The notes beneath the pieces are model-generated. The model ran no database searches. It had not been told where the DNA came from and saw only the letters and a list, made by a program, of their open reading frames with translations. From the NCBI GenBank assembly GCA_964358165.1, contig CAYHOB010000009.1:22298-86297 (forward strand): a stretch of DNA of 64,000 nucleotides, in the 5' to 3' direction. Of the stretch, positions 1-64,000 are shown one piece after another. Made by a program: the position numbers and the translations under genes. This DNA is from an uncultured Aquirufa sp. (GTDB taxonomy: Bacteria > Bacteroidota > Bacteroidia > Cytophagales > Spirosomataceae). Within the stretch, counting starts at the first letter, position 1, and each line of letters begins with the position of its first letter.

Positions 1-1
1 A

Positions 2-490
2 CTGGTAAAGTCGGGACGTAAAATTTATATTACAATCAATTCAGAAACACCGCCAACGATTAAATTGCCAACTTTGGTAGGCTTATCGGTTCGTAGTGCG
101 GAGCAACAATTATACATTGCAGGATTACGCAAAGGAATTGTACATGAAGTAAATGATCCACGAATTAAGGAAGTTATTGAAGTACAAGCCTTTGGTAAAA
201 AAATCGAAGCGGGTGCCAGTATTCCGAAAGGGACTATGGTGGACTTATATATTGGCAATGGAACGGCTGATGTGGAAATGGAAATTCCTGATTTTGTCGG
301 CAAACCGATGGATGAGGTGACCCTTATTTTGGCAGGCATGAACTTAAAGGTTGGAAAAATTACCTACGAGGCTAATGACGCATTTCCTGCAGGAACTGTT
401 TTCAAACAAACCTGTGCGACTTGCGAAGGAACAAGTGTTAAACCTGGCGACCTGATCGACCTATGGGTTGTGGGTGGCGAAGATCAATAA
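2..490 (+). CDS. PASTA domain-containing protein (5' truncated by window edge)
   Basis: Frame open from base 2 (LVKSGRKIYITIN...). Repeated PASTA-like units (LPTLVGLSVRSA, IPDFVGKPMDEV, GTSVKPGDLIDLWV). Confidence 0.75.
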   Translation: MVKSGRKIYITINSETPPTIKLPTLVGLSVRSAEQQLYIAGLRKGIVHEVNDPRIKEVIEVQAFGKKIEAGASIPKGTMVDLYIGNGTADVEMEIPDFVGKPMDEVTLILAGMNLKVGKITYEANDAFPAGTVFKQTCATCEGTSVKPGDLIDLWVVGGEDQ

Positions 491-492
491 TT

Positions 493-792
493 ATGGACAT
501 TACAATTGAAGAATTAAAAGAGCGTATGGACAAGGGGGAAAATTTGAACCTGATCGATGTCCGCGAAGAACATGAATTTGATGAATTCAACATTGGTGCA
601 AAACTAATCCCATTAGGAGAATTGCCTGACCGTTTGGAGGAAATCGAAGCTTGGAAAGACCAAGAAATATTAATTCATTGCCGTTCGGGTGCGCGTTCAG
701 GTCGTGCTAAAGAATATTTAGCCAGTGAAGGATTTACGAATGTGCGCAATGTTTTAGGAGGTATGCTTGCGTGGCAGGCTGCCGGATATTAA
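493..792 (+). CDS. Rhodanese-like domain protein
   Basis: LIDVREEHEF and IHCRSGARS active-site loop, NVRNVLGGMLAW. ATG at 493. Confidence 0.9.
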   Translation: MDITIEELKERMDKGENLNLIDVREEHEFDEFNIGAKLIPLGELPDRLEEIEAWKDQEILIHCRSGARSGRAKEYLASEGFTNVRNVLGGMLAWQAAGY

Positions 793-793
793 G

Positions 794-1075
794 ATGCAAT
801 CCATTTCCACGAAGGACTTCAAGGAAAATTTATCCGCTCTTTCCCTTTTGGACATTCGAACGCCCAGGGAACGAGCGGATTTTGATTTAGGGGGCATTCA
901 CATCCCGCTTGATGATTTATTAGCTCGAATTGAGGAATTAGATCAGACACAACAATACACCGTGATTTGTTACAATGGAACGCAAAGCTTAATCGCTTGT
1001 CGGCTCCTTGCTGCCAAAGGTTATCATGTTCAAAATGTCACCGGTGGCTTAGAAGCTTATTTAAGTTTAGCTTGA
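794..1075 (+). CDS. Rhodanese-like domain protein (second copy)
   Basis: LLDIRTPRE, VICYNGTQS, NVTGGLEAY. ATG at 794, just after the upstream stop. Confidence 0.8.
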   Translation: MQSISTKDFKENLSALSLLDIRTPRERADFDLGGIHIPLDDLLARIEELDQTQQYTVICYNGTQSLIACRLLAAKGYHVQNVTGGLEAYLSLA

Positions 1076-1950
1076 ATGTAGGCCAAAGCCTTATCGGGAT
1101 GAATAAATTCAAAATCATCCTGATGACGAAACCAGGTTAATTGCTTTTTGGCATAATGCCTTGAATTGCGTTTCAACAAGCGAATCATTTCCGATTCATT
1201 GTATTCCCCTCTGAAATAACCGTAGACTTCTTTATACCCCAAGGTTTTTAGCGCATAACGGTCTTGAAAGGCTTCGAAATCTTTGGCTTCCTGGATCAAT
1301 CCGGCAGCTAACATCATATCCATGCGCAAATCAATTCGCGCATATAATTCTTCTCGCGGTCGGTCCAGGCAAATTTTAATCATCTCAAACGGGCGATACG
1401 CTTTTTGCTGATTTCGGAAGGATGTATAGGATTTACCTGTTGACAAGCATACTTCCAAAGCTCTAACAACCCGTTGGGGATTTTGGGAATCAACCTTCGC
1501 CGCATATTCGGGATCTAAGTCTTGAAGCTGCGTGTAGAGTGGCTCCAAACCCTTTTCGGCTAAGGCATCCATCAATTTAGCACGTAAATTCAAATCTACA
1601 TCGGGCATATTGTCCAAGCCTTCCATCAGCGCTTTCAGGTATAAACCCGAACCACCCGTTAAGATGACGATGTCTTTGGTTTGAAATAAATCCGTAAGGA
1701 CTTTCAAAGCTTCACGCTCGAAGTCACCAGGGGAAAAATAATCATGAATGGAATGAGAATCAATGAAATGGTGCTTGACCCCACCCTGTTCATTTAGGCT
1801 CGGTTTTGCAGTTCCAATGCTTAATTCTTGGTAAAATTGCCGGGAATCGGCGGAGATGATTTCGGTATCAAAACTTTTGGCCATTTCGACACATAGAGCT
1901 GTTTTGCCAACAGCCGTAGGACCCGCAATGACCAAAAGTGTATTTTTCAT
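1057..1950 (-). CDS. miaA: tRNA dimethylallyltransferase
   Basis: GPTAVGKT P-loop, IISADSRQFY, GTAKP, TGGSGLY, RHYAKKQLTWF. Start chosen at MKNTLL (1950). Confidence 0.95.
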   Translation of the reverse strand: MKNTLLVIAGPTAVGKTALCVEMAKSFDTEIISADSRQFYQELSIGTAKPSLNEQGGVKHHFIDSHSIHDYFSPGDFEREALKVLTDLFQTKDIVILTGGSGLYLKALMEGLDNMPDVDLNLRAKLMDALAEKGLEPLYTQLQDLDPEYAAKVDSQNPQRVVRALEVCLSTGKSYTSFRNQQKAYRPFEMIKICLDRPREELYARIDLRMDMMLAAGLIQEAKDFEAFQDRYALKTLGYKEVYGYFRGEYNESEMIRLLKRNSRHYAKKQLTWFRHQDDFEFIHPDKALAYIQAKLK

Positions 1951-1951
1951 C

Positions 1952-3241
<1,290 letters not shown>

Positions 3242-3366
3242 ATAAAATGAAGATGTGTGCTTATGAGTAATAACTGGAAATAACAAGCATCCTCATAATG
3301 ATGCCGCAAGTTACGGCTTTATTTTTGCATTTCGCGCTTTCGGCCTTCAGCCGCGCGCGGTGGGAA

Positions 3367-3396
3367 ACGCTGCCGGGGTCATGACCCCGGCAGCGT
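3367..3396. repeat. Perfect 30-bp GC-rich palindrome
   Basis: ACGCTGCCGGGGTCATGACCCCGGCAGCGT is its own reverse complement (checked base by base). A second GC-rich hairpin lies at about 3333-3359. Confidence 0.9.
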
Positions 3397-3455
3397 AGCT
3401 GCTCTAACTTGCGAACGTTTTTTTTATGACATAAATTGTCCAAGAACTTGATATT

Positions 3456-3914
3456 CTACACAGGCAGAGCAGCCTGAATTTCAGTTGGCTTTTGTGTCCC
3501 TATTAACAATTTCGCTCCCGACTTAAATACTAATTGGAGTCCTTGATTCCCCGCCACATTAAAAACTTTTCCTTGACCGTTGAACCCATATTTAATTCCC
3601 CAGCCACCATATTCCAACAAAGGACGATAGGTACGAACTTTCGCAGATTCAATCGAATCCCAAGCATAAAATTGCTCTTTGAAGTGAAAGGGGATAAAAC
3701 GGACATAAATCCCTTGGGGAGTAATTCGGGTAAGGAGACGCATTTGCCGGAACAAAACGGGCAAGCCTAATCCAATAGAAATCGTCACAAAATAGGCAAC
3801 AACCGTTTCGGGAGGCTCTTGAATAAATGTATACATCATCGAAGCCCAAACACCAACCAGGATTAACCACAACCACCACTGGGTGAACCGCTGTGTTTCT
3901 TTAAATTCAGTCAT
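3456..3914 (-). CDS. DUF6141-like membrane protein
   Basis: FKETQRFTQWW, two TM segments, EYGGWGIK and GNQGLQL motifs typical of this Bacteroidota family (recognition from memory). Confidence 0.6.
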   Translation of the reverse strand: MTEFKETQRFTQWWLWLILVGVWASMMYTFIQEPPETVVAYFVTISIGLGLPVLFRQMRLLTRITPQGIYVRFIPFHFKEQFYAWDSIESAKVRTYRPLLEYGGWGIKYGFNGQGKVFNVAGNQGLQLVFKSGAKLLIGTQKPTEIQAALPV

Positions 3915-3981
3915 TTTTCGAATATTTACAGAGCGTAATTTTAGCCAAAAAATCAATATCTTGTGCTAAAATTCTAAACCT

Positions 3982-5628
3982 GTGAATAAAAAATTAAGCT
4001 ATATCATTGGCGCCTCGTCAGTTGGCACCCTGATTGAGTGGTACGACTTCTATATATTTGGTAGTTTGGCGACAGTTCTTTCGACCAAATTCTTCCCAAC
4101 AGACAATCCCACAGCAGCATTTTTAAATACCTTGGCGACTTTTGCAGCAGGTTTTGTTGTTCGACCCTTTGGCGCATTATTTTTTGGAAAAATTGGAGAC
4201 GTGATCGGTCGGAAATACACCTTTATGGTCACATTGATGTTAATGGGTGGAGCCACATTTGGCATTGGATTAATTCCCTCCTATCAAAGTATCGGTGCCT
4301 TGGCCCCTATTTCGGTTTTAATTCTACGATTACTACAAGGATTGGCACTAGGTGGCGAATATGGTGGAGCCGCAACCTATGTAGCGGAACATTCCCCCGC
4401 TCACAAAAGAGGCTTTTACACCTCCTGGATTCAAACCACAGCAACGCTGGGATTAATTATTTCATTAGGAGTAATCATGCTGACACGCAGCATTTTATCT
4501 CAAGAAGAATTTGATGCCTATGGATGGAGAATCCCTTTTCTCATCTCCATTGTCATGGTGATTGGCTCAATTATTGTGCGGAAAAATATGGCTGAATCGC
4601 CCTTATTTGAAGAAGCCAAAGCCAGCGGAAATGTTGCGGTCAACCCACTTAAAGAATCATTTGGAAATAAATTAAATTTGAAATTTGTCTTATTAGCCTT
4701 GTTTGGAGCAACCATGGGTCAAGGACTTGTTTGGTATACCGGACAATTCTACGCGCAAACCTTTTTACTCAAAATTTGTCGGCTCGAGGAAACACAAACA
4801 AACCTCATCTTGGTCATCGGTTTACTTGCCGGAACCCCATTATTTGTATTTTTTGGAGCACTTTCCGACAAAATTGGTCGCAAAGGAATCATGTTGGCTG
4901 GCATGGTATTCGCACTAATTTTGTATAGACCCATCTTTTCGACCATGTACGATTTAGTTGACACGAAACAAAAAACCGAAATCACCCATTTGATCACTTA
5001 CGAAAATGGAAATACGGTCAAAACATTTACGGATGGAAGCACGGAAACTTTCATGGATACAGGGGCAAAAATTCATGTCCCTTCCTCGATTCAGTGGAAA
5101 TTAATTGGTTTAATTTTCTGTCTAATCAGTTTTGTCAGCATGGCGTATGGCCCCATTGCCGCATTTTTAGTTGAGCTATTCCCCATTAAAATTCGATATA
5201 CGTCCATGTCCTTCCCGTATCACATTGGAAATGGAATTTTTGGCGGACTAATGCCTGCCATTGCGACTTTTTTAGTCACAACGGCTTCGAAAGATTCTAG
5301 TATCGCGAAACCCTATTTGGAAGGCTTAAACTACCCTATCGCGATGATATCGGTCTGTTTGATCATTGGATTAGTCTATATGAAAGATGCCAAAATCAAG
5401 AAAGAAGTTGAACTAAACGGCCTTAAACGACTTTTGGGTATCGTTTGGATGATTTTAGGAATTGCGACAGGATTATACTTAGTCTATTTTCAAGCGATAC
5501 CTTTATGGGAAAAAGGCGGTAACGACCTCGTCCCAGCCATTATTTACACATTTATTTTAGCCCCCTTCATCACGGTTGGCATGAGCCTTTTCGGCTATTT
5601 TGCTTTGCGCGGTGAATTTGACCAATAA
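3982..5628 (+). CDS. MFS transporter (MHS family) with a C-terminal two-TM extension
   Basis: GTLIEWYDFY, RPFGALFFGKIGDVIGRK, GGEYGGAATYVAEH, ELFPIKIRYT. About 70 extra C-terminal residues. Confidence 0.9.
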   Translation: MNKKLSYIIGASSVGTLIEWYDFYIFGSLATVLSTKFFPTDNPTAAFLNTLATFAAGFVVRPFGALFFGKIGDVIGRKYTFMVTLMLMGGATFGIGLIPSYQSIGALAPISVLILRLLQGLALGGEYGGAATYVAEHSPAHKRGFYTSWIQTTATLGLIISLGVIMLTRSILSQEEFDAYGWRIPFLISIVMVIGSIIVRKNMAESPLFEEAKASGNVAVNPLKESFGNKLNLKFVLLALFGATMGQGLVWYTGQFYAQTFLLKICRLEETQTNLILVIGLLAGTPLFVFFGALSDKIGRKGIMLAGMVFALILYRPIFSTMYDLVDTKQKTEITHLITYENGNTVKTFTDGSTETFMDTGAKIHVPSSIQWKLIGLIFCLISFVSMAYGPIAAFLVELFPIKIRYTSMSFPYHIGNGIFGGLMPAIATFLVTTASKDSSIAKPYLEGLNYPIAMISVCLIIGLVYMKDAKIKKEVELNGLKRLLGIVWMILGIATGLYLVYFQAIPLWEKGGNDLVPAIIYTFILAPFITVGMSLFGYFALRGEFDQ

Positions 5629-5632
5629 CACA

Positions 5633-7522
5633 ATGAGAATTAATACCTTAGCACAATACCACGAAGCGTATGCAAAAAGTGTGAATCAACCTGAACAATT
5701 TTGGGCTGATGTTGCCAACGAGTTCGACTGGATTAAGCCATTTACCAAAGTCCTTGATTGGAGTTTTGACGACTATTCGGTCAAATGGTTTGAAGACGGT
5801 CAAATGAACATTACAGCAAATGCGCTGGACCGTCATTTGAAAACCATTCCAGAGCAAGCTGCCATTATTTATGAACCCAATGAACCTGGAGATGAGGCTA
5901 TTACGCTGACATATCGCCAACTCCATGAACGCGTTTGTAAATTCAGTAATGTATTAAAAGCACAAGGAGTCCAAAAAGGGGATCGTATCTGTATTTACAT
6001 GCCGATGATCCCTGAATTAGCGATCGCCGTTTTAGCATGTGCGCGAATCGGGGCGATTCATTCGGTTGTATTTGGCGGATTTTCTGCGCAATCGATTTCG
6101 GATCGTATAAACGATTCCCAATGTAAACTGGTCATCACCACCGATGGGGCCGTACGCGGGAATAAAAACATCCCGATGAAAGAAACGGTTGACGATGCAC
6201 TGATTTCATGTCCAAGTGTAGAAACGGTTATCGTGAAAACTCGGACGAAAACTCCGGTTGCGATGTTCAAAGGTCGCGATCTCTGGTGGGAAGAGGAAGA
6301 GGCACAAGCCTCAGCAGTCTGTGAACCTGAGGCGATGAACGCGGAAGATCCCCTATTCATTTTATATACTTCAGGCTCAACCGGTAAGCCAAAGGGTGTC
6401 GTGCATACCTGTGGAGGTTACATGGTTTATACGGCTTATACCTTCGCGAACGTATTTCAGTACAATCCGGGAGATGTATTTTTCTGTACAGCAGATATCG
6501 GTTGGATCACTGGACACTCCTATTTGGTCTATGGCCCCTTATTGAATGGCGCGATTACGGTCTTATTTGAAGGAATACCAACTTACCCAGATGCGGGTCG
6601 TTTTTGGGATATTATCAAACGTCACCAAATCAACATCTTCTATACGGCACCTACCGCAATCCGTTCATTGATGGGTTTTGGAGACGAAGTATTAGCAGGG
6701 AAAGATTTAAGTTCCCTTCGAGTTTTGGGATCCGTAGGGGAACCTATCAACGAAGAAGCGTGGCATTGGTACCATGAAAAAATCGGACAGGGCAATTGCC
6801 CAATCGTTGACACGTGGTGGCAAACAGAAACAGGAGGTTTGATGATTTCCCCGATCGCGGGCATTACGCCTTTAAAACCTGCTTTCGCAACACTTCCCTT
6901 ACCTGGAGTTCAACCTATATTAGTGGATGAAAACGGCAAGGAAATCGAAGGAAATGGGGTCAATGGAAACTTATGCATCAAATATCCATGGCCATCCATC
7001 ATTCGGACAACCTATGGCGATCATGAACGATGCAAATCAACCTACTTCTCAACCTATCCAGGATTATATTTTACAGGAGATGGCTGTATGCGCGATGAGG
7101 ATGGATATTACCGAATCACCGGTCGGGTCGATGATGTGATGAACATTTCGGGGCACCGCATTGGAACCGCCGAAGTAGAAAATGCAATCAATATGCATAC
7201 CGGAGTCATTGAATCTGCGGTTGTTGGCTTTCCGCACGATGTCAAAGGACAAGGAATATATGCATACGTAATTTGTGAACACCCGACGATTAATGATGAA
7301 TTAACACGTAAGGATATATTGGCCACGGTTTCCCGGGTGATTGGACCTATTGCCAAACCTGATAAGATTCAATTTGTGACTGGACTTCCTAAAACCCGTT
7401 CGGGTAAAATCATGCGCCGCATTTTACGTAAAGTCGCCGAAGGCGAATTTGGTAGCTTGGGCGATACATCAACCTTGTTAGATCCATCGGTGGTGGATTC
7501 GATCATTAAGGGGGCGATGTGA
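5633..7522 (+). CDS. acs: Acetate--CoA ligase
   Basis: YTSGSTGKPKG, ADIGWITGHSY, DTWWQTETGG, PKTRSGKIMRR. Confidence 0.97.
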   Translation: MRINTLAQYHEAYAKSVNQPEQFWADVANEFDWIKPFTKVLDWSFDDYSVKWFEDGQMNITANALDRHLKTIPEQAAIIYEPNEPGDEAITLTYRQLHERVCKFSNVLKAQGVQKGDRICIYMPMIPELAIAVLACARIGAIHSVVFGGFSAQSISDRINDSQCKLVITTDGAVRGNKNIPMKETVDDALISCPSVETVIVKTRTKTPVAMFKGRDLWWEEEEAQASAVCEPEAMNAEDPLFILYTSGSTGKPKGVVHTCGGYMVYTAYTFANVFQYNPGDVFFCTADIGWITGHSYLVYGPLLNGAITVLFEGIPTYPDAGRFWDIIKRHQINIFYTAPTAIRSLMGFGDEVLAGKDLSSLRVLGSVGEPINEEAWHWYHEKIGQGNCPIVDTWWQTETGGLMISPIAGITPLKPAFATLPLPGVQPILVDENGKEIEGNGVNGNLCIKYPWPSIIRTTYGDHERCKSTYFSTYPGLYFTGDGCMRDEDGYYRITGRVDDVMNISGHRIGTAEVENAINMHTGVIESAVVGFPHDVKGQGIYAYVICEHPTINDELTRKDILATVSRVIGPIAKPDKIQFVTGLPKTRSGKIMRRILRKVAEGEFGSLGDTSTLLDPSVVDSIIKGAM

Positions 7523-7578
7523 AGAGGTAAGAATTAAGAGTTAAGAGGTAAGAGGTAAGAGTTAAGAGGTAAGAGTTG
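7523..7578 (+). repeat. Tandem heptamer array (AGAGKTA)x8
   Basis: agaggta agaatta agagtta agaggta agaggta agagtta agaggta agagttg, starting directly after the acs stop. Confidence 0.9.
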
Positions 7579-7580
7579 AG

Positions 7581-7646
7581 ATGCCCGGGGTGTAAACTTC
7601 GGGCATTCTATTTTATAAAAAAGCCCCGAGAATAAATCCCGGGGCT
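7581..7646. terminator. Two adjacent hairpins between convergent acs and SSS genes
   Basis: ATGCCCGGGG-TGTAAA-CTTCGGGCAT (7581-7606) and AGCCCCG...CGGGGCT (7622-7646), separated by a T/A tract. Confidence 0.6.
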
Positions 7647-7667
7647 CATATAAACAAGGCGAAAATC

Positions 7668-7705
7668 CACCTCTTAATTCTTCACTCTTAATTCTTAACT
7701 CTCAA
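7668..7705 (-). repeat. Inverted copy of the heptamer array (about 5 units)
   Basis: Minus strand reads ttg agagtta agaatta agagtga agaatta agaggtg directly after the SSS stop. Confidence 0.85.
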
Positions 7706-9379
7706 TTACCAAAAATAGGTATACAACAACAACAACATCATAACAATGATCACGGAACCTACGATAAAGGAAGGTGCCAATTTGAACATCTTCGCATCGA
7801 TTTCCAAGCCTTTTGGATTGTTCTTAGATTCTGGATCCATTAATGAAATAATCACCATCGATGAGATACAGAACGTAAATACCCAGCCCATACGATCAAT
7901 GAATGGAATCACATACATGCCATCAGCATCCTGGAACGAAGTATAGAACAAGCAATCCGTAACGCCCGTCCAAGTAGGAATGTATTTGGATACGATAGAA
8001 AAAGTAACCCCACCTAATAAAGCAAATAAGGCTGCCTTTGATGTCGTACGCTTCCAAAAGAATCCCATGATAAACAAGGCAAAGATACCCGGTGAAAAAT
8101 ACCCGGTATATTCCTGAATAAATTGGAATCCACCCTTCTTATCAATGCCCATGAAAGGAGCGATTAGCACAGCAATGATCGTCGCTGCAACAACGGCAAT
8201 ACGTCCAATGGATACTAATTTCTTCTCAGAAGCATTTGGATTGATGTAATTCTTGTAGATATCCAACGTAAAAATAGTTGAAATTGAATTTGCCTTACCT
8301 GCCATCGAAGCAACCACAGCTGCTGTTAATGCGGCAAATGACAATCCTTTAAGACCAACAGGTAACAGATTTAATAAAACGGGATAAGCATTGTCCTTGC
8401 TTAAAACACCATCCTTCAACATCTCTGTTTGGAACATTCCATCTTTATACAACAAATATGCAGCAATACCGGGTAAAACCACGATAATTGGCATCATCAT
8501 CTTTAAAAATGCGGCGAACATGATACCGTTACGAGCCGTAGGCAAATCTGCTCCTAAAGCTCTTTGGGTAATGTATTGATTACAACCCCAATAGTTCAAG
8601 TTGACAATCCACATACCTCCAATTAACACCGTTAAACCAGGAAGAGATGGATAGTTCGCATTCTCTTTGTTGAAAATCATGTGAAAATGATCAGGCGCTT
8701 TAGTCATTAAATGATTTAAGCCGTTCATGACACCTTCTCCTCCAAAACGAGTTGAAACTAAATTCAAGGCCAAATAAGAAGTAACCAATCCTCCTAATAC
8801 CAAGAAAACCACTTGAATCACATCCGTGTAGCCAATTACTTTCATACCTCCAAGGGTAATGATAATGGCAAAGGCCGACATGGCTATCATACAAACAGTA
8901 AAGTCAATTCCAGAAATGGTTGAAACCGCTAATGCCCCTAAATATAAAATGGAGGTTAAATTAACCGCCACATATAATAACAACCAAAAAACAGCCATAA
9001 TTAAACTTACCGTCGAATTATAACGTCTATTCAAAAACTGAGGCATGGTGAAAATCTTGTTCTTCAAATAGATGGGCATGAAGAAAATCGCAACGATTAA
9101 GAGTGTTGCTGCGGCCATCCATTCATAGGTAGCAATCGCTAAACCCATTTGGAATCCATCACCAGATGTACCAATAAACTGCTCTGCTGAAATATTTGAA
9201 GCAATTAAGGAAGATCCAATCGCCCACCAGGTTAATGAACCTTCTGCTAAAAAGAAATCATTTGAATCCGTAACTTTTGACTTTTTCTTATTGTAAATCC
9301 AATATCCATAGCCTGAAACGACAATGAAATAAAACAAAAAGACTAGGTAGTCGAGCAGCTGTAAACTGTGTGCTTGCAT
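7706..9379 (-). CDS. Sodium:solute symporter (SGLT/sugar-type)
   Basis: FFLAEGSLTWWAIGSSLIASNISAEQFIG, YWGCNQYITQRAL, multiple TM segments. Start at MQAHSL. Confidence 0.92.
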   Translation of the reverse strand: MQAHSLQLLDYLVFLFYFIVVSGYGYWIYNKKKSKVTDSNDFFLAEGSLTWWAIGSSLIASNISAEQFIGTSGDGFQMGLAIATYEWMAAATLLIVAIFFMPIYLKNKIFTMPQFLNRRYNSTVSLIMAVFWLLLYVAVNLTSILYLGALAVSTISGIDFTVCMIAMSAFAIIITLGGMKVIGYTDVIQVVFLVLGGLVTSYLALNLVSTRFGGEGVMNGLNHLMTKAPDHFHMIFNKENANYPSLPGLTVLIGGMWIVNLNYWGCNQYITQRALGADLPTARNGIMFAAFLKMMMPIIVVLPGIAAYLLYKDGMFQTEMLKDGVLSKDNAYPVLLNLLPVGLKGLSFAALTAAVVASMAGKANSISTIFTLDIYKNYINPNASEKKLVSIGRIAVVAATIIAVLIAPFMGIDKKGGFQFIQEYTGYFSPGIFALFIMGFFWKRTTSKAALFALLGGVTFSIVSKYIPTWTGVTDCLFYTSFQDADGMYVIPFIDRMGWVFTFCISSMVIISLMDPESKNNPKGLEIDAKMFKLAPSFIVGSVIIVMMLLLLYTYFW

Positions 9380-9460
9380 AAAATATGGGTTTAGTTTAGG
9401 GTAATCAGTTGCGAAAATAGACTTTTTCAAGACAAAAGAAAAGGATTCAATGGAATAATA

Positions 9461-11023
9461 CTATTCCCAATAGGTTGGTTTTACTAAAACAACTTCTTCC
9501 TCCCGATCCACAATGACCTGTCCAGGCAGTAAATCTTTGGTCTTTCGAACATATTTTTTAGCCGTTACAATGACAGGACAAAGCGACTCTGTAGCACGTT
9601 TAGAAAAATGCGCAGCTAGCTCTGCCGCCTTTTCAATCACGTGTTTAGGTACCGTACGTTGTTGGGGATTTCGAATAATCACATGCGACCCAGAAACATC
9701 TCGCGCATGTAACCAAATGTCAAATTTCTTCGCATATTTCAGCGTCAACAAATCGTTGTTTTTGGCATTTTTCCCGACCCAAATCGTCCAACCACCGGTA
9801 ACAAATTGCTTAAATGGCAATTCTTCTGCGGATTGCTTGGTCGATTTCTGCACCTGCAAATATTGTAAATAGGGTTTTAATTCCCGACGCACCTGAGCGG
9901 CTTCTATGCCCTTCAACTGCTCCCCCAATTCCAAAATTTCAGCTTTTTTTCGGGCTACATTGGATTCCCATTGGGCAATTTCTTTCGAGAAATTCTTTGC
10001 TTTTCGGTAATAATTTTCGGCATTTTCAGGGCCTGATAACAAGGAGTTTAATTTTATGTTAACTTTTCCCCCATGGTAAAAGTCTTCGAGTTCTACCGAC
10101 TTCACTCCTGGTGGAATCAAATGCAAATAGGCCATTAAAATATTTCCAATTTCTTCGTAGGCCAAACTCGAATCGCGTTTGACTTGTTGTTTTTCCAAAG
10201 TCTCCAGGTAATGAATCGCCTTTAGATGCAATTTTCCTAAGGTTTCTGCTAATAAGGATTTCTCCCGACGAAACTCCCCGACAGAATAATGCAACGAATA
10301 AAACTGATTCAAGGCATCAAACACATCACGGGTTTGGTATAATGACTCCACATGTACAGGAAACAATGACAAAGCAATTCCTTTATTTGTTTCTACAATA
10401 GAAATCAGGGGATCATCAAGGTATTCAAGCGTTGTTTGCAACAAATTCCATTGACCCATGATCGATTGATTCGCATACCCTAGGCTATCCAAATAGCTTC
10501 CTCCCTCCTTTCCAAAGGTTGGGTACAAGGTCATCCAATCTCCGTCGGCTTGTTGGAATGCCTCAAATGTCTGATCAATCTTCCTATCTAATTGGCCTAA
10601 ACTTAATTCAAAATCTTTCCCTAAACGCTTCTGAAATTGTCCACTATGCTCACCCGATTGAAATAGGATCACATTCGAACGATTGCCAAAAAGTTTAAAA
10701 ACGAGCACCTGTTCTCCTAAGAAATACATTCCTATCGCCCGTTCATTCTCAAAAACACGCACATCTTGCACCTCATGCAAGAGCAGATCAGAAAACAAAT
10801 CAACGGAATTACGTCCCGCTCGTCGGAAATCATCCGGAAACTGTAGGGTAGAAAACTGCGAATCAAAACTACATTTTATCCAAAAATCTTGCCCATTCTG
10901 TCGTTCAAAGCCGATCACCAACTCATCTTTTTCTTGCGAAAAACATTGCTTGAGTCGCGCATAGGTCAACTTTTGACGAAGTTCCCGAGCCAGAATTCGT
11001 AGGAAAAAATGATTGTTATGCAT
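9461..11023 (-). CDS. NFACT family protein (RqcH/Rqc2-like, with NFACT-R domain)
   Basis: N-terminal LARELRQKL...FSQEKDEL, NAENYYRKAK, C-terminal VGKNAKNNDLLT, WLHARDVSGSHV. Confidence 0.88.
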   Translation of the reverse strand: MHNNHFFLRILARELRQKLTYARLKQCFSQEKDELVIGFERQNGQDFWIKCSFDSQFSTLQFPDDFRRAGRNSVDLFSDLLLHEVQDVRVFENERAIGMYFLGEQVLVFKLFGNRSNVILFQSGEHSGQFQKRLGKDFELSLGQLDRKIDQTFEAFQQADGDWMTLYPTFGKEGGSYLDSLGYANQSIMGQWNLLQTTLEYLDDPLISIVETNKGIALSLFPVHVESLYQTRDVFDALNQFYSLHYSVGEFRREKSLLAETLGKLHLKAIHYLETLEKQQVKRDSSLAYEEIGNILMAYLHLIPPGVKSVELEDFYHGGKVNIKLNSLLSGPENAENYYRKAKNFSKEIAQWESNVARKKAEILELGEQLKGIEAAQVRRELKPYLQYLQVQKSTKQSAEELPFKQFVTGGWTIWVGKNAKNNDLLTLKYAKKFDIWLHARDVSGSHVIIRNPQQRTVPKHVIEKAAELAAHFSKRATESLCPVIVTAKKYVRKTKDLLPGQVIVDREEEVVLVKPTYWE

Positions 11024-11046
11024 AAATTGGGTTTTTATTCACGCGC

Positions 11047-11640
11047 ATGTCCCTCCCCGATTCTTACCTTTCCGTTTCACAACCTGCTGAGGGACTCTAC
11101 AAAGATAAAGGAAGTAAATTCATCGGATATGTATTTCCTGTGAAAGATATCGAAGATATCAAGGAACAGATAAATTCCTTAAAAGAATTGCATCCGAAGG
11201 CCCGACATATCTGCTACGCTTACCGACTCGGTTTCAGTCCGGAAGATGCCCGCTCCAATGATGACGGGGAACCCTCTGGAAGTGCAGGAAAACCGATATT
11301 AAATACCTTGCTTTCCAATAATGTTCATTTTGTGCTCGTCGCAGTCGTTCGGTATTTTGGAGGAACCCTACTAGGCGTCCCAGGATTAATTCAAGCTTAC
11401 AAGGAGGCAAGTTTAGAAGCCTTTGCCGCTTCTGAAATTATTGAAATCGAACCCATGGATTCGTTGGAAGTCCGTTTCACCTACCCAGAAATGAACGAAG
11501 TCATGAAAGTCATCAAAAAATACTCCATTCAGATTGTCGAACAAGAAGTAAACAATGCATGCTGGTATAAATTGAGTTTTCCGCATCGAATTGCCAAAGA
11601 AGTTCAGGAGGCTTTTGAAAAGGCACTTGCAAATCACTAG
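11047..11640 (+). CDS. yigZ: IMPACT family protein
   Basis: KGSKFIG, ARHICYAY, DDGEPSGSAGKPIL, VVRYFGGTLLG. Confidence 0.92.
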   Translation: MSLPDSYLSVSQPAEGLYKDKGSKFIGYVFPVKDIEDIKEQINSLKELHPKARHICYAYRLGFSPEDARSNDDGEPSGSAGKPILNTLLSNNVHFVLVAVVRYFGGTLLGVPGLIQAYKEASLEAFAASEIIEIEPMDSLEVRFTYPEMNEVMKVIKKYSIQIVEQEVNNACWYKLSFPHRIAKEVQEAFEKALANH

Positions 11641-11660
11641 TTGGCAATCAACAAATTTTA

Positions 11661-11861
11661 TACCCTCAGGTTTTAACCTGAGGGATTTTCATCAAAATCA
11701 GTTAAAGGATTTCAGACATTCAGCTGTCTCCCAAAATGATATAAGCTCAGGTTTTAACTTGAGGGATTTTCATCAAAATCAGTTAAAGGATTTCAGTCGA
11801 TCTACTGATTCCCTAAATGATATAAGCTCAGGTTTTAACCTGAGGGATTTTCATCAAAATC
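11661..11861 (+). repeat. 81-bp-period tandem array of REP-like double hairpins (2.5 units)
   Basis: CTCAGGTTTTAAC(C/T)TGAGGGATTTTCATCAAAATC recurs at 11665, 11746 and 11827. Confidence 0.92.
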
Positions 11862-11887
11862 GTGTAAATTCAGGCATCATGTTGGTT

Positions 11888-11910
11888 CCCTAGGCTGAAG
11901 CCTAGGGTTA
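11888..11910 (-). repeat. REP-like palindrome TAA-CCCTAGGCT-TC-AGCCTAGGG
   Basis: Identical to the core of the 15059-15233 array and nearly identical to 57481-57503. Confidence 0.9.
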
Positions 11911-12193
11911 TTATGCGAGAAATGAAAGGTGGATTAGTCAGCAACATCCATTTAGGTCATTCAGAGGCGATTTAATTCAAATTACCCTCAATTGGCGAAA
12001 AATAATTCAATTTCTACTTCTAGCTTGCCCACAAAAAGGTATGAATACTATTTATTGTTTATTCGCATTCTAACAAATTGCAAGCTTGAATTGTCTGAAA
12101 AATTCAACCATTAAACTGATTATTATTTTCGTTTATCAGTTTTTTATAAGCAATTACTTAAGACAAAATCAAACTTAGGGCAAATGATTTAAT

Positions 12194-12415
12194 ATGCCCA
12201 CAATATTTCGAAAAAATGGATGGAGAGTTTTCTTTTATTCAAATGAAGGAAAAGAACCAATGCATGTACATGCCATAAAAGGAGACGTTGAAGTTAAATA
12301 TTGGATTAGTCAAAAAATGAATATGATTTCCTATGTTAATTCTTTTAATTTGACTCCTACATTAAAACGGGAAATTGAAGAAATATTGATTGATCAATTT
12401 CTACAACTTTCCTGA
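12194..12415 (+). CDS. DUF4160 family protein (putative toxin of a DUF4160/DUF2442 pair), possibly C-terminally shortened
   Basis: MPTIFRKNGWRVFFYSNEGKEPMHVH...KYW. Confidence 0.8.
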   Translation: MPTIFRKNGWRVFFYSNEGKEPMHVHAIKGDVEVKYWISQKMNMISYVNSFNLTPTLKREIEEILIDQFLQLS

Positions 12416-12458
12416 TCAGCAACACATAATTCATTAATTATCAAACAATTAACACACC

Positions 12459-12662
12459 ATGCAAATTCGTCAAATTGACTTTGAAGGAAATTTCTTGATC
12501 ATACAAGGAAAGACAAATCATGTGAAATATGACCTAGGTGAAATTTCACAAAAATTATTAAATGCCTCCCTCGAGGAACGTAATACCTATCAAATCAGTC
12601 CCTCCGGAATAGGGGTACATTGGCCACTTATCGACGAAGACCTTTCCTTTCCAAATTTATAA
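12459..12662 (+). CDS. DUF2442 family protein (putative antitoxin partner)
   Basis: LLNASLEERNTYQISPSGIGVHWPLIDEDLS. Lies directly after the DUF4160 gene. Confidence 0.8.
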   Translation: MQIRQIDFEGNFLIIQGKTNHVKYDLGEISQKLLNASLEERNTYQISPSGIGVHWPLIDEDLSFPNL

Positions 12663-12695
12663 TCCCTCCCCCTTTTCCCTTCGCTCCCGATTCAG

Positions 12696-12703
12696 TAGAT
12701 TTG
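12696..12703 (+). promoter_or_regulatory. Bacteroidota -7 promoter element (TAnnTTTG)
   Basis: TAGATTTG just upstream of the FAH gene. Confidence 0.5.
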
Positions 12704-12717
12704 TTTTAGCATTAATC

Positions 12718-13560
12718 ATGCAAAATAAACCTATGAACTTCTACAAAATTTACCGAACGAATTCGGGCATTCAAATTGAAAATGCAAGCGGTCAATGTAC
12801 TGCCATATTTCATGAATCTTGGGATGATTTCATCAATCAAGAAAATCTATTCTCGATTTGTGAAAAACAGACTTTCAACCATCCTAAACCTGATACCATT
12901 CTAACACCCATCGAATCGCAAGAAATTTGGGCAGCAGGAGTCACCTATTTGCGTAGCAAAGTGGCTCGGATGGAGGAATCCAAAGAATCCGGCGGGGATA
13001 CCTTTTATGACAAGGTGTACGATGCTGAACGGCCCGAAATTTTCTATAAAGGAAATAGCTTACGTGCTGTTGGCCAAAATGGCCTCGTACGCATTCGTCA
13101 AGATTCGGCATGGAATGTGCCTGAACCCGAATTAACCTTGTTTGTCAATAAGAAGAAACAAATCGCCGGATACCTTATCGGAAACGACATGAGCTCCCGT
13201 GACATCGAAGGCGAAAATCCACTTTACTTGCCACAGGCGAAAGTTTATGACGCCTCCGCTGGAATTGGCCCTTGTTTGCTTGTGACTGATAAGCCTTTGG
13301 CACCAGAAACAATCATTTCCATGCGGATTTACCGTGACCAAAAAGAAGTCTTTCAAGGGGATACTCAAATTTCCCAAATGAAACGAAGTCACGAAGAACT
13401 CAAAGACTACTTAACGCGCGAAATGAGCTTTCCACAAGGAGCCTATTTGATGACGGGTACCTGTATCGTTCCCGATCCACCATTTACCTTGCAAGCTCAA
13501 GACGAAATACACATTCAAATCGAACCCATCGGAACACTGATCCAAACTGTACAAGCATGA
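12718..13560 (+). CDS. Fumarylacetoacetate hydrolase family protein (2-keto-3-deoxy-pentonate dehydratase, XylX/KdaD-like)
   Basis: EIWAAGVTYLRSKVARMEES, DKVYDAERPEIFYK, WNVPEPEL, GNDMSSRDIEGENPLYLPQAK. Confidence 0.85.
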   Translation: MQNKPMNFYKIYRTNSGIQIENASGQCTAIFHESWDDFINQENLFSICEKQTFNHPKPDTILTPIESQEIWAAGVTYLRSKVARMEESKESGGDTFYDKVYDAERPEIFYKGNSLRAVGQNGLVRIRQDSAWNVPEPELTLFVNKKKQIAGYLIGNDMSSRDIEGENPLYLPQAKVYDASAGIGPCLLVTDKPLAPETIISMRIYRDQKEVFQGDTQISQMKRSHEELKDYLTREMSFPQGAYLMTGTCIVPDPPFTLQAQDEIHIQIEPIGTLIQTVQA

Positions 13561-15029
13561 ATTTAACAGGAAAACAACTAATCGGATTTAGTACCAAGGC
13601 CGAAGGACATCGGAATTTTCAAGGAATTCAAGCCTCTACGGGTGAAGCGCTCCCTCAAGTCTATACAGAAGCTACGGCTGAAGAAGCTGACGAAGCCTTA
13701 TCCAAAGCCTCCGCTGCCTTCAAAATTTACCGAAAATCGACAGACGCCCAAAGAGCAGCTTTCTTGAACGCCATTGCGGATGAAATTTTGGCAATCGGAG
13801 ACAAACTTATCCAAACGGCTTGTGCCGAATCAGGGCTTCCCGAAGCACGAATTACGGGTGAACGAGGTAGAACCATCGGACAAATTCAAGCTTTCGCGAA
13901 TTTCATCTTGAATCCAAACTGGAAACGTGAAATCGTGGATGAGGCAATGCCGGAACGCCAACCACTTCCTAAGCCACGATTGGTACAAAAACAAATCCCA
14001 CTGGGTCCTACTGTCGTTTTTGGGGCTAGTAACTTTCCATTAGCCTTTTCTGTTGCCGGTGGCGATACGATGTCTGCTTTAGCAGCTGGCTGTCCCGTTG
14101 TTTTTAAAGCACATCCAGCACATCCCAATACGTCGGACCTAGTAGGACAAGCTATTCAAAAAGCCGCCGAAAAAACGAAAATGCCAGATGGCACCTTTTC
14201 GCTTTTACATGCCCATGGACATGAAATTGGGGGATATTTAGTCTCGCATTCCATCACCAAAGCCGTGGCATTTACAGGTTCTTACCGCGGAGGAAAGGCC
14301 TTATTCGACTTAGCGGTTCGACGAGCAAATCCCATCCCAGTCTATGCGGAAATGGGGTCCATCAATCCGGTCTATCTTTTCAGCCATCGAATCAATGCGC
14401 TAGGCGAAACAATGGCGGATGCCTTCAGTCAATCTATTTGCATGGGGGTAGGCCAGTTTTGTACGAATCCTGGGTTGATTGTGATGCTTGAGAAGGATCG
14501 TGAATTTCTGCCGAAATTAGCCGACAAATTAGACCAAAAGGCCTTAGGAACTTTCTTGACCTCAGGAATCAAAAAAGCCTTTGAGCATGGTTGGAATAAT
14601 TTAAATCTCCACACGGGCACAAAACGATTAACAGCATCTGATTTACCATCCCCAAGCTTATTTAGCACGACGGTTCGCGAGGCTTTAGCTTACCCTGAAG
14701 TTTTAGAGGAGGTTTTTGGCCCTTGTACGCTTGCCGTAATTTGTAAGGACTTAGCCGAAATGATTTCATTTACGGAACAACTACCTGGCCAACTCACCGC
14801 AACTATACAAGCGGAACCTAGCGATTTAGCTGATTTGGACGAATTAATCGATGAAGTTTCCCAAAAGGTTGGTCGTATGCTATTGAATGGCTTCCCCACA
14901 GGAGTTGAAGTTTCTCCTGCCATGGTGCATGGCGGGCCTTTCCCCGCAACCACAGATTCTCGCAGCACTTCCGTGGGAACTGAGGCTATTTATCGGTTTA
15001 CCCGACCGGTTTGTTGGCAGAATTTTTAG
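13557..15029 (+). CDS. NADP+-dependent aldehyde dehydrogenase (alpha-ketoglutaric semialdehyde dehydrogenase type)
   Basis: FGASNFPLAFSVAGGDTMSALAAGCP, FTGS, EMGSINP, GQFCTNPG, MVHGGPFPATTD. 4-bp overlap with the FAH gene. Confidence 0.9.
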   Translation: MNLTGKQLIGFSTKAEGHRNFQGIQASTGEALPQVYTEATAEEADEALSKASAAFKIYRKSTDAQRAAFLNAIADEILAIGDKLIQTACAESGLPEARITGERGRTIGQIQAFANFILNPNWKREIVDEAMPERQPLPKPRLVQKQIPLGPTVVFGASNFPLAFSVAGGDTMSALAAGCPVVFKAHPAHPNTSDLVGQAIQKAAEKTKMPDGTFSLLHAHGHEIGGYLVSHSITKAVAFTGSYRGGKALFDLAVRRANPIPVYAEMGSINPVYLFSHRINALGETMADAFSQSICMGVGQFCTNPGLIVMLEKDREFLPKLADKLDQKALGTFLTSGIKKAFEHGWNNLNLHTGTKRLTASDLPSPSLFSTTVREALAYPEVLEEVFGPCTLAVICKDLAEMISFTEQLPGQLTATIQAEPSDLADLDELIDEVSQKVGRMLLNGFPTGVEVSPAMVHGGPFPATTDSRSTSVGTEAIYRFTRPVCWQNF

Positions 15030-15034
15030 ATTCT

Positions 15035-15058
15035 CCCCTAAGTTAAAACCTGGGGTTA
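15035..15058 (-). repeat. REP-like palindrome variant TAACCCCAGGTTTTAACTTAGGGG, back-to-back with the array
   Basis: Same TAA-CCC hairpin family. Joined to the first array unit across TTATAA. Confidence 0.7.
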
Positions 15059-15233
15059 TAACCCTAGGCTTTAGCCTAGGGATTGAGTCTAAGCATCAGA
15101 AAATATATAACCCTAGGCTTCAGCCTAGGGATTGAGTCTAAGCATCAGAAAATATATAACCCTAGGCTTCAGCCTAGGGATTGAGTCTAAGCATCAGAAA
15201 ATATATAACCCTAGGCTTCAGCCTAGGGATTGA
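15059..15233 (+). repeat. 49-bp tandem array of REP-like palindromes (3.5 units)
   Basis: TAACCCTAGGCTT(T/C)AGCCTAGGGATTGAGTCTAAGCATCAGAAAATATA at 15059, 15108, 15157 and 15206. Linkers are identical. Confidence 0.95.
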
Positions 15234-15264
15234 AACAAGGTATCGTGTATCAGAAATAAAAAAA

Positions 15265-15284
15265 CCACAGGCTAATGCCTGTGG
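15265..15284. repeat. Hairpin CCACAGGC-TAAT-GCCTGTGG
   Basis: Perfect 8-bp stem. May be a variant of the same REP family or a terminator. Confidence 0.6.
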
Positions 15285-15309
15285 GAATCGGCGCAAAAAG
15301 CGCCTCAAA

Positions 15310-15338
15310 CTTTGGCAAAGCTTTGAGCTTTGCCAAAG
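15310..15338. repeat. Second REP-like family CTTTGGCAAAGC...GCTTTGCCAAAG
   Basis: 12-bp perfect stem after the clpB stop. Related copy at 61178-61210. Confidence 0.75.
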
Positions 15339-15352
15339 AAAAAGGTTTTATT

Positions 15353-17953
15353 TTAAATCTCTACCTCCACATTCTCAAAGGTCAAATTCCCCTCCTTATC
15401 CACATCCATCAGCACCGCTGAATCCTTTTGAATCTTACCAGATAAAATGGATTTTGATAATTCATTCAATACGACCCGTTGGAGTACCCGTTTCATCGGC
15501 CGACCGCCATACAAGGGATCGAATCCTTCTTTCGCGAGTTTCGCCAAAGCTTCTTCGGTGGCATCAAGCGTGATGTGTTGCTCCGACAAACGGTTCTGAA
15601 TCTCCTTAAATTGGATACTCAATATCTTCCTTGCGTGTTCCTCCGTTAAAGGCTCAAACAACACAATCTCATCTACACGGTTCAAGAACTCAGGGCGCAC
15701 TTGTTGTTTTAACAAAGCCATCACCTCCTCTTTTGCCTCTTCTAATATGATGGCATTATTCCAGCCCTCCATTTGGCCTAACTTCTCTTGAATCAAATGA
15801 CTACCAATATTCGATGTCATGATGATGATCGTATTCTTAAAATTCGCCGTCCGACCTTTATTATCGGTCAATCTGCCTTCATCCAATACTTGCAACAAGA
15901 TATTCCAAACATCCGGATGCGCCTTCTCAATCTCATCCAACAAGACTACAGAATAAGGCTTGCGACGAACGGCCTCCGTCAATTGTCCCCCCTCATCATA
16001 ACCCACATAGCCCGGAGGCGCTCCCACCAAGCGCGATACGGCATGGCGTTCTTGGTACTCCGACATATCGATTCGAACAATGGCATTCTCATCATTAAAT
16101 AAATAAGATGCCAAAGACTTAGCTAATTCGGTCTTACCTACACCTGTCGTTCCAAGGAAAATAAAGGAGCCAATGGGTCTGCGTGGATCTTGCAATCCAG
16201 CACGAGAACGACGCACCGCATCGGAAACCAATTCAATCGCTTGATCTTGACCCGCCACGCGTTTGTGCAATTCATCCTCCAAGTGTAACAACTTCTCGAT
16301 TTCCGTCTGCAACATTTTGCTTACTGGAATACCCGTCCACTTCGCCACAACCTCCGCCACATTTTCCGCGGTTACCTCCTCTTGCAACATGCCATTCTCT
16401 CCTTGAGAATTAGCCTGCATATCCTTTAATTTCTGTTCAGATTCCACCAAACGACCATAGCGAATCTCGGCAACTTTACCATAATCCCCCTGACGCTCGG
16501 CTTGATCCGCCTCTAATTTTAATTTATCAATTTTCTCTTTTTCTGCGCGAATCGAATCTAGTACTCCCTTCTCCGACTGCCATTGTGCCTTCAAGGCATC
16601 CCGCTTTTCAGACAAGTCGGCCAATTCACGATTCAACACCGATTCCTTCTCCTTATTATTTTCTCTGCGAATCGCTTCACGCTCAATCTCCAATGACATA
16701 ATCTTACGTTGGATATCATCAATCGCTTCCGGTACGGAATCAATTTCCAAACGCATTTTGGCTGCCGCCTCATCCATCAAGTCGATCGCCTTATCAGGCA
16801 AGAAACGATCCGAGATATACCGACTTGATAATTCGACCGCTGCGATAACTGCATCATCTTGAATTCGCACCCCGTGGTGCAATTCATACTTGTCTTTGAT
16901 ACCACGGAGGATTGAGATCGCATCAGCTACATCAGGCTCATCTACAATCACCGACTGGAAACGACGCTCCAATGCCTTATCCTTCTCTATGTATTTTTGA
17001 TACTCTTTCAAAGTCGTCGCACCAATCGCATGCAATTCTCCTCGGGCTAAGGCGGGCTTAAGTAAATTCGCCGCATCCATCGCTCCTTCGCCACCGCCAC
17101 CAGCACCAATCAGTGTGTGAATTTCATCGATGAACAAGATTATCTCCCCATCTGAATCCGTCACCTCTTTGATAACTGCCTTTAAACGTTCTTCAAATTC
17201 TCCCTTGTATTTGGCCCCCGCAACCAATAATCCCATATCCAATGACATGACAATTTTTGATTTCAAATTCTCAGGCACATCACCTGACACAATTCGTTGG
17301 GCCAAACCCTCGACAATTGCCGTCTTACCCACACCTGGCTCCCCTAATAAAATGGGGTTGTTTTTGGTCCGTCGGGAAAGGATTTGCAAGACCCGACGAA
17401 TCTCTTCATCGCGTCCAATGACCGGGTCAATTTTACCCGCCTTAGCTAAATCGTTCAAATTCTTACCATACTTTTCCAAAGACTGGTAAGTACTTTCTGC
17501 ATGTGGATCGTTCACTTTTCTATTTCCTCTTAGTTCGATAATTGCTTGTTTAAAATTCTTCGTTGTTAATCCGAGCTTTTTCAGGGCGTCGGCTACGGCA
17601 TCGTTGCCATCCAATAAGGACAGAAACAACAACTCCACGCTAACAAATGTATCACCAAAATCCGCCTTTAATTTATCTGCCCGCTGCAATGCTTGTTGCA
17701 ATGCATTACTTGCATAGGCTTGTTCTCCCGAGACTTTCGGGTAACTGTTTAAAATAGGGCCAAGAACCGTTCGGATTTGATCAGGATTTACGCCCAATTT
17801 CTTTAATAGAAATGAAGCGGTTTGGGTGTCATCTTGTAAAATAGCTTGCAACAAATGCCCCGTATCAATAGCCTGCTGGCCACGCTCCTGGGCAATCTCC
17901 ATCGCTTGCTGAATAATGACACTCGATTGGGATGTGTAGTTATTTGGATTCAT
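15353..17953 (-). CDS. clpB: ATP-dependent chaperone ClpB
   Basis: Two AAA+ modules ([19 protein letters not shown]), coiled-coil M domain, RIDMSEY, 866 aa. Confidence 0.97.
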
Positions 17954-18068
17954 GTGGTTAAAATATTTGCCAAGGGAAGACGCAAATGAATTACCAGAAT
18001 CAATTTTCGGAAATAATGGCGGAAGGGGATGTAGACCAAAGCACTAAAATCAGCCAATATGGCACGTA

Positions 18069-21000
18069 TTAGGCGAATCTGTCTGAAATCTGTTGTTTAT
18101 AAATTGCAAGTGCTTCCTTTAAGGTTTCGATTTCATGTGGGAATTGACTGAACTCACAAGCTTTGGCTTTTAATTCAATTTTTTCACAAATCGTATGCAC
18201 TTGTGCCGCACCTAAGGTTCCAGAATTCCCTTTTAAAGTATGCAATTCCGATTGTACTCCTTTACAATCCTTGTTTACGAAAGCCTTTTCAGCTGAGGCA
18301 ATTTGCTCCTCGGCTTCTGCGATAAACTCGATAAGCATCCCTTCGACGAAGGAAGGATCTCCACCGACTGCATCTGAAAGTGATTTGAGCACCTCTTCAT
18401 CTATGACGTCATTTGATTGATCTTCAACAATACCTTCTGGCGCATGCCCATCGTGTACCCATTTACCAACCATCTGAATGAGTTGTTGAGCACGAATCGG
18501 TTTGGCTAAGTAATCATCCATGCCAACAGCCAAAAAACGTTCCCGATCTTCCTTCATCGCATAAGCGGTCATTGCAACAATTGGCGGTAATCCGAATACC
18601 GATTTCTTCAGATGGCGCGTCGTTTCCATTCCATCCATTTCGGGCATCTGAATGTCCATCAATACCAAATCAAAAGCAGAATCCGCAGATAGGCGATCAA
18701 TTGCCTCTTGGCCACTTGTGGCTGTTTCGACGACACAACCCGCCTTCAATAATATTTGAGAAGCAACTTTTCGGTTCGTCGCGTTATCATCCACTAATAA
18801 TATCCGAGCATGTACGGATTTCAGCGTTCCTGAAATATCGAAGCGATCTGCGTTCAAAATAGCCGACACTTTTGTCTCATCACCGATGGCTAAGTGGACT
18901 GTAAACCAAAAAGTACTTCCTTTCCCTTCCTCAGATTCTACTCCAATCTCACCCTCCATCATCTTACAGAACTCTCTAGATATCGCTAATCCCAAGCCCG
19001 TTCCACCATAATTTTTGGAGGTAGAATTGTCTAATTGCTGGAATGCCGAGAACAATTTCTTTAAATTTTCTGGGCTAATCCCAATTCCTGAATCCGTTAC
19101 ACGAACCAGCAAATCGACATGCGTTTCCGATTTTTTCGCTGTGGAAACTGAAATCGTCACAGATCCATTTTCCGTAAACTTCAGTGCATTCGAAGTTAAA
19201 TTAGACAGAATTTGTAACAAACGTGTTTCGTCGGCAACAACAAATTTCGGAACATCGGGATCGATTGAATAGGTTACCTTATTCCCTTTTTGATGTGCAA
19301 TGGGCGTAAACAAGGCCATTAAACGATCTAATAAATCTTCAAATACTAAATCGGCCGGATGTAAAACCATTTTACCTGCCTCAATTTTGGCTAAATCTAA
19401 GATATCATTCAGGATGTGAAGAAGTGTTTCAGATGACTTGCGGATGGTTTGCAAATAATCTTTTTGTTCTTCGTTCAGTGGGGAATCACACAATAAATCC
19501 ACCATTCCAATCACCCCGTTCATTGGCGTTCGTATCTCATGGGACATATTTGCCAAAAACTGCTCCTTCACTTTCAGCGAATGTTCTGCCTGCTCACGTG
19601 CTTCCACTAATTCTGTTTGGTATTTCTTTAAATCCGTAATATCGCGTGCGATGCCGGAAACTTCGGCAATATTTCCTCCCGAAAGAATTGGGTTAAGGTA
19701 AATTTCCAACCACTTTTGTTCCCCCTGTTTGGTGGCAAGTTCCAATTCAAAATGCTGCTTTTGCCCACGGAATGCCATTTTATATTTGTCTTCCAAGGGT
19801 CTTCTTTCATTCGGGGCCACTAGCTGAAATCCCATACTTTCCGTACTGAAATTAAGCTGGGGCTTTATCTGCAATTGCTGTTCAAGCAATTCTGCGTATT
19901 CGTGATTAAAACTGGTCAGCATCAGTCGTTTGTTGACCGACCACATCAAGTGTGAGCTTCCCTCAAAGATCGCATTCAACCGAGCCGTTTCATGTGCCAA
20001 AGCCTCTTCTGCCTGCTTTCGAGCAATCGCAACTGCAACTTGGCTTGAGATAAAGTCCAATAATTCTAGATCTCGATTCTCGTATTTATTGACACGCTCA
20101 TACGATTTTACTCCAATAATTCCTGTAACGCGATCACCTATACGCAGGGGTACACATAGCATCACTTTGGGTACAACGCCATAGAGGTAGATTTTCTTTT
20201 CTTTAGCTAATTGTTGAATATCATCATCATGCAAAATCAAAGGCTTATTCGCCATGATGGCATATTCCGTTAATCCATTCCCTAGTTTACGTTTGGTAAA
20301 ATGTACGCGCGAGTCAAAATATTCATCGATGTAATAAGGAAAATAAAGGTAACTCTTACCCGGATCATACTGGGCGATGAAGAAATTCTTGACATCAATT
20401 ACCTCACCCAATTGCTTGTGAATATTCACATACAAATCATCCAGATTGGTCGAATTAATCGCAACCTGGGCAATGGATGAGAATAATTTATTGGCCCGTT
20501 CTGCGCGAACTTTCGCGGTTGAGTTATGCAAAATACAACGATAGGCCGTAGGTGTCCCCCGTTCAAAGCGGCAGGTTGCAGATCCCGTTACATAGAGTCG
20601 GCGACCATCTTTTCTTCTAAATACAGCCGTAAATTCGGGTAACTCTTCTCCTTTACTCAATAAATCGAATTGTGCTTCTGTTATATGAGCAAATTCTGGA
20701 TGGAGAACATCTTGCATGCGCAGATCACGGGCCTCTTCTTCCGAATAACCCATCGTTTCTAACCAGGCCTTGTTAACAAACAGAAAGCGGCCAGAAATAC
20801 CAGTGATTTGAATTAAATCCGTTGTATTATTAATCAGGTCCTGCAATTGCGCATTTGACCGACTTAAAGCCTCAGAAACTTTTTTGCGTTCGGTAATATC
20901 TTCACCAATGATGCTTAAATAAGTTGCTTGATCTGCTTCTTGAACGATGGTAGAGGCAACCTCCACCCATTTCATAGAACCTTTTTTGGTGATGTAATTA

Positions 21001-21350
21001 CGCTCCCGATCCTCAAATAGCCCGCCGGAGGCAATGGCTTTTTGGAAAGATGCACGGCGATCTTCGGTTTCCCCTTGAGGTAATAGCGTACTAAAAAAGT
21101 CCTTCCCGTTTAATTCCCCCGCTTTGTAATCCAATAATTGATGCGTGTAAGCATTGGCAAAAACGATCGTTCCATCGAGCGCCATGATGATGCCAAATAA
21201 TTTAAGGCTAGCTAAGGTTTTTATTAGGTTTTCTTTGGATGTTGCTTCCGAAGCGATTCCATCGTTGATTTCAAGTACGTCCAATTGCTTTTTAAGCTCC
21301 TGTATTTCTTGAATGAGATCCTCCTTTGTCTTATTTGCCCAAGCAGCCAT
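18069..21350 (-). CDS. Hybrid sensor histidine kinase (PAS-PAS-GAF-PAS-HisKA-HATPase-REC-HPt)
   Basis: FLANMSHEIRTPMNG, NLTSNALKFT, GGTGLGLAIS, LVDDN...MDIQMPEMDG, LHTLKGNSGTLGA. Confidence 0.93.
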   Translation of the reverse strand: MAAWANKTKEDLIQEIQELKKQLDVLEINDGIASEATSKENLIKTLASLKLFGIIMALDGTIVFANAYTHQLLDYKAGELNGKDFFSTLLPQGETEDRRASFQKAIASGGLFEDRERNYITKKGSMKWVEVASTIVQEADQATYLSIIGEDITERKKVSEALSRSNAQLQDLINNTTDLIQITGISGRFLFVNKAWLETMGYSEEEARDLRMQDVLHPEFAHITEAQFDLLSKGEELPEFTAVFRRKDGRRLYVTGSATCRFERGTPTAYRCILHNSTAKVRAERANKLFSSIAQVAINSTNLDDLYVNIHKQLGEVIDVKNFFIAQYDPGKSYLYFPYYIDEYFDSRVHFTKRKLGNGLTEYAIMANKPLILHDDDIQQLAKEKKIYLYGVVPKVMLCVPLRIGDRVTGIIGVKSYERVNKYENRDLELLDFISSQVAVAIARKQAEEALAHETARLNAIFEGSSHLMWSVNKRLMLTSFNHEYAELLEQQLQIKPQLNFSTESMGFQLVAPNERRPLEDKYKMAFRGQKQHFELELATKQGEQKWLEIYLNPILSGGNIAEVSGIARDITDLKKYQTELVEAREQAEHSLKVKEQFLANMSHEIRTPMNGVIGMVDLLCDSPLNEEQKDYLQTIRKSSETLLHILNDILDLAKIEAGKMVLHPADLVFEDLLDRLMALFTPIAHQKGNKVTYSIDPDVPKFVVADETRLLQILSNLTSNALKFTENGSVTISVSTAKKSETHVDLLVRVTDSGIGISPENLKKLFSAFQQLDNSTSKNYGGTGLGLAISREFCKMMEGEIGVESEEGKGSTFWFTVHLAIGDETKVSAILNADRFDISGTLKSVHARILLVDDNATNRKVASQILLKAGCVVETATSGQEAIDRLSADSAFDLVLMDIQMPEMDGMETTRHLKKSVFGLPPIVAMTAYAMKEDRERFLAVGMDDYLAKPIRAQQLIQMVGKWVHDGHAPEGIVEDQSNDVIDEEVLKSLSDAVGGDPSFVEGMLIEFIAEAEEQIASAEKAFVNKDCKGVQSELHTLKGNSGTLGAAQVHTICEKIELKAKACEFSQFPHEIETLKEALAIYKQQISDRFA

Positions 21351-21362
21351 GGCTTTATTCCC

Positions 21363-21370
21363 TATTTTTG
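21363..21370 (+). promoter_or_regulatory. Candidate -7 promoter element
   Basis: TATTTTTG upstream of rsmA. Confidence 0.4.
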
Positions 21371-21424
21371 CTTAAATGTACAAAAAAGGGCGTAATTTCG
21401 CGTACCCTTAAGCCCCAAGAACAC

Positions 21425-22207
21425 GTGCAAGTAAGAGCAAAAAAGAATTTAGGTCAACACTTTTTAAATGATTTAGATGCGGCACAACGCATTGTGGATG
21501 GCTTGCAGGATTATGCCAACTACAAAAAAGTGTTGGAAATCGGCCCGGGGATGGGTGTGTTAACACAATATTTAGTAAAGAAGAAGGAGTACGAAACCTA
21601 CCTCATCGAAATCGACAAGGAATCCGTGGACTACTTGCGCAAGAATTACTTAGAATTTACGGGGCCTCGATTGATTGATGGCGACTTTTTACGATATCCA
21701 TTGGAAAACATCTTTGGCGATTCAAAATTTGCCATCGTCGGAAACTTCCCCTATTTCATTTCGACGCAGATATTTTTCAGGGTTTTAGAATACAAAGATC
21801 AATGTGTTGAAATCGTGGGCATGTTACAAAAAGAGGTCGCCGTACGATTAGCAGCCAAACCAGGCAATAAGGATTATGGAATTCTCAGCGTCCTCCTTCA
21901 AGCCTATTACGATATCGAATACCTTTTTAGTTTAGGACCGGAAGTTTTCACCCCGCCACCCAAGGTAAATTCAGGCGTTATTCGCTTGGTTCGAAATTTC
22001 GATAAAGAATTAGCCTGCGACCCCAAGCACTTTAAAATGCTCGTTAAAATGGCCTTTAACCAAAGACGAAAAACATTACGCAATGCACTTCGTGCAATGC
22101 AATTACCCGATCATCCCTTATTGACAAAACGTGCCGAACAATTAGGTGTAGCAGAATTTACAACGCTCACTCAATTATGGGAAGCCAATGGCTACCTGGG
22201 AGCCTAA
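21425..22207 (+). CDS. rsmA: 16S rRNA adenine dimethyltransferase
   Basis: KKNLGQHFL, LEIGPGMG, GNFPYFIS, PPPKVNS. GTG start inferred at 21425. Confidence 0.95.
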   Translation: MQVRAKKNLGQHFLNDLDAAQRIVDGLQDYANYKKVLEIGPGMGVLTQYLVKKKEYETYLIEIDKESVDYLRKNYLEFTGPRLIDGDFLRYPLENIFGDSKFAIVGNFPYFISTQIFFRVLEYKDQCVEIVGMLQKEVAVRLAAKPGNKDYGILSVLLQAYYDIEYLFSLGPEVFTPPPKVNSGVIRLVRNFDKELACDPKHFKMLVKMAFNQRRKTLRNALRAMQLPDHPLLTKRAEQLGVAEFTTLTQLWEANGYLGA

Positions 22208-22278
22208 GAATTTAACCGAGGCTTGACCAAAATTTGGGTAAAAATTCCGTAATTGCGAATCAATCTAAAACCTCATCC

Positions 22279-23655
22279 ATGGAAGAAATCAACGTACAGC
22301 ACCTTCCGTTTGAGCTCACCAAAGAGTTCTTAGAAGAAATTCGCCAACTCATCACGGAGCAAGCGAAAGATGAGATAATTGCCAAAATTGAGGATTTATT
22401 CCCTGCTGACATCACGACTATTTTATATGAATTAAACGGGGATGAGTCGAAGTATTTGGTCCAATTATTAGATACAAAAATTGCAGCGGCGATTATTTCG
22501 GCTTTAGATACCGATGACCGTAAGAAGTTTTTGAAGAACTTCACCTCAAAAGAAATTTCAGCATACATCAATATCGTTGATTCCGATGATGCGGTAGATA
22601 TATTAAACGAACAACCTGTTCGGATACGAGAAGAAGTCATTGCCCTCCTGAAAGACCGGGAACAAGCCCGTTTTATCATTGATTTAATGCATTATGACGA
22701 GGACTGCGCAGGTGGTTTGATGCAGAAGGAATTGATTAAAATCAATGTAACTCAAACGGTTACGGAATGTGTGGAAGAGATTCGCCGACAAGCCGAAGAT
22801 GTAGAAAAAGTCTATTCCGTGTATGTTGTTGATGATGACGGATTATTGTTAGGAACTGTTTCATTGAAAAAAATCATCTTAGCGAAGCGTGGTTCCAAGA
22901 TTCAAGATGTGTTTGAAGCAGATGAAATCGTTTCCGTTCAATCCTATAGCACGGGTGAAGAAGTTGCCGACTTGATGCAGAAATATGATTTGGAAGCGAT
23001 TCCAGTCGTGAATATTCAAGGGCGATTATTAGGTCGAATTACCATTGATGACGTGGTCGATTTTATTACAGAATCAGCTCAGGAAGATATTCAGGTGATG
23101 GCCGGTATCTCGGAAGACGTAGAGGAAGATGACTCCGTTTGGCTTTTGGTACGATCGCGTTTGCCCTGGTTAATAGGCGGGATGGTCGGCAGTTTTTTAG
23201 CCGCCAAAATCATCGACCGTTTCGACGACACCATCGCTTTATTACCCGCAATTTCAGCGTTTATCCCATTAATAGGATCGACTGGTGGAAACGTAGGAAT
23301 TCAATCTTCTTCTTTGATTGTTCAATCACTTGCCGACAAAAGTGGTTTAGATACAACCTTATGGAAACGTCTTCAAAAGGTATTTGTCGTTGCATTAATC
23401 AATGCACTTATCGCGGCTATATTTGCCTTTGGATGCTCAATGTTAATCGATAGTGGTGAAATTATGTTATCCATTACGGTATCCCTATCCTTGTTTGCGG
23501 TCGTAATGCTCGCTTCCTTGATGGGAACGGTGACACCTTTGGTATTAAACCAATTAAAAATTAACCCTGCTGTCGCATCGGGGCCGTTTATCACGACGAC
23601 CAATGACATCTTAGGTTATGGGGTATATTTCTTAATTGTCTATTTCTTATTGTAA
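22279..23655 (+). CDS. mgtE: Magnesium transporter MgtE
   Basis: AGGLM, CBS pair, RLPWL, GGNVGIQS, PAVASGPFITTTND. Confidence 0.95.
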   Translation: MEEINVQHLPFELTKEFLEEIRQLITEQAKDEIIAKIEDLFPADITTILYELNGDESKYLVQLLDTKIAAAIISALDTDDRKKFLKNFTSKEISAYINIVDSDDAVDILNEQPVRIREEVIALLKDREQARFIIDLMHYDEDCAGGLMQKELIKINVTQTVTECVEEIRRQAEDVEKVYSVYVVDDDGLLLGTVSLKKIILAKRGSKIQDVFEADEIVSVQSYSTGEEVADLMQKYDLEAIPVVNIQGRLLGRITIDDVVDFITESAQEDIQVMAGISEDVEEDDSVWLLVRSRLPWLIGGMVGSFLAAKIIDRFDDTIALLPAISAFIPLIGSTGGNVGIQSSSLIVQSLADKSGLDTTLWKRLQKVFVVALINALIAAIFAFGCSMLIDSGEIMLSITVSLSLFAVVMLASLMGTVTPLVLNQLKINPAVASGPFITTTNDILGYGVYFLIVYFLL

Positions 23656-23658
23656 GGA

Positions 23659-24108
23659 ATGAGAGCCATCATTCAACGAGTCAGTTCTGCATCCTTGCAT
23701 ATTGATGGGCATTTACACGCCACCATCTCCCAAGGATTTGTCATATTATTGGGCATACATGTCGAAGATACTGAAGCGGATGTGGATTACCTCGTAGGTA
23801 AAATACAGGGTTTACGTATTTTTTCCGATGCGGAAGGAAAAATGAATTTATCTTTGGAACAGGTATCTGGCCAATTATTATTAGTCAGTCAATTCACGCT
23901 GTATGCGGATACACGAAAAGGAAACCGCCCAAGTTATCTAGCTTCGGCCAGACCAGAGCAAGCCATTCCATTGTACAACAGCACGATCCACAAACTTGAA
24001 TTAGCCATGGGTTTCCCCATTCAGACTGGCGAATTTGGTGCAGACATGCAGGTAAGTCTATGTAACGATGGCCCTGTGACAATCATCTTGGATTCAAAAA
24101 ACAAATAG
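23659..24108 (+). CDS. dtd: D-aminoacyl-tRNA deacylase
   Basis: MRAIIQRV, SQFTLY, GNRPS, NDGPVT. Confidence 0.95.
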   Translation: MRAIIQRVSSASLHIDGHLHATISQGFVILLGIHVEDTEADVDYLVGKIQGLRIFSDAEGKMNLSLEQVSGQLLLVSQFTLYADTRKGNRPSYLASARPEQAIPLYNSTIHKLELAMGFPIQTGEFGADMQVSLCNDGPVTIILDSKNK

Positions 24109-24111
24109 ATT

Positions 24112-24441
24112 ATGACTTTAGAAGAAGCCCAACAAACTGTAGATCAATGGATCAAGACCGTCGGCGTGCGCTATTTTAGTGAGCTGACTAATATGGCCAT
24201 GCTAACGGAGGAAGTAGGCGAAGTAGCCCGGATCATCGCACGACGTTATGGAGAGCAATCAGAAAAAGAATCGGACAAAAATAAAGACCTTGGAGATGAA
24301 ATGGCGGATGTACTCTTTGTATTAATCTGTTTAGCGAATCAAACAGGTGTGAACCTAACGGAGGCGCTACAAAAAAACATGGAAAAGAAAAGCATCCGAG
24401 ACGCTGAACGTCATCATAATAATCCCAAACTGAAGGATTAA
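24112..24441 (+). CDS. MazG-like nucleotide pyrophosphohydrolase
   Basis: LTEEVGEVAR, DEMADVLFVLICLANQTG. Confidence 0.9.
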   Translation: MTLEEAQQTVDQWIKTVGVRYFSELTNMAMLTEEVGEVARIIARRYGEQSEKESDKNKDLGDEMADVLFVLICLANQTGVNLTEALQKNMEKKSIRDAERHHNNPKLKD

Positions 24442-24443
24442 AC

Positions 24444-25121
24444 TTATTTGACTGGAGGCATTTGGCTGTCAGAAATTCGCTTGCTCATGTTCTGTCCCTC
24501 CTCTTTATTCGGAATAAAAGGACGGACCAAAGAAATCAAATCCAATGCAGGATTCAATTTTTGAATTACCTCATGGCGAACATCAAATTCCATTTCCCCA
24601 GACACCTGTAAGTATTCCGCATCCGAAATTCCGTCATGTTTATTTGATGCATTTGAGAAGGATGCTAAGTGACCTAATGAGCTATCTCCCATCAATTTAC
24701 CACCTTCCCAAGAAACAACAGAACCTGCATGTTTCCAGTCGAAGCCAGAAAGTGTAAAATTCTTTTGATTAATCGCTTGAACCGATTTTAAAGGCATACC
24801 CAACAATAATCCAGAATCTGTCTTCCATTCAGATGCATTTCCTACGATTGTCACATCAACGATTTCACCATCCCGGTAATACACATAAACTTGTCGGTTT
24901 GAATTCGGGTACAAAATAGAACCGCGTAAACTATCATCACCAATCACCCAAGTTGTATCGGCAATTAAAGACTCTTTCCCGTATTTTTTCTGAAGTCCTG
25001 TCAAATCCCCACAGGCAAGTACTTCATTCAAACTACGCGTAGGGTTCACTATTTCAGAAGAATTGCTCGATCCACACGCTAAAAGCAGGATGGAAACGAG
25101 GATAGATAAGATGTATTTCAT
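24444..25121 (-). CDS. Hypothetical lipoprotein
   Basis: Signal peptide with lipobox LLLAC. No domain recognised. Confidence 0.65.
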   Translation of the reverse strand: MKYILSILVSILLLACGSSNSSEIVNPTRSLNEVLACGDLTGLQKKYGKESLIADTTWVIGDDSLRGSILYPNSNRQVYVYYRDGEIVDVTIVGNASEWKTDSGLLLGMPLKSVQAINQKNFTLSGFDWKHAGSVVSWEGGKLMGDSSLGHLASFSNASNKHDGISDAEYLQVSGEMEFDVRHEVIQKLNPALDLISLVRPFIPNKEEGQNMSKRISDSQMPPVK

Positions 25122-25122
25122 A

Positions 25123-26802
25123 TTAGAAGGAATAAGCTAAGGATAAGGTTGCATTCAAGCCCTGCACTTTGTATTGGTAAAATTTTTGATAATTTTTCCC
25201 AAGAAGGTTATTGCCCGACAAACCAATGTTCAAATTTCGTTTGATAAAATAATTTATTTTAAAGTTGACATCCAAAATATCATCCAGCTGAATTAACTGA
25301 TTTTTGACAGGTTCTAAGGCATAGAGCGATTTCATCCAGTAAATATCTGGCGCAAGCAAGATTTTAGGAGAGATGCGCCAAGAGTTAATCCACGATAATG
25401 TCGTAGCAGGAATATGCGGCGCATGGAACTTTACACCTAATTGTTCATAAATCACATGATTGAACTTAAAGCTAGATGTAAATTGAGAAGTGAAATTCAA
25501 ATTCAAATTTGCATTGAGCGTGGTTACTTGAATTTTCTCCAAACCGCCCCGATATTGTATATCAAATTTATTTGTTGCCGTGACAGCATTGACAAAAAAT
25601 GGCAAGTCGGCAAATTCAGAATAATCATATTGCGCTTCAAAATCAATCACCTTATTTCCTCCAATCCCCCTGATTCCTCCATAGACATGCCCAACTTGAT
25701 TCGTATTTTTCAATTGACTTGGCACATGCATCCAAGGATTTTGCTTTAAGTAGCTTTGAAAAGTATTGAATTGAACATCACCTCCTATACCCCCAAAAAG
25801 ATGAATGTAATCCGATGCGCCAAAATCCATTTGTAACATGGGGAATACACTTGTCTTCTCGACTAATGGTTCTTCTGATTCAGTGACAAACAAAAATCCA
25901 GCATTTAAGCTAACACGTGAACTTTTATAAGCCAAATGTGGATTTAATCGGTACAAATTTCGATTCCATTTTTGCAAAGTAGCATTTGGGGAATAGACTG
26001 AATAAATATAATCTCCCACCAATTTAAACCGCAATTTCTCTGACATATTGTGCGCATACATGCCATGACCCTGAATGAGCAGCTCATTTAAATCCTGCGG
26101 ATTTGTCAACTGATCCGCTTGAATACGTAATTCATAATCTGTAGATGTACTTTTTCTAGCGCTACTCAATTTACCCGCAGCACTCATCCGAGTATATGAG
26201 GCCAATAAGTCACTCGCTTTGACATAAGTAGGTATTTCGGCTAATCCATAATAGTAATTAGAAAACATTTTATATTCCAATGTACTCTCCCAATAATTCA
26301 CTCGTCCTAAGGATCGACTTTCTAGACGAGCCAAATTTTGACTGCGGGCAGAATACTCACTACTAACAGGACCATATTGATTTGCATCATGATGTAAATA
26401 AAGGCCTAGGAATTTATTCTCTTTGGAATTTTGACTTACATTAAAATCGAACAATGAATGACCATAATTCCCTATTCCAAAGCGTATTGCATTCTTAAAT
26501 TTCTCGCCATAGGCTGTTTTATTTTTCTCATCTGAACGCATTTCCTGTGCAGCCGGCGCCTCAATTTTAGGCAATGAGTCGAGCGCCCAGGTAGATTCCT
26601 TCAACTTTATTTGCATGGGAGTACGCTCAGATTGGACAAAGGATTTCATCGGTTGATATGACCGATCAGTCACCTTTAGGTGCATGACTGCGCGCGTAGA
26701 ATTAGGAATGGTAATCGTGGAACGATCAATGCGCGACTCTTGCGCATACCCTGTAACGAGTAGTATAAACAGACCAACAAATAGAAATAAGATCCGTATC
26801 AT
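25123..26802 (-). CDS. Outer-membrane beta-barrel protein (often annotated TonB-dependent receptor-like)
   Basis: Signal peptide, alternating beta-strand pattern, C-terminal LSLAYSF. Confidence 0.7.
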   Translation of the reverse strand: MIRILFLFVGLFILLVTGYAQESRIDRSTITIPNSTRAVMHLKVTDRSYQPMKSFVQSERTPMQIKLKESTWALDSLPKIEAPAAQEMRSDEKNKTAYGEKFKNAIRFGIGNYGHSLFDFNVSQNSKENKFLGLYLHHDANQYGPVSSEYSARSQNLARLESRSLGRVNYWESTLEYKMFSNYYYGLAEIPTYVKASDLLASYTRMSAAGKLSSARKSTSTDYELRIQADQLTNPQDLNELLIQGHGMYAHNMSEKLRFKLVGDYIYSVYSPNATLQKWNRNLYRLNPHLAYKSSRVSLNAGFLFVTESEEPLVEKTSVFPMLQMDFGASDYIHLFGGIGGDVQFNTFQSYLKQNPWMHVPSQLKNTNQVGHVYGGIRGIGGNKVIDFEAQYDYSEFADLPFFVNAVTATNKFDIQYRGGLEKIQVTTLNANLNLNFTSQFTSSFKFNHVIYEQLGVKFHAPHIPATTLSWINSWRISPKILLAPDIYWMKSLYALEPVKNQLIQLDDILDVNFKINYFIKRNLNIGLSGNNLLGKNYQKFYQYKVQGLNATLSLAYSF

Positions 26803-29800
26803 TTATTGAATTCCCTCCATTTTTTTCTTGGCAAGCACTTTCACGGCATCATCCGACGAATTGGCTAAAATACTTTGCAAAATCACTTTGGCCTGTGCAA
26901 TATTCTTTAATTGAATAAAATTATCAGCCATCAATAAATAGGCTTGACCAATCATTGCATCAGGCATGTGGTAATATCGACTTTCTGCTTGAACAAACTG
27001 ACTTACTAGCCATTCATTTGATTGCTTGAATTCTTTTTGAAGAACAAGTGTTTTGGCATATCCCAGGGACGCTTTGGCCCCTATTTCATCTTGATTCAGC
27101 GTTACAGCCTTATCGAACCATTGTTTGGCTACATCATACTCGATCGCATCTGATGCAGATTGTCCGATTTCCAAAGCCCATTGACTCTTACGTAAGGTAT
27201 CCACAACATCTAAGTCAATCCACAATTGCTTCAACGAATCAAATTTCTTTTGTTGCCCATATAATTGTTTCAATTTATCCTGAACATCCACCATCAATGA
27301 GTCCTGGTAAGGCATATTTGCTTTCAAATCAACCAATTGAGCAATTGCTAAATCGGCATGCTTTTGTTCTTCATATATCAAAGCAATCGTCCATTGGGCT
27401 TTATTCGCATAAATGACTCCCTGCTGACTTCGTTTTAAGTAAATTAAAGCATTGCCAAAATCTTTTGTGTGATAAGTAGAAATACCTAACATGTAATTCA
27501 AGGCATCTGATTGCCCATAGCTTGGAAATTCTTGAATTAAGCGAACGAGCTCAGGTACAACTAATTTATATTTGCCTTGCTGAAACATTTCAGAACAAAT
27601 TTCAAGCCATTGTTCGGCTATACCAGGATCATCTCCATGTTGGCTTGCATAAATATGATGCAATTCAATCGCCTCACTATGTCGGCCTGCTTTCTTCAAC
27701 AACTCTGTAGCCCCGATGATTGCCTCTATAGCGGAAGAATCTGCTGTGAATTTACGCACAATGTTCACATAATCATCCATGGCTAAAAACCACTGATTTG
27801 TGTTTTCATAGGCTTGCGCACGAATCAACAAGAATGGGGGATACAGGGGATTCGTTGATGATTTCTCTAGAATAAATTTGCTCGCATTTCGTATAACAGC
27901 TGCATAACTTTCCGTTTTTTGTAAGCGAGTCAAGGCAATATTACTTTGATAGAACATTTTGTCGGCTTGCGGGTCATTGGGAAAATTTGTGCTATAAACT
28001 TGATAAGCATCAGCAGCTTCTTGGAATTTCCGAAGGCCGAAAAGAATCGACGCTTTACGTTCAATCAAGTTCATTGACTGCGACGAATTCTGTTGAATTG
28101 CTTCGTCAAAATATTTCAACCCTAAGATTAAATCCCCTTTGGCAATGGAAAGTTCTGCCAAATTCCGCAAATCATCTACCGTGCGTCGTCCATCTAATTT
28201 GTTTGCCACATATTCCTCAAAATATTGCAAGGAACGATCGTACATGGTAATATAAGCAAACGAATGTGCCAAACTTAATCGAATTCGCTGGCTTAATTCG
28301 CGCGAACCGGTGGGTAATGCCGTTTCAGCTAGCAGCGGTACATACAATTTAATTGCATCTGAATTCTTATTTGACCGAGCAAGTATTTCTGCTAATGCAT
28401 AGCGTGCATACCAAGCCATTTCGCGATTAACAGCAAAATCAAGTGATTTTTTAAAATAAGAAATCGCCCTTCGATCTTCTTGCTTATCATATGCTTTTGA
28501 GGCAATTTGATAGCAGGTTGCTTGGTATAGTTCTTGGAATTTTACTTTTCCAACAGGGAAGTTCAACATAAAATCCTCCGTGGCAGATAAACTTGCTTGT
28601 TTCCGAAGTGCATCGATCGCCATCGAAACCAATAATTCGCCATGTTTATTTTGAGGGACACGTTTTTGGTATCCTTTTATCTCTGTGAGCAAAGTCGTCC
28701 ACTGTTGATTTTGTTGCAGCAAACTAAAATACATCAAATTAGCCTCATCCGCCAATTCTTTATTGAAAGGCATGGCTGCGACCTCTTGTAAAGCAGAGTA
28801 AGCGAGATCCCATTTTTGTTGGTCTATCAAAATTAAGGCACGCGTTTTTGCTATTTCTTGATCGAGTGAATCGATTGATTTTGCAGGCTTCGAAAGAAGA
28901 ACCATTGCCTCATCCAATTGCTTTGATTTATAAAGAGCAAAGGCATATTTAAAACTTCGCTCTCGATTCAACAGCTGAGGCGCTTTTTCCTTTACCACAG
29001 CATAACTTTTCGCAGCATTGGAATAATCTAGTTTTTGAAATTGCAATTCAGCGATAATGGATGCCAAATTTCCTGAAGATTGCCGATAAGTACTGTCGGC
29101 CAAAATGGGCTTCACGTAACCAATGAGATCATTGTATCGGTTAAGTTTCATATAGGCTGAACTAATCCAGACAGGAGCCTCTACAGCATATTTTGGATCA
29201 GCACTCGCAATTTTAAAATCCTCAATAGCTTGATCAAATTTTTCGGAATGAAAATTCATGACACCCGCGTAATAAGCTGCAGGCAAAGCATATTCATCTT
29301 CTGACTCAAACTTCAATATATTAAACAATGCCAAAGCTTCTTTAAGCTGATTGGCTTTATAATATGAAATGGCGAGGTAATATTTATGTTCTAGATTTGT
29401 TTGGGCAGAATTACTCAAATACTTAATAGCGCGAGCCCAGTCACCTGTTTCATAATAATATCCCCCAATTTCCGTAATTAATTTGGCAGAAAAAGGACTT
29501 TCGGGATGATCTGAAACGAATTTAACCGCCTGAATTTCAGCTTCGGGACGCATGGAATAAATCGAACACATCGCGATGTAATATTCCACAATGGTTCGCT
29601 CAGATCCCAAAATCAAGGGATTTTCCTGCAATATTCTAAGGTAAAAACGAAATTCTTCCTGGGCTGCCGGGAAGTTATTAGAATCAAACAACAGTTTAGC
29701 TTGACGGAAATGCTCGTAGGGGTCTGATAATTTGACCGTTTGCTGACCATTCATATCAAACGGCTGAACAAAGAACACGCTGAAGACTAAAACACTAAAA

Positions 29801-29820
29801 TAAAATAATCGTTTTTTCAT
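26803..29820 (-). CDS. Large exported tetratricopeptide-repeat protein
   Basis: Signal peptide and many helical TPR-like repeats over 1005 aa. Abuts the barrel gene with no gap. Confidence 0.8.
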   Translation of the reverse strand: MKKRLFYFSVLVFSVFFVQPFDMNGQQTVKLSDPYEHFRQAKLLFDSNNFPAAQEEFRFYLRILQENPLILGSERTIVEYYIAMCSIYSMRPEAEIQAVKFVSDHPESPFSAKLITEIGGYYYETGDWARAIKYLSNSAQTNLEHKYYLAISYYKANQLKEALALFNILKFESEDEYALPAAYYAGVMNFHSEKFDQAIEDFKIASADPKYAVEAPVWISSAYMKLNRYNDLIGYVKPILADSTYRQSSGNLASIIAELQFQKLDYSNAAKSYAVVKEKAPQLLNRERSFKYAFALYKSKQLDEAMVLLSKPAKSIDSLDQEIAKTRALILIDQQKWDLAYSALQEVAAMPFNKELADEANLMYFSLLQQNQQWTTLLTEIKGYQKRVPQNKHGELLVSMAIDALRKQASLSATEDFMLNFPVGKVKFQELYQATCYQIASKAYDKQEDRRAISYFKKSLDFAVNREMAWYARYALAEILARSNKNSDAIKLYVPLLAETALPTGSRELSQRIRLSLAHSFAYITMYDRSLQYFEEYVANKLDGRRTVDDLRNLAELSIAKGDLILGLKYFDEAIQQNSSQSMNLIERKASILFGLRKFQEAADAYQVYSTNFPNDPQADKMFYQSNIALTRLQKTESYAAVIRNASKFILEKSSTNPLYPPFLLIRAQAYENTNQWFLAMDDYVNIVRKFTADSSAIEAIIGATELLKKAGRHSEAIELHHIYASQHGDDPGIAEQWLEICSEMFQQGKYKLVVPELVRLIQEFPSYGQSDALNYMLGISTYHTKDFGNALIYLKRSQQGVIYANKAQWTIALIYEEQKHADLAIAQLVDLKANMPYQDSLMVDVQDKLKQLYGQQKKFDSLKQLWIDLDVVDTLRKSQWALEIGQSASDAIEYDVAKQWFDKAVTLNQDEIGAKASLGYAKTLVLQKEFKQSNEWLVSQFVQAESRYYHMPDAMIGQAYLLMADNFIQLKNIAQAKVILQSILANSSDDAVKVLAKKKMEGIQ

Positions 29821-29969
29821 CTACGAACAGATGTATATCTAGGGTTATTACAATAATACAAATTATATTTCAAATTTATCTCCCCTATCCAACGATAAAA
29901 ATGCAAATAAATTTCCTCTAACACTTATTTTATCTAATTTTGACGGAAATTACCAACAAACAATATTTC

Positions 29970-30407
29970 ATGACGATTCGTAACTTATTCATATTCAGCC
30001 TTCTTTCAATTTGTTTCTTTACCTCTTCAGCTCAAAGTCCGAATAAAAAGCTTCCAATCATTAAAAACGGAGGTTTTGTGATTTTTGAAAAAAATGGACA
30101 TGGATTAATCGCTGCGGTCGAAAACCTTGGTAAGCTCGATTACCTAGAGGCAGTAAAAGCTTGCGATAGTCTGCAAGTTGGGGGATTTTCAGATTGGCGA
30201 CTACCCACAAAAGAAGAATTCGAATTGATCCACCCCAAATTGAATCTCAAAAAAGTAGGTGGAGGAAGTATATTTCAATCGTCATGGTATTGGACATCCA
30301 CGGAGGTCGACAAACAAAATGCCTGGACACATAACCTTCAAACAGGGCTTCAAGCATCCTATTTTAAGGATTTCAAATGCTTCGTGAAAGCAGTTCGCTC
30401 ATTCTAA
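29970..30407 (+). CDS. DUF1566 (Lcl C-terminal) domain protein
   Basis: Signal peptide, GFSDWRLPTKEE, WYWTSTE, AWT...VKAVRSF. Confidence 0.8.
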   Translation: MTIRNLFIFSLLSICFFTSSAQSPNKKLPIIKNGGFVIFEKNGHGLIAAVENLGKLDYLEAVKACDSLQVGGFSDWRLPTKEEFELIHPKLNLKKVGGGSIFQSSWYWTSTEVDKQNAWTHNLQTGLQASYFKDFKCFVKAVRSF

Positions 30408-31442
30408 TACTCCAAATTTCCGCATTTGACGATCCATCACCGCAAAATAGATGGGTGGAATCAATGCTAAAATCAACATCCCAGGATATCCCGTAGGCAT
30501 CTGAGGAGCACCTACATGATGCCGTAAAATTTGGTATTTTCGAGAAGCCAGGTAATGATGGTCGCTATGCCGACTCAATTCAAATAAAAGCACCCGCCCC
30601 AATAGGTGATTGCTATTCCAAGAATGCTCCGGCTGGACCCTACCGTAGCGATTATTCGTATTTTTCTGACGCGTTAAACCGTAATGTTCAATGTAGTTTA
30701 CGGCTTCCAACAGCAATATTCCGATGGTTGCAGCACTTAAAAAATATCCCAGCGTTGCCATTCCCCAAATCCAATAAATTCCAACAAGTAGGCCTCCTTG
30801 AATCAAATGGAAGATTAACATGTCGTTTTGAAGAGACCAAAAACCCTTATGTTGGTTTTTTAATATCGCACTATTAATTCGCCAAGCACTTCTATAAGTC
30901 CCTGGAATGGTTTGAAAGAAAAAAGCAAATAGACTTTGTCGGTATTTAGCGGTACTTGGATCATCCGGAGTGCCCACCCGGGTATGATGTCCCCGGTTAT
31001 GTTCAATAAAAAAATGCATATACAAGCTCGTGGATAATAATAATTTCGACATCCATTGCTCCACTTTGTTGCTACGATGACCCAACTCATGGGCTAAATT
31101 AATTCCAAAAATTCCTGCTAATAAACCCGCCGTTATAATTCGACCCAATCGATCGATGTTAGCAATGTGAACATCCCCAATTTGACTTAAAAACAAGCAT
31201 AGACAAATAAGGTGTAAGACAAATGCAACATATAAAACGATATCGTAGAACGGATTGTTTTTGGCCGCGATTTCATCTGCTTCGGACAAATTTTGCTCAT
31301 CTGCAGGTAATAATAATTCAACAATAGGTATGAACAGGAAGCTAAACAGGATACTGGACCAACAAGCCAGGCCGACGGAGTGGTAAGAGAGCCAAGCCCC
31401 TGCGAATAAAACAAAAGGAAGCATGTACTTGAGTATGCGCAT
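30399..31442 (-). CDS. alkB: Alkane 1-monooxygenase family membrane diiron enzyme
   Basis: His boxes HELGH, EHNRGHH, NYIEHYG and LSRHSDHH. Confidence 0.9.
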   Translation of the reverse strand: MRILKYMLPFVLFAGAWLSYHSVGLACWSSILFSFLFIPIVELLLPADEQNLSEADEIAAKNNPFYDIVLYVAFVLHLICLCLFLSQIGDVHIANIDRLGRIITAGLLAGIFGINLAHELGHRSNKVEQWMSKLLLSTSLYMHFFIEHNRGHHTRVGTPDDPSTAKYRQSLFAFFFQTIPGTYRSAWRINSAILKNQHKGFWSLQNDMLIFHLIQGGLLVGIYWIWGMATLGYFLSAATIGILLLEAVNYIEHYGLTRQKNTNNRYGRVQPEHSWNSNHLLGRVLLFELSRHSDHHYLASRKYQILRHHVGAPQMPTGYPGMLILALIPPIYFAVMDRQMRKFGVLE

Positions 31443-31477
31443 AGCCTTTGCAATAACAATTCAACAATTATGACAAG

Positions 31478-32635
31478 TTAAACTTGTTTTATTGCATTAA
31501 CAAAGTTGGAGGCTACTTGTTCTATTTGATAATTCGCCAAAAACAAGGCGCGCGCATTGCTAGCTAATCGCTTCTGCAAATTAGCGTCTGAAACGAGGGT
31601 TTGCATTGCTTGACAAACGGCATCTTGAGTGGGCTCACAAATAAGAGCTGCATCTGCAGCGATCAATTCACTTGCAAAACCGATTCGTGTACTTAGCACA
31701 CTGGGTTTTCCATAAGCGAGTGCTTCCAAGGCTGCTATTGAAAAACCCTCAGAATAACTAGGCAATATGAAGCCAGAAACTTGTTCGAGTAAATGTGCTT
31801 TATTGGAACCTCTAACTACATCAAACACATCAATATTTGTATAGGGATAAGTGAACATTCGATCTTGAAGTTCATTCGAAAAATCATCTTGAGGACCCGC
31901 AATAATTAAATGAACATCTTTGCCGTGTTTATGCGACAATTCTTCAAAAGCATTAATCAATATATCCAAGCCCTTTTTTCGATTAATACGACTTAAGAAT
32001 AAAAACACAAACGAAGTATCAGCTTTAATTTCAGCCATACGCTTAACAAAATCAGGGGAAGGATCGGGGAGTATTTGTGCCTTAGGGTCTTCGATTCCAT
32101 TCGGGATAAAAACGATTTTGGCGCGCAAATCAGGGAATAGGTCGAGTAAAATTTGTTCTTCTTCCCGACTAATCACATGGATCAAATCTGCTTGACGGAG
32201 GAAACGCTTTTGCATCAAATTCCATAAAAGCTTTTTTTTCCATGCTGAACGTTTCCAGGCATAAGGATCTAAAAATCCATGAATGGTAATAATTTTTTTT
32301 GCTTTATTAGGAACAAGGAAGGGTAATAATGCACCAAAATACCACAAGCCATGGATGTGAATAAATTGAAATGTATGACGCTTTCGGATAAACCAAAACA
32401 ACAAAGACCATGAAAACTCGGATAAAATACGAGAAAAAATGCTTTGCGTGAAAACCGACAAATGTACACCTGGAGCTGTTGGGTAAGCATGATGTGTCTG
32501 ATCCATGGAACTTGCTATACTCACATCCATGCCAGCAGCTACTTGAAAACCCGAATGATTCAATATCACACTTGCAGGCCCTCCTGATTCATAGGAATAA
32601 GAACACAAATGCAATAAATGATCTTTTTGATTCAT
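31478..32635 (-). CDS. Glycosyltransferase family 4
   Basis: HIHGLW, FIPNGI, FLSRINRKKGLD, LPSYSEGFSIAALEALAYG. Confidence 0.92.
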   Translation of the reverse strand: MNQKDHLLHLCSYSYESGGPASVILNHSGFQVAAGMDVSIASSMDQTHHAYPTAPGVHLSVFTQSIFSRILSEFSWSLLFWFIRKRHTFQFIHIHGLWYFGALLPFLVPNKAKKIITIHGFLDPYAWKRSAWKKKLLWNLMQKRFLRQADLIHVISREEEQILLDLFPDLRAKIVFIPNGIEDPKAQILPDPSPDFVKRMAEIKADTSFVFLFLSRINRKKGLDILINAFEELSHKHGKDVHLIIAGPQDDFSNELQDRMFTYPYTNIDVFDVVRGSNKAHLLEQVSGFILPSYSEGFSIAALEALAYGKPSVLSTRIGFASELIAADAALICEPTQDAVCQAMQTLVSDANLQKRLASNARALFLANYQIEQVASNFVNAIKQV

Positions 32636-32636
32636 G

Positions 32637-33539
32637 CTAAAATTCAATCTTCCACTCAAGCTGAATGATATCCCTTAAGCGGTTTAGGTCACCTTGCGCA
32701 GCCTTTTCAGCCTCATAAATATTGATGTCGACTAATAAACGATACCAAAATCCTTGCATAAAATGAAATATCCAAACCTTCGGATGATCCAAGAATCCCA
32801 ATTGGAAAATAAAACGAAAGACATAATAGGCTATTGCGCGAAAACCTATTGGCATCCGATTATATAAACTATTTTTTGCGGTTCTTTTGGTATGGGCTTG
32901 GCTATTGCCTGTGGCCGACAAATCCGTCGTATAGGTAAATTGGTATTTTTGATTCAAGGCGTCTGCGGCTTCACGACGCGCATAATTATTATGCTTCAGC
33001 ACCCACCAATGCATGGAGTTTAAATTTTCATCCACAACATGTTCGGTAAACCTTATTGTTTTTCCTGAAGATAAGATAATATGTTCATCCATCAGACGTT
33101 GCTCGCAAGCGCCTAAACCAGTTCGCCAAAGTCTCAATAAATGTATAGGATAGAACCCGCCAAATCGAATCCATCGTCCTTTAAAAATCACTTTTCGTGT
33201 AAATTCTACTCCAGCAATATTAGATGAAAGGGCAGGTAATTTGTGCTTAATTTCTTGTTGGAGTTCTTCAGTCAAATATTCGTCTGCATCAATACGTAAT
33301 GTCCAAGCGCTTTGAATATGCGCTTCCTGTATTCCCCAATTTAATTGTTTGGCATAATTATTTTCCCAAACGTGCGAATATACTTCTGCACCCAAATCCC
33401 TTGCAATATCTACTGTACGATCGGTAGAATGGGAATCAATGATGCAGATACGTGAGCAAACAGCCTGCAAGCTTTGAATACAGCGAGCAATGTGTTTTTC
33501 TTCATTAAACGTCAAAATGATTGCCGTAATTTGGGTCAT
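32637..33539 (-). CDS. Glycosyltransferase family 2
   Basis: IILTFNEE, IDSHSTDRT, LRIDADE. Confidence 0.92.
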   Translation of the reverse strand: MTQITAIILTFNEEKHIARCIQSLQAVCSRICIIDSHSTDRTVDIARDLGAEVYSHVWENNYAKQLNWGIQEAHIQSAWTLRIDADEYLTEELQQEIKHKLPALSSNIAGVEFTRKVIFKGRWIRFGGFYPIHLLRLWRTGLGACEQRLMDEHIILSSGKTIRFTEHVVDENLNSMHWWVLKHNNYARREAADALNQKYQFTYTTDLSATGNSQAHTKRTAKNSLYNRMPIGFRAIAYYVFRFIFQLGFLDHPKVWIFHFMQGFWYRLLVDINIYEAEKAAQGDLNRLRDIIQLEWKIEF

Positions 33540-33596
33540 GCACCAAGAATTTCAACAAATTTACCATTAGCCCGTGGATTCACAAGGCATTTGCAC

Positions 33597-35498
33597 TTAT
33601 TCTATCCGGTAGTAACGATGTCTTACAAGAATTTCGGGTTTAAATCCGCCTTTGAAAAAATGTGCTTCGCTAATTTTAATGGATTGTAAGCGATTGCTAG
33701 CATCCGGTTCTACTATGTAAAAACGTTTTGCCTGAGCTAAATTCAAGATTAAGTTATTTGACCAAAAACCTTTCTTCAATAAATTAGGTGCAATGCTAAC
33801 TTTTTCATGCGATTGATAGGATTTAAAATCGGCCATTAATTGAGGGGGCTGAAAAAATAAATTAGCCAAATTTCCCAACGAGCTATACGCTGTTTCAAAA
33901 GAACTTTCGCGTAAATACCCCGATTGAAGTTCGCCCAATTGAATCTCCTCTCCTATTCGATGACGTGACTGACGTGTATAAACCAAACGAAGTTTCCTTG
34001 CCTTCGCTTGGCGTTTAAAAAGCAACAAAGTATCATTCGAGTCGGTAAGGCTATAATGTTTAAATAATGCCTTTTGGGTAAGCAATTCCTCTGACCAGGG
34101 ATATTTCTGGCTTGACTTTTCTAAACTATAAATCACAAATTGAGGTGCCTTTTCAGAAGCAAAAAATGCTTCATTTAAACTGTCTAAATATCGATCTCCA
34201 GCCACATAACTTTGCAAAGTTGGACGAGGGGAATAATTCAAGTCATTGCTATGCACCCATGAAATTTGATAAGGAATCACATCGACCGTTTCATGCTTAA
34301 TTTGTTTGATAAATGTATTTGGCAATTGTGATTTATTCGTTGGAATTTCGAGTGTTCCTTCCAAATAATTTTTTAAAATAAAAGGTCTGTACTTAATTCC
34401 ATGCCAAATTCCGAGCGGAGTGAAACCGATCGAAGGAGCATATACTAGTAAATAGAAAACAAATAATGTGGGCATTAATCCAACAAAAATTTGCTTGATC
34501 AATCGCTGAGCAGAAAAAGAATAAAGTAATAAGCATACATACGTCATTAATTTAATATAAGCTGTAAAATGGCCTGAATCTGCACGGACAAAACTATATT
34601 TCAACAAAATGAATGCAATACCAAGGCCAGTAGCCAACAGAAAATACTCTCTCAACCTTTGCTTTTCGGTACCTATTACAAAATAAAACGAGGCCATTAA
34701 CAGAAGCACAAATAAGCCATAAGTTAAAGCTGTTAATTTTCTAAATCCAACGGGAAAGACAGACATCCCTGAATTATAAAATGCGATAATATGAAAGCTA
34801 GATTCTACATACATTAATATATCGGTATGAAGATAATCAGCCCAAACAACTAAACTAAACAGAAAAATACCTACATACATTAAACCCTCCCACCAAAGCA
34901 TTCGCTTTTCAAGAACAAGCACCAATAATAAGGCAATTAAAAAGACCCAAACGACTAGACCAAAATTCACTTTGGTAAAGAAGATGATGCCTAATAAAAT
35001 GAATGCGAGTACTAAAGATATTCCTTGTTTCCATTTTGATTTAGCATATAATGCTACGAATCCGTGATACATCCCTAAAAACATCCAAAGGAATGTGGTC
35101 GTTTCACCAATCATCTCAAAAGAAAAGAGATTGAAGGCAAAAAATAGTATTATGTGATAGATTTTGGCTTGCTTAGGAAAACATGTGGCATGGAAATACA
35201 GAAGATTTGCAAAGAAAAAAGCATCATAAAGCAATTGTTTCCACATGGAAACATGAATGGGTAATCGATAGATATATGAACCCAGAGGTCCATAAGTGAA
35301 CACGATATCTTTCCCCCAAGTACCTGAATGTTCACGCAAAAGACCCAAAGCAATTTGCCAAGAGGGGTCAAGGCCTATTCCCGGTGCTTCAAATAATCGA
35401 AGGTATGGGAATGTCAAATACACCAAAACACTTGCATAAAGCCAAAAAGGCCATGCTTTTTGAATGGGTTTGTGCAAGAATAATAATATAGAATCCAA
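33597..35498 (-). CDS. Multi-pass membrane protein with a C-terminal soluble domain (GT-C-like candidate)
   Basis: GLDPSW...GKDIVFTYGPLG early loop motif, about 11-12 TM segments. TTG start uncertain. Confidence 0.6.
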   Translation of the reverse strand: MDSILLFLHKPIQKAWPFWLYASVLVYLTFPYLRLFEAPGIGLDPSWQIALGLLREHSGTWGKDIVFTYGPLGSYIYRLPIHVSMWKQLLYDAFFFANLLYFHATCFPKQAKIYHIILFFAFNLFSFEMIGETTTFLWMFLGMYHGFVALYAKSKWKQGISLVLAFILLGIIFFTKVNFGLVVWVFLIALLLVLVLEKRMLWWEGLMYVGIFLFSLVVWADYLHTDILMYVESSFHIIAFYNSGMSVFPVGFRKLTALTYGLFVLLLMASFYFVIGTEKQRLREYFLLATGLGIAFILLKYSFVRADSGHFTAYIKLMTYVCLLLYSFSAQRLIKQIFVGLMPTLFVFYLLVYAPSIGFTPLGIWHGIKYRPFILKNYLEGTLEIPTNKSQLPNTFIKQIKHETVDVIPYQISWVHSNDLNYSPRPTLQSYVAGDRYLDSLNEAFFASEKAPQFVIYSLEKSSQKYPWSEELLTQKALFKHYSLTDSNDTLLLFKRQAKARKLRLVYTRQSRHRIGEEIQLGELQSGYLRESSFETAYSSLGNLANLFFQPPQLMADFKSYQSHEKVSIAPNLLKKGFWSNNLILNLAQAKRFYIVEPDASNRLQSIKISEAHFFKGGFKPEILVRHRYYRIE

Positions 35499-35542
35499 AA
35501 AAGTAATTTTGTAGGCAAATACGACTGAACAAATTTAGTCAG

Positions 35543-35579
35543 AAAAACAAAAAAGACCCACACATTAGTGCAGGTCTTT
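35543..35579 (-). terminator. Rho-independent terminator after tRNA-Arg
   Basis: Minus strand AAAGACCTGCAC-TAAT-GTGTGGGTCTTT followed by TTTGTTTTT. Confidence 0.7.
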
Positions 35580-35585
35580 ATTAAG

Positions 35586-35659
35586 TGGTCGCGTAGGGAT
35601 TCGAACCCCAAACCTTCTCATCCGTAGTGAGATGCTCTATCCAGTTGAGCTACGCAACC
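35586..35659 (-). tRNA. tRNA-Arg (anticodon ACG), CCA not encoded
   Basis: GGTTGCG/CGCGACC acceptor stem, TAGCTCAACTGGATAGAGC D arm, CTCA-CT-ACG-GA-TGAG anticodon arm, GGTTCGAATCC T arm. Confidence 0.97.
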
Positions 35660-35677
35660 ATTGCCCTTTCGGGACTG

Positions 35678-35685
35678 CAAAGGTA
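35678..35685 (-). promoter_or_regulatory. -7 promoter element for tRNA-Arg
   Basis: TACCTTTG(CA) on the minus strand, 19 nt upstream of the tRNA. Confidence 0.7.
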
Positions 35686-35780
35686 GAAATACTTTTTAAA
35701 AATTGAAACATTCCCTTGAAAAAAAATATCGCATCCCCTTTGTCCTTTTAGTTAATGCAAAGGCATACAAGCACTTGCTC

Positions 35781-36992
35781 CTATTTTTTGTATTGAATTC
35801 GATAGATACTTCCTCCCAAATCATCACACACATACAGTGAACCATCGGGTCCTTCCGCTACACCGCAAGGGCGATGCTGGATTGGACCCGTCGGATTCGC
35901 CAAATCTGTCCCAGCAAAATTATCCGCAAATAATTCCCATTTGCCACTCGGCTGACCGTTTTTAAAAGGCACAAAGGCAACAAAATAACCTTTCTTCAAC
36001 TCCGGAGATTGACCATGAAACGCAATAAATGCACCTTGCTTATAACGAGCCGGAAATTGATTGCCCTGGTAAAACAAAAGATCATTCGGACCCAAATGCG
36101 CCGGAAATGCAACAATGGGATTCAGGGCATTTTCGCCGCCTGTTTTCTTCCCATCTCCCCCAAATTCAGGAGCTACGATCTTTTTTTTCTGCTTTTGGTC
36201 ATAATATATATAAGGCCAACCGGCATCATCGCCAGCTTTTTTGAATTCATACATCGCTTCTGCTGGTAATTCCTGCGACTGTTGGGCCGTGTAATATTGA
36301 GGATAAAAATCGTGGAATTGGCCCCGACCATGCCCCATCGCAAACAGGGATTGTGTTTGTGGATTCCACGTAATACCAACGGCATTTTTTAAACCCGTAG
36401 CATAGCGAACTCCATCTTTAAATCCTTGATTCAATTTATTGGCATCAAATTGCCAAATACCACCTGCTGAATCCAAAATGGCACATGGATTCATGCCTTG
36501 GCCCGTTCCAGGGACCCGACAAGGGTCATTCCAAGAGCCAATCGTCACATATATATGCTTTTTACCTTGATCAAAGACGAAGGGTTTGGCATTATCCCGA
36601 CCATGATCCGGTAATCCATCCACTATCGTATCAAATTTATTGGGGTCCAAAATTTCCCCATTTGCATTCAAAGCATAACGAAATACCCCCTTATTAGACG
36701 ATGCATAAAAATATTCGCCATCAATCATGATTCCTGTACCGGTATAGTTTCCGAAGGCCTTCAAATCTTCGAATACACCATCTTGATCCGAGTCTTTTAA
36801 TTGGACTATCCCATTACCCTCCATTAATTTGGATAATTTGGCATAAACAATTCCTTGTTTGGAAACAGTGATGTGACGGGTTGGACCTAAGTTTTTGGCA
36901 ATTTCAGTAACAGAAAAGCCAACAGGCACCTTAATTTCTTGTGCAAAAAGCATGTAGGGAACCATCATGCCAAAGAGCAACATTCTTTTCAT
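35781..36992 (-). CDS. PQQ-dependent sugar/sorbosone dehydrogenase family beta-propeller
   Basis: Signal peptide, ATGLKNAVGITW, DAGWPY, FPAHLGPNDLLFY, HRPCGVAEGPDGSLYVCDD. Confidence 0.85.
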   Translation of the reverse strand: MKRMLLFGMMVPYMLFAQEIKVPVGFSVTEIAKNLGPTRHITVSKQGIVYAKLSKLMEGNGIVQLKDSDQDGVFEDLKAFGNYTGTGIMIDGEYFYASSNKGVFRYALNANGEILDPNKFDTIVDGLPDHGRDNAKPFVFDQGKKHIYVTIGSWNDPCRVPGTGQGMNPCAILDSAGGIWQFDANKLNQGFKDGVRYATGLKNAVGITWNPQTQSLFAMGHGRGQFHDFYPQYYTAQQSQELPAEAMYEFKKAGDDAGWPYIYYDQKQKKKIVAPEFGGDGKKTGGENALNPIVAFPAHLGPNDLLFYQGNQFPARYKQGAFIAFHGQSPELKKGYFVAFVPFKNGQPSGKWELFADNFAGTDLANPTGPIQHRPCGVAEGPDGSLYVCDDLGGSIYRIQYKK

Positions 36993-37063
36993 AAAAAATT
37001 GATAGGTTTAGAAATCACAAGGTAGTATTTAATTACAAAATCACTACACCGAATTAATGGGTA

Positions 37064-38503
37064 CTATTCCATTTTTCTCCGCAAGCGCGCAACCGGAATT
37101 CCCAATTGCTCCCTGTATTTTGCTACGGTGCGACGTTTGACGACAAAGCCTTTTTCGGCCAACAAGCCTTCTAGGTCCTCATCCGAATAAGCATGGCCTG
37201 CAGGTTCATTAGCGATTAATTCCCGCAAGATATTTTTGACCTCCCGCGTTGAAAAATCCTCCCCTGATTCATGCGTAATTCCCTCTGAAAAGAAATATTT
37301 CAAAGGATACATGCCAAAATCAGTCTGCACCGATTTTGCCGAAACGACCCGAGAAACAGTTGAAATGTCCATTTCAATCACTTCGGCAATTTCCTTCATG
37401 CGGAGCGGTTTTAATTTAGACTCATCCCCCGTCAGAAAAAAATCATATTGTTGGCCTACAATACTCTCCATCGTCTTCAACAACGTTCCCTGCCGTTGCT
37501 GGATTGCCTGAATAAACCAGGAGGCAGAATCCAATTTGTGTTTAATAAAAGTAACCGCTTCTTTGACCTCTTTTTGCTGTTTATCCCCCTTTGAATAGGT
37601 TTGGAGCATTTCCTGAAAGGATTTACTCACACGCAATTCAGGTGCATTTTTTCCATTTAATTTAATATCCAATTTTCCATCGGCTTGACTGACGATAAAG
37701 TCTGGTTGCAGAAAGGGGGCCACCTCTCCTGCCTCACTGCCTCCTGGTTTGGGATTTAAATGCGTGATAATTTTAATCGCTTTCTTCAACAATTCTTCTT
37801 CAACGGTTAGTTTTTGTTGGAGTTGGCTATAGTGCTTCTTCGAAAAATCATCAAAATATTGATCTATCAACCGGATAGCTACTTGCAATGCCTGATCATC
37901 TACAATATGCTTCCGGTGCAATTGGATAGACAAACATTCTTGTAAATCCCGGGCACCAATTCCAGCAGGATCTAATTGTTGGACTTTTAAAAGCACCGAT
38001 TCAACTTCTTGAAAATCGGTCTCAAAACCCACCGTAAATGCTAAATCATTTACAATACTTTCAATATTCCGACGCAAATATCCATCGTCTTCTAGCGACC
38101 CAATTAATTGTTCCGCGATAATTCGTTCTCGATCACTTGAAATGACAAAGCCAATTTGCATCAACAAAAACTCTTCTGCGCTGGGGACAGTTGGCATTGG
38201 CCTGTCACGCATTTCCTCGTTGGGGTCATACGAATCTCCCGCCATCTTATAGCCCGCATAATCATCTTGCAAATAATCATCGATAGACATTTCGTCATTG
38301 ACTAAATCATCTACCGTCTCGCGATCTCCAATTTCCTCCAAGCGCTCCTCTGAAATTCCTTCTTCCAAAGCGGGGTTTTCCTCTAATTCCGCCTCGATCC
38401 GGGCAGCCAATTCGGCTGTAGGAATTTGCAACAACTTGATCAGCTGAATTTGCTGAGGAGAAAGTCGCTGCTGTTGCGATAAATTGATTGATAAACCTTG
38501 CAT
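37064..38503 (-). CDS. rpoN: RNA polymerase sigma-54 factor
   Basis: QQQRLSPQQIQ region I, DISTVSRVV, RpoN box KRRTVAKYRE. Confidence 0.96.
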   Translation of the reverse strand: MQGLSINLSQQQRLSPQQIQLIKLLQIPTAELAARIEAELEENPALEEGISEERLEEIGDRETVDDLVNDEMSIDDYLQDDYAGYKMAGDSYDPNEEMRDRPMPTVPSAEEFLLMQIGFVISSDRERIIAEQLIGSLEDDGYLRRNIESIVNDLAFTVGFETDFQEVESVLLKVQQLDPAGIGARDLQECLSIQLHRKHIVDDQALQVAIRLIDQYFDDFSKKHYSQLQQKLTVEEELLKKAIKIITHLNPKPGGSEAGEVAPFLQPDFIVSQADGKLDIKLNGKNAPELRVSKSFQEMLQTYSKGDKQQKEVKEAVTFIKHKLDSASWFIQAIQQRQGTLLKTMESIVGQQYDFFLTGDESKLKPLRMKEIAEVIEMDISTVSRVVSAKSVQTDFGMYPLKYFFSEGITHESGEDFSTREVKNILRELIANEPAGHAYSDEDLEGLLAEKGFVVKRRTVAKYREQLGIPVARLRRKME

Positions 38504-38556
38504 TAGGACGTAAATTTAAATACAAAAATAATTGAAAAAATTCGGTTTTTTTGTGG

Positions 38557-38564
38557 TATTTTTG
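38557..38564 (+). promoter_or_regulatory. Candidate -7 promoter element for asnS
   Basis: TATTTTTG about 40 nt upstream of the ATG. Confidence 0.45.
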
Positions 38565-38604
38565 AGGCTTATTGCGCCCATTACAGGGCTACTGAGAATC
38601 ATTT

Positions 38605-40035
38605 ATGCAAATTAAAGAAATCCTTTCCTTATCCCCATCCAATCAAAACCTTGTCATTAAGGGGTGGGTTCGTACCAAACGCGTTTCAGCCAATGTCGCT
38701 TTCATTGCCTTAAACGATGGTTCAACCATTCACAACATTCAAGGCGTCGTATCTGACGGGGCTGTTTCAGAAGAAACATTAAAATTAGTAACAACGGGGG
38801 CATGTATTGCCATGACTGGTACCTTAATTCCTTCACAAGGACAAGGACAGTCTGTTGAGTTACAAGTTAATTCCATTGAAGTTTATGGTGTCGCTGACCC
38901 AGAAAAATATCCTTTACAACCGAAAAAACACTCCTTGGAGTTCTTACGCGAAATTGCGCATTTACGTCCTCGAACAAATACTTTTTCGGCCATATTACGT
39001 GTACGCCATGCATTAGCCTATGCCGTACATACCTATTTTAATCAAAACCAATTCTTCTATTTACACACGCCTATCATCACGGGATCGGATGCGGAAGGCG
39101 CAGGAGAAATGTTCCGCGTAACAACATTACCGGCAACGAATCCTCCTTTGACTGAAGATGGGAAAGTGGATTACAAAGAAGATTTCTTTGGAAAAGAGAC
39201 CAATTTGACGGTTTCAGGCCAATTAGAAGGAGAATTAGGCGCTATGGCCTTGTCAAAGGTTTATACGTTTGGCCCAACTTTTCGTGCGGAAAATTCGAAT
39301 ACAACGCGCCATTTAGCAGAGTTTTGGATGATCGAACCGGAGGTTGCATTCAATGAATTAGAAGACAACATGAATTTGGCGGAAGACTTCACCAAATTCT
39401 GTATCAAATACGCTTTGGAGCATTGTGCAGATGATATTGCGTTTTTAGAGAAGCGCCTATTGGACGAAGAAAAAACAAAGAAAAAAGAAGAACAATCGGA
39501 ATTATCACTCACCGAAAAGTTACGATTTGTGACAGAGAATGATTTCGAGCGCATTACTTATACAGAGGCAATCAATATCCTCTTGCAATCCAAAACCCAT
39601 AAGCAAGGAAAATTCCAATATCCGGTCGAATGGGGCATCGATTTGCAATCAGAACACGAGCGCTGGTTAGTTGAAAAACACTTCAAAAAACCCGTTATCT
39701 TGACGAATTACCCAAAAGACATCAAGGCCTTTTACATGAAGTTGGACGAAGATGGCAAAACCGTTCGTGCCATGGATGTCTTATTCCCGGGTATTGGTGA
39801 GATTATTGGAGGTTCCCAGCGGGAAGATGATTACGAGAAATTATTGCAACGCACAAAGGACGTAGGCATCGAGGAAGAATCGATCTGGTGGTATTTGGAA
39901 ACGCGTAAATTCGGGTCCGCACCACATGCGGGCTTTGGATTAGGCTTTGAGCGTTTGGTATTATTCGTGACAGGAATGAGCAACATCCGTGATGTGATTC
40001 CATTCCCAAGAACACCTAAAACTGCTGAATTTTAA
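38605..40035 (+). CDS. asnS: Asparagine--tRNA ligase
   Basis: [36 protein letters not shown]. Confidence 0.97.
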
Positions 40036-40409
40036 TGTTTTTCAAACAAGTAAATCAAAGTATAGGGCATGCCATTGATGGAATTATAGATCTCATCAAA
40101 CGCGAAAGAAATGCCAAAATACACTTGGCGGCTACTGCCCTTGTGATTTACGTAGGATGGAAATTGGATTTTGTTGCACAAGAATGGATTTGGATTAGTT
40201 TGGCTGTTGCCTGTGTTTGGGTTGCGGAATTGATAAATTCTGCCATCGAGCGACTAACTGATTTGGTTTCCCCAGAACACCATCCTTTGGCCAAACAAGT
40301 TAAAGATTATGCAGCAGGTGCTGTTTTAATTATGTCGCTTTGGGCTATTATTGTATTTTGCCTGATTGCATTACCTCATCTATGGGTGTGGTTAACATTT
40401 TCAAATTAA
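40035..40409 (+). CDS. Diacylglycerol/undecaprenol kinase family protein
   Basis: ERNAKIH, AELINSAIERLTD, KDYAAGAV. Confidence 0.9.
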   Translation: MFFKQVNQSIGHAIDGIIDLIKRERNAKIHLAATALVIYVGWKLDFVAQEWIWISLAVACVWVAELINSAIERLTDLVSPEHHPLAKQVKDYAAGAVLIMSLWAIIVFCLIALPHLWVWLTFSN

Positions 40410-40410
40410 T

Positions 40411-41070
40411 ATGAAAGAATACGGATCGAGTGTACAAAAATTGGTCAATTACATCATGACCATCGCCGACCGCGAGCAGCGTACTAAATATGCCTTTATT
40501 ATGGTGGATTTGATGAAACAAATTCATCCCAACATGAAGGATAACAGTCAAGATTATTCCAAAAAGCTTTGGGATGACTTGTTTATTATGTCCAACTTCG
40601 AATTGGATGTGCAGGGACCATTTCCTCCCCCATCACCGGAGTCGGTAGGTAAAGCACCTCGCAAGGTGGCATATAACCAACATCATTTAAAGTTTAAACA
40701 TTACGGCCGCAATGTGGAATTGTTAATTCTCCGGGCGATCGCTGAGGAAAAACTGGAAGACAAAAAGATCCTCGTGGCTTATATCGCACGTTTAATGAAG
40801 GGTTTTTATGTCACCTGGAATAAGGATACCGTGGACGATTCAGTTATTTGGCAGAACATCAAAGACATGTCGGAAAACCTATTAGGAAGCATCGTCGATG
40901 AATTATCCCAAGAGACTTTAGGGCATGCAAAGGTGGCCAATAACGCTCGAAATGCGTACAACGCCCCTGAATATCCGAACAACAATAATAACCGGAACAA
41001 TAATTTCCGCAAGAACAATAACTTCAGAAATAACAACAATCGTAATAACAATTACCGAAAAAATAAGTAA
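40411..41070 (+). CDS. DUF4290 domain protein with Asn-rich tail
   Basis: EYGSSVQKLV, KLWDDLFIMS, HYGRNV. Sits directly upstream of murA. Confidence 0.85.
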   Translation: MKEYGSSVQKLVNYIMTIADREQRTKYAFIMVDLMKQIHPNMKDNSQDYSKKLWDDLFIMSNFELDVQGPFPPPSPESVGKAPRKVAYNQHHLKFKHYGRNVELLILRAIAEEKLEDKKILVAYIARLMKGFYVTWNKDTVDDSVIWQNIKDMSENLLGSIVDELSQETLGHAKVANNARNAYNAPEYPNNNNNRNNNFRKNNNFRNNNNRNNNYRKNK

Positions 41071-41075
41071 GATTT

Positions 41076-42383
41076 ATGGCATCATTTAAGGTAACCGGTG
41101 GCCGCCGGATGAAGGGTGAAATCACTCCTCAAGGAGCAAAAAACGAAGCATTGCAAATTTTGTGTGCCGTGGTATTAACAGCTGAACCTGTTACCATCCA
41201 TAACATACCGAATATTCGTGATGTCAACCAACTCATCGATTTATTGGGTGACATGGGCGTCAGCATGCGTCGTTTATCTGAAACCAGCATTGAATTTGAT
41301 GCCTCACAGGTCAACATAGATTACTTAGAGTCAGATACCTATAAGAAGAAAGCAGCTGCACTTCGTGGTTCGGTCATGTTATTAGGACCCACGTTGGCGC
41401 GCTTTAAAAAAGGGCGTATTCCTTCACCAGGCGGAGACAAAATTGGTCGCCGACGATTAGACACCCACTTTTTCGGCTTCATGAAATTAGGTGCAGAATT
41501 TAATTATAGCGCTGAAGATGGCGGAATTTATGAAGTTGACGCATCCCACTTACATGGAGCCTACATGCTTTTGGATGAGGCATCGGTTACTGGGACAGCG
41601 AACATATTAATGGCAGCCGTCCTTGCGAAAGGCACAACAACTATTTACAATGCCGCTTGCGAACCCTATTTGCAACAATTGTCAAAGATGTTGAACCGCA
41701 TGGGGGCTAAAATCTCGGGCATTGGTTCCAACTTATTGGTTATTGAGGGAGTCGAGGTATTGCACGGAACCGAGCATACAATGCTTCCAGATATGATTGA
41801 GATCGGTTCATTCATCGGAATGGCGGTCATGACGCAGTCGGAGATTACGATTAAAAACTGCCAAATTCCTGAACTTGGGATCATTCCTGACGTATTCAAG
41901 AAATTAGGAATCAAAATGGAATTTCGTGGTGATGATATTTTCATCCCATCTCAAGAACATTATGAGTTGGAAAACTTCATCGATGGATCGATGTTGACCA
42001 TCTCCGATCACCCATGGCCTGGCTTCACGCCCGACTTGCTTTCCATCATTTTGGTAACAGCCATCCAAGCGAAAGGCACGGTTTTGATACATCAAAAAAT
42101 GTTTGAATCCCGTTTGTTCTTCGTGGATCGTTTGATCGAAATGGGGGCCCAAATCATTCTTTGCGATCCACACCGCGCTACGGTCGTGGGTTTTGACCGC
42201 AAACAAACCTTGAAAGGCATTCGCATGTCATCTCCGGATATTCGTGCGGGCGTTTCCTTGTTGATCGCGGCCATGTCGGCGAATGGCACCTCCATCATTG
42301 ACAACATCGAGCAAATTGACCGGGGTTACCAAAACATCGATACGCGTTTAAATGCGATCGGCGCGGAAATCGTTCGTATTTAA
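41076..42383 (+). CDS. murA: UDP-N-acetylglucosamine 1-carboxyvinyltransferase
   Basis: GAKNEAL, PGGDKIGRR (Asp at the catalytic Cys position), PWPGFTPD, DIRAG, IDRGY. Confidence 0.96.
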   Translation: MASFKVTGGRRMKGEITPQGAKNEALQILCAVVLTAEPVTIHNIPNIRDVNQLIDLLGDMGVSMRRLSETSIEFDASQVNIDYLESDTYKKKAAALRGSVMLLGPTLARFKKGRIPSPGGDKIGRRRLDTHFFGFMKLGAEFNYSAEDGGIYEVDASHLHGAYMLLDEASVTGTANILMAAVLAKGTTTIYNAACEPYLQQLSKMLNRMGAKISGIGSNLLVIEGVEVLHGTEHTMLPDMIEIGSFIGMAVMTQSEITIKNCQIPELGIIPDVFKKLGIKMEFRGDDIFIPSQEHYELENFIDGSMLTISDHPWPGFTPDLLSIILVTAIQAKGTVLIHQKMFESRLFFVDRLIEMGAQIILCDPHRATVVGFDRKQTLKGIRMSSPDIRAGVSLLIAAMSANGTSIIDNIEQIDRGYQNIDTRLNAIGAEIVRI

Positions 42384-42384
42384 C

Positions 42385-43743
42385 ATGTCATTATTTCCTA
42401 AAATTAGACAGACCGTCCAATTGGCCTTACCGATCGTAGTGGGCGAATTGGGCGTCATGTTAATGGGCCTAGCCGACACGATTCAGGTAGGCCAAATGTC
42501 ATCTGGTGCCGCAGAAAGTTTAGGCGCATCCGGTATGGCTGGAGCGATCTTTTTCACGGTGGCCGTTGTGGGAATCATCTGCCTACAAATCGTTTCCCCC
42601 ATGATTTCCAAGGCAGTTGCCGAAAGCGATGAAACGGAATGTGGTAATTTATTACGGGCCAATTTGCGCGTCGCGACTTTATTGGGTATCATTACGATTC
42701 TTATCACAGGAATTGTGGGTTGGAACTATGACCTGTTTGGTCAGACGGAGGCCAATAAAGCATTGACCCTCCCCTTTTTAGGTTTAATTTCATTATCTGT
42801 ATTACCGATATTTTGGTTTATTGCCATGAAGAGTTTTATGGATGGACTCCAACGAACGACCGTTGGGATGACCATAACCATCGTCGCTTTAGCCATGAAT
42901 GTTTTTGGCAATCATCTATTAATCAATGGCTTGTGGGGATTACCAGCATTGGGTTTATTTGGATCAGGAATTTCCACACTAATTTCTCGCTTATTTATGG
43001 CTGCCGTATTAGCCATTTATGTATTTACCCGGGATGAATTCAAACCTTATTTGCGTAAAGGACATATTCATGTTCACAAAAATGTATTAGAAAAGAACAT
43101 TCTGCGCATAGGCATACCCTCTGGAATGCAGGGTTTCTTTGAGATTGCAACCTTTGGAATGGCGGTTGTGATGATGGGTTGGATTTCCGTCACAGCACAA
43201 GCGGCACATATCGTAGCCATCAACATGGCTTCCATCACCTACATGATGGCGACGGGCATTGCCGTAGCTGGAGGAATCAACGTGGGAACGGCTATTGGCG
43301 AAAGGAATCGTTGCGAGATCAAACGATCTGGCCATGCGGCACTCATCTTATCCGTGTTATTCATGGGTATTTGTGCCCTTGTCTTTTACTTCGGTCGGGA
43401 ATATTTAGTACGCGGTTATACACAAGACCTCCCTGTGATCGCGATTGCGGTAACCTTAGTGGTTTGGGGAGCAATCTTTCAATTATTTGATGGAATTCAG
43501 GCGGTATCCCTCGGTTTGCTTCGTGGTTTGCAGGATGTCAAAATCCCAACGGCCATTACGGTTTTCTCCTATTGGGGCATGGGCATCCCGATTTCGTATT
43601 ATGTTGGAATCTATTTAGGCGTAGGAGCCGTCGGCATTTGGATGGGATTAACCGCGAGTTTGGTTTGTTCGTCTATTTTACTTTCCTGGCGATTTTATGC
43701 ACGGGCGAAGTCGATCGATTTGGAATCGTTGACAGTGGAGTAG
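42385..43743 (+). CDS. MATE family efflux transporter
   Basis: LALPIV..QVG, GIPSG..EI, QLFDGIQ..GLLRGLQD, GVGAVGIWMG. Confidence 0.93.
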   Translation: MSLFPKIRQTVQLALPIVVGELGVMLMGLADTIQVGQMSSGAAESLGASGMAGAIFFTVAVVGIICLQIVSPMISKAVAESDETECGNLLRANLRVATLLGIITILITGIVGWNYDLFGQTEANKALTLPFLGLISLSVLPIFWFIAMKSFMDGLQRTTVGMTITIVALAMNVFGNHLLINGLWGLPALGLFGSGISTLISRLFMAAVLAIYVFTRDEFKPYLRKGHIHVHKNVLEKNILRIGIPSGMQGFFEIATFGMAVVMMGWISVTAQAAHIVAINMASITYMMATGIAVAGGINVGTAIGERNRCEIKRSGHAALILSVLFMGICALVFYFGREYLVRGYTQDLPVIAIAVTLVVWGAIFQLFDGIQAVSLGLLRGLQDVKIPTAITVFSYWGMGIPISYYVGIYLGVGAVGIWMGLTASLVCSSILLSWRFYARAKSIDLESLTVE

Positions 43744-43804
43744 TAAATACCTACAAAGCCACACTTTGAGTAATATTTTTTCTAATTTCCTAAGTATAAT
43801 AAAT

Positions 43805-44728
43805 TCAATTTGACAATTGTTGGGAATTTATGAAAGCAATTTTCTCATTAATATTTCTGTAGTATTCAGGATAATATTCCTTAAGCCATTTCCCTGAAAG
43901 CTCGGGGTATAATCGTTTATACCCTCCGTGAAAATGAACAAAATCAAAGTTCCTATAACCTGAATCAATTTTACTTTTTTGATAATCAAAATCTAAATTA
44001 AGCGTTGATTTGACCAATTTATTGACACATTTTAATTCAATTCTTGCCGTTTCATAAAAACAATACTGTTCATAAAAACAATTTAAAAATGATTTAGTAG
44101 TACTGTCTACATTTCGAAGAAACGGTATATTTAACTTTAGATTGTTAAAGGAATTTTGAGCATATCGATTGAAAAAATCATAATCATAGCCACCGGTAAT
44201 ACCCAAATTATAATCATTGTACACAAAGTTACTTTGTGCTATTATTCCTTTAAATTCTGGAGACATATTTATCTCGTAATTTAATATTTTATGAATAATC
44301 GTACTGTAACGCTTGAGAATACAATCATCATAATGAAATTCAACGAACAAATCATGTTCTAATTTATGCATATCAAAATGTTTACCTAAAACTACATCAA
44401 CATCGAAATGGACAAAAGGTTCTTTTATCCCAGCATAGGTAAGTAATTTTCCTGTTGACCAAAGATCAGAAGGAAACTCTTCAATCGCATCCATATCAGT
44501 AGAACAGGAATCATAAGGAAATTCAAAAAAATCTATCCATGCTTTTTTACCTTTCTCATCAGTATTTAAATGAACATGAGAAAAAACTTCCTTGAGGCTA
44601 AGCAATGAAAGCGCCCATGTATATATAAATTGGCTCTCATTGAGAAAGCCTCCTTGAGATCTAGCTTCAAATGAATTTGCAGCTGGAAAAGCAAATGGCT
44701 TAGACCAAAAAGATTGAATAACCTTCAT
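43805..44728 (-). CDS. DUF6734-like protein with a DxD motif (GT-A-like candidate)
   Basis: MKVIQSFWSKPF, WALSLLSL, LWSTGKLLTY, PFVHFDVDV, CFYEQY. Family recognised from memory. Confidence 0.65.
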   Translation of the reverse strand: MKVIQSFWSKPFAFPAANSFEARSQGGFLNESQFIYTWALSLLSLKEVFSHVHLNTDEKGKKAWIDFFEFPYDSCSTDMDAIEEFPSDLWSTGKLLTYAGIKEPFVHFDVDVVLGKHFDMHKLEHDLFVEFHYDDCILKRYSTIIHKILNYEINMSPEFKGIIAQSNFVYNDYNLGITGGYDYDFFNRYAQNSFNNLKLNIPFLRNVDSTTKSFLNCFYEQYCFYETARIELKCVNKLVKSTLNLDFDYQKSKIDSGYRNFDFVHFHGGYKRLYPELSGKWLKEYYPEYYRNINEKIAFINSQQLSN

Positions 44729-45255
44729 AAAAGACTTGCCATAAAAAATATGATTAAGAAAAAAAAGCTAATAATAAGTTTTGGCATCAATTTTTGCTTC
44801 AATTCTACACCAAATAAAAAAACAGAAAAAACAATCGAAATAATATCTGCAATTCGACTATATCTATGAAAATTTGTAAGCTCAATTTGGTTTAAAAAAT
44901 TTGGTGAGGTCGCATCTAGATTCGATATTTCATCTATCAAAAAGATCCAAATGAAACCGAATTTAAGTATTTCAGAAGTGATCAGGATAATAAAAAAAAT
45001 ATGAAATGCAGGCATAAACATGTCCAATTTCAAATCATGAATAAATAAGTTTGAACCATACCAAATCACTATTAATATACAATTGATAAACAAGCAATTA
45101 AAAGTTGTTGAAAAAATAATTGAAAAAATAGCAGTTATGCGAGCAACCATTAAGCCTTCATTTGACATGCCCTGGATTAACACTTCTGTTGCTATAATTG
45201 AAAAGATTATTTTCAGAATTAAAAACAGAAAAGCACTAAGTATTAAAGATTTCAT
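44725..45255 (-). CDS. Small multi-pass membrane protein (Yip1-like candidate)
   Basis: About 5 TM segments, 176 aa. ATGA overlap with the downstream gene. Confidence 0.55.
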   Translation of the reverse strand: MKSLILSAFLFLILKIIFSIIATEVLIQGMSNEGLMVARITAIFSIIFSTTFNCLFINCILIVIWYGSNLFIHDLKLDMFMPAFHIFFIILITSEILKFGFIWIFLIDEISNLDATSPNFLNQIELTNFHRYSRIADIISIVFSVFLFGVELKQKLMPKLIISFFFLIIFFMASLL

Positions 45256-45267
45256 AGCGATTGATAA

Positions 45268-45798
45268 TTATAAACTCTTGATAGAATAAGTCTCAATAAT
45301 GGCCGCAAATATCAATAACACAAAAGGGAAAAGAATAGATTTTAGTGAAGGTAAATCTGATACGATTTCTTTGTTTGAAATTGAATTTAAATTTAGGACA
45401 AAATTAAATCCAGATAATCCATACATTCCAAACAAACAAAATGATATTATTTCAAAGGGAACGTGTCCAAATAGCTTAATCAGAAGTTCAAACTCCAAAA
45501 CTTCATGAAGCTGTAATTTTGTAATTACAAATAAGGCCATACCAAATAAGTAACCATTAAAAATTAAAATAAAAACTGTCATTAAACCCGCGGTCGCATA
45601 GCCCATATAACAACAGAGCAAACCAACAGCAATATTCGTTTTGAATAGATAAGAAAACACTTCCCAAAATGACATAGATTTATATACTGAACTAACAGCT
45701 TGATCCGCAATCGGGACAATATATGTTAAATTGCTAGCTAGAAATACACCTGAAATCCAGAAAAACAAACAAGTATAAAACCGGAATATATTACTCAT
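45268..45798 (-). CDS. SpoIIM/DUF95 family membrane protein
   Basis: LFKTNIAV, LIFNGYLFG, GHVPFEI, LLIFAAIIETY match the SpoIIM pattern. Start overlaps the M48 stop by 8 bp. Confidence 0.8.
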   Translation of the reverse strand: MSNIFRFYTCLFFWISGVFLASNLTYIVPIADQAVSSVYKSMSFWEVFSYLFKTNIAVGLLCCYMGYATAGLMTVFILIFNGYLFGMALFVITKLQLHEVLEFELLIKLFGHVPFEIISFCLFGMYGLSGFNFVLNLNSISNKEIVSDLPSLKSILFPFVLLIFAAIIETYSIKSL

Positions 45799-46684
45799 TT
45801 GAAAATGTTTCCTCAATAAAAAGTAATCTTTGTTCGAGTGTAGGATGTGAAATTGACTTGACTTGAAGCTTCCCTCCCGTTATTTCATTTAACTTTTCAA
45901 GGGCTTTCATAATACTATTTTTTCCAACAATCTTGGCAGCAAATTTATCAGCGTCATGCTCCATTATTCTCTGAAAGAACCCCAATATTTCATTAGATAA
46001 CACTAAAAGGAGACCGAATGTGATTCCTTTAACAACCCATCCAATCTTATGTAGAAGAAAAAATGGCAAAATCATATGATTATAAATAATCATTATAATT
46101 ATCTGAATTATGATCATGATGAGCATCAAATAAAATAGATGATGCTTTTTTGTATGTCCTAATTCGTGTGCTATTACAGCTTTTAATTCGTCATTAGTTA
46201 AATTCTTTAGTAAAGGCATACCAATTAAAATAATTTTCGAAAAAGGAAGTATTCCAGTTGCAAATGCGTTGATTAACTCACGATTCACAATTCGAACCTT
46301 AACGGCATAATTCATTTCAACTTGAATAATTTTTTCCATATCCTTATTTTCTTCATATCTACTCGATCGAAATAGAATTACAATTGGATATAAAAGTGGG
46401 CCGAGTCCATAGAAAAAAACGATGAAAAAAATTAAAATTAAAATGCTGTCGGTTTGATTCTTATCCTGATTTTCTAATAATGGATAGAAAGTATAACTTA
46501 AAACAAAAACTATGATACTGAACAAAATAAAATACACGAAGTCAAAGCCACTTTTAAACTGTTTAATTGACTCAAAAAATTTATGATTTTTGCTAAAAAA
46601 TAACTCAGCTGCCAAACTAGCTAATAAGGTAATGACAGGGATTACAGTCGTTACTAATGCGAAAGTCAATCTTTTGTCCATCAT
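45791..46684 (-). CDS. M48 family membrane zinc metallopeptidase
   Basis: NAFATG, ELKAVIAHELGH (HExxH), EHDADKFA, HPTLEQR, several TM segments. Confidence 0.9.
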   Translation of the reverse strand: MMDKRLTFALVTTVIPVITLLASLAAELFFSKNHKFFESIKQFKSGFDFVYFILFSIIVFVLSYTFYPLLENQDKNQTDSILILIFFIVFFYGLGPLLYPIVILFRSSRYEENKDMEKIIQVEMNYAVKVRIVNRELINAFATGILPFSKIILIGMPLLKNLTNDELKAVIAHELGHTKKHHLFYLMLIMIIIQIIIMIIYNHMILPFFLLHKIGWVVKGITFGLLLVLSNEILGFFQRIMEHDADKFAAKIVGKNSIMKALEKLNEITGGKLQVKSISHPTLEQRLLFIEETFSNE

Positions 46685-46698
46685 AATTATGTTTTTAA

Positions 46699-46737
46699 AT
46701 GCTAGAAGATTTGACGAATGATTAAATCTTCTAGCAT
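46699..46737. terminator. 14-bp perfect stem-loop between the peptide gene and the M48 gene
   Basis: ATGCTAGAAGATTT (46699-46712) and AAATCTTCTAGCAT (46724-46737). Only a short U tract on the minus strand. Confidence 0.65.
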
Positions 46738-46746
46738 AATATTAGG

Positions 46747-46989
46747 TTAGAGACCACCAACAAACAATCCAATCCTACCTCCAATAGGACCACCGAAATA
46801 GGTACCAATTGCTAATCCTGCATATGCTCCCACGGCACCGACAATATAACCTTGCGTGTTATTCAAATGATAACGATCCGCGATCACAGCTGCAGCTTTT
46901 GCATTTACTAACGTAACATTATTTTGCTTAACAAGACCCATTATTGAGATTGAAAAGAAAAGTCCAGCAAAAAGATTCCATTTTTTCAT
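46747..46989 (-). CDS. 80-aa Gly/Ala-rich hydrophobic peptide, candidate circular-bacteriocin-like precursor
   Basis: Signal-like N terminus, GxxxG-rich C-terminal half, first gene of the M48/SpoIIM operon. Confidence 0.7.
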   Translation of the reverse strand: MKKWNLFAGLFFSISIMGLVKQNNVTLVNAKAAAVIADRYHLNNTQGYIVGAVGAYAGLAIGTYFGGPIGGRIGLFVGGL

Positions 46990-46999
46990 CTTGAATATA

Positions 47000-47067
47000 T
47001 TTACATTTCATCCCCTACTCTTCATTGGTTTTTCGGGATCCACCAACACTTGAATGTGCGATGTAAA
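47000..47067 (-). ncRNA. Candidate structured 5' leader RNA (three-way junction)
   Basis: Stems TTTACAT/ATGTAAA, GCAC/GTGT and ATCCC/GGGAT, plus a GAA/AGTA internal loop. Ends 10 nt before the peptide ATG. Confidence 0.35.
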
Positions 47068-47103
47068 CCTAGAAATCTCAACGAGGCAAATCAATACCAC
47101 CTA

Positions 47104-47132
47104 GGTAGTAATTTGGTAGTAATTTAGTAGTA
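47104..47132. promoter_or_regulatory. 11-bp-period direct repeats, candidate regulator binding site
   Basis: GGTAGTAATTT GGTAGTAATTT AGTAGTA, between the LuxR gene and the peptide gene. Confidence 0.55.
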
Positions 47133-47162
47133 CATACCCAGCAAATAACAAACAAAATAATT

Positions 47163-47375
47163 TTACTGAGGAGCATTTAGTAAAAACCTCAAAAATGCAA
47201 CCTTGCCTTTGATACCTAATTTTCGCATCACATTTCTGCGGTGACACTTAACAGTAGACTCTTCAATATTCAATTGGAATGCTATCTCTTTATTCGTCAA
47301 GCCTTCTTTGGCTAGATTAATAATTCGATTTTCGCGCATAGAAAATGGCATGAAATTATAGTTCATCGAATTCAT
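47163..47375 (-). CDS. Stand-alone LuxR/NarL-type HTH regulator
   Basis: FSMRENRIINLAKEGLTNKEIAFQLNIEESTVKCHRRNVMRKLG. No REC or ligand-binding domain. Confidence 0.85.
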   Translation of the reverse strand: MNSMNYNFMPFSMRENRIINLAKEGLTNKEIAFQLNIEESTVKCHRRNVMRKLGIKGKVAFLRFLLNAPQ

Positions 47376-47615
47376 AATATTAGTGGTTATAGGTTACAAA
47401 TTATTAACTAGTATACATTTCAATTAGTTAAAATCAGTACAAAGTAAAACCTTATTGAAACGATAATACTCGGATTAATAAATCAATATTACGAATTTGG
47501 CGATTAATGTATTATTCTTTAATCGAATAATGTTCAATTTTTATAAGTCTGAACATCCATGCATGAAAATACTGGATACCACGCAATTATCATTACATTA
47601 ATTTTGGCGAAAAAA

Positions 47616-47672
47616 TAGCCCCAGGTTTTCACCTGGGGCCACAAAACTAGACTCGAAGTATCTTGTCTCTAC
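47616..47672. repeat. REP doublet: TAG-CCCCAGGT hairpin (+) and GTAGAGAC...TACT hairpin (-)
   Basis: 47616-47639 and 47649-47672. Same arrangement as 57481-57530. Confidence 0.7.
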
Positions 47673-47681
47673 AAATCGATA

Positions 47682-49088
47682 TTATGCATGTATCGCTCGC
47701 TTCGACGTCGCCGCCAAACAAGCTTCCTTCATCGCTTCCGTGTACGTCGGATGCGCATGTGACATACGAGCTACATCCTCAGCCGAAGCCCGGTATTCCA
47801 TCGCAACAACCGCTTCCGCAATCATATCCGCAGCACGAGCACCAATGATGTGAACTCCTAAGATCTCATCTGTCGTCGCATCTGCTAAGACCTTCGCCAA
47901 ACCATCCACATCCATCGATGCAATCGCCCGACCCAATGCCTTGAATGGGAATGAACCTTCTTTATAAGCAATTCCGGCCGCTTTTAATTCTTGTTCGGTC
48001 TTGCCTACTGAGGCAACTTCCGGCCAAGTATAAACAACACCTGGAATCAAATTATAATTAATATGTGGCTTTTGGCCCGCAATCACCTCGGCAACCAATG
48101 TTCCTTCTTCCTCCGCTTTGTGTGCAAGCATCGCTCCACGAACAACATCACCAATTGCATATATTCCCGGAACAGAAGTTTGTAAAGTATGCTCATCCAC
48201 CGCGATCCGACCACGCTCATCGGCTGTTAATCCAGCAGCTGCTAAGTTTAATCCGTCGGTATATGGGCGCCGACCGATACATACCAAACAATAATCTCCT
48301 TTAATTTCCACATCTTTACCTGAAGCGTCTTGTGCTTTCACAGTCACTTCCTTGCCTTTTACAGCAGCAGAAGTTACTTTATGCGACAAGTAAAAATCAG
48401 CACTTAATTTGGCAATAGATTTCTGCAATTCCTTGCCCATCGTCTTATCCATCGTTGGGATCATGCTATCCGCAAATTCCACAAAGGAAACTTTCGACCC
48501 CAAGCGAGCATAAACAGATCCTAATTCCGCACCAATTACCCCAGCACCAATCACGATCAAATGCTTCGGAATTTCCTTCATTTTCAAGGCTTCCGTCGAG
48601 GTAATAATACGCTCCTTATCCACCGGAATGAAAGGCAGGATCGTTGGCTTAGAACCTGTCGCAATGACAATGTTCTTACCTGAAATCACTTCTGAAGAAC
48701 CATCCTCTTTGGTAATCTTAACCGTTTTCGCAGAGTCAAACGAGCCCAAACCATGAAAGCTTGTAATCTTGTTTTTCTTCATCAAATAGGCAATACCTGC
48801 ATTCAAATTTGAAACGACACCCGCTTTACGCTTGATCATTTGGTCCAAATTTACTTTTGGTTTTGCAATCTCAATTCCATGTTCTTGGAAACTGTGCACC
48901 GCATTGTGATAATGCTCCGAGGAGTCCAACAAGGCTTTAGAAGGAATACATCCTACATTCAAACAAGTTCCACCCATCACGGCATATTTCTCCACGATAG
49001 CTACTTTGAAACCCAATTGGGCCGAACGGATTGCCGAAACATATCCACCAGGACCCGAACCAATTACGATAACATCAAATTCTTGCAT
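47682..49088 (-). CDS. lpdA: Dihydrolipoyl dehydrogenase (E3)
   Basis: GSGPGGY, GGTCLNVGCIPSK, HAHPT. Confidence 0.97.
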   Translation of the reverse strand: MQEFDVIVIGSGPGGYVSAIRSAQLGFKVAIVEKYAVMGGTCLNVGCIPSKALLDSSEHYHNAVHSFQEHGIEIAKPKVNLDQMIKRKAGVVSNLNAGIAYLMKKNKITSFHGLGSFDSAKTVKITKEDGSSEVISGKNIVIATGSKPTILPFIPVDKERIITSTEALKMKEIPKHLIVIGAGVIGAELGSVYARLGSKVSFVEFADSMIPTMDKTMGKELQKSIAKLSADFYLSHKVTSAAVKGKEVTVKAQDASGKDVEIKGDYCLVCIGRRPYTDGLNLAAAGLTADERGRIAVDEHTLQTSVPGIYAIGDVVRGAMLAHKAEEEGTLVAEVIAGQKPHINYNLIPGVVYTWPEVASVGKTEQELKAAGIAYKEGSFPFKALGRAIASMDVDGLAKVLADATTDEILGVHIIGARAADMIAEAVVAMEYRASAEDVARMSHAHPTYTEAMKEACLAATSKRAIHA

Positions 49089-49103
49089 ATTGCGATTGAA
49101 AAC

Positions 49104-49127
49104 GAATAGGCCCCGCAAGGCCTATTC
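49104..49127. other. Intercistronic hairpin between sucB and lpdA
   Basis: GAATAGGCC-CCGCAA-GGCCTATTC, 9-bp stem. Confidence 0.5.
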
Positions 49128-49133
49128 TGGTAA

Positions 49134-50651
49134 TTAAATATCTAATAATAAACGAGCTGGATCTTCCAATAGTTGCTTTAAGCGAACTAAGAAACTTACA
49201 GACTCCCGGCCATCGATGATGCGGTGATCATATGATAAGGCCAAATACATAATAGGACGAACAACGATTTGACCGTCAACGACCACCGCGCGCTCTACGA
49301 TATTATGCATACCTAAGATCGCGACTTGCGGCGCATTGATAATCGGCGTCGAAAGCATCGAACCAAATACCCCACCATTCGTGATCGTAAATGTTCCGCC
49401 GCTCATTTCATCCAATGTCAACTTGTTCTCACGTGCTTTTCCTGCCAAACGAACCACTTCAGATTCAATGCCTGCCAGAGATAAGTTCTCTGCCGACCGA
49501 ATCACCGGTACCACTAAACCTTTCGGTGCAGAAACAGCAATGGAAATATCACAGTAATCATGGAATACGATTTCGTCTCCATCGATTTTCGCGTTAACCG
49601 AAGGATATTCCTTCAAGGCCACACAAACTGCTTTCGTGAAGAAGGACATAAAGCCTAAGCCCACGCCATGCTTCTCCTTGAATTTATCCTTGTATTTTCC
49701 ACGTAAATCCATGACCGGTTTCATGTCAACTTCATTGAAGGTTGTCAACATCGCCGTTTCATTTTTCACAGCGACCAATCGACGGGCAACAGTTTTACGC
49801 AATGAACTCATTTTTTCCCGACGCGTACCACCTTGTGCAACCGCAGCTACTGCTGCTGGCGCTGATGCCACTGGAGCTGATGCCGCTGGTTTCGAAGCAG
49901 ACAATGCATCTTCTTTTGTAATACGTCCACCTACACCCGAACCCGCAACCGAAGCCGCTGCAATTCCTTTTTCATCTAAAATCTTGGCTGCTGCTGGAGA
50001 TGGATGACCTGCTGCATAATTAGCGTCTGCAGATGCAGAAGCTACAGGAGCCGCTGCGGGTGCTGCTGCCGGAGCCGCCGCAACTGAACCACCTACGGAG
50101 ATTTTGGCCAACAAACCTCCAATTGGAACCACAGAACCAGGCTGTGCAATGACTTCTAAAACACCTGCGGATTCCGCTGGCAATTCGAAGGTCGCTTTAT
50201 CTGACTCTAATTCACAAAGCACTTCATCTAAGGTAACTACATCACCTGTTTTCTTATTCCAAACCGAAACGGTTACTTCTGAGATCGACTCACCTACCGC
50301 AGGAACCTTAACTTCCAACACGGTCGTTGGACCTGCTGGAGCTGGAGCTGGAGCCGCCGCTGGTGCTGGTGTCGCTGTTGGAGCTGCATCTGCCACGGTC
50401 ACGGATGCTGGAGCACCGCCCGCCTCAATCGTGCAAATAATCGCACCGATCGGCAAAACATCTCCTTCTTTTGCAACAATGTGCAAAATACCCTCAGCCT
50501 CGGCTGGCAATTCAAATGTTGCTTTATCCGACTCTAATTCGCATAAAACCTCATCCAATTTCACGTGATCGCCTTCTTTCTTGTTCCAAGTGGCAACCGT
50601 TACTTCCGTGATTGACTCGCCCACTGCGGGCACTTTCATTTCTATAGCCAT
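49134..50651 (-). CDS. sucB: 2-oxoglutarate dehydrogenase E2 with two lipoyl domains
   Basis: Two [10 protein letters not shown] lipoyl motifs, Ala/Pro linkers, DHRIIDG. Confidence 0.96.
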
Positions 50652-50660
50652 AATATTCGA

Positions 50661-53384
50661 TTATTCAAATGCTCTATTTATCAATGCTGCTTGCTCTTCA
50701 CCATGCACCTTCAAGAATCCAGTCGCCGGTGAGGCCGATTTCTTGCGTGCGATTAATTTACTGAAACGAGACCAACCAAATTCACGGATCACATAAGACC
50801 AATAACCCATGTTTTCCGGCTCTTCTTGTACGAAGAATACTTCAGCTGATTTATATTTAGCTAATTCAGCTTCTACTTGCTTTGTTGGGAAAGGATGTAA
50901 TTGTTCCAAACGAATAATGGCAACATCCTTACGCTTATCTTTTTCTTGGCGATCAAAAAGATCAAAATATACCTTTCCGGAACAGATCAATACGCGTTTT
51001 ACTTTCGCTTTGTCAGCATATTCATCTCCAATTACTTCTTGGAAAGAACCCTTCGTAAAAGCATCGATTTTCGAAACCACTTTTGGATGACGGAAAATTG
51101 ATTTTGGCGACATCACCACCAAAGGCTTACGGAATTCCCACGTTAATTGTCGGCGCAAGGCATGGAAAATATTCGCTGGCGTTGTCAAATTCGCAATCAC
51201 CATGTTGTTCTCCGCAGCTAATTGCAAGAAACGCTCTGGACGGGCATTTGAGTGCTCCGGTCCTTGTCCTTCATAGCCATGTGGCAATAACATAACTAAT
51301 CCATTTTGTGTCCCCCACTTCGATTCGTGTGAAGAAACAAACTGATCGATCATTGTCTGAGCGCCGTTGGCAAAATCACCAAATTGGGCCTCCCAGATGA
51401 CCAAGGCATTCGGATTTGCTAAGGCATAACCAAATTCATATCCCAAAACGCCATATTCCGACAATAAGGAGTTATAGATTTGAGCCTCTTCCTGCTCGTC
51501 GGAAATATGATTTAACGAGCTGTAATTCTCATTCGTATTTGCATCATGCAAGACCGCATGACGGTGAGAAAATGTTCCTCTTTGAACATCCTGACCCGAC
51601 AAACGTACTGCTTTGCCCTCCACTAATAAAGAGCCATAAGCAAGTAACTCGGCCGTTGCCCAGTTTATTTCTCCTTTATCGAAGAATACCTTGCGATCGG
51701 CTATCACCTTTTCAATTTGCTTTAAGGCAACAAAGCCTTTTGGCAAGGTCGTAATTGCTTGGGCAACCTGATCAACTGTTGCTTGTGAAATAGCCGTATT
51801 AGGCGATTTTTCGAAGTCTTTATCGGTTGAGTAGCGCAAGGCAGACCAGGCATTATCCAGTTTCAACGGAATATACGGAGGGCGAACTTTTTGTTTGACC
51901 AAATCCAAACGCGCTTGTAATTCCGCTTTGAATTCAGCATCCATTTGCTCGGCTAATTTCGCCTCAATTTCCCCCTGCTTAATTAATTTCTGTGTGTAGA
52001 TCTCACGCGGATTGGGGTGATTCGTAATGTTCGCGTAAAGCGTTGGTTGTGTAAAACGCGGCTCATCCGATTCGTTGTGGCCATTGCGACGGTAACAAAC
52101 CATATCCACAAACACATCTCGGCCAAATTCCTGACGGAATTCAGCTGCAATACGTGAGACAAAAACGACTGCCTCCGGATCATCCCCATTCACATGGAAT
52201 ACGGGAGCATCTATAATCTTTGCCACATCCGTGCAATAAATTGCCGATCGAGCATCTTCGAAATCCGTTGTAAAACCAACTTGGTTATTGATCACAAAGT
52301 GTATGGTTCCTCCGGTTGAGTAACCCTTCAACTTCGCCATTTGCGTCACTTCATAAACGATGCCTTGACCGGCTACTGCCGCATCTCCGTGAATCAAAAT
52401 TGGCATTACTTTCGAATAATCACCATCAAATTGTGCATCAGCACTCGCCCGACAAAACCCTTCTACCAACGGATTAACCGCCTCTAGGTGAGATGGGTTT
52501 GGCGCTAATTTCAACGAGATCTCACTGCCATTGGGCGAAATGTGTTTCGATGAATAGCCTAAATGGTATTTCACATCACCATCGCCATGAATTTCATCTG
52601 GCACATTTCCTTCAAAACCATCAAAGATTGCTTCGTATGATTTGTGCATGATATTCGCCAAAACGTTCAATCGTCCTCGGTGTGCCATACCAATCATAGC
52701 TTCTTTCACACCTAGATCAGCCGATGTATTTATTATCGCATCTAAACCCGCGATAGTAGATTCTCCACCCTCAAGACCAAAACGCTTTTGGCCTAAATAT
52801 TTAGTACCTAAGAAATTTTCGAAAACAACGGCTTCGTTTAATTTCTGAAGAATATGTTTTTTCTTTTCAATCGGAGGATTGAAAGACAATGCCTCTTTTT
52901 CAATTTTATTACGCAACCACTCTTTCGTTGCTACTTCTCGGATATATGAATATTCAAAACCAATTGTTCCCGCATAAATTTTATGCAAAGCAGCTTGAAT
53001 TTGACGTAAGGTTGCTGGGCCGATTCCCAAGAAAACACCTGCCTGAAACACGGTATCTAAATCCGCATCCGAAAGCGCGTAATCTGTCAAACCCAAACGA
53101 GGCTGACGATCCTTGCGCGCACGAACGGGGTTCGTATTTGACAACAAGTGTCCACGTGAACGAAATGCTTTGATGAGTGAGATAACAGCCATTTCCTTTT
53201 GAACATGTGCAGAATCTGCAGCATTGCCCATAGGCGCATCTGTTAACCAAGTTCGTGAAAAATCGAATCCCTTAAAGAAATCTCTCCAAGAGCTATCTAC
53301 GGAATTAGGGTCTTGTTTGTATGCATCGTACAAGTCAGCGATGACTTGCGTATCAGCATTGGCAACGTAGGAAAATGGATCCAT
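50661..53384 (-). CDS. sucA: 2-oxoglutarate dehydrogenase E1
   Basis: KRFGLEGGE, GMAHRGRLN, GDVKYHLG, HGDAAVAGQG, WEAQFGDF, GPEHS. Confidence 0.97.
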   Translation of the reverse strand: MDPFSYVANADTQVIADLYDAYKQDPNSVDSSWRDFFKGFDFSRTWLTDAPMGNAADSAHVQKEMAVISLIKAFRSRGHLLSNTNPVRARKDRQPRLGLTDYALSDADLDTVFQAGVFLGIGPATLRQIQAALHKIYAGTIGFEYSYIREVATKEWLRNKIEKEALSFNPPIEKKKHILQKLNEAVVFENFLGTKYLGQKRFGLEGGESTIAGLDAIINTSADLGVKEAMIGMAHRGRLNVLANIMHKSYEAIFDGFEGNVPDEIHGDGDVKYHLGYSSKHISPNGSEISLKLAPNPSHLEAVNPLVEGFCRASADAQFDGDYSKVMPILIHGDAAVAGQGIVYEVTQMAKLKGYSTGGTIHFVINNQVGFTTDFEDARSAIYCTDVAKIIDAPVFHVNGDDPEAVVFVSRIAAEFRQEFGRDVFVDMVCYRRNGHNESDEPRFTQPTLYANITNHPNPREIYTQKLIKQGEIEAKLAEQMDAEFKAELQARLDLVKQKVRPPYIPLKLDNAWSALRYSTDKDFEKSPNTAISQATVDQVAQAITTLPKGFVALKQIEKVIADRKVFFDKGEINWATAELLAYGSLLVEGKAVRLSGQDVQRGTFSHRHAVLHDANTNENYSSLNHISDEQEEAQIYNSLLSEYGVLGYEFGYALANPNALVIWEAQFGDFANGAQTMIDQFVSSHESKWGTQNGLVMLLPHGYEGQGPEHSNARPERFLQLAAENNMVIANLTTPANIFHALRRQLTWEFRKPLVVMSPKSIFRHPKVVSKIDAFTKGSFQEVIGDEYADKAKVKRVLICSGKVYFDLFDRQEKDKRKDVAIIRLEQLHPFPTKQVEAELAKYKSAEVFFVQEEPENMGYWSYVIREFGWSRFSKLIARKKSASPATGFLKVHGEEQAALINRAFE

Positions 53385-53634
53385 AATGTAAAATTCTAGC
53401 CGTCGGCTAGAAATAGTTTCAAACGTTATTGTTTTGGTTTAGGTAAATTTAATTCTCACGAAAAAAATCCTCGCAATTTAATATACTATCAGCAATAAAA
53501 CCCAACAATTCGCAGGTTTTTATACCAATAAAGGCACAAATTTCTTCGGAAAAAATCCTATTTATTCGTGTCTGAAATAAATCTTTATTTATTCCAATTA
53601 TATCCTACCAAAGTCAAAAAAATCCAACAATTAC

Positions 53635-54552
53635 TCAGGGTCTAAATTGAGCAATCTTCCCATTTCCCAAATCAACTTCATAGCGAATAAATAATTGATG
53701 AAATCCTGCTCGTTCTGTCGTGACACTTGAACCAAAACCAGCCGGATAAAACAGAGCCGATTCCCCTAAAAAATCATAGGCGTATCCGACCCGAAAATTC
53801 TTACCAAGCGCTGCCTCCAAACTTCCAAGCAAGGATTTAGAACCCAGTTCAGAGCCTGTGGCCTGATACCAAATCCCAGCACCAAGCTTTTCCTTCCACC
53901 AAAAAACGGCATAATAATCCGCTTGCATCGCTTGTTGCTGATTTCGAATGACAGTACCTAGCTTCAAGGCATGTTGAGAAAAATGCAACGTATATTGGCC
54001 TGTTAAATAGTTTGGCCGATTTATTGACCCATAACTCGATTCAAAGGAATTGGCGGGGGAGCTAAAACCCAATTGGAAATCACCTCGTTCATACTGTAGA
54101 CCCCAACCATAGTGACCTCCAAATACACTTGTTCCCGTTTTCCCAATGATGGGATACTGATTAATACCCAGCTGAAAGCCCATTCGAAAATGATTTCCCC
54201 TTCCCCATGTGAAATGTTTAGCACCAAGCGCAGCTAAGCCAAGATTCGCAGCAATTCCGCCAGAAGCCAAGGCATACGATTGATCTGTATTATAGGCCAA
54301 AAAGCCGATGCCCCCCTTTTCTGTTGCAATGGGCATATCAAAACTAAAATACTGCTGAGAAGACGCTGTATTCGTAATCCCTCCTTGAAACAAAGGCTTT
54401 TTTCGGTAGATGCCCGTCATGGATGCTACCCCCTTTGCACCGGACAAAGCAGGATTTATCCCTAAAGACATAAAGGGATATACCATGCGCAAGGATTCTT
54501 GTTGGCCTAAAAGCGAAAAGCTGACAAAAAAAAGTCCCAATAATTTTTTCAC
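53635..54552 (-). CDS. PorP/SprF family T9SS outer-membrane protein
   Basis: INPALSG, YFSFDMP, GGIGF, FRVGYAYDF, HQLFIRY. Confidence 0.75.
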   Translation of the reverse strand: MKKLLGLFFVSFSLLGQQESLRMVYPFMSLGINPALSGAKGVASMTGIYRKKPLFQGGITNTASSQQYFSFDMPIATEKGGIGFLAYNTDQSYALASGGIAANLGLAALGAKHFTWGRGNHFRMGFQLGINQYPIIGKTGTSVFGGHYGWGLQYERGDFQLGFSSPANSFESSYGSINRPNYLTGQYTLHFSQHALKLGTVIRNQQQAMQADYYAVFWWKEKLGAGIWYQATGSELGSKSLLGSLEAALGKNFRVGYAYDFLGESALFYPAGFGSSVTTERAGFHQLFIRYEVDLGNGKIAQFRP

Positions 54553-55517
54553 AGATTAAAAAAGGAAAAGAGAAATAATCCTGAGAAAATGATCGCTAAA
54601 ATGAGCTCCTGTAAAAAGAGAGTTAATAGAAAGCGTGGAATGGCCTTCATTACACTTAAATGATAATAATTTCTAAATGCAATAAAATAATAGCCAAACC
54701 AAACAAAATATAAATTGGACAATGAAGCCTCCAACCATGACCATTGGACAATTTCTTGAATCAAATTCAAACATGCTAGACCGAATAGAAAAATAAAATA
54801 ACTGCTGGCTACATGCAAAATAAAAATCCCATGGTGCATGTAAAACCAATCCCGCTTTTTACGAAAAACTAATTGTAGCACCCAGGCAAGTAAAGGCAAA
54901 GCGAAAAAAAGCAAGGTCGACGTTTTGTGCAACATCGAATCCAACAAGGCCGCCCAAAGGTCCTCGGATTGTGTATATTCCCCTCCAACCTGGTAGAAAT
55001 AGCGAATTAACTTCTGTTCTGTATCTGAATCGCGTTGCTCCATTGGCTTTTTATTCTGTGCCACTAGATATGCATCATAGGTTAAGGGCCGATTTTCCTT
55101 ATTGGAATCGTCTACCATTCGGATGACAATTGACTCTAATAATTTGTTTTTATGCTCGACTTGGCCCTTAGCATTTACCCTTTCAAGCTTCTTATCGAGG
55201 GGTTGAAATAGATAAAACAAGCTTAAAAAAAAGAAAGCTGAGGTAAACAAATAGAATCGTATGGGATGAATATATGAAACCCGTTTCCCCGAGATATACT
55301 CCTGAGTCAAAAAACCGGGTTTTAAAAACAAGAGTCGAAGGGTAGAGAAAAACTTTCCATCATAGTGCAATAAATCTTCAATAAAATGAACCAGCAATGA
55401 CAAAAAACTTTCAATGGGTTCCTTATTCTCTTGTCCACAATGGGCACAAAAACGGGCCTGCACTTTTTCTCCACAATTGAGGCAATTATCTTCTTGACGT
55501 AATTTTGAGCTTGACAT
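54549..55517 (-). CDS. DUF3667 domain membrane protein
   Basis: CLNCG...FCAHCGQ zinc ribbon, KPGFLTQEYISGKRVSYIHPIRFYLF. Start at MSSSK. Confidence 0.85.
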   Translation of the reverse strand: MSSSKLRQEDNCLNCGEKVQARFCAHCGQENKEPIESFLSLLVHFIEDLLHYDGKFFSTLRLLFLKPGFLTQEYISGKRVSYIHPIRFYLFTSAFFFLSLFYLFQPLDKKLERVNAKGQVEHKNKLLESIVIRMVDDSNKENRPLTYDAYLVAQNKKPMEQRDSDTEQKLIRYFYQVGGEYTQSEDLWAALLDSMLHKTSTLLFFALPLLAWVLQLVFRKKRDWFYMHHGIFILHVASSYFIFLFGLACLNLIQEIVQWSWLEASLSNLYFVWFGYYFIAFRNYYHLSVMKAIPRFLLTLFLQELILAIIFSGLFLFSFFNL

Positions 55518-55605
55518 ATAATTCTGACAAAGTGGCACCTCGCGTTGGCTTGGAGTTAAAATTGTTATAGGGTAATCAAATTTAGGATTATTAATTTCAA
55601 AAAAC

Positions 55606-57420
55606 ATGAAAGAAACAGGTAACATCTCCATTCACACCGAGAACATTTTCCCGATCATCAAAAAATTTCTCTATTCGGACCACGAGATTTTCCTTCGTGA
55701 GTTGGTATCCAATGCAGTAGACGCCACCCAAAAAATCAAACGTTTGAGCTCAATTGGTGAGTATAATGGAGATTTGGGTGATTTAAAAGTGCAAGTTAGC
55801 TTCGATAAAGAAAAGAAAACCATCACTATTTCCGACAATGGATTAGGGATGACTGCCGAAGAAATAAAAAAATACATCAATCAAATTGCCTTTTCAGGCG
55901 CTACTGAATTTGTTGAGAAATATAAAGATCAGGGTGATGACAAAGGGATCATCGGTCATTTTGGCTTAGGATTCTATTCAGCCTTTATGGTGGCCAAAGA
56001 AGTAGAAATCATTTCCAAATCTTATCAAGAGGGATCCGAAGCAGCTCGTTGGATCTGTGATGGATCAACCGAATACTCCATTAGTTCAGCAAAGAAAAAA
56101 ACGCGAGGAACTGATATTATTTTACATATCGCCGAGGACTCGGAAGAATTTTTGGAAGAATACCGACTGAAATCCATTTTGGAAAAGTATGGTAAATTCC
56201 TTCCTATGCCGATTGAATTTCAAGAGAAAATCATCAATAACCCGAATCCGATTTGGACAAAATCACCTTCAGATTTAACGGATGAAGATTACTTGCAATT
56301 CTATGATGAATTGTACCCCATGCAAGAAAAACCCTTGTTTTGGATTCACTTGAATGTAGACTATCCGTTTAACCTAACTGGAATTTTGTACTTCCCGAAA
56401 GTGAAGAATGAGATGCAATTGCAACGAGAAAAAATTCAGTTGTATAGCAGACAAGTGTTCATCACCGACGAAGTCAAAGACATCGTTCCGGAATTCCTAA
56501 TGTTGTTACACGGAGTAATTGATTCACCGGATATTCCCTTGAACGTTTCTCGATCGTTCTTGCAGGCAGATTCCAATGTGAAGAAGATCAATAGCTATAT
56601 CACGAAAAAGGTTGCTGATAAATTGGCCGAATTATATAAATCAGACCGACCAGCCTTTGAGGAAAAATTTGCTAACATCGGCTTGTTCATCAAATATGGT
56701 ATGATTTCTGATGAGAAATTCATGGAACGTGCCAAAGATTTTTGCTTGGTTCAAGATACGAATGGCAAATATTTCACGTTAGACGAATACGCTGAAGAAG
56801 TTCAAGCTGCACAAACGGATAAAGATGGCAATAAAGTCTATCTCTATACGACTGATGAACAGCAGCAAGATGCCTTTATTCAATCCGCCAAACAAAAGAA
56901 TTATTCCGTTTTACGACTTGATTCATTAATTGACAGTCATTTTATTCAAGCCATGGAAGCGAAATTGGAGAAAACCCAATGGAAGCGCGTGGATGCGGAT
57001 CGGATAGACAAATTAATTGACACGGGAATAAACCTTGAAGCGGTTCTTAGTGACACTCAAAAAGAAAGTGTTAAAAAGGTCTTCGAAGAAACCCTGAATG
57101 ATAAGCAAAAAGTCGTAGCTGTTGAAGCCATGTCACCAGACGAATTACCAGCTATCGTAACGCAGAACGAGTTTATGCGCCGCATGAGCGAAATGTCTAA
57201 GAATGGAGGAGGAATGGGGATGTTTGGAGCAATGCCAACTACCTATAACATCACGGTCAATGCAAATCACCCTTTGATTGGAAAATTAGCAGGCCTAGCC
57301 TCAGAAGAGGAACAAAAAGCGTTAGCTAAGCAAATATCAGATTTGGCATTGTTATCACAGAATTTGTTGACAGGTGCTGATTTGACTGCGTTTATTAAGC
57401 GAACGATTGCGAATCAATAA
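55606..57420 (+). CDS. htpG: Molecular chaperone HtpG
   Basis: EIFLRELVSNAVDA, SDNGLGMT, IGHFGLGFYSAF, DSPDIPLNVSRS. Confidence 0.97.
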   Translation: MKETGNISIHTENIFPIIKKFLYSDHEIFLRELVSNAVDATQKIKRLSSIGEYNGDLGDLKVQVSFDKEKKTITISDNGLGMTAEEIKKYINQIAFSGATEFVEKYKDQGDDKGIIGHFGLGFYSAFMVAKEVEIISKSYQEGSEAARWICDGSTEYSISSAKKKTRGTDIILHIAEDSEEFLEEYRLKSILEKYGKFLPMPIEFQEKIINNPNPIWTKSPSDLTDEDYLQFYDELYPMQEKPLFWIHLNVDYPFNLTGILYFPKVKNEMQLQREKIQLYSRQVFITDEVKDIVPEFLMLLHGVIDSPDIPLNVSRSFLQADSNVKKINSYITKKVADKLAELYKSDRPAFEEKFANIGLFIKYGMISDEKFMERAKDFCLVQDTNGKYFTLDEYAEEVQAAQTDKDGNKVYLYTTDEQQQDAFIQSAKQKNYSVLRLDSLIDSHFIQAMEAKLEKTQWKRVDADRIDKLIDTGINLEAVLSDTQKESVKKVFEETLNDKQKVVAVEAMSPDELPAIVTQNEFMRRMSEMSKNGGGMGMFGAMPTTYNITVNANHPLIGKLAGLASEEEQKALAKQISDLALLSQNLLTGADLTAFIKRTIANQ

Positions 57421-57530
57421 TTAGAGACTTGATACTTCAAGAGCCCCAGACTAAAGTCTGGGGTTATTAAAATTCTTTTATAACCCTAGGCTTTAGCCTA
57501 GGGAACAGACGCGAAGTATCGCGACTCTAC
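57421..57530. repeat. Mirror-symmetric mosaic of four REP-like hairpins
   Basis: TAGAGAC..TACT (+, 57421-57442), TAACCCCAGACT (-, 57444-57466), TAACCCTAGGCT (+, 57481-57503), GTAGAG..TACT (-, 57506-57530). Confidence 0.8.
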
Positions 57531-57532
57531 AG

Positions 57533-57563
57533 AACCTGGGTGGGCTTCCATCCAGGTTTTTTA
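57533..57563 (+). terminator. Rho-independent terminator for htpG
   Basis: AACCTGGGTGG-GCTT-CCATCCAGGTT followed by TTTTA. Confidence 0.65.
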
Positions 57564-58160
57564 CATCCCTTTCCGAACAATGATTTTTTTGGTGGCTACC
57601 GAACGGCCATCAATCATTAATTGGTATAAATACATCCCTGAGGAAAAATCCCGCAAGGAAATTCGTAATGATTTTTGGTCGCGATCTAAGGCAAATTCCT
57701 TCACTTGTTCTCCCAATACATTGTAAAATCCTAATCGTAATTCTTGATTTCCAATGACCTGATAATCGATATCCAAAAAATCACTCGCTGGATTGGGATA
57801 AGCATGTGAGACTTGGATCCGGTCGTTATAAAATAAATAATTCGCATTATTGCTGTTCTCTTCGACCAATTTACGTTCCGGAAGCTGCCCAACGATGGTT
57901 GTCGAGTTAGATTTGGCAAAACTAGACTTCATGAATTGTGCTACATAAGAATTTTGCTTCAAATCAAGATTGGTCTGTAAGGCGGCATTTACATGAAAAG
58001 ACCGCTTAGCTAATAAAATTGGCAAATTTACTCGCTGTGAAGTTCGTTGAATCGTTAATCGAGATTTCGATTTTGCTTCGTTCTGTGCAAGCATGCCTAC
58101 TGGACTTAGAGAGGCCAAGAGCAAAGCAAGGAAGAACAGGTTACGTATAGATTGAAGCAT
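57561..58160 (-). CDS. Small T9SS type A sorting-domain (CTD) protein
   Basis: Signal peptide and C-terminal AYPNPAS...SGMYLYQL...TKKIIV. Confidence 0.85.
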   Translation of the reverse strand: MLQSIRNLFFLALLLASLSPVGMLAQNEAKSKSRLTIQRTSQRVNLPILLAKRSFHVNAALQTNLDLKQNSYVAQFMKSSFAKSNSTTIVGQLPERKLVEENSNNANYLFYNDRIQVSHAYPNPASDFLDIDYQVIGNQELRLGFYNVLGEQVKEFALDRDQKSLRISLRDFSSGMYLYQLMIDGRSVATKKIIVRKGM

Positions 58161-58253
58161 AGTAAAATCGAATGCTCAAAGGTAATTCTTTGTTGCATAG
58201 AATTAGCGCAACAATCGGTGAACGGTCAAAATCCTATGACAAAATGCCAAATT

Positions 58254-59792
58254 TTAAGGTTTTTTAACAGAGTTAAGCGGATTCACGCGCTCCAAAATCA
58301 TGGGCAAGGTAATTTTCTCTTTTGATCGCCAATTGAATCCATCTAAAAACTCCAACTCTTCCTTCCACTCTTTGGGCGGGATAAACTTGGCATCAGGTTT
58401 GGTGATAAACGAAATCTTATGGATTTTATTTTCCTGAAAAAAGAGATTCATCCGACTGCATTCGACGCGATTCAAACCCGTAGTATTTTTCTTGTCGTCC
58501 ACAACGTAATAGACACTCTCCCCATTCCCCTCAACTTGTACTTTCTTTAATCGGGAGTCATCTGCAAAGTAAACCCACATTTTCCTGCCCTTGATTTGAT
58601 TGTAATGCGTTGCAGAATCTTTGGAAATAACAAAAGAATGCCCTCGTAAACGCATCTCGCGCATTTTCTGATTCGATAAATACATGAAAACAGAATCCGC
58701 TTGCAGTTGCGATTCGTTCGTCCACAGCAAGGGCTTTTGGTAAAAATGAATAACTGAATCCTTCGTATCATATCCCAGCGAATCACACTTGCCTGAGAAG
58801 TCCGATTTATAAATTAGCACATGGTGATAAGCGAATAATTTACGCGTAGAATCCGTTTTATTTTGCAACGAAACCAAGGTATCCGCGGTCAAATACAAGG
58901 TATCTTTTTCTCCAATATTTCGCATTAAGGCATGTCCAAACACCCGTGTAATGCCTGTTTTTCCCGCATACCGACCATGATCGCCGGTCAAAATCACCTT
59001 CTGTTTTTGACTTAAAAATTCCACTCGGCCGCGCGCAACGCCAATCTGGGTTGGACTGTCATAAAACAAGGTATCTGCGGATAGTATATATTCATCCGTT
59101 TTGGCAGTGGACCTCCCCGTAAAATTCGAGACTTTCGTTTGCGTATTATAAAAGCCCGCACGCGTCAGCACAGTATCCTTTTTCGTGATAATTTCCGTAG
59201 GAGCGATAAAATAGGCCTCCTTGGATGCCGTATTATATTTAAGCGAATCCGCCTGTAATTTACCTCCCTCTTTATCCAAAACGCGTACCTTCTCCTTGAA
59301 AAGAAAATTTTTCGTTACCGTATTATAAAAGCCTTCCTTACTCGATAAAGTAGATTTTTTATCTACAATTTTTGCTCCCGAATGATAAATGGCCATGCGA
59401 GAATTCAAATCATAATCCAATTTATTCGTCGTCAGAATGATGGTATGATCATCCAACTTAACCTTGCCCGAGATATACGCTTGCCTGCTGTCACCTATAT
59501 AAACAGCCGTATCCCCCGTGATGGTTACCGTATCCGCTTGAATGATTTTCACATGTCCGTAGGCTTCTACATTATTGGTCGAGCTATTTAAAACGGCTTG
59601 ATCACAGGCCAACGTAGTCGTTCCCTGACGTAGAAAGACCCGGCCAATCAAGGTTTTTCGCATGATCAAATCCTGTTGGATTCCATTGAGACTGTCGGCA
59701 CGAATGACCTCCAACTGGCTTTGTGCAAGCAAGCAAGCGGGCAACATCAAAAAGAAAAAAAGGAATAATCCGTATTTTTGCCGCATGTTCAT
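58254..59792 (-). CDS. OstA/LptA-like beta-jellyroll protein
   Basis: Signal peptide, VEAYGHVKIIQADTVTITGD repeats, FLDGFNWR C terminus. Confidence 0.8.
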   Translation of the reverse strand: MNMRQKYGLFLFFFLMLPACLLAQSQLEVIRADSLNGIQQDLIMRKTLIGRVFLRQGTTTLACDQAVLNSSTNNVEAYGHVKIIQADTVTITGDTAVYIGDSRQAYISGKVKLDDHTIILTTNKLDYDLNSRMAIYHSGAKIVDKKSTLSSKEGFYNTVTKNFLFKEKVRVLDKEGGKLQADSLKYNTASKEAYFIAPTEIITKKDTVLTRAGFYNTQTKVSNFTGRSTAKTDEYILSADTLFYDSPTQIGVARGRVEFLSQKQKVILTGDHGRYAGKTGITRVFGHALMRNIGEKDTLYLTADTLVSLQNKTDSTRKLFAYHHVLIYKSDFSGKCDSLGYDTKDSVIHFYQKPLLWTNESQLQADSVFMYLSNQKMREMRLRGHSFVISKDSATHYNQIKGRKMWVYFADDSRLKKVQVEGNGESVYYVVDDKKNTTGLNRVECSRMNLFFQENKIHKISFITKPDAKFIPPKEWKEELEFLDGFNWRSKEKITLPMILERVNPLNSVKKP

Positions 59793-59843
59793 CGCGAATC
59801 GTTAATTTCGCATCATCAATTGAACGCGCAATTTACCAATTTT

Positions 59844-61175
59844 ATGCTGGAAGATTTCATCCATTTTATCCAAAAAGAGAATTTATTTCAACCCGAAGAC
59901 AAAATCTTAATAGCCGTGAGTGGTGGGATTGATTCCGTTGTTTTAGCCAAACTCTTTTCCTTAGCAAAATTCAATTTTGGAATTGCGCATGTAAATTTCA
60001 GCTTGCGTGGGGAGGAGTCATTGGCAGACGAGATTTTTGTGAAAAAATTAGCCAAAACCCTTAAGGTACCCTACCATAGTATTGTTTTTGATACGAAAGC
60101 CTTTGCTGAAAAGGAAAAAATTTCAACGCAAATGGCCGCACGTTTGTTGCGCTATAATTGGTTTGAAGAAATACGCCAGCGGGAAGGTTATCAATTCATC
60201 GCTACCGCTCACCACCAAATGGACAGCGCTGAAACCGTCTTAATCAACCTAACGCGCGGCAGCGGTTTGGCAGGATTTCATGGTATCCCGGTCAAAAATG
60301 GACATATTATCCGACCCATGTTGTTCGCAAATCAAGAACAAATATTCGACTTAGTGGTTGAGAAACATTTGGCATGGCGAGAAGATTCTTCTAATGAATC
60401 GACTAAATACCAACGAAATTTCATCCGCCATGAAATCATGCCAAAGTTCCAAGAGCTCAATGCAACCTTCGATCAAACGCTCGCACAAACGAGTGAACGT
60501 ATTCGTGACATTGAGTCGTGGATTCAGGAGGAATATGCCATGTGGCAAGAAGCAAACATCAAAAGCGATACGGCAAACAACTTATTTGTTCAATTAAATC
60601 CGAAGTCAGCGCGTGAAAAAGTCATGCAAGAACGCTGGTTACAAAGTCTTGCTTTCAACGGAGACCAAATTGCTCAAATAACGAATCATCCCGTTGACAA
60701 AGTGGGAAAAATATTCGAATCGCCACTATTTACCTTGAATTTCGATCGCATGCAATGGGTAGTAAGTCCCAAAGATACATCAGAATACAAACCCATATTA
60801 GTTCAAGAAGAAGATGAAGTGATTGATTTAGGATCCCATGAATTGCACATCTATGTAGAGGAAAAAACGGCTGATTTTAAGGCCCCCACAGAAGCAAGCA
60901 TCGCATGTTTGGATGCTGATGGATTGACATTTCCCTTAGAAATCCGCAAAACGCAGGAAGGCGATTGGTTTTGTCCATTGGGCATGAACTCCAAAAAGCT
61001 TATTTCTGATTTTCTGACTGATAAAAAAGTAGCTCTGAATCTGAAAAAATCGACCTTATTGATGCTTTCTAAAGGTTCTGTAGCTTGGATTGTGGGGCAT
61101 CGGATTGATAACCGATTTAAGGTTTCAGATAAAACAGAAACGGTGATGATATTCGAATTAAAGCCGAAATCCTAG
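59844..61175 (+). CDS. tilS: tRNA(Ile)-lysidine synthetase
   Basis: AVSGGIDSVVL, AHVNF, ARLLRY, TAHHQMD, RNFIRH. Confidence 0.95.
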   Translation: MLEDFIHFIQKENLFQPEDKILIAVSGGIDSVVLAKLFSLAKFNFGIAHVNFSLRGEESLADEIFVKKLAKTLKVPYHSIVFDTKAFAEKEKISTQMAARLLRYNWFEEIRQREGYQFIATAHHQMDSAETVLINLTRGSGLAGFHGIPVKNGHIIRPMLFANQEQIFDLVVEKHLAWREDSSNESTKYQRNFIRHEIMPKFQELNATFDQTLAQTSERIRDIESWIQEEYAMWQEANIKSDTANNLFVQLNPKSAREKVMQERWLQSLAFNGDQIAQITNHPVDKVGKIFESPLFTLNFDRMQWVVSPKDTSEYKPILVQEEDEVIDLGSHELHIYVEEKTADFKAPTEASIACLDADGLTFPLEIRKTQEGDWFCPLGMNSKKLISDFLTDKKVALNLKKSTLLMLSKGSVAWIVGHRIDNRFKVSDKTETVMIFELKPKS

Positions 61176-61177
61176 CT

Positions 61178-61210
61178 ACCTTTGGCAAACCTTGGAGGAT
61201 TGCCAAAGGT
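61178..61210. repeat. REP-like palindrome of the CTTTGGCAA family
   Basis: ACCTTTGGCAA...TTGCCAAAGGT, between convergent tilS and DUF4835 genes. Confidence 0.7.
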
Positions 61211-61250
61211 AAGGGAATTTAAGGGCTTAATAACCCCTAAAACTGATAAT

Positions 61251-62159
61251 TTACCTGATTAATTTGCGATATGCTTCAGTCCGAATCGGATCGAGTAAAC
61301 TCAAATAGGCAAAGGCCTGTTGGCGCTCTGAAACCCCCGCCTCATCCAAGATAGAAAAGATTTCCTCACTCTTGGCATCAAAAAATACACGGATACTAGC
61401 CGCACCGGGACGCACCTGATTAATCTGGCGAATCTGCATCAACAATTCTAAAATACCCTTGCGAGCTTCATCCGGCTTATCCTTAAAGGTATCCAGAAAC
61501 AAGCGGTGATACGTATAATTCACGTCCCGCATGCCTTGTATTTGTTGGTTCATCAAATTCTCCGAAATCGCAAAACGAGAACGTATATCGGAGGCATTCC
61601 CCCAACCCACTCCTGAATTTTGAGCAAGATTCGTCAAGTTAACTAATTTCTGAATAAAGGCCTCTCCCCCACGCAATCCCATCGAATCATAGTGATAAGC
61701 CAATGACAAATAGGCATAATAGGCCATCAAAGAACTTAAATTGTCAATATAGCTATTGTCATTGTACGTGATCGGGGTCCCAATCTGGTACTTGAAATTA
61801 AAGTTCTTATCAATCATATTTAGGACAACTGTTTCATAAGATGTCCCAAATACAGGCCTTAAAACTTGAATACGGGCATTTGCCTCGAAATCACCCTGTG
61901 AACTGGCTTTGGTCAACAATAAATTGATATTCACCTTAATCTTCTCTTCTGGGGCAAAATTATCATTAGACCAACGGCGGTTGGACAAAAAATCTTGAAG
62001 TGTACGCTGAAGTTCGGTATAGATTTGCGAGGACCCTCGCTGCTGATCGAGCTGTAATTGCTCCGTATTAATTGTAACTGTTGCCTGTAGTTCTTGGGCT
62101 TTCATTGCCCAAGAACCGAGACATAGTATCGCGAATAAAATGATGCGAATGGATTTCAT
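61251..62159 (-). CDS. DUF4835 family protein (PorD-like)
   Basis: AQELQATVTIN, FLSNRRW, NLSSLMAYYAY, FFDAKSEEI. Located downstream of rpoZ. Confidence 0.8.
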   Translation of the reverse strand: MKSIRIILFAILCLGSWAMKAQELQATVTINTEQLQLDQQRGSSQIYTELQRTLQDFLSNRRWSNDNFAPEEKIKVNINLLLTKASSQGDFEANARIQVLRPVFGTSYETVVLNMIDKNFNFKYQIGTPITYNDNSYIDNLSSLMAYYAYLSLAYHYDSMGLRGGEAFIQKLVNLTNLAQNSGVGWGNASDIRSRFAISENLMNQQIQGMRDVNYTYHRLFLDTFKDKPDEARKGILELLMQIRQINQVRPGAASIRVFFDAKSEEIFSILDEAGVSERQQAFAYLSLLDPIRTEAYRKLIR

Positions 62160-62180
62160 ATGAAATCAAACGAAAAAAGA

Positions 62181-62507
62181 TTAGTTTTCGTCTGTTCCCT
62201 CTGTGCGAGCTCTGAAAGCTACTTTGTCAGCTAAAAACTCATCGATAGCGATCGCGCTAGGCTTAGGCATACGCTCATAATATTTAGAGATTTCGATCTG
62301 CTCACGGTTTTCAAAAATCTCCTCTAAATTATCTACAGAAGAAGCAAACTCAGATAATTTACCTGATAATTCCTCTTTCATTTTGCTTGAAATCTGGCGA
62401 GCACGTTGTCCAATGATGGAAATTGACTCATATGTGTTACCTGTCTTTGCAGCAATTTTATCTACATCACGCGTAATGATCGATGGATTGGTTTGGATCT
62501 TAGACAT
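62181..62507 (-). CDS. rpoZ: RNA polymerase omega subunit (Bacteroidota type)
   Basis: TGNTYESISIIGQRARQI, LEEIFENREQIEISKYYERMPKP. Confidence 0.9.
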   Translation of the reverse strand: MSKIQTNPSIITRDVDKIAAKTGNTYESISIIGQRARQISSKMKEELSGKLSEFASSVDNLEEIFENREQIEISKYYERMPKPSAIAIDEFLADKVAFRARTEGTDEN

Positions 62508-62531
62508 CTCTTTGAATTTTAATTAAGGTTG

Positions 62532-62539
62532 CAAAAATA
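62532..62539 (-). promoter_or_regulatory. Candidate -7 promoter element for rpoZ
   Basis: TATTTTTG(CA) on the minus strand, about 25 nt upstream of the ATG. Confidence 0.5.
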
Positions 62540-62559
62540 AGATATTTTTCTGAAATAAA

Positions 62560-63450
62560 CTATTGAGGACTCGTGGTCAATTTCGACGTATTCGACTTCT
62601 CTTTCTCTACTAATGCTTTCTGCTCCGCTTCTAGCTTGGCTATACGCTCCACTTCCTGATTACTCTTGTCAAACATCTTCTCCGCATCCTTTAAATATGC
62701 ACTTTGCGGATATTTATCTACAAGTTCTAAATAAAACTTAGATGCATCCGAATAACGCTCTTTTTGCTTTGATTCGATCGTACTGTTTGCCAAATCAAAT
62801 TGAGCCAACACCTTCAAATAGGCCATCTCCTCATTATAATCTGAATCCGGGAAATCACGCTGGAAGTTGGTAATCTCAATCACCGAAGATTTTAAAGATG
62901 CAATATTAAATGGAGATGTCTTGTGGTATAATTTGGCCTTCTCATAGGCTTTACGCTCCAATTTACGACGCAATTCTTTAATCATATTCGAACATTCTTC
63001 TTTGAATTTAGTATCCGGATAATTGTTCAAATAACTCTGTAATTCGTTGATGGCCGACAAAGTTCCTGTTTGGTCCAAATTGTAATTTGGTGAATCTTTA
63101 TACAAGGAGAATGCCGACATATAAATCGCCTCTTCAGCATATTCACTGCGCGAAAATACTTCGTAAAATTTCTTAAAATGAGCATTTGCAACCGTGTAAT
63201 TTCCTAAATTAAAATCACAATAGGCTTGGTAATAAGTCGCCATTTCCTGCGTCGAATCACCTTTCATCAAGGGTAGAATCTCATCAAATAAGATACCTGC
63301 CTTATCAAAATCTTTCTTTTTGTAATAGTCCACAGCTGCCTTATACTTAACAGGCAAACTTGCACTCTTTCTGAACTTCTCGAACTTACCGCATGAACTC
63401 AAGCCCATTAATGCAATAAAACCAACTAGAATATAATTTTTCAATTTCAT
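62560..63450 (-). CDS. bamD: Outer membrane protein assembly factor BamD
   Basis: Lipobox LSSC, TPRs, DSPNYNLDQT, LQSYLNNYP. Directly upstream of rpoZ. Confidence 0.9.
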   Translation of the reverse strand: MKLKNYILVGFIALMGLSSCGKFEKFRKSASLPVKYKAAVDYYKKKDFDKAGILFDEILPLMKGDSTQEMATYYQAYCDFNLGNYTVANAHFKKFYEVFSRSEYAEEAIYMSAFSLYKDSPNYNLDQTGTLSAINELQSYLNNYPDTKFKEECSNMIKELRRKLERKAYEKAKLYHKTSPFNIASLKSSVIEITNFQRDFPDSDYNEEMAYLKVLAQFDLANSTIESKQKERYSDASKFYLELVDKYPQSAYLKDAEKMFDKSNQEVERIAKLEAEQKALVEKEKSNTSKLTTSPQ

Positions 63451-63468
63451 AAGCCTCAAATATACGGA

Positions 63469-63999
63469 TTAATTACGACTAAATTGTAAATGATACAATT
63501 GCGCATACAAGCCCTCTTGCTTCAATAAGTCCTCGTGCGTGCCACGTTCTTTAATTTCACCTTTATCCATCACTAAAATTTGATGCGCATTACGAATCGT
63601 CGATAAACGATGGGCAATCACAACGGCTGTCCTACCTTTCATCAAGGTCGCTATGGCTTGCTGTATCAAACCCTCCGACTCCGAATCTACCGAAGAAGTC
63701 GCCTCGTCTAAGATGATAATTTTGGGATCATGCACCATGGCCCGAACAAAGGAAATTAGTTGGCGCTGCCCCACACTCAAGGTTGCACCACGTTCCATGA
63801 CTTCATACGCATAACCACCTGGTAAGGACATAATAAACTCATGCACACCCACGGCTTTTGCCGCTTCCTCTATCTTTTCCTGCGAAATCATCCGATTACC
63901 CAAATGAATATTATAAGCAATCGAATCGCTGAACAAGAAAACATCCTGCAAAACCACTGCGATATTTTTGCGCAAACTATGAATCTCATATTCTGGTAA
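63469..63999 (-). CDS. ABC transporter ATP-binding protein (5' truncated by window edge)
   Basis: Q loop VLQD, LSVGQRQL, ILDEATSSVD, IAHRLSTI. Frame open to the edge. Confidence 0.92.
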   Translation of the reverse strand, partial: LPEYEIHSLRKNIAVVLQDVFLFSDSIAYNIHLGNRMISQEKIEEAAKAVGVHEFIMSLPGGYAYEVMERGATLSVGQRQLISFVRAMVHDPKIIILDEATSSVDSESEGLIQQAIATLMKGRTAVVIAHRLSTIRNAHQILVMDKGEIKERGTHEDLLKQEGLYAQLYHLQFSRN

Positions 64000-64000
64000 T

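What the first reader, a model, noticed from the sequence alone, without database searches (positions are those of the whole stretch)
43805..47375. Circular-bacteriocin-like (head-to-tail cyclised peptide) gene cluster in a Gram-negative Bacteroidota genome
Seen: a co-oriented set on the minus strand: LuxR HTH, 80-aa hydrophobic peptide, M48 peptidase (HExxH), SpoIIM/DUF95 protein, small multi-TM (Yip1-like) protein, DUF6734. The last four are tightly coupled (8-bp overlap, 12-bp gap, ATGA overlap). Established: a DUF95/SpoIIM membrane protein (As-48C type) next to a small hydrophobic precursor is the shared hallmark of circular bacteriocin clusters; Yip1-type proteins occur in several; the characterised examples I know are all Firmicutes. 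Inference: this is a RiPP pathway in which M48 removes the leader or performs transpeptidation and SpoIIM/Yip1 assist cyclisation, export or immunity. That would extend this chemistry to Bacteroidota.
Basis: partly seen in the sequence, partly recalled or inferred. Interest (0 to 1): 0.92.

Follow-up and report, generated by a model that had tools for sequence, protein, structure and literature searches.

The report
Bacteriocin-like peptide operon in Bacteroidota
A small low-GC gene island in a freshwater Aquirufa-type bacterium very probably makes and processes a secreted glycine-rich antimicrobial-type peptide; its genes most resemble one recently described circular-bacteriocin cluster from Bacillus, but ring closure is untested and the cluster also carries a glycosyltransferase-like enzyme and a conserved RNA leader.

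Summary
Six co-oriented minus-strand genes are present with the stated overlaps: LuxR, an 80-aa peptide, M48, SpoIIM, a multi-TM protein and DUF6734. Only the "Yip1-like" label fails. The peptide family has just 7 clusters among 5.8 billion proteins. Every context examined has peptide + M48 + SpoIIM + TM protein + DUF6734, and more distant loci keep peptide + SpoIIM + TM protein. The peptide gene is under purifying selection and is followed by a strong hairpin in every lineage. It is preceded by the Rfam DUF805b RNA motif. Elsewhere in Bacteroidota that motif sits 18-27 nt upstream of double-glycine-leader RiPP precursors. In A. regiilacus the same leader also drives a canonical class II bacteriocin/C39-ABC unit at this locus. 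DUF6734 models as a GT-A (GT8/GT6-like) glycosyltransferase fold, and 65 of 75 other DUF6734 loci have RiPP-type neighbours (3 of 77 controls). A bacteriocin/RiPP locus is therefore well supported (about 0.8). Cyclisation is not. There is no ATP-binding protein, the putative core is 48 aa (known ones are 58-76), and it shows no similarity to known circular families. The closest known system is the altitudin S-type cluster (precursor + adjacent M48 + SpoIIM + YIP1 + ABC). I put cyclisation at about 0.25-0.3.

The parts
47163..47375 (-). Stand-alone 70-aa LuxR/GerE helix-turn-helix regulator. It is lineage-specific rather than part of the core module.
   Evidence: PF00196, 4e-17. Present upstream in the Aquirufa-type loci, and a different small HTH gene is present in the Saprospiraceae locus L018. 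Absent upstream in L001 and L183-L190.
47012..47046 (-). DUF805b-type RNA motif in the 5' leader, ending 22 nt upstream of the peptide ATG. It has a 4-bp stem, a conserved GGAnnCCGAAAA loop and a GAGUAGG tail.
   Evidence: Rfam RF02914 full-length match: 32.0 bits (gathering 35.6), E 2e-6. It is above gathering in L001 (40.3) and L105 (35.9). My own CM finds it 18-27 nt upstream of precursor peptides in 14 of 16 non-module hits and not in 77 control loci. The stem covaries.
46747..46989 (-). 80-aa precursor peptide. Residues 1-32 form a hydrophobic signal-like leader (MKKWNLFAGLFFSISIMGLV...NAKA). The putative 48-aa glycine-zipper core is residues 33-80 (AAVIADRYHL...IGTYFGG...RIGLFVGGL).
   Evidence: Only 7 homolog clusters in 5.8 billion proteins, and every context examined is in the module. 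pN/pS 0.14-0.27. Invariant A30, A32-A34, D38, Y40, IGTYFGG, R72 and L80. Short contigs in three metatranscriptomes cover it.
46699..46737 (-). Stem-loop with a 14-bp main stem immediately after the peptide stop codon, with no U-tract. I infer it is a transcript attenuator or 3'-end stabiliser.
   Evidence: dG -16.7 kcal/mol, z -6.8, 0 of 200 shuffles as good. An equivalent hairpin with a different sequence is present in five other lineages.
45791..46684 (-). 297-aa membrane M48 zinc metalloprotease next to the precursor gene. I infer it is the leader peptidase.
   Evidence: PF01435, 3.5e-24. H173/E174/H177 and E242 are invariant across lineages. Hydrophobic segments flank the catalytic region. 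Generic M48 relatives lack this context.
45268..45798 (-). 176-aa SpoIIM/DUF95 membrane protein (ATG start, 8-bp overlap with M48).
   Evidence: PF01944, 9e-13, above cutoff. Only 10 close homolog clusters, all in module context where examined. It remains paired with the TM protein in distant loci L191 and L195-L197.
44725..45255 (-). 176-aa multi-pass membrane protein of an unnamed family, the constant partner of SpoIIM. It has conserved charged residues E24, R39, E95 and K98.
   Evidence: No Pfam or NCBIfam hit, and no Yip1 hit in 15 relatives. 16 relatives among 1.84 billion representatives. The contexts of three distant relatives carry SpoIIM and/or DUF6734.
43805..44728 (-). 307-aa soluble DUF6734 protein, modelled as a GT-A glycosyltransferase fold with invariant H107-x-D109-x-D111 and H265. 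I infer it is a peptide-tailoring enzyme.
   Evidence: PF20508, 2e-52. AF2 pLDDT 91.8. All top Foldseek PDB hits are GT8/GT6 retaining glycosyltransferases: 62 hits at E<1e-3, TM 0.35-0.43. 65 of 75 other DUF6734 loci have RiPP-type neighbours against 3 of 77 controls.

Best explanation
This is an accessory operon that produces a ribosomal, leader-bearing, glycine-zipper peptide of the bacteriocin/RiPP type. The proposed mechanism has six steps. (1) The peptide mRNA starts with a DUF805b-type leader and, in Aquirufa, lies downstream of a small LuxR-type regulator gene. A strong hairpin after the stop codon keeps peptide transcript in excess over the downstream genes. (2) The 80-aa precursor is made in the cytoplasm. 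Its conserved 32-aa hydrophobic leader takes it to the membrane and to the enzymes. (3) The soluble GT-A-fold enzyme DUF6734 modifies the core before export, most plausibly by glycosylating a conserved Tyr or Thr (Y40, Y56, T63 or Y64). (4) The membrane M48 zinc protease cuts at the invariant A-x-A-A-A junction and releases a core of about 48 aa. (5) The SpoIIM protein and its partner membrane protein move the core across or into the inner membrane, protect the producer, or both. (6) The mature glycine-zipper peptide acts on membranes of competing cells. Shown computationally: gene identities, catalytic residues, strict co-occurrence, purifying selection, the two RNA elements, the fold and RiPP contexts of DUF6734, and weak in situ transcription. 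Inferred: the cleavage site, the enzyme-substrate pairings, export or immunity roles, and antibacterial activity. I do not assume ring closure, which I put at about 0.25-0.3. The general claim of a bacteriocin/RiPP-type peptide locus I put at about 0.8. The full six-step mechanism with a non-cyclic product I put at about 0.45.
For: The peptide family is tiny, and every context examined is the module. The gene order is conserved across at least five lineages. Distant loci retain peptide + SpoIIM + TM protein, with the same C-terminal GGL-stop. pN/pS is 0.14-0.27. A hairpin follows the stop codon in six lineages, with diverged sequences. The DUF805b motif lies 22 nt upstream, and the same motif lies 18-27 nt upstream of GG-leader Cys-rich precursors in other Bacteroidota but not in controls. 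In A. regiilacus the same LuxR gene and leader precede two GG-type peptides, HlyD and a C39-ABC exporter inserted at this locus. DUF6734 has a GT-A fold, an invariant HxDxD...H, no TM segment, and RiPP neighbours in 65 of 75 loci against 3 of 77 controls. The M48 catalytic residues are invariant. Altitudin S is a precedent for an M48 gene next to a bacteriocin precursor, with SpoIIM (bioRxiv 10.1101/2025.10.31.685828). The region is a GC trough. Metatranscriptome contigs cover the peptide gene.
Against: No activity, processing or modification has been observed, so all enzyme-substrate links rest on gene association. The leader resembles a Sec signal peptide with an AxA site, so signal peptidase rather than M48 could cut it. 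The L195-type loci lack M48 and apparently DUF6734, so neither is essential to the peptide-SpoIIM-TM core. There is no outer-membrane export component and no ATPase. The Foldseek TM-scores for DUF6734 are modest (0.35-0.43), and GT8-like enzymes also act on lipopolysaccharide. The precursor model is low-confidence (pLDDT 60). The metatranscriptome evidence is thin (depth 1-4) and may include DNA.
Confidence: 0.45

Rival explanations
1. A true head-to-tail cyclised bacteriocin. M48 removes the leader, the N- and C-termini of the 48-aa core are joined, and SpoIIM with the partner membrane protein exports it or gives immunity. This would be an altitudin S-like pathway without an ABC transporter, possibly with added glycosylation.
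For: SpoIIM/DUF95 is regarded as the class-defining gene of circular bacteriocin clusters (PMC13289728, PMC7132975) and is present above the Pfam cutoff. Precursor + adjacent M48 + SpoIIM + small multi-TM protein is the altitudin S arrangement (bioRxiv 10.1101/2025.10.31.685828). The exact C-terminus (GGL-stop) is conserved even in very distant loci, which fits a requirement for a defined C-terminus. The 32-aa leader is within the known 2-56 aa range. The hydrophobic, weakly charged, Gly/Ala-rich core resembles subgroup II peptides in composition (PMC5471241, Table 6). An I-A-D-x-aromatic motif sits near the start of both cores, but this is anecdotal.
Against: There is no ATP-binding protein in the island, although one is reported in all known clusters (PMC8534725). 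The core is 48-54 aa against 58-76 aa. It has no polybasic region (two basic residues), a feature of 93% of circular bacteriocins (PMC7132975). It hits no Pfam or NCBIfam circular-bacteriocin family. hhalign against subgroup II gives probability 0.25%, and the IAD motif is not invariant. The AF2 model is not a compact multi-helix bundle, though it is low-confidence. The TM protein is not detectably Yip1. The DUF95 knockout evidence points to export, not ligation (PMC7132975). Mining found circular precursors only in Firmicutes, Actinobacteria and Thermotogae (PMC8534725).
Confidence: 0.27
2. Not an antagonistic system. The peptide is a Sec-exported glycine-zipper envelope protein of the producer, comparable to YMGG/SlyB-type small membrane proteins. 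M48 is an HtpX-like quality-control protease, SpoIIM and the TM protein are membrane partners, and DUF6734 is an envelope glycosyltransferase.
For: The leader looks like a signal peptide with an AxA site. There are faint glycine-zipper hits to Gly-zipper_YMGG, PdsO and YiaD. M48's best NCBIfam hits are HtpX models, all below cutoff. The GT8 fold also covers lipopolysaccharide glycosyltransferases (general knowledge). No exporter or outer-membrane component is present.
Against: The distribution is extremely narrow and patchy, and the region is a GC trough. It shares its 5' RNA motif with GG-leader RiPP precursors. A class II bacteriocin unit under the same leader sits at the same locus in A. 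regiilacus. DUF6734 is overwhelmingly RiPP-associated. The precursor-type hairpin is present. Generic M48/HtpX relatives lack this context.
Confidence: 0.12
3. A peptide signal (pheromone) system. The processed peptide is exported and sensed, and the LuxR-type regulator controls the locus.
For: A LuxR-family HTH gene lies directly upstream in Aquirufa. Many class II bacteriocin loci are pheromone-regulated (general knowledge).
Against: The LuxR protein is only a 70-aa DNA-binding domain with no sensor part, and it is absent from most lineages. A 48-aa hydrophobic glycine-zipper core is unlike known pheromones. No sensor kinase is present.
Confidence: 0.05

Closest known systems
Altitudin S-type circular bacteriocin gene cluster (Bacillus altitudinis ECC22 and Bacillales homologs; bioRxiv 10.1101/2025.10.31.685828)
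   Same: Small precursor with a long leader. An M48-family metallopeptidase gene directly adjacent to the structural gene. A SpoIIM/DUF95 membrane protein. A further small multi-pass membrane protein.
   Different: Altitudin S clusters always have ABC transporter subunits, and their extra membrane protein is a recognisable YIP1. Here there is no ABC transporter in the island and no Yip1 signal. Altitudin S has a 56-aa leader and a 76-aa highly cationic (pI 11, +13) five-helix core. Here the leader is 32 aa and the core is 48 aa, glycine-zipper type, pI 8.5. The window adds a GT-A-fold DUF6734 enzyme, and the host is a Gram-negative Bacteroidota.
Classical circular bacteriocin clusters (AS-48, carnocyclin A, garvicin ML, gassericin A/acidocin B subgroup II)
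   Same: A DUF95/SpoIIM gene next to a small hydrophobic precursor. The Gly/Ala-rich, weakly charged core resembles subgroup II in composition.
   Different: No ATP-binding protein, no large As-48B-type membrane protein, and no family or profile similarity of the peptide. The core is 10 or more residues shorter. Cyclisation is untested.
Glycocins (sublancin SunA/SunS/SunT/BdbA/BdbB; glycocin F)
   Same: A bacteriocin locus that contains a glycosyltransferase-fold enzyme. The distant DUF6734 loci (for example L040) closely mirror the sublancin layout: GG-leader Cys-rich peptide, glycosyltransferase-like enzyme, thiol-oxidoreductase (VKOR/thioredoxin), C39-ABC exporter.
   Different: DUF6734 is not a SunS-type GT2 enzyme; its fold matches retaining GT8/GT6 enzymes. 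The window peptide has no Cys and no GG leader, and the island has no C39 exporter. No glycosylation has been shown.
Glycine-zipper bacteriocins of Gram-negatives (Caulobacter CdzC/CdzD, PMC5380434; class II microcins, PMC12219008)
   Same: Small glycine-zipper or Gly-rich ribosomal peptides used by Gram-negative bacteria against relatives.
   Different: Those are exported by type I secretion or C39-ABC systems after double-glycine leader cleavage. The window uses M48 + SpoIIM + a novel TM protein and a hydrophobic leader.
DUF805b RNA motif (Rfam RF02914, candidate cis-regulatory RNA)
   Same: Full-length match with the conserved loop and tail and a covarying stem, located in a 5' leader.
   Different: Rfam names it after DUF805 genes. 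Here and in 14 other loci it directly precedes small bacteriocin/RiPP precursor genes. I did not find that association in the searchable literature.

Membership tests
Circular (head-to-tail cyclised) bacteriocin gene cluster | DUF95/SpoIIM (PF01944) protein encoded in the cluster | tested here: met
   PF01944, 9e-13, 48.8 bits against a cutoff of 26.9.
Circular (head-to-tail cyclised) bacteriocin gene cluster | ATP-binding (ABC) protein encoded in the cluster (reported in all known clusters, PMC8534725) | tested here: not met
   The island between the lpdA terminator and the MATE gene holds only six genes, none with an ATPase domain. The same holds in other lineages. The C39-ABC gene in A. regiilacus belongs to an inserted GG-leader unit.
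Circular (head-to-tail cyclised) bacteriocin gene cluster | Precursor belongs to a known circular-bacteriocin peptide family (Pfam/TIGRFAM models; subgroup I or II) | tested here: not met
   No such Pfam or NCBIfam hit at E<=1. hhalign against five subgroup II cores gives probability 0.25%.
Circular (head-to-tail cyclised) bacteriocin gene cluster | Core of about 58-76 aa forming a compact 4-5-helix bundle with a polybasic patch | tested here: not met
   The putative core is 48 aa (54 aa in other lineages) with 2 basic residues. The AF2 model shows one long helix across the core but is low-confidence, pLDDT 60.
Circular (head-to-tail cyclised) bacteriocin gene cluster | Amide bond between the first and last residue of the core | not testable with these tools
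   Needs mass spectrometry.
Altitudin S-type subgroup | M48 metallopeptidase gene adjacent to the structural gene | tested here: met
   The M48 gene starts 62 nt after the peptide stop codon. PF01435, 3.5e-24, with invariant catalytic residues.
Altitudin S-type subgroup | YIP1-family membrane protein | tested here: not met
   A multi-pass membrane protein occupies a comparable place, but 15 family members give no Yip1 hit at E<=10. No profile-profile or structural test against Yip1 was possible.
Altitudin S-type subgroup | ABC transporter subunits | tested here: not met
   None in the island.
Altitudin S-type subgroup | Homology of M48 and SpoIIM to the Bacillales cluster proteins | not tested
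Glycocin (glycosylated bacteriocin) cluster | Peptide glycosyltransferase in the cluster | tested here: inconclusive
   DUF6734 models as a GT-A fold with an HxDxD motif, and its PDB neighbours are GT8/GT6 enzymes. TM-scores are 0.35-0.43, it has no sequence similarity to SunS-type GT2 enzymes, and no activity is known.
Glycocin (glycosylated bacteriocin) cluster | Double-glycine leader, C39-ABC exporter, Cys-rich core with thiol-oxidoreductases | tested here: not met
   Absent from the window. Present in many distant DUF6734 loci.
DUF805b RNA (Rfam RF02914) | Score at or above the curated gathering threshold (35.6 bits), with a full-length match | tested here: inconclusive
   The window copy scores 32.0 bits, full length, E 2e-6, which is below gathering. 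The orthologous copies in L001 (40.3) and L105 (35.9) are above it. The stem covaries across 21 instances.
Pfam DUF6734 (PF20508) | Full-length match above the gathering score | tested here: met
   178.6 bits against a cutoff of 27, residues 1-295 on profile positions 1-285 of 286.

The most novel reading that the evidence does not exclude
The product is the first head-to-tail cyclised bacteriocin from a Gram-negative phylum and the smallest known (46-48 aa). It would be matured by an M48 protease and a SpoIIM/partner-protein pair without any ABC transporter, and additionally glycosylated by a new GT-A-fold peptide glycosyltransferase family (DUF6734). In the same reading, the DUF805b RNA would be a dedicated leader element of bacteriocin precursor genes across Bacteroidota.
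Probability: 0.2. Interest if true: 0.9.

Novelty: new variant of a known kind. Interest (0 to 1): 0.72.

Why it matters
SpoIIM/DUF95-linked peptide clusters have only been characterised in Gram-positive bacteria, and how circular bacteriocins are cut and ligated is still unknown. A minimal five-gene version in a cultivable freshwater Bacteroidota (A. regiilacus LEOWEIH-7C carries it) has an M48 protease but no ABC transporter. That makes it a compact system for testing what M48 and SpoIIM actually do. Two by-products may matter more widely. First, DUF6734 emerges as a candidate peptide-tailoring glycosyltransferase family, embedded in RiPP-type contexts in 65 of 75 other Bacteroidota loci examined (334 relatives were found in species-representative genomes). 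Second, the orphan Rfam motif DUF805b acquires a concrete genomic role as the 5' leader of bacteriocin/RiPP precursor genes, which could serve as a new handle for mining such peptides.

Tried and rejected
(1) Yip1 identity of the 176-aa protein was rejected at the sequence level. There was no hit for 7 close or 15 wider relatives at E<=10. (2) Kinship of the peptide with subgroup II circular bacteriocins through the shared 'IAD-x-aromatic' start was rejected. hhalign gives probability 0.25%, and the motif varies (IMD, LAD). (3) A DUF805 domain in the M48 N-terminus was rejected. The faint hit (E 0.013) is not reproduced in three other lineages. (4) A known anti-phage defence system was rejected: there are no meaningful PADLOC hits. 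(5) tblastn of SpoIIM against 72,556 plasmids, looking for As-48C-like relatives, found nothing (best E 0.5). This is uninformative because known clusters may not be in that collection. (6) The AF2 model of the precursor has pLDDT 60, so I did not run a fold search on it. (7) The search for an empty site found no metagenome contig that skips the island. The flanks are merely 3-9 times deeper than the island in two runs, which is suggestive only. (8) Sigma-70 promoter and terminator scans were at background, and TAnnTTTG counts were at background. (10) LuxR as a core component was rejected because it is absent from most lineages.

Full report
OBSERVATION. Pfam confirms four of them: GerE/LuxR (47375-47163, 4e-17), Peptidase_M48 (46684-45791, 3.5e-24, HELGH), SpoIIM/DUF95 (45798-45268, 9e-13, above the curated cutoff) and DUF6734 (44728-43805, 2e-52). 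The 8-bp overlap, the 12-bp gap and the ATGA overlap are exact. The 80-aa ORF (46989-46747) has no family hit, only faint glycine-zipper matches. The 176-aa protein (45255-44725) has several hydrophobic segments but no Pfam or NCBIfam hit. The 'Yip1-like' label is unsupported for it and for 14 relatives, some only 21-24% identical. The cluster lies in a GC trough, 0.30-0.35 against about 0.42. It sits between the lpdA terminator (47642-47615) and a convergent MATE gene. The closest genomes are Aquirufa, freshwater Cytophagales.

IS THE SMALL ORF REAL, AND IS IT TIED TO ITS NEIGHBOURS? Yes. A profile of the peptide finds only 7 clusters among 5.8 billion proteins. Every context examined has the same order: peptide, M48, SpoIIM, TM protein, DUF6734. 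The same order appears when starting from SpoIIM, from DUF6734 and from M48. Together these give at least five lineages, with SpoIIM identity as low as 45% and M48 identity as low as 32%. Among the 79 best DUF6734 loci from one genome per species (185,579 species in the collection), only three carry the module: two Aquirufa-type genomes and one Saprospiraceae MAG. The peptide gene is under purifying selection. pN/pS is 0.14-0.27 overall, 0.07-0.25 in the core and 0.20-0.52 in the leader. The invariant positions are the junction A30, A32, A33 and A34, then D38, Y40, IGTYFGG, R72 and the C-terminal residue L80. A deep search with the TM protein reached more distant loci. L191 has M48-SpoIIM-TM. 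L192 has TM + DUF6734 beside divergent ABC genes. L195-L197 have a 92-aa peptide of the same design (signal-like N-terminus, Gly/Ala zipper, ending ...VVGGL-stop) followed by SpoIIM and the TM protein, with no M48 and apparently no DUF6734. The oldest unit is therefore peptide + SpoIIM + TM protein, and M48 and DUF6734 are add-ons. LuxR is lineage-specific.

TWO RNA ELEMENTS MARK THE ORF AS A PRECURSOR-TYPE GENE. First, a strong stem-loop follows the stop codon directly. In the window it has a 14-bp main stem at 46737-46699, dG -16.7 and z -6.8. Equivalent hairpins with different sequences occur in all five other lineages tested. There is no U-tract, so its role as an attenuator or 3' stabiliser is an inference. 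A hairpin between the structural gene and the maturation genes is the usual bacteriocin arrangement (general knowledge). Second, Rfam's DUF805b motif (RF02914) matches full-length at 47046-47012, ending 22 nt upstream of the ATG. The score is 32.0 bits and E is 2e-6, just under the 35.6-bit gathering score. The orthologous copies in L001 (40.3 bits) and L105 (35.9 bits) are above gathering. A covariance model built from the module copies was run over all 197 fetched loci. Outside the module it hit DUF6734 RiPP loci. In 14 of 16 such hits the motif lies 18-27 nt upstream of the ATG of a 46-83-aa precursor, nearly all with double-glycine leaders and Cys-rich cores. The 77 control loci gave nothing better than E of about 0.07. 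The 4-bp stem covaries: 3 of 4 pairs show compensatory changes, 98.6% of cells are paired, and 0 of 500 shuffles reach this. The caveat is that the alignment was fitted to the model. In A. regiilacus the same LuxR gene and the same leader are followed by two peptides with GG-type leaders, a HlyD protein and a C39-peptidase ABC exporter. A second copy of the leader then precedes the glycine-zipper peptide module. The same regulatory leader therefore drives a textbook class II bacteriocin unit at this very locus. Three metatranscriptomes contain short contigs over the peptide gene, and in one of them it is the only part of the cluster detected. Depth is low, so this is weak evidence.

DUF6734. 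No paper in the library mentions it. Seventeen homologs share invariant H107-x-D109-x-D111, N174/G176/G179/G180, Q221, H265 and K271. The protein has no hydrophobic segment. The AF2 model is confident, with pLDDT 91.8 and pTM 0.90. All its top PDB neighbours are retaining GT-A glycosyltransferases: GT8 (XXYLT1 at 2e-5, glycogenin, LARGE1) and GT6 (GTA/GTB, alpha-1,3-GalT). There are 62 hits below 1e-3, although TM-scores are only 0.35-0.43. A profile search against PDB sequences finds nothing. Among 75 non-module DUF6734 loci, 65 have a RiPP-type neighbour within 6 kb, against 3 of 77 control loci. The neighbours are a GG-leader Cys-rich peptide in 28, a C39-ABC exporter in 22, a VKOR/thioredoxin protein in 17, a LanC-like protein in 24 and HlyD in 14. 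The L040-type layout mirrors the sublancin glycocin cluster: peptide, DUF6734 fusion, VKOR-thioredoxin, C39-ABC, HlyD. DUF6734 is therefore best read as a cytoplasmic peptide-tailoring enzyme, probably a glycosyltransferase. That role in the window is an inference.

IS THE PRODUCT CIRCULAR? The literature gives a clear yardstick. [quoted passage not shown] SpoIIM is treated as class-defining (PMC13289728). Its knockout in leucocyclicin Q left mature circular peptide inside the cells, which points to export rather than ligation (PMC7132975). The closest precedent is altitudin S, an MS-proven circular peptide. Its conserved cluster has an M48 gene next to the precursor, plus SpoIIM, a YIP1 protein and ABC subunits (bioRxiv 10.1101/2025.10.31.685828). 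The window shares the adjacent M48, the SpoIIM and a small multi-pass partner protein. It lacks any ATPase, and its partner protein is not detectably Yip1. Its putative core is 48 aa, 25% Gly, pI 8.5, with two basic residues. Known cores are 58-76 aa, and 93% of them have a polybasic region. It matches no circular-bacteriocin family. I noticed that the core begins AAVIADRYHL, or AAAIADHYGW in another lineage, while published subgroup II cores begin IYWIADQFGIHL (PMC5471241). hhalign finds no relationship, and the motif is not invariant. I treat this as coincidence until shown otherwise. The conserved exact C-terminus is compatible with cyclisation but does not prove it. I put cyclisation at about 0.25-0.3.

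MECHANISM I COMMIT TO. The peptide transcript starts with a DUF805b-type leader and, in Aquirufa, lies downstream of a LuxR-type regulator gene. The 3' hairpin keeps it abundant. The cytoplasmic precursor is tailored by DUF6734 on a conserved Tyr or Thr. The membrane M48 protease, whose HExxH and Glu ligand are invariant, cuts at the A-x-A-A-A junction. SpoIIM and its partner protein export the core, protect the producer, or both. The glycine-zipper core then attacks competitors' membranes. The alternatives are ring closure (0.27), a non-antagonistic envelope protein with HtpX-like quality control (0.12) and a pheromone (0.05). The main weaknesses are as follows. The leader could simply be a Sec signal cut by signal peptidase. 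M48 and DUF6734 are dispensable in the L195 lineage. No outer-membrane export route is evident. No biochemical observation exists.

NOVELTY AND VERDICT. This is a new variant of a known kind. It is a SpoIIM/M48-type bacteriocin-like cluster in Bacteroidota, without an ABC transporter, with a new partner membrane protein and a GT-A-fold tailoring enzyme. The side findings are arguably as interesting as the cluster itself. DUF6734 appears to be a RiPP enzyme family, and DUF805b appears to be a bacteriocin-precursor leader. The decisive experiment is mass spectrometry on A. regiilacus LEOWEIH-7C, with the predicted masses given.

Noticed in passing
L027:9663-9697(-), L045:695-730, L071:8720-8754, L090:6639-6670, L094:4125-4156 and 6657-6688, L064:8374-8405, L041:4040-4071 and 6676-6707, L040:6732-6763, L031:4560-4592, L081:1569-1606, L077:3933-3967, L065:3411-3445: The Rfam 'DUF805b' RNA motif (stem + GGAnnCCGAAAA loop + GAGUAGG tail) sits 18-27 nt upstream of the ATG of small double-glycine-leader, mostly Cys-rich precursor peptides in many Bacteroidota genera. 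It was absent from 77 control loci. This suggests the orphan motif is a 5' leader element of bacteriocin/RiPP precursor genes.
   Followed up: yes
L025:216-4725 (Aquirufa regiilacus LEOWEIH-7C): Between LuxR and the glycine-zipper module, this strain carries an inserted class II bacteriocin unit: two GG-type-leader peptides (601-786, 791-961), HlyD (1170-2306) and a C39-ABC exporter (2215-4467). The unit is bracketed by two near-identical copies of the DUF805b-containing leader, so the locus behaves as a bacteriocin hotspot.
   Followed up: yes
L031, L040, L041, L043, L046, L056, L069, L079, L081, L086, L090, L093, L094 (peptides next to DUF6734 fusion proteins): Roughly 20 of about 35 GG-leader peptides beside DUF6734 genes have Tyr as the first core residue (GG|Y...). 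DUF6734's structural neighbours include glycogenin, a tyrosine-glucosylating GT8 enzyme. This is a lead for Tyr O-glycosylation and nothing more.
   Followed up: partly
L032-L037, L039, L044, L050, L051, L053, L054, L057-L060, L062, L065, L074, L076, L087, L102 and others: In 24 loci a ~300-aa DUF6734 gene is immediately followed by a 610-670-aa protein with an N-terminal LanC-like domain (for example L034:7901-9889, PF05147, 7e-23), sometimes with a phosphopantetheinyl transferase. This looks like a second, uncharacterised RiPP-like architecture.
   Followed up: partly
L001:820-1134 (also L002-L007; proteins P0033, P0034): Gene callers annotate a 104-aa version of the peptide whose first 19 codons (MVEPEKPDKSREQ...) are in fact the DUF805b RNA motif. 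The true start is the internal ATG (MKKGN...), giving 85 aa.
   Followed up: yes
L023:718-8493: Four tandem GG-leader peptides (MTKLELFKQN...IKGG|HHKKSGKK..., three with a Cys/Pro-rich tail), a Ser/Thr protein kinase, a 1307-aa peroxidase/lectin protein with a T9SS sorting domain, and then a DUF6734 gene.
   Followed up: no
L192:1631-5845: A distant relative of the TM protein is paired with DUF6734 but not with SpoIIM or M48. It lies divergent from ABC_tran / DUF5687 / ABC_tran genes, and an AbiJ/Abi_C protein is encoded downstream.
   Followed up: no
L107:4394-5788: An apparent remnant of the module: a signal-like Gly-rich peptide (possibly frameshifted), an M48 gene (35% identical) and a 71-aa ORF that looks like a truncated SpoIIM start.
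   Followed up: partly
window:40411-41070 (+): The DUF4290-family protein upstream of murA ends in an unusual Asn/Arg-rich low-complexity tail (...NNNNNRNNNFRKNNNFRNNNNRNNNYRKNK).
   Followed up: no
window:42800-48400 in runs X6 and X18: The flanking lpdA and MATE genes are covered 3-9 times more deeply than the island in two metagenomes, and contigs break at about 47,685. This hints that co-occurring relatives lack the island or carry a different one. No island-skipping contig was found.
   Followed up: partly

Follow-up and report, generated by a model that had tools for sequence, protein, structure and literature searches.

The question raised by this locus is whether the segment that lies on the minus strand, directly upstream of an 80-codon open reading frame in an uncultured Aquirufa, carries a structured RNA and, if so, which one and with what function. 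The window, i.e., the whole stretch of 64,000 nucleotides that was analyzed, had been the subject of a sequence-only reading that described positions 47067..47000 (minus strand) as a possible structured, cis-located RNA leader of the peptide gene with a topology like that of a hammerhead ribozyme. The letters and all of the complementary segments listed in that reading were confirmed, and the ATG of the 80-codon open reading frame was located downstream of the segment, at 46989. The enrichment in GC over the surrounding DNA was confirmed as well (39.7% in the segment versus 28–32% in the flanks), and the GC content of the 35-nt core was 48.6%. The proposal of a structured leader located in cis before the peptide gene was supported by the comparisons described here, and the segment is, with high confidence, a DUF805b pseudoknot RNA.

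An Rfam scan, which the sequence-only reading had suggested, was run at a permissive threshold and produced a match to DUF805b (RF02914) at 47046..47012 (Table 1). This match is sub-threshold, since its score of 32.0 bits falls 3.6 bits short of the gathering cut-off of the family (35.6 bits), but many copies with the same features in related genomes also score between 28 and 35.6 bits. The E value of 1.1e-6 refers to a 2-kb scan; in the whole 2.56-Mb genome this was the sole DUF805b match, with an E value of 3.4e-7. The match is full-length, with all 35 model positions covered, and the stretches UUGGU, GGAUCCCGAAAA, and ACCAA were aligned to model positions 1–22 with a posterior of 1.00. The hairpin with a 12-nt loop ending in CCGAAAA that is typical of DUF805b is present in the window, as is the (A)GAGUAGG 3′ tail of the family, found as AAGAGUAGGGG at 47022..47012. 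The CC(N) of the loop and the (N′)GG that follows AGUA appear in the window as CCC and GGG. The best match within the clan was DUF805b and not DUF805 (RF03081). The element is thus already known: it is one more sub-threshold member of DUF805b and nothing new beyond that, a catalogued family that the sequence-only reading had missed. DUF805b (clan CL00115) presumably stems from the 2017 survey by Weinberg et al., which reportedly presented 224 candidate structured RNAs. In a search of the literature, neither DUF805 nor DUF805b proved to have been the subject of a functional study, and no transcription, structure-probing, or reporter data for any DUF805b copy were encountered. The motif is not mentioned in the text or supplements of the F. 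psychrophilum transcriptome paper, nor in the main text of the B. thetaiotaomicron transcriptome paper.

Table 1. Features of the DUF805b leader and its surroundings, in window coordinates.
Feature	Position	Strand	Basis or remark
80-aa Gly-rich peptide gene, first of the cassette	46747..46989	-	ORF
A/U-rich 22-nt spacer to the start codon	46990..47011	-	Distance count
ATGTAAA, 3′ arm of the outer stem in the sequence-only reading	47000..47006	-	Judged a chance complement
DUF805b (RF02914) match, pseudoknot core	47012..47046	-	32.0 bits, E 1.1e-6
P2 3′ strand GGG(G)	47012..47015	-	Family pairing and covariation
GAGUA, directly 5′ of P2; AGUA supplies the second strand of the putative loop-E module	47016..47020	-	Invariant, 87 sequences
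P1 3′ strand ACCAA	47025..47029	-	Rfam alignment and covariation
GAAAA, linker from P2 5′ to P1 3′; GAA supplies the first strand of the putative bulged-G module	47030..47034	-	87 sequences
P2 5′ strand (U)CCC, within the P1 loop	47035..47038	-	Pairs with 47015..47012; columns 13–15 with 42–44
P1 5′ strand UUGGU	47042..47046	-	Pairs with 47029..47025; columns 5–8 covary with 21–24
Small hairpin GCAC-AUUCAA-GUG(U)	47047..47060	-	Orthologues change the loop only; G-U to G-C
TAGGTTTA, agrees at 7 of 8 positions with TAnnTTTG, the sigma-A -7 box of Bacteroidota	47064..47071	-	Predicts a start near 47059

A covariation analysis of homologues was another check that the earlier reading had proposed. 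A total of 90 copies were collected with their flanks, 87 of them non-redundant, and aligned without structural guidance; 84 distinct rows were counted. Two helices, P1 and P2, covaried in these 84 distinct homologues. All four Watson–Crick pair types were found at two positions of P1, and its outermost pair, U47046–A47025, is changed to C–A in the orthologues. P2 joins the bases just 5′ of GAAAA, which are part of the hairpin loop, with the bases just 3′ of AGUA, and in the window it consists of 47037–47035 paired with 47015–47013 plus a possible U47038–G47012 wobble. Examples of this second helix among the copies include TTCC/GGAA, TGCC/GGCA, TACC/GGTA, and GCT/AGT. The third P2 pair was CG in 28 rows, GC in 22, UA in 12, AU in 5, GU in 4, and UG in 2, while the first was CG in 67, UG in 11, and UA in 6, with no unpaired case; wherever this pair has an A on its 3′ side, a U is found on the 5′ side (6/6). 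Changes on both sides were observed at five of five pairs in the first helix and at three of five in the second.

The covariation score over the 84 rows was 0.446 compared to 0.157 ± 0.013 in shuffles, none of 500 shuffles reached it, and at six of the seven core pairs the observed pairing was reached in none of 2000 per-pair permutations, although these shuffle statistics overstate independence, since many of the homologues are paralogous copies or come from close relatives. Kinship among the copies does not affect the slid-partner control, in which the score was at most 0.139, or the presence of four pair types across families. Some extra unpaired cells come from a few rows in which a 1-nt deletion in the loop has shifted the alignment register. 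Over the seven core pairs, there were 514 Watson–Crick, 27 G–U, and 2 A–C combinations. The difference between the G–U and A–C counts indicates that the pairing is specific to the sense-strand RNA. These numbers bear on the view that the conserved blocks are a DNA element, such as a bipartite alternative-sigma promoter or an operator, instead of RNA. Multiple copies in front of diverse genes, with CCGAAAA and GAGTAGG blocks at a near-fixed distance from the ATG, are what such an element could look like. However, two interleaved helices covary and do so in a strand-specific manner, and the spacing of the conserved blocks changes with the stretch between P1 and GAGUA, which measures 2 to 12 nt among the copies. 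The bipartite promoter, and the DNA-level reading in general, were rejected for these reasons, and we regard them as highly improbable.

The two helices correspond in part to pairings that had been listed before. Complementarity between TTGGT and ACCAA had been described as a possible pseudoknot or switch; it is indeed a conserved pseudoknot helix, but it coexists with CCC/GGG instead of being an alternative to it. The ATCCC/GGGAT stem was correct at its CCC/GGG core, which covaries, but not in its 5-bp register. That register requires a bulged G beside AGUA, and the orthologue G065 loses two of the five pairs through a U to A change at 47038 and the deletion of U47010. Since AUCCC/GGGAU is broken in G065, only the 3-bp core of P2 is conserved. 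The covariation indicates that P1 and P2 form together as an H-type pseudoknot. In this fold, it is feasible that a 3-nt L1 (GGA) would cross the deep groove of P2 and the putative loop-E module, and that L3, of variable length, would cross P1, as is feasible for a classical H-type knot.

The invariant positions of the family are C, AAAA, GAGUA, and G, and the G that precedes AAAA is at least 90% conserved in the 87 sequences. The earlier remark that GAA lies opposite AGUA, as in a loop-E motif, falls on precisely these invariant bases, and its strands run in the topology expected of such a motif, the agreement being one of sequence signature only. In the putative module, 5′-CC-GAA-3′ would face 5′-AGUA-GG-3′ between the two helices, as in a bulged-G module. 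Two other resemblances were considered and dropped. GGUGGAUCC resembles the complement of the 3′ end of 16S rRNA, and variants of AAGGAGG look like a Shine-Dalgarno sequence, but both were set aside since the positions involved are variable or covarying in the family. The strong conservation of unpaired nucleotides could also mean that the invariant GAAAA and GAGUA bases build the pocket of a small-ligand or ion riboswitch, and the smallest riboswitch pseudoknots known are of about the same size as the one in the window. Nonetheless, the downstream genes do not share a pathway, there is no conserved mutually exclusive pairing, copies are found in phage contigs, and no Rfam riboswitch family was matched. 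This makes such a riboswitch very improbable; a metabolite riboswitch in particular was judged unlikely because the downstream genes are unrelated.

The hammerhead-like three-way junction, taken as a whole, did not exceed what is expected by chance. Its three stems can all be drawn, and its outer stem, TTTACAT/ATGTAAA, is a perfect 7-mer that was also recovered in a repeat search. However, the energy of the junction is −10.6 kcal/mol, 3 kcal/mol worse than the minimum free energy of the 68 nt (−13.6 kcal/mol), which belongs to a different fold and is itself unexceptional (z = −1.05; 36 of 200 shuffles fold equally well or better). A perfect 7-nt inverted repeat within 80 nt was found in 997 of 2000 shuffles of the 173-nt spacer. 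While 21 paralogous leaders share the TTTAC box, the best 3′ partner in them matches at 3 to 6 of 7 bases and has no fixed position. The orthologues G071 and G065 are identical to the window at both arms and are therefore uninformative on the outer stem. This stem was rejected because it occurs at chance level in shuffles and because TTTAC is kept as a sequence and not as a pairing. In addition, its 5′ arm overlaps the predicted promoter box. As for catalysis, the position of the hammerhead core reads UUGGUGG and not CUGANGA, and no hammerhead family was matched in the Rfam scan even at E ≤ 10. With the catalytic core and any Rfam match absent and the junction not conserved, the hammerhead or ribozyme reading was rejected. 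The junction model across 47067..47000, or a ribozyme variant of it, is already contradicted by the comparison of homologues, and we give it next to no credence.

The TTTACAT sequence is better described in relation to the predicted promoter. It is kept, starting 21 nt before P1, in 20 paralogous Aquirufa leaders as well as in the orthologues, and it overlaps the sigma-A-like box TAGGTTTA. This box begins 37 nt upstream of GAAAA, which is where such a box is most often located in the set. The TAnnTTTG element spans −12 to −5 in Flavobacterium (PMC9723704). A transcript starting near 47059 is predicted from the box in the window and, with this start, the 5′ arm of the outer stem would therefore be mostly untranscribed. 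The earlier reading had stated that a transcription start downstream of 47060 would speak against it, and the predicted start lies close to that limit. The small hairpin GCAC-AUUCAA-GUG(U) could form right at the beginning of a transcript with this start. Its CAC/GUG pairing is kept in five of the six nearest paralogues without covariation, and other subfamilies do not have it. The heptamer ATTCAAG occurs twice on the minus strand, in the loop of this hairpin (47055..47049) and directly before the ATG (46996..46990), probably by chance.

Further upstream on the same strand, three direct TACYACC heptamers with an 11-nt period (47132-47126, 47121-47115, and 47110-47104) are followed by an inverted copy (47101-47095), so that the array spans 47132..47095. 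These copies form a 16-bp imperfect palindrome whose center lies about 43.5 nt ahead of the predicted start. In G071 and G065 the heptamers are preserved, but the intervening spacers have changed. The array is likely a binding site for a regulator, perhaps the 70-amino acid GerE/LuxR-type helix-turn-helix protein encoded just upstream (47375..47163).

With a start near 47059, the pseudoknot would sit about 13 nt from the 5′ end of the transcript. A compact structure so placed might act as a 5′-proximal stabilizer that shields short accessory mRNAs from 5′-end-dependent decay. In agreement with this notion, the predicted −7 box is found at a fixed upstream distance in the Aquirufa subfamily, and in another copy (L009) a perfect TAnnTTTG lies 38 nt ahead of the motif. 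However, a stabilizer has no need of unpaired bases that never vary or of a constant distance to the AUG, and the distance to the promoter is fixed only among paralogous cassettes. A role as a stabilizer is improbable.

The gene that follows the leader is the first of a cassette with the order peptide, M48 protease, SpoIIM-like protein, small membrane protein, and DUF6734 protein. Relatives of the 80-amino acid peptide were found in three protein clusters only, and there are orthologues in two other Aquirufa genomes. The end of the DUF805b model and the ATG are separated by 22 nt in the window, which places A46989 26 nt from G47015. The spacing between AGUA and the ATG has a sharp mode of 26 nt in the family (24 of 82 copies) and is 25–27 nt in 45 of 82. 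The base composition of the surroundings was also recorded. The GC content of the peptide cassette together with the GerE gene (43805..47375) is 30.6%, as compared to 40.7% in the window and 46.7% in the adjacent lpdA/sucB genes, and this region resembles a low-GC accessory island. A strong hairpin of 12 pairs followed by a T run, similar to an intrinsic terminator (47642..47615, minus strand), lies just past the lpdA stop codon and sets the housekeeping operon off from the low-GC island.

The LpdA protein of the genome is 94–97% identical to that of Aquirufa MAGs, in line with its placement in Aquirufa (Cytophagales, Bacteroidota). The motif was present in 44 of 61 genomes (60 relatives and the genome under study), with up to eight copies each, and in 25 genomes at least one match exceeds the DUF805b cut-off. 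The genes located after DUF805b copies are diverse: only 2 of 82 encode DUF805, most have no Pfam match, and many encode signal-peptide proteins or double-glycine-leader peptides. At least 11 of the DUF805b-led genes in the relatives code for 53–79-amino acid double-glycine-leader peptides that resemble bacteriocin or RiPP precursors (L009, L016, L028/L029, L049, L067, L072, L074, L078, and L082/L083). Some of these genes are found in tandem, each with its own copy of the leader, such as L009 and L067, which are 350 nt apart. A subfamily in Aquirufa carries the sequence CAAGTT-NNNN-AAC(C)TTGG, which immediately precedes and overlaps the 5′ strand of P1 and lies about 20 nt upstream of P1 (L033, L044, L046, L047, L048, L054, L066, and L068). 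The four central nucleotides are always palindromic but differ among the copies (GGCC, TGCA, TCGA). This sequence could be an alternative hairpin that competes with P1 or a dyad site for a protein.

Copies were also found in viral contigs. Among 128 pattern matches in IMG/VR contigs, all four P1 pairs were present in 84 and the third P2 pair in 105, rates far above chance for random pattern matches. One of these contigs (L111) has a 29-codon open reading frame for a Cys/Gly-rich peptide, MKIVKVKKAHAKAAGCCDCFGGGCRCNN, at the usual distance after the DUF805b copy. A different arrangement is seen in contigs of crAss-like size (60–108 kb; L123:6562-6700, L126, L128, L122, L118, and L108). There, no ATG comes after the well-formed DUF805b copy; instead, about 105 nt of non-coding sequence, containing a hairpin and a stem that resembles a terminator and has a T run, separate it from the next gene. 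In these contigs the pseudoknot may be the beginning of a small non-coding RNA.

That a genome can have several copies, each located before a gene unrelated to the others, would fit an operator for a trans-acting RNA-binding protein, which would bind the loop-E face, cover the A/U-rich start region, and in this way exert a common post-transcriptional repression of genes for accessory secreted or membrane peptides. The invariant bases are unpaired and the distance to the AUG is fixed, as such a site might require. Bulged-G modules are common protein-binding sites, and the leader pseudoknot of T4 gene 32 acts in this general way. On the other hand, no candidate protein is linked to the motif, and its occurrence in phage contigs and many families would demand a universally conserved partner. 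We consider the protein operator unlikely, although nothing separates it from docking of the ribosome, which is discussed below.

Taking these results into consideration, the best overall explanation is probably that the segment is the DUF805b pseudoknot leader of the 80-amino acid peptide gene and would act in cis. That it does so at the level of translation initiation is a tentative proposal, inferred from the spacing, the diversity of the genes, and the use by phages. A general role in initiation is the likeliest function because the downstream genes are diverse and because copies exist in phage contigs. Likewise, an element that is portable, multi-copy, and used by phages, that has a fixed geometry with respect to the AUG and no conserved alternative fold, points to initiation rather than to a metabolite riboswitch. 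According to this proposal, the pseudoknot would end about 22 nt before the AUG, immediately beyond the 30S footprint, and its loop-E face would be turned toward the platform of the ribosome or toward a protein associated with the ribosome. It would thereby help place a start region that is A/U-rich and devoid of a Shine-Dalgarno sequence. Initiation in Bacteroidota proceeds largely without Shine-Dalgarno pairing. Against a function in placing the AUG are the crAss-like copies with about 105 nt of non-coding sequence instead of an ATG, which the proposal does not explain.

A more specific version, which we hold to be rather doubtful, is that DUF805b is a Shine-Dalgarno-independent docking element whose loop-E pseudoknot binds the Bacteroidota 30S platform (or S1/bS21). 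The start site would then be fixed about 26 nt downstream of the pseudoknot. If this were true, DUF805b would be a portable high-expression leader shared by accessory genes of the host and phages. Independently of the mechanism, the identification accounts for the conserved, GC-richer block that precedes the cassette and disposes of a mistaken ribozyme lead. The widespread DUF805b leader, which is structured, keeps a fixed distance from the AUG, and is shared with phages, is a tractable handle on how Bacteroidota ribosomes choose their start sites, a question that concerns the DUF805b family and not the copy in the window. DUF805b is also a possible expression part for Bacteroidota engineering.

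Compared to known systems, the window agrees with DUF805b in having a 4–5 bp hairpin with a 12-nt loop, CCGAAAA, GAGUAGG, a position proximal to the start codon, and a Bacteroidota host. It differs in the gene that follows, which belongs to a Gly-rich peptide cassette and is not DUF805. Furthermore, the Rfam model of DUF805b as printed contains only the hairpin (4 bp), while the second helix presented here was derived from covariation. DUF805, of the same clan, has the same 3′ half, i.e., the hairpin, the CCGAAAA loop, and the GAGUAGG tail, but on the 5′ side it adds a further hairpin (GUGG...CCAC) and a linker rich in A; the window has neither, and its GCAC-AUUCAA-GUGU hairpin abuts P1 without a linker. 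The resemblance to a type III hammerhead is superficial only (three drawable stems, a GAAA, and an AUC), and the segment departs from it in the core, the Rfam result, and the conservation of the junction discussed above. With the sarcin-ricin loop or loop E, the segment would share AGUA opposite GAA, a flanking G–C pair, and the same polarity, as deduced by reasoning; the correspondence is a match of signatures, and here the module would lie between the two helices of a pseudoknot. The closest functional parallels may be the pseudoknots of T4 gene 32 and E. coli rpsO/S15, in which, as in the window, a small H-type leader pseudoknot is followed by an unstructured A/U-rich start region. These are autoregulatory sites of single genes with a known protein partner. 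Unlike them, DUF805b is found in multiple copies, before unrelated genes, and in a phylum that largely initiates translation without Shine-Dalgarno sequences.
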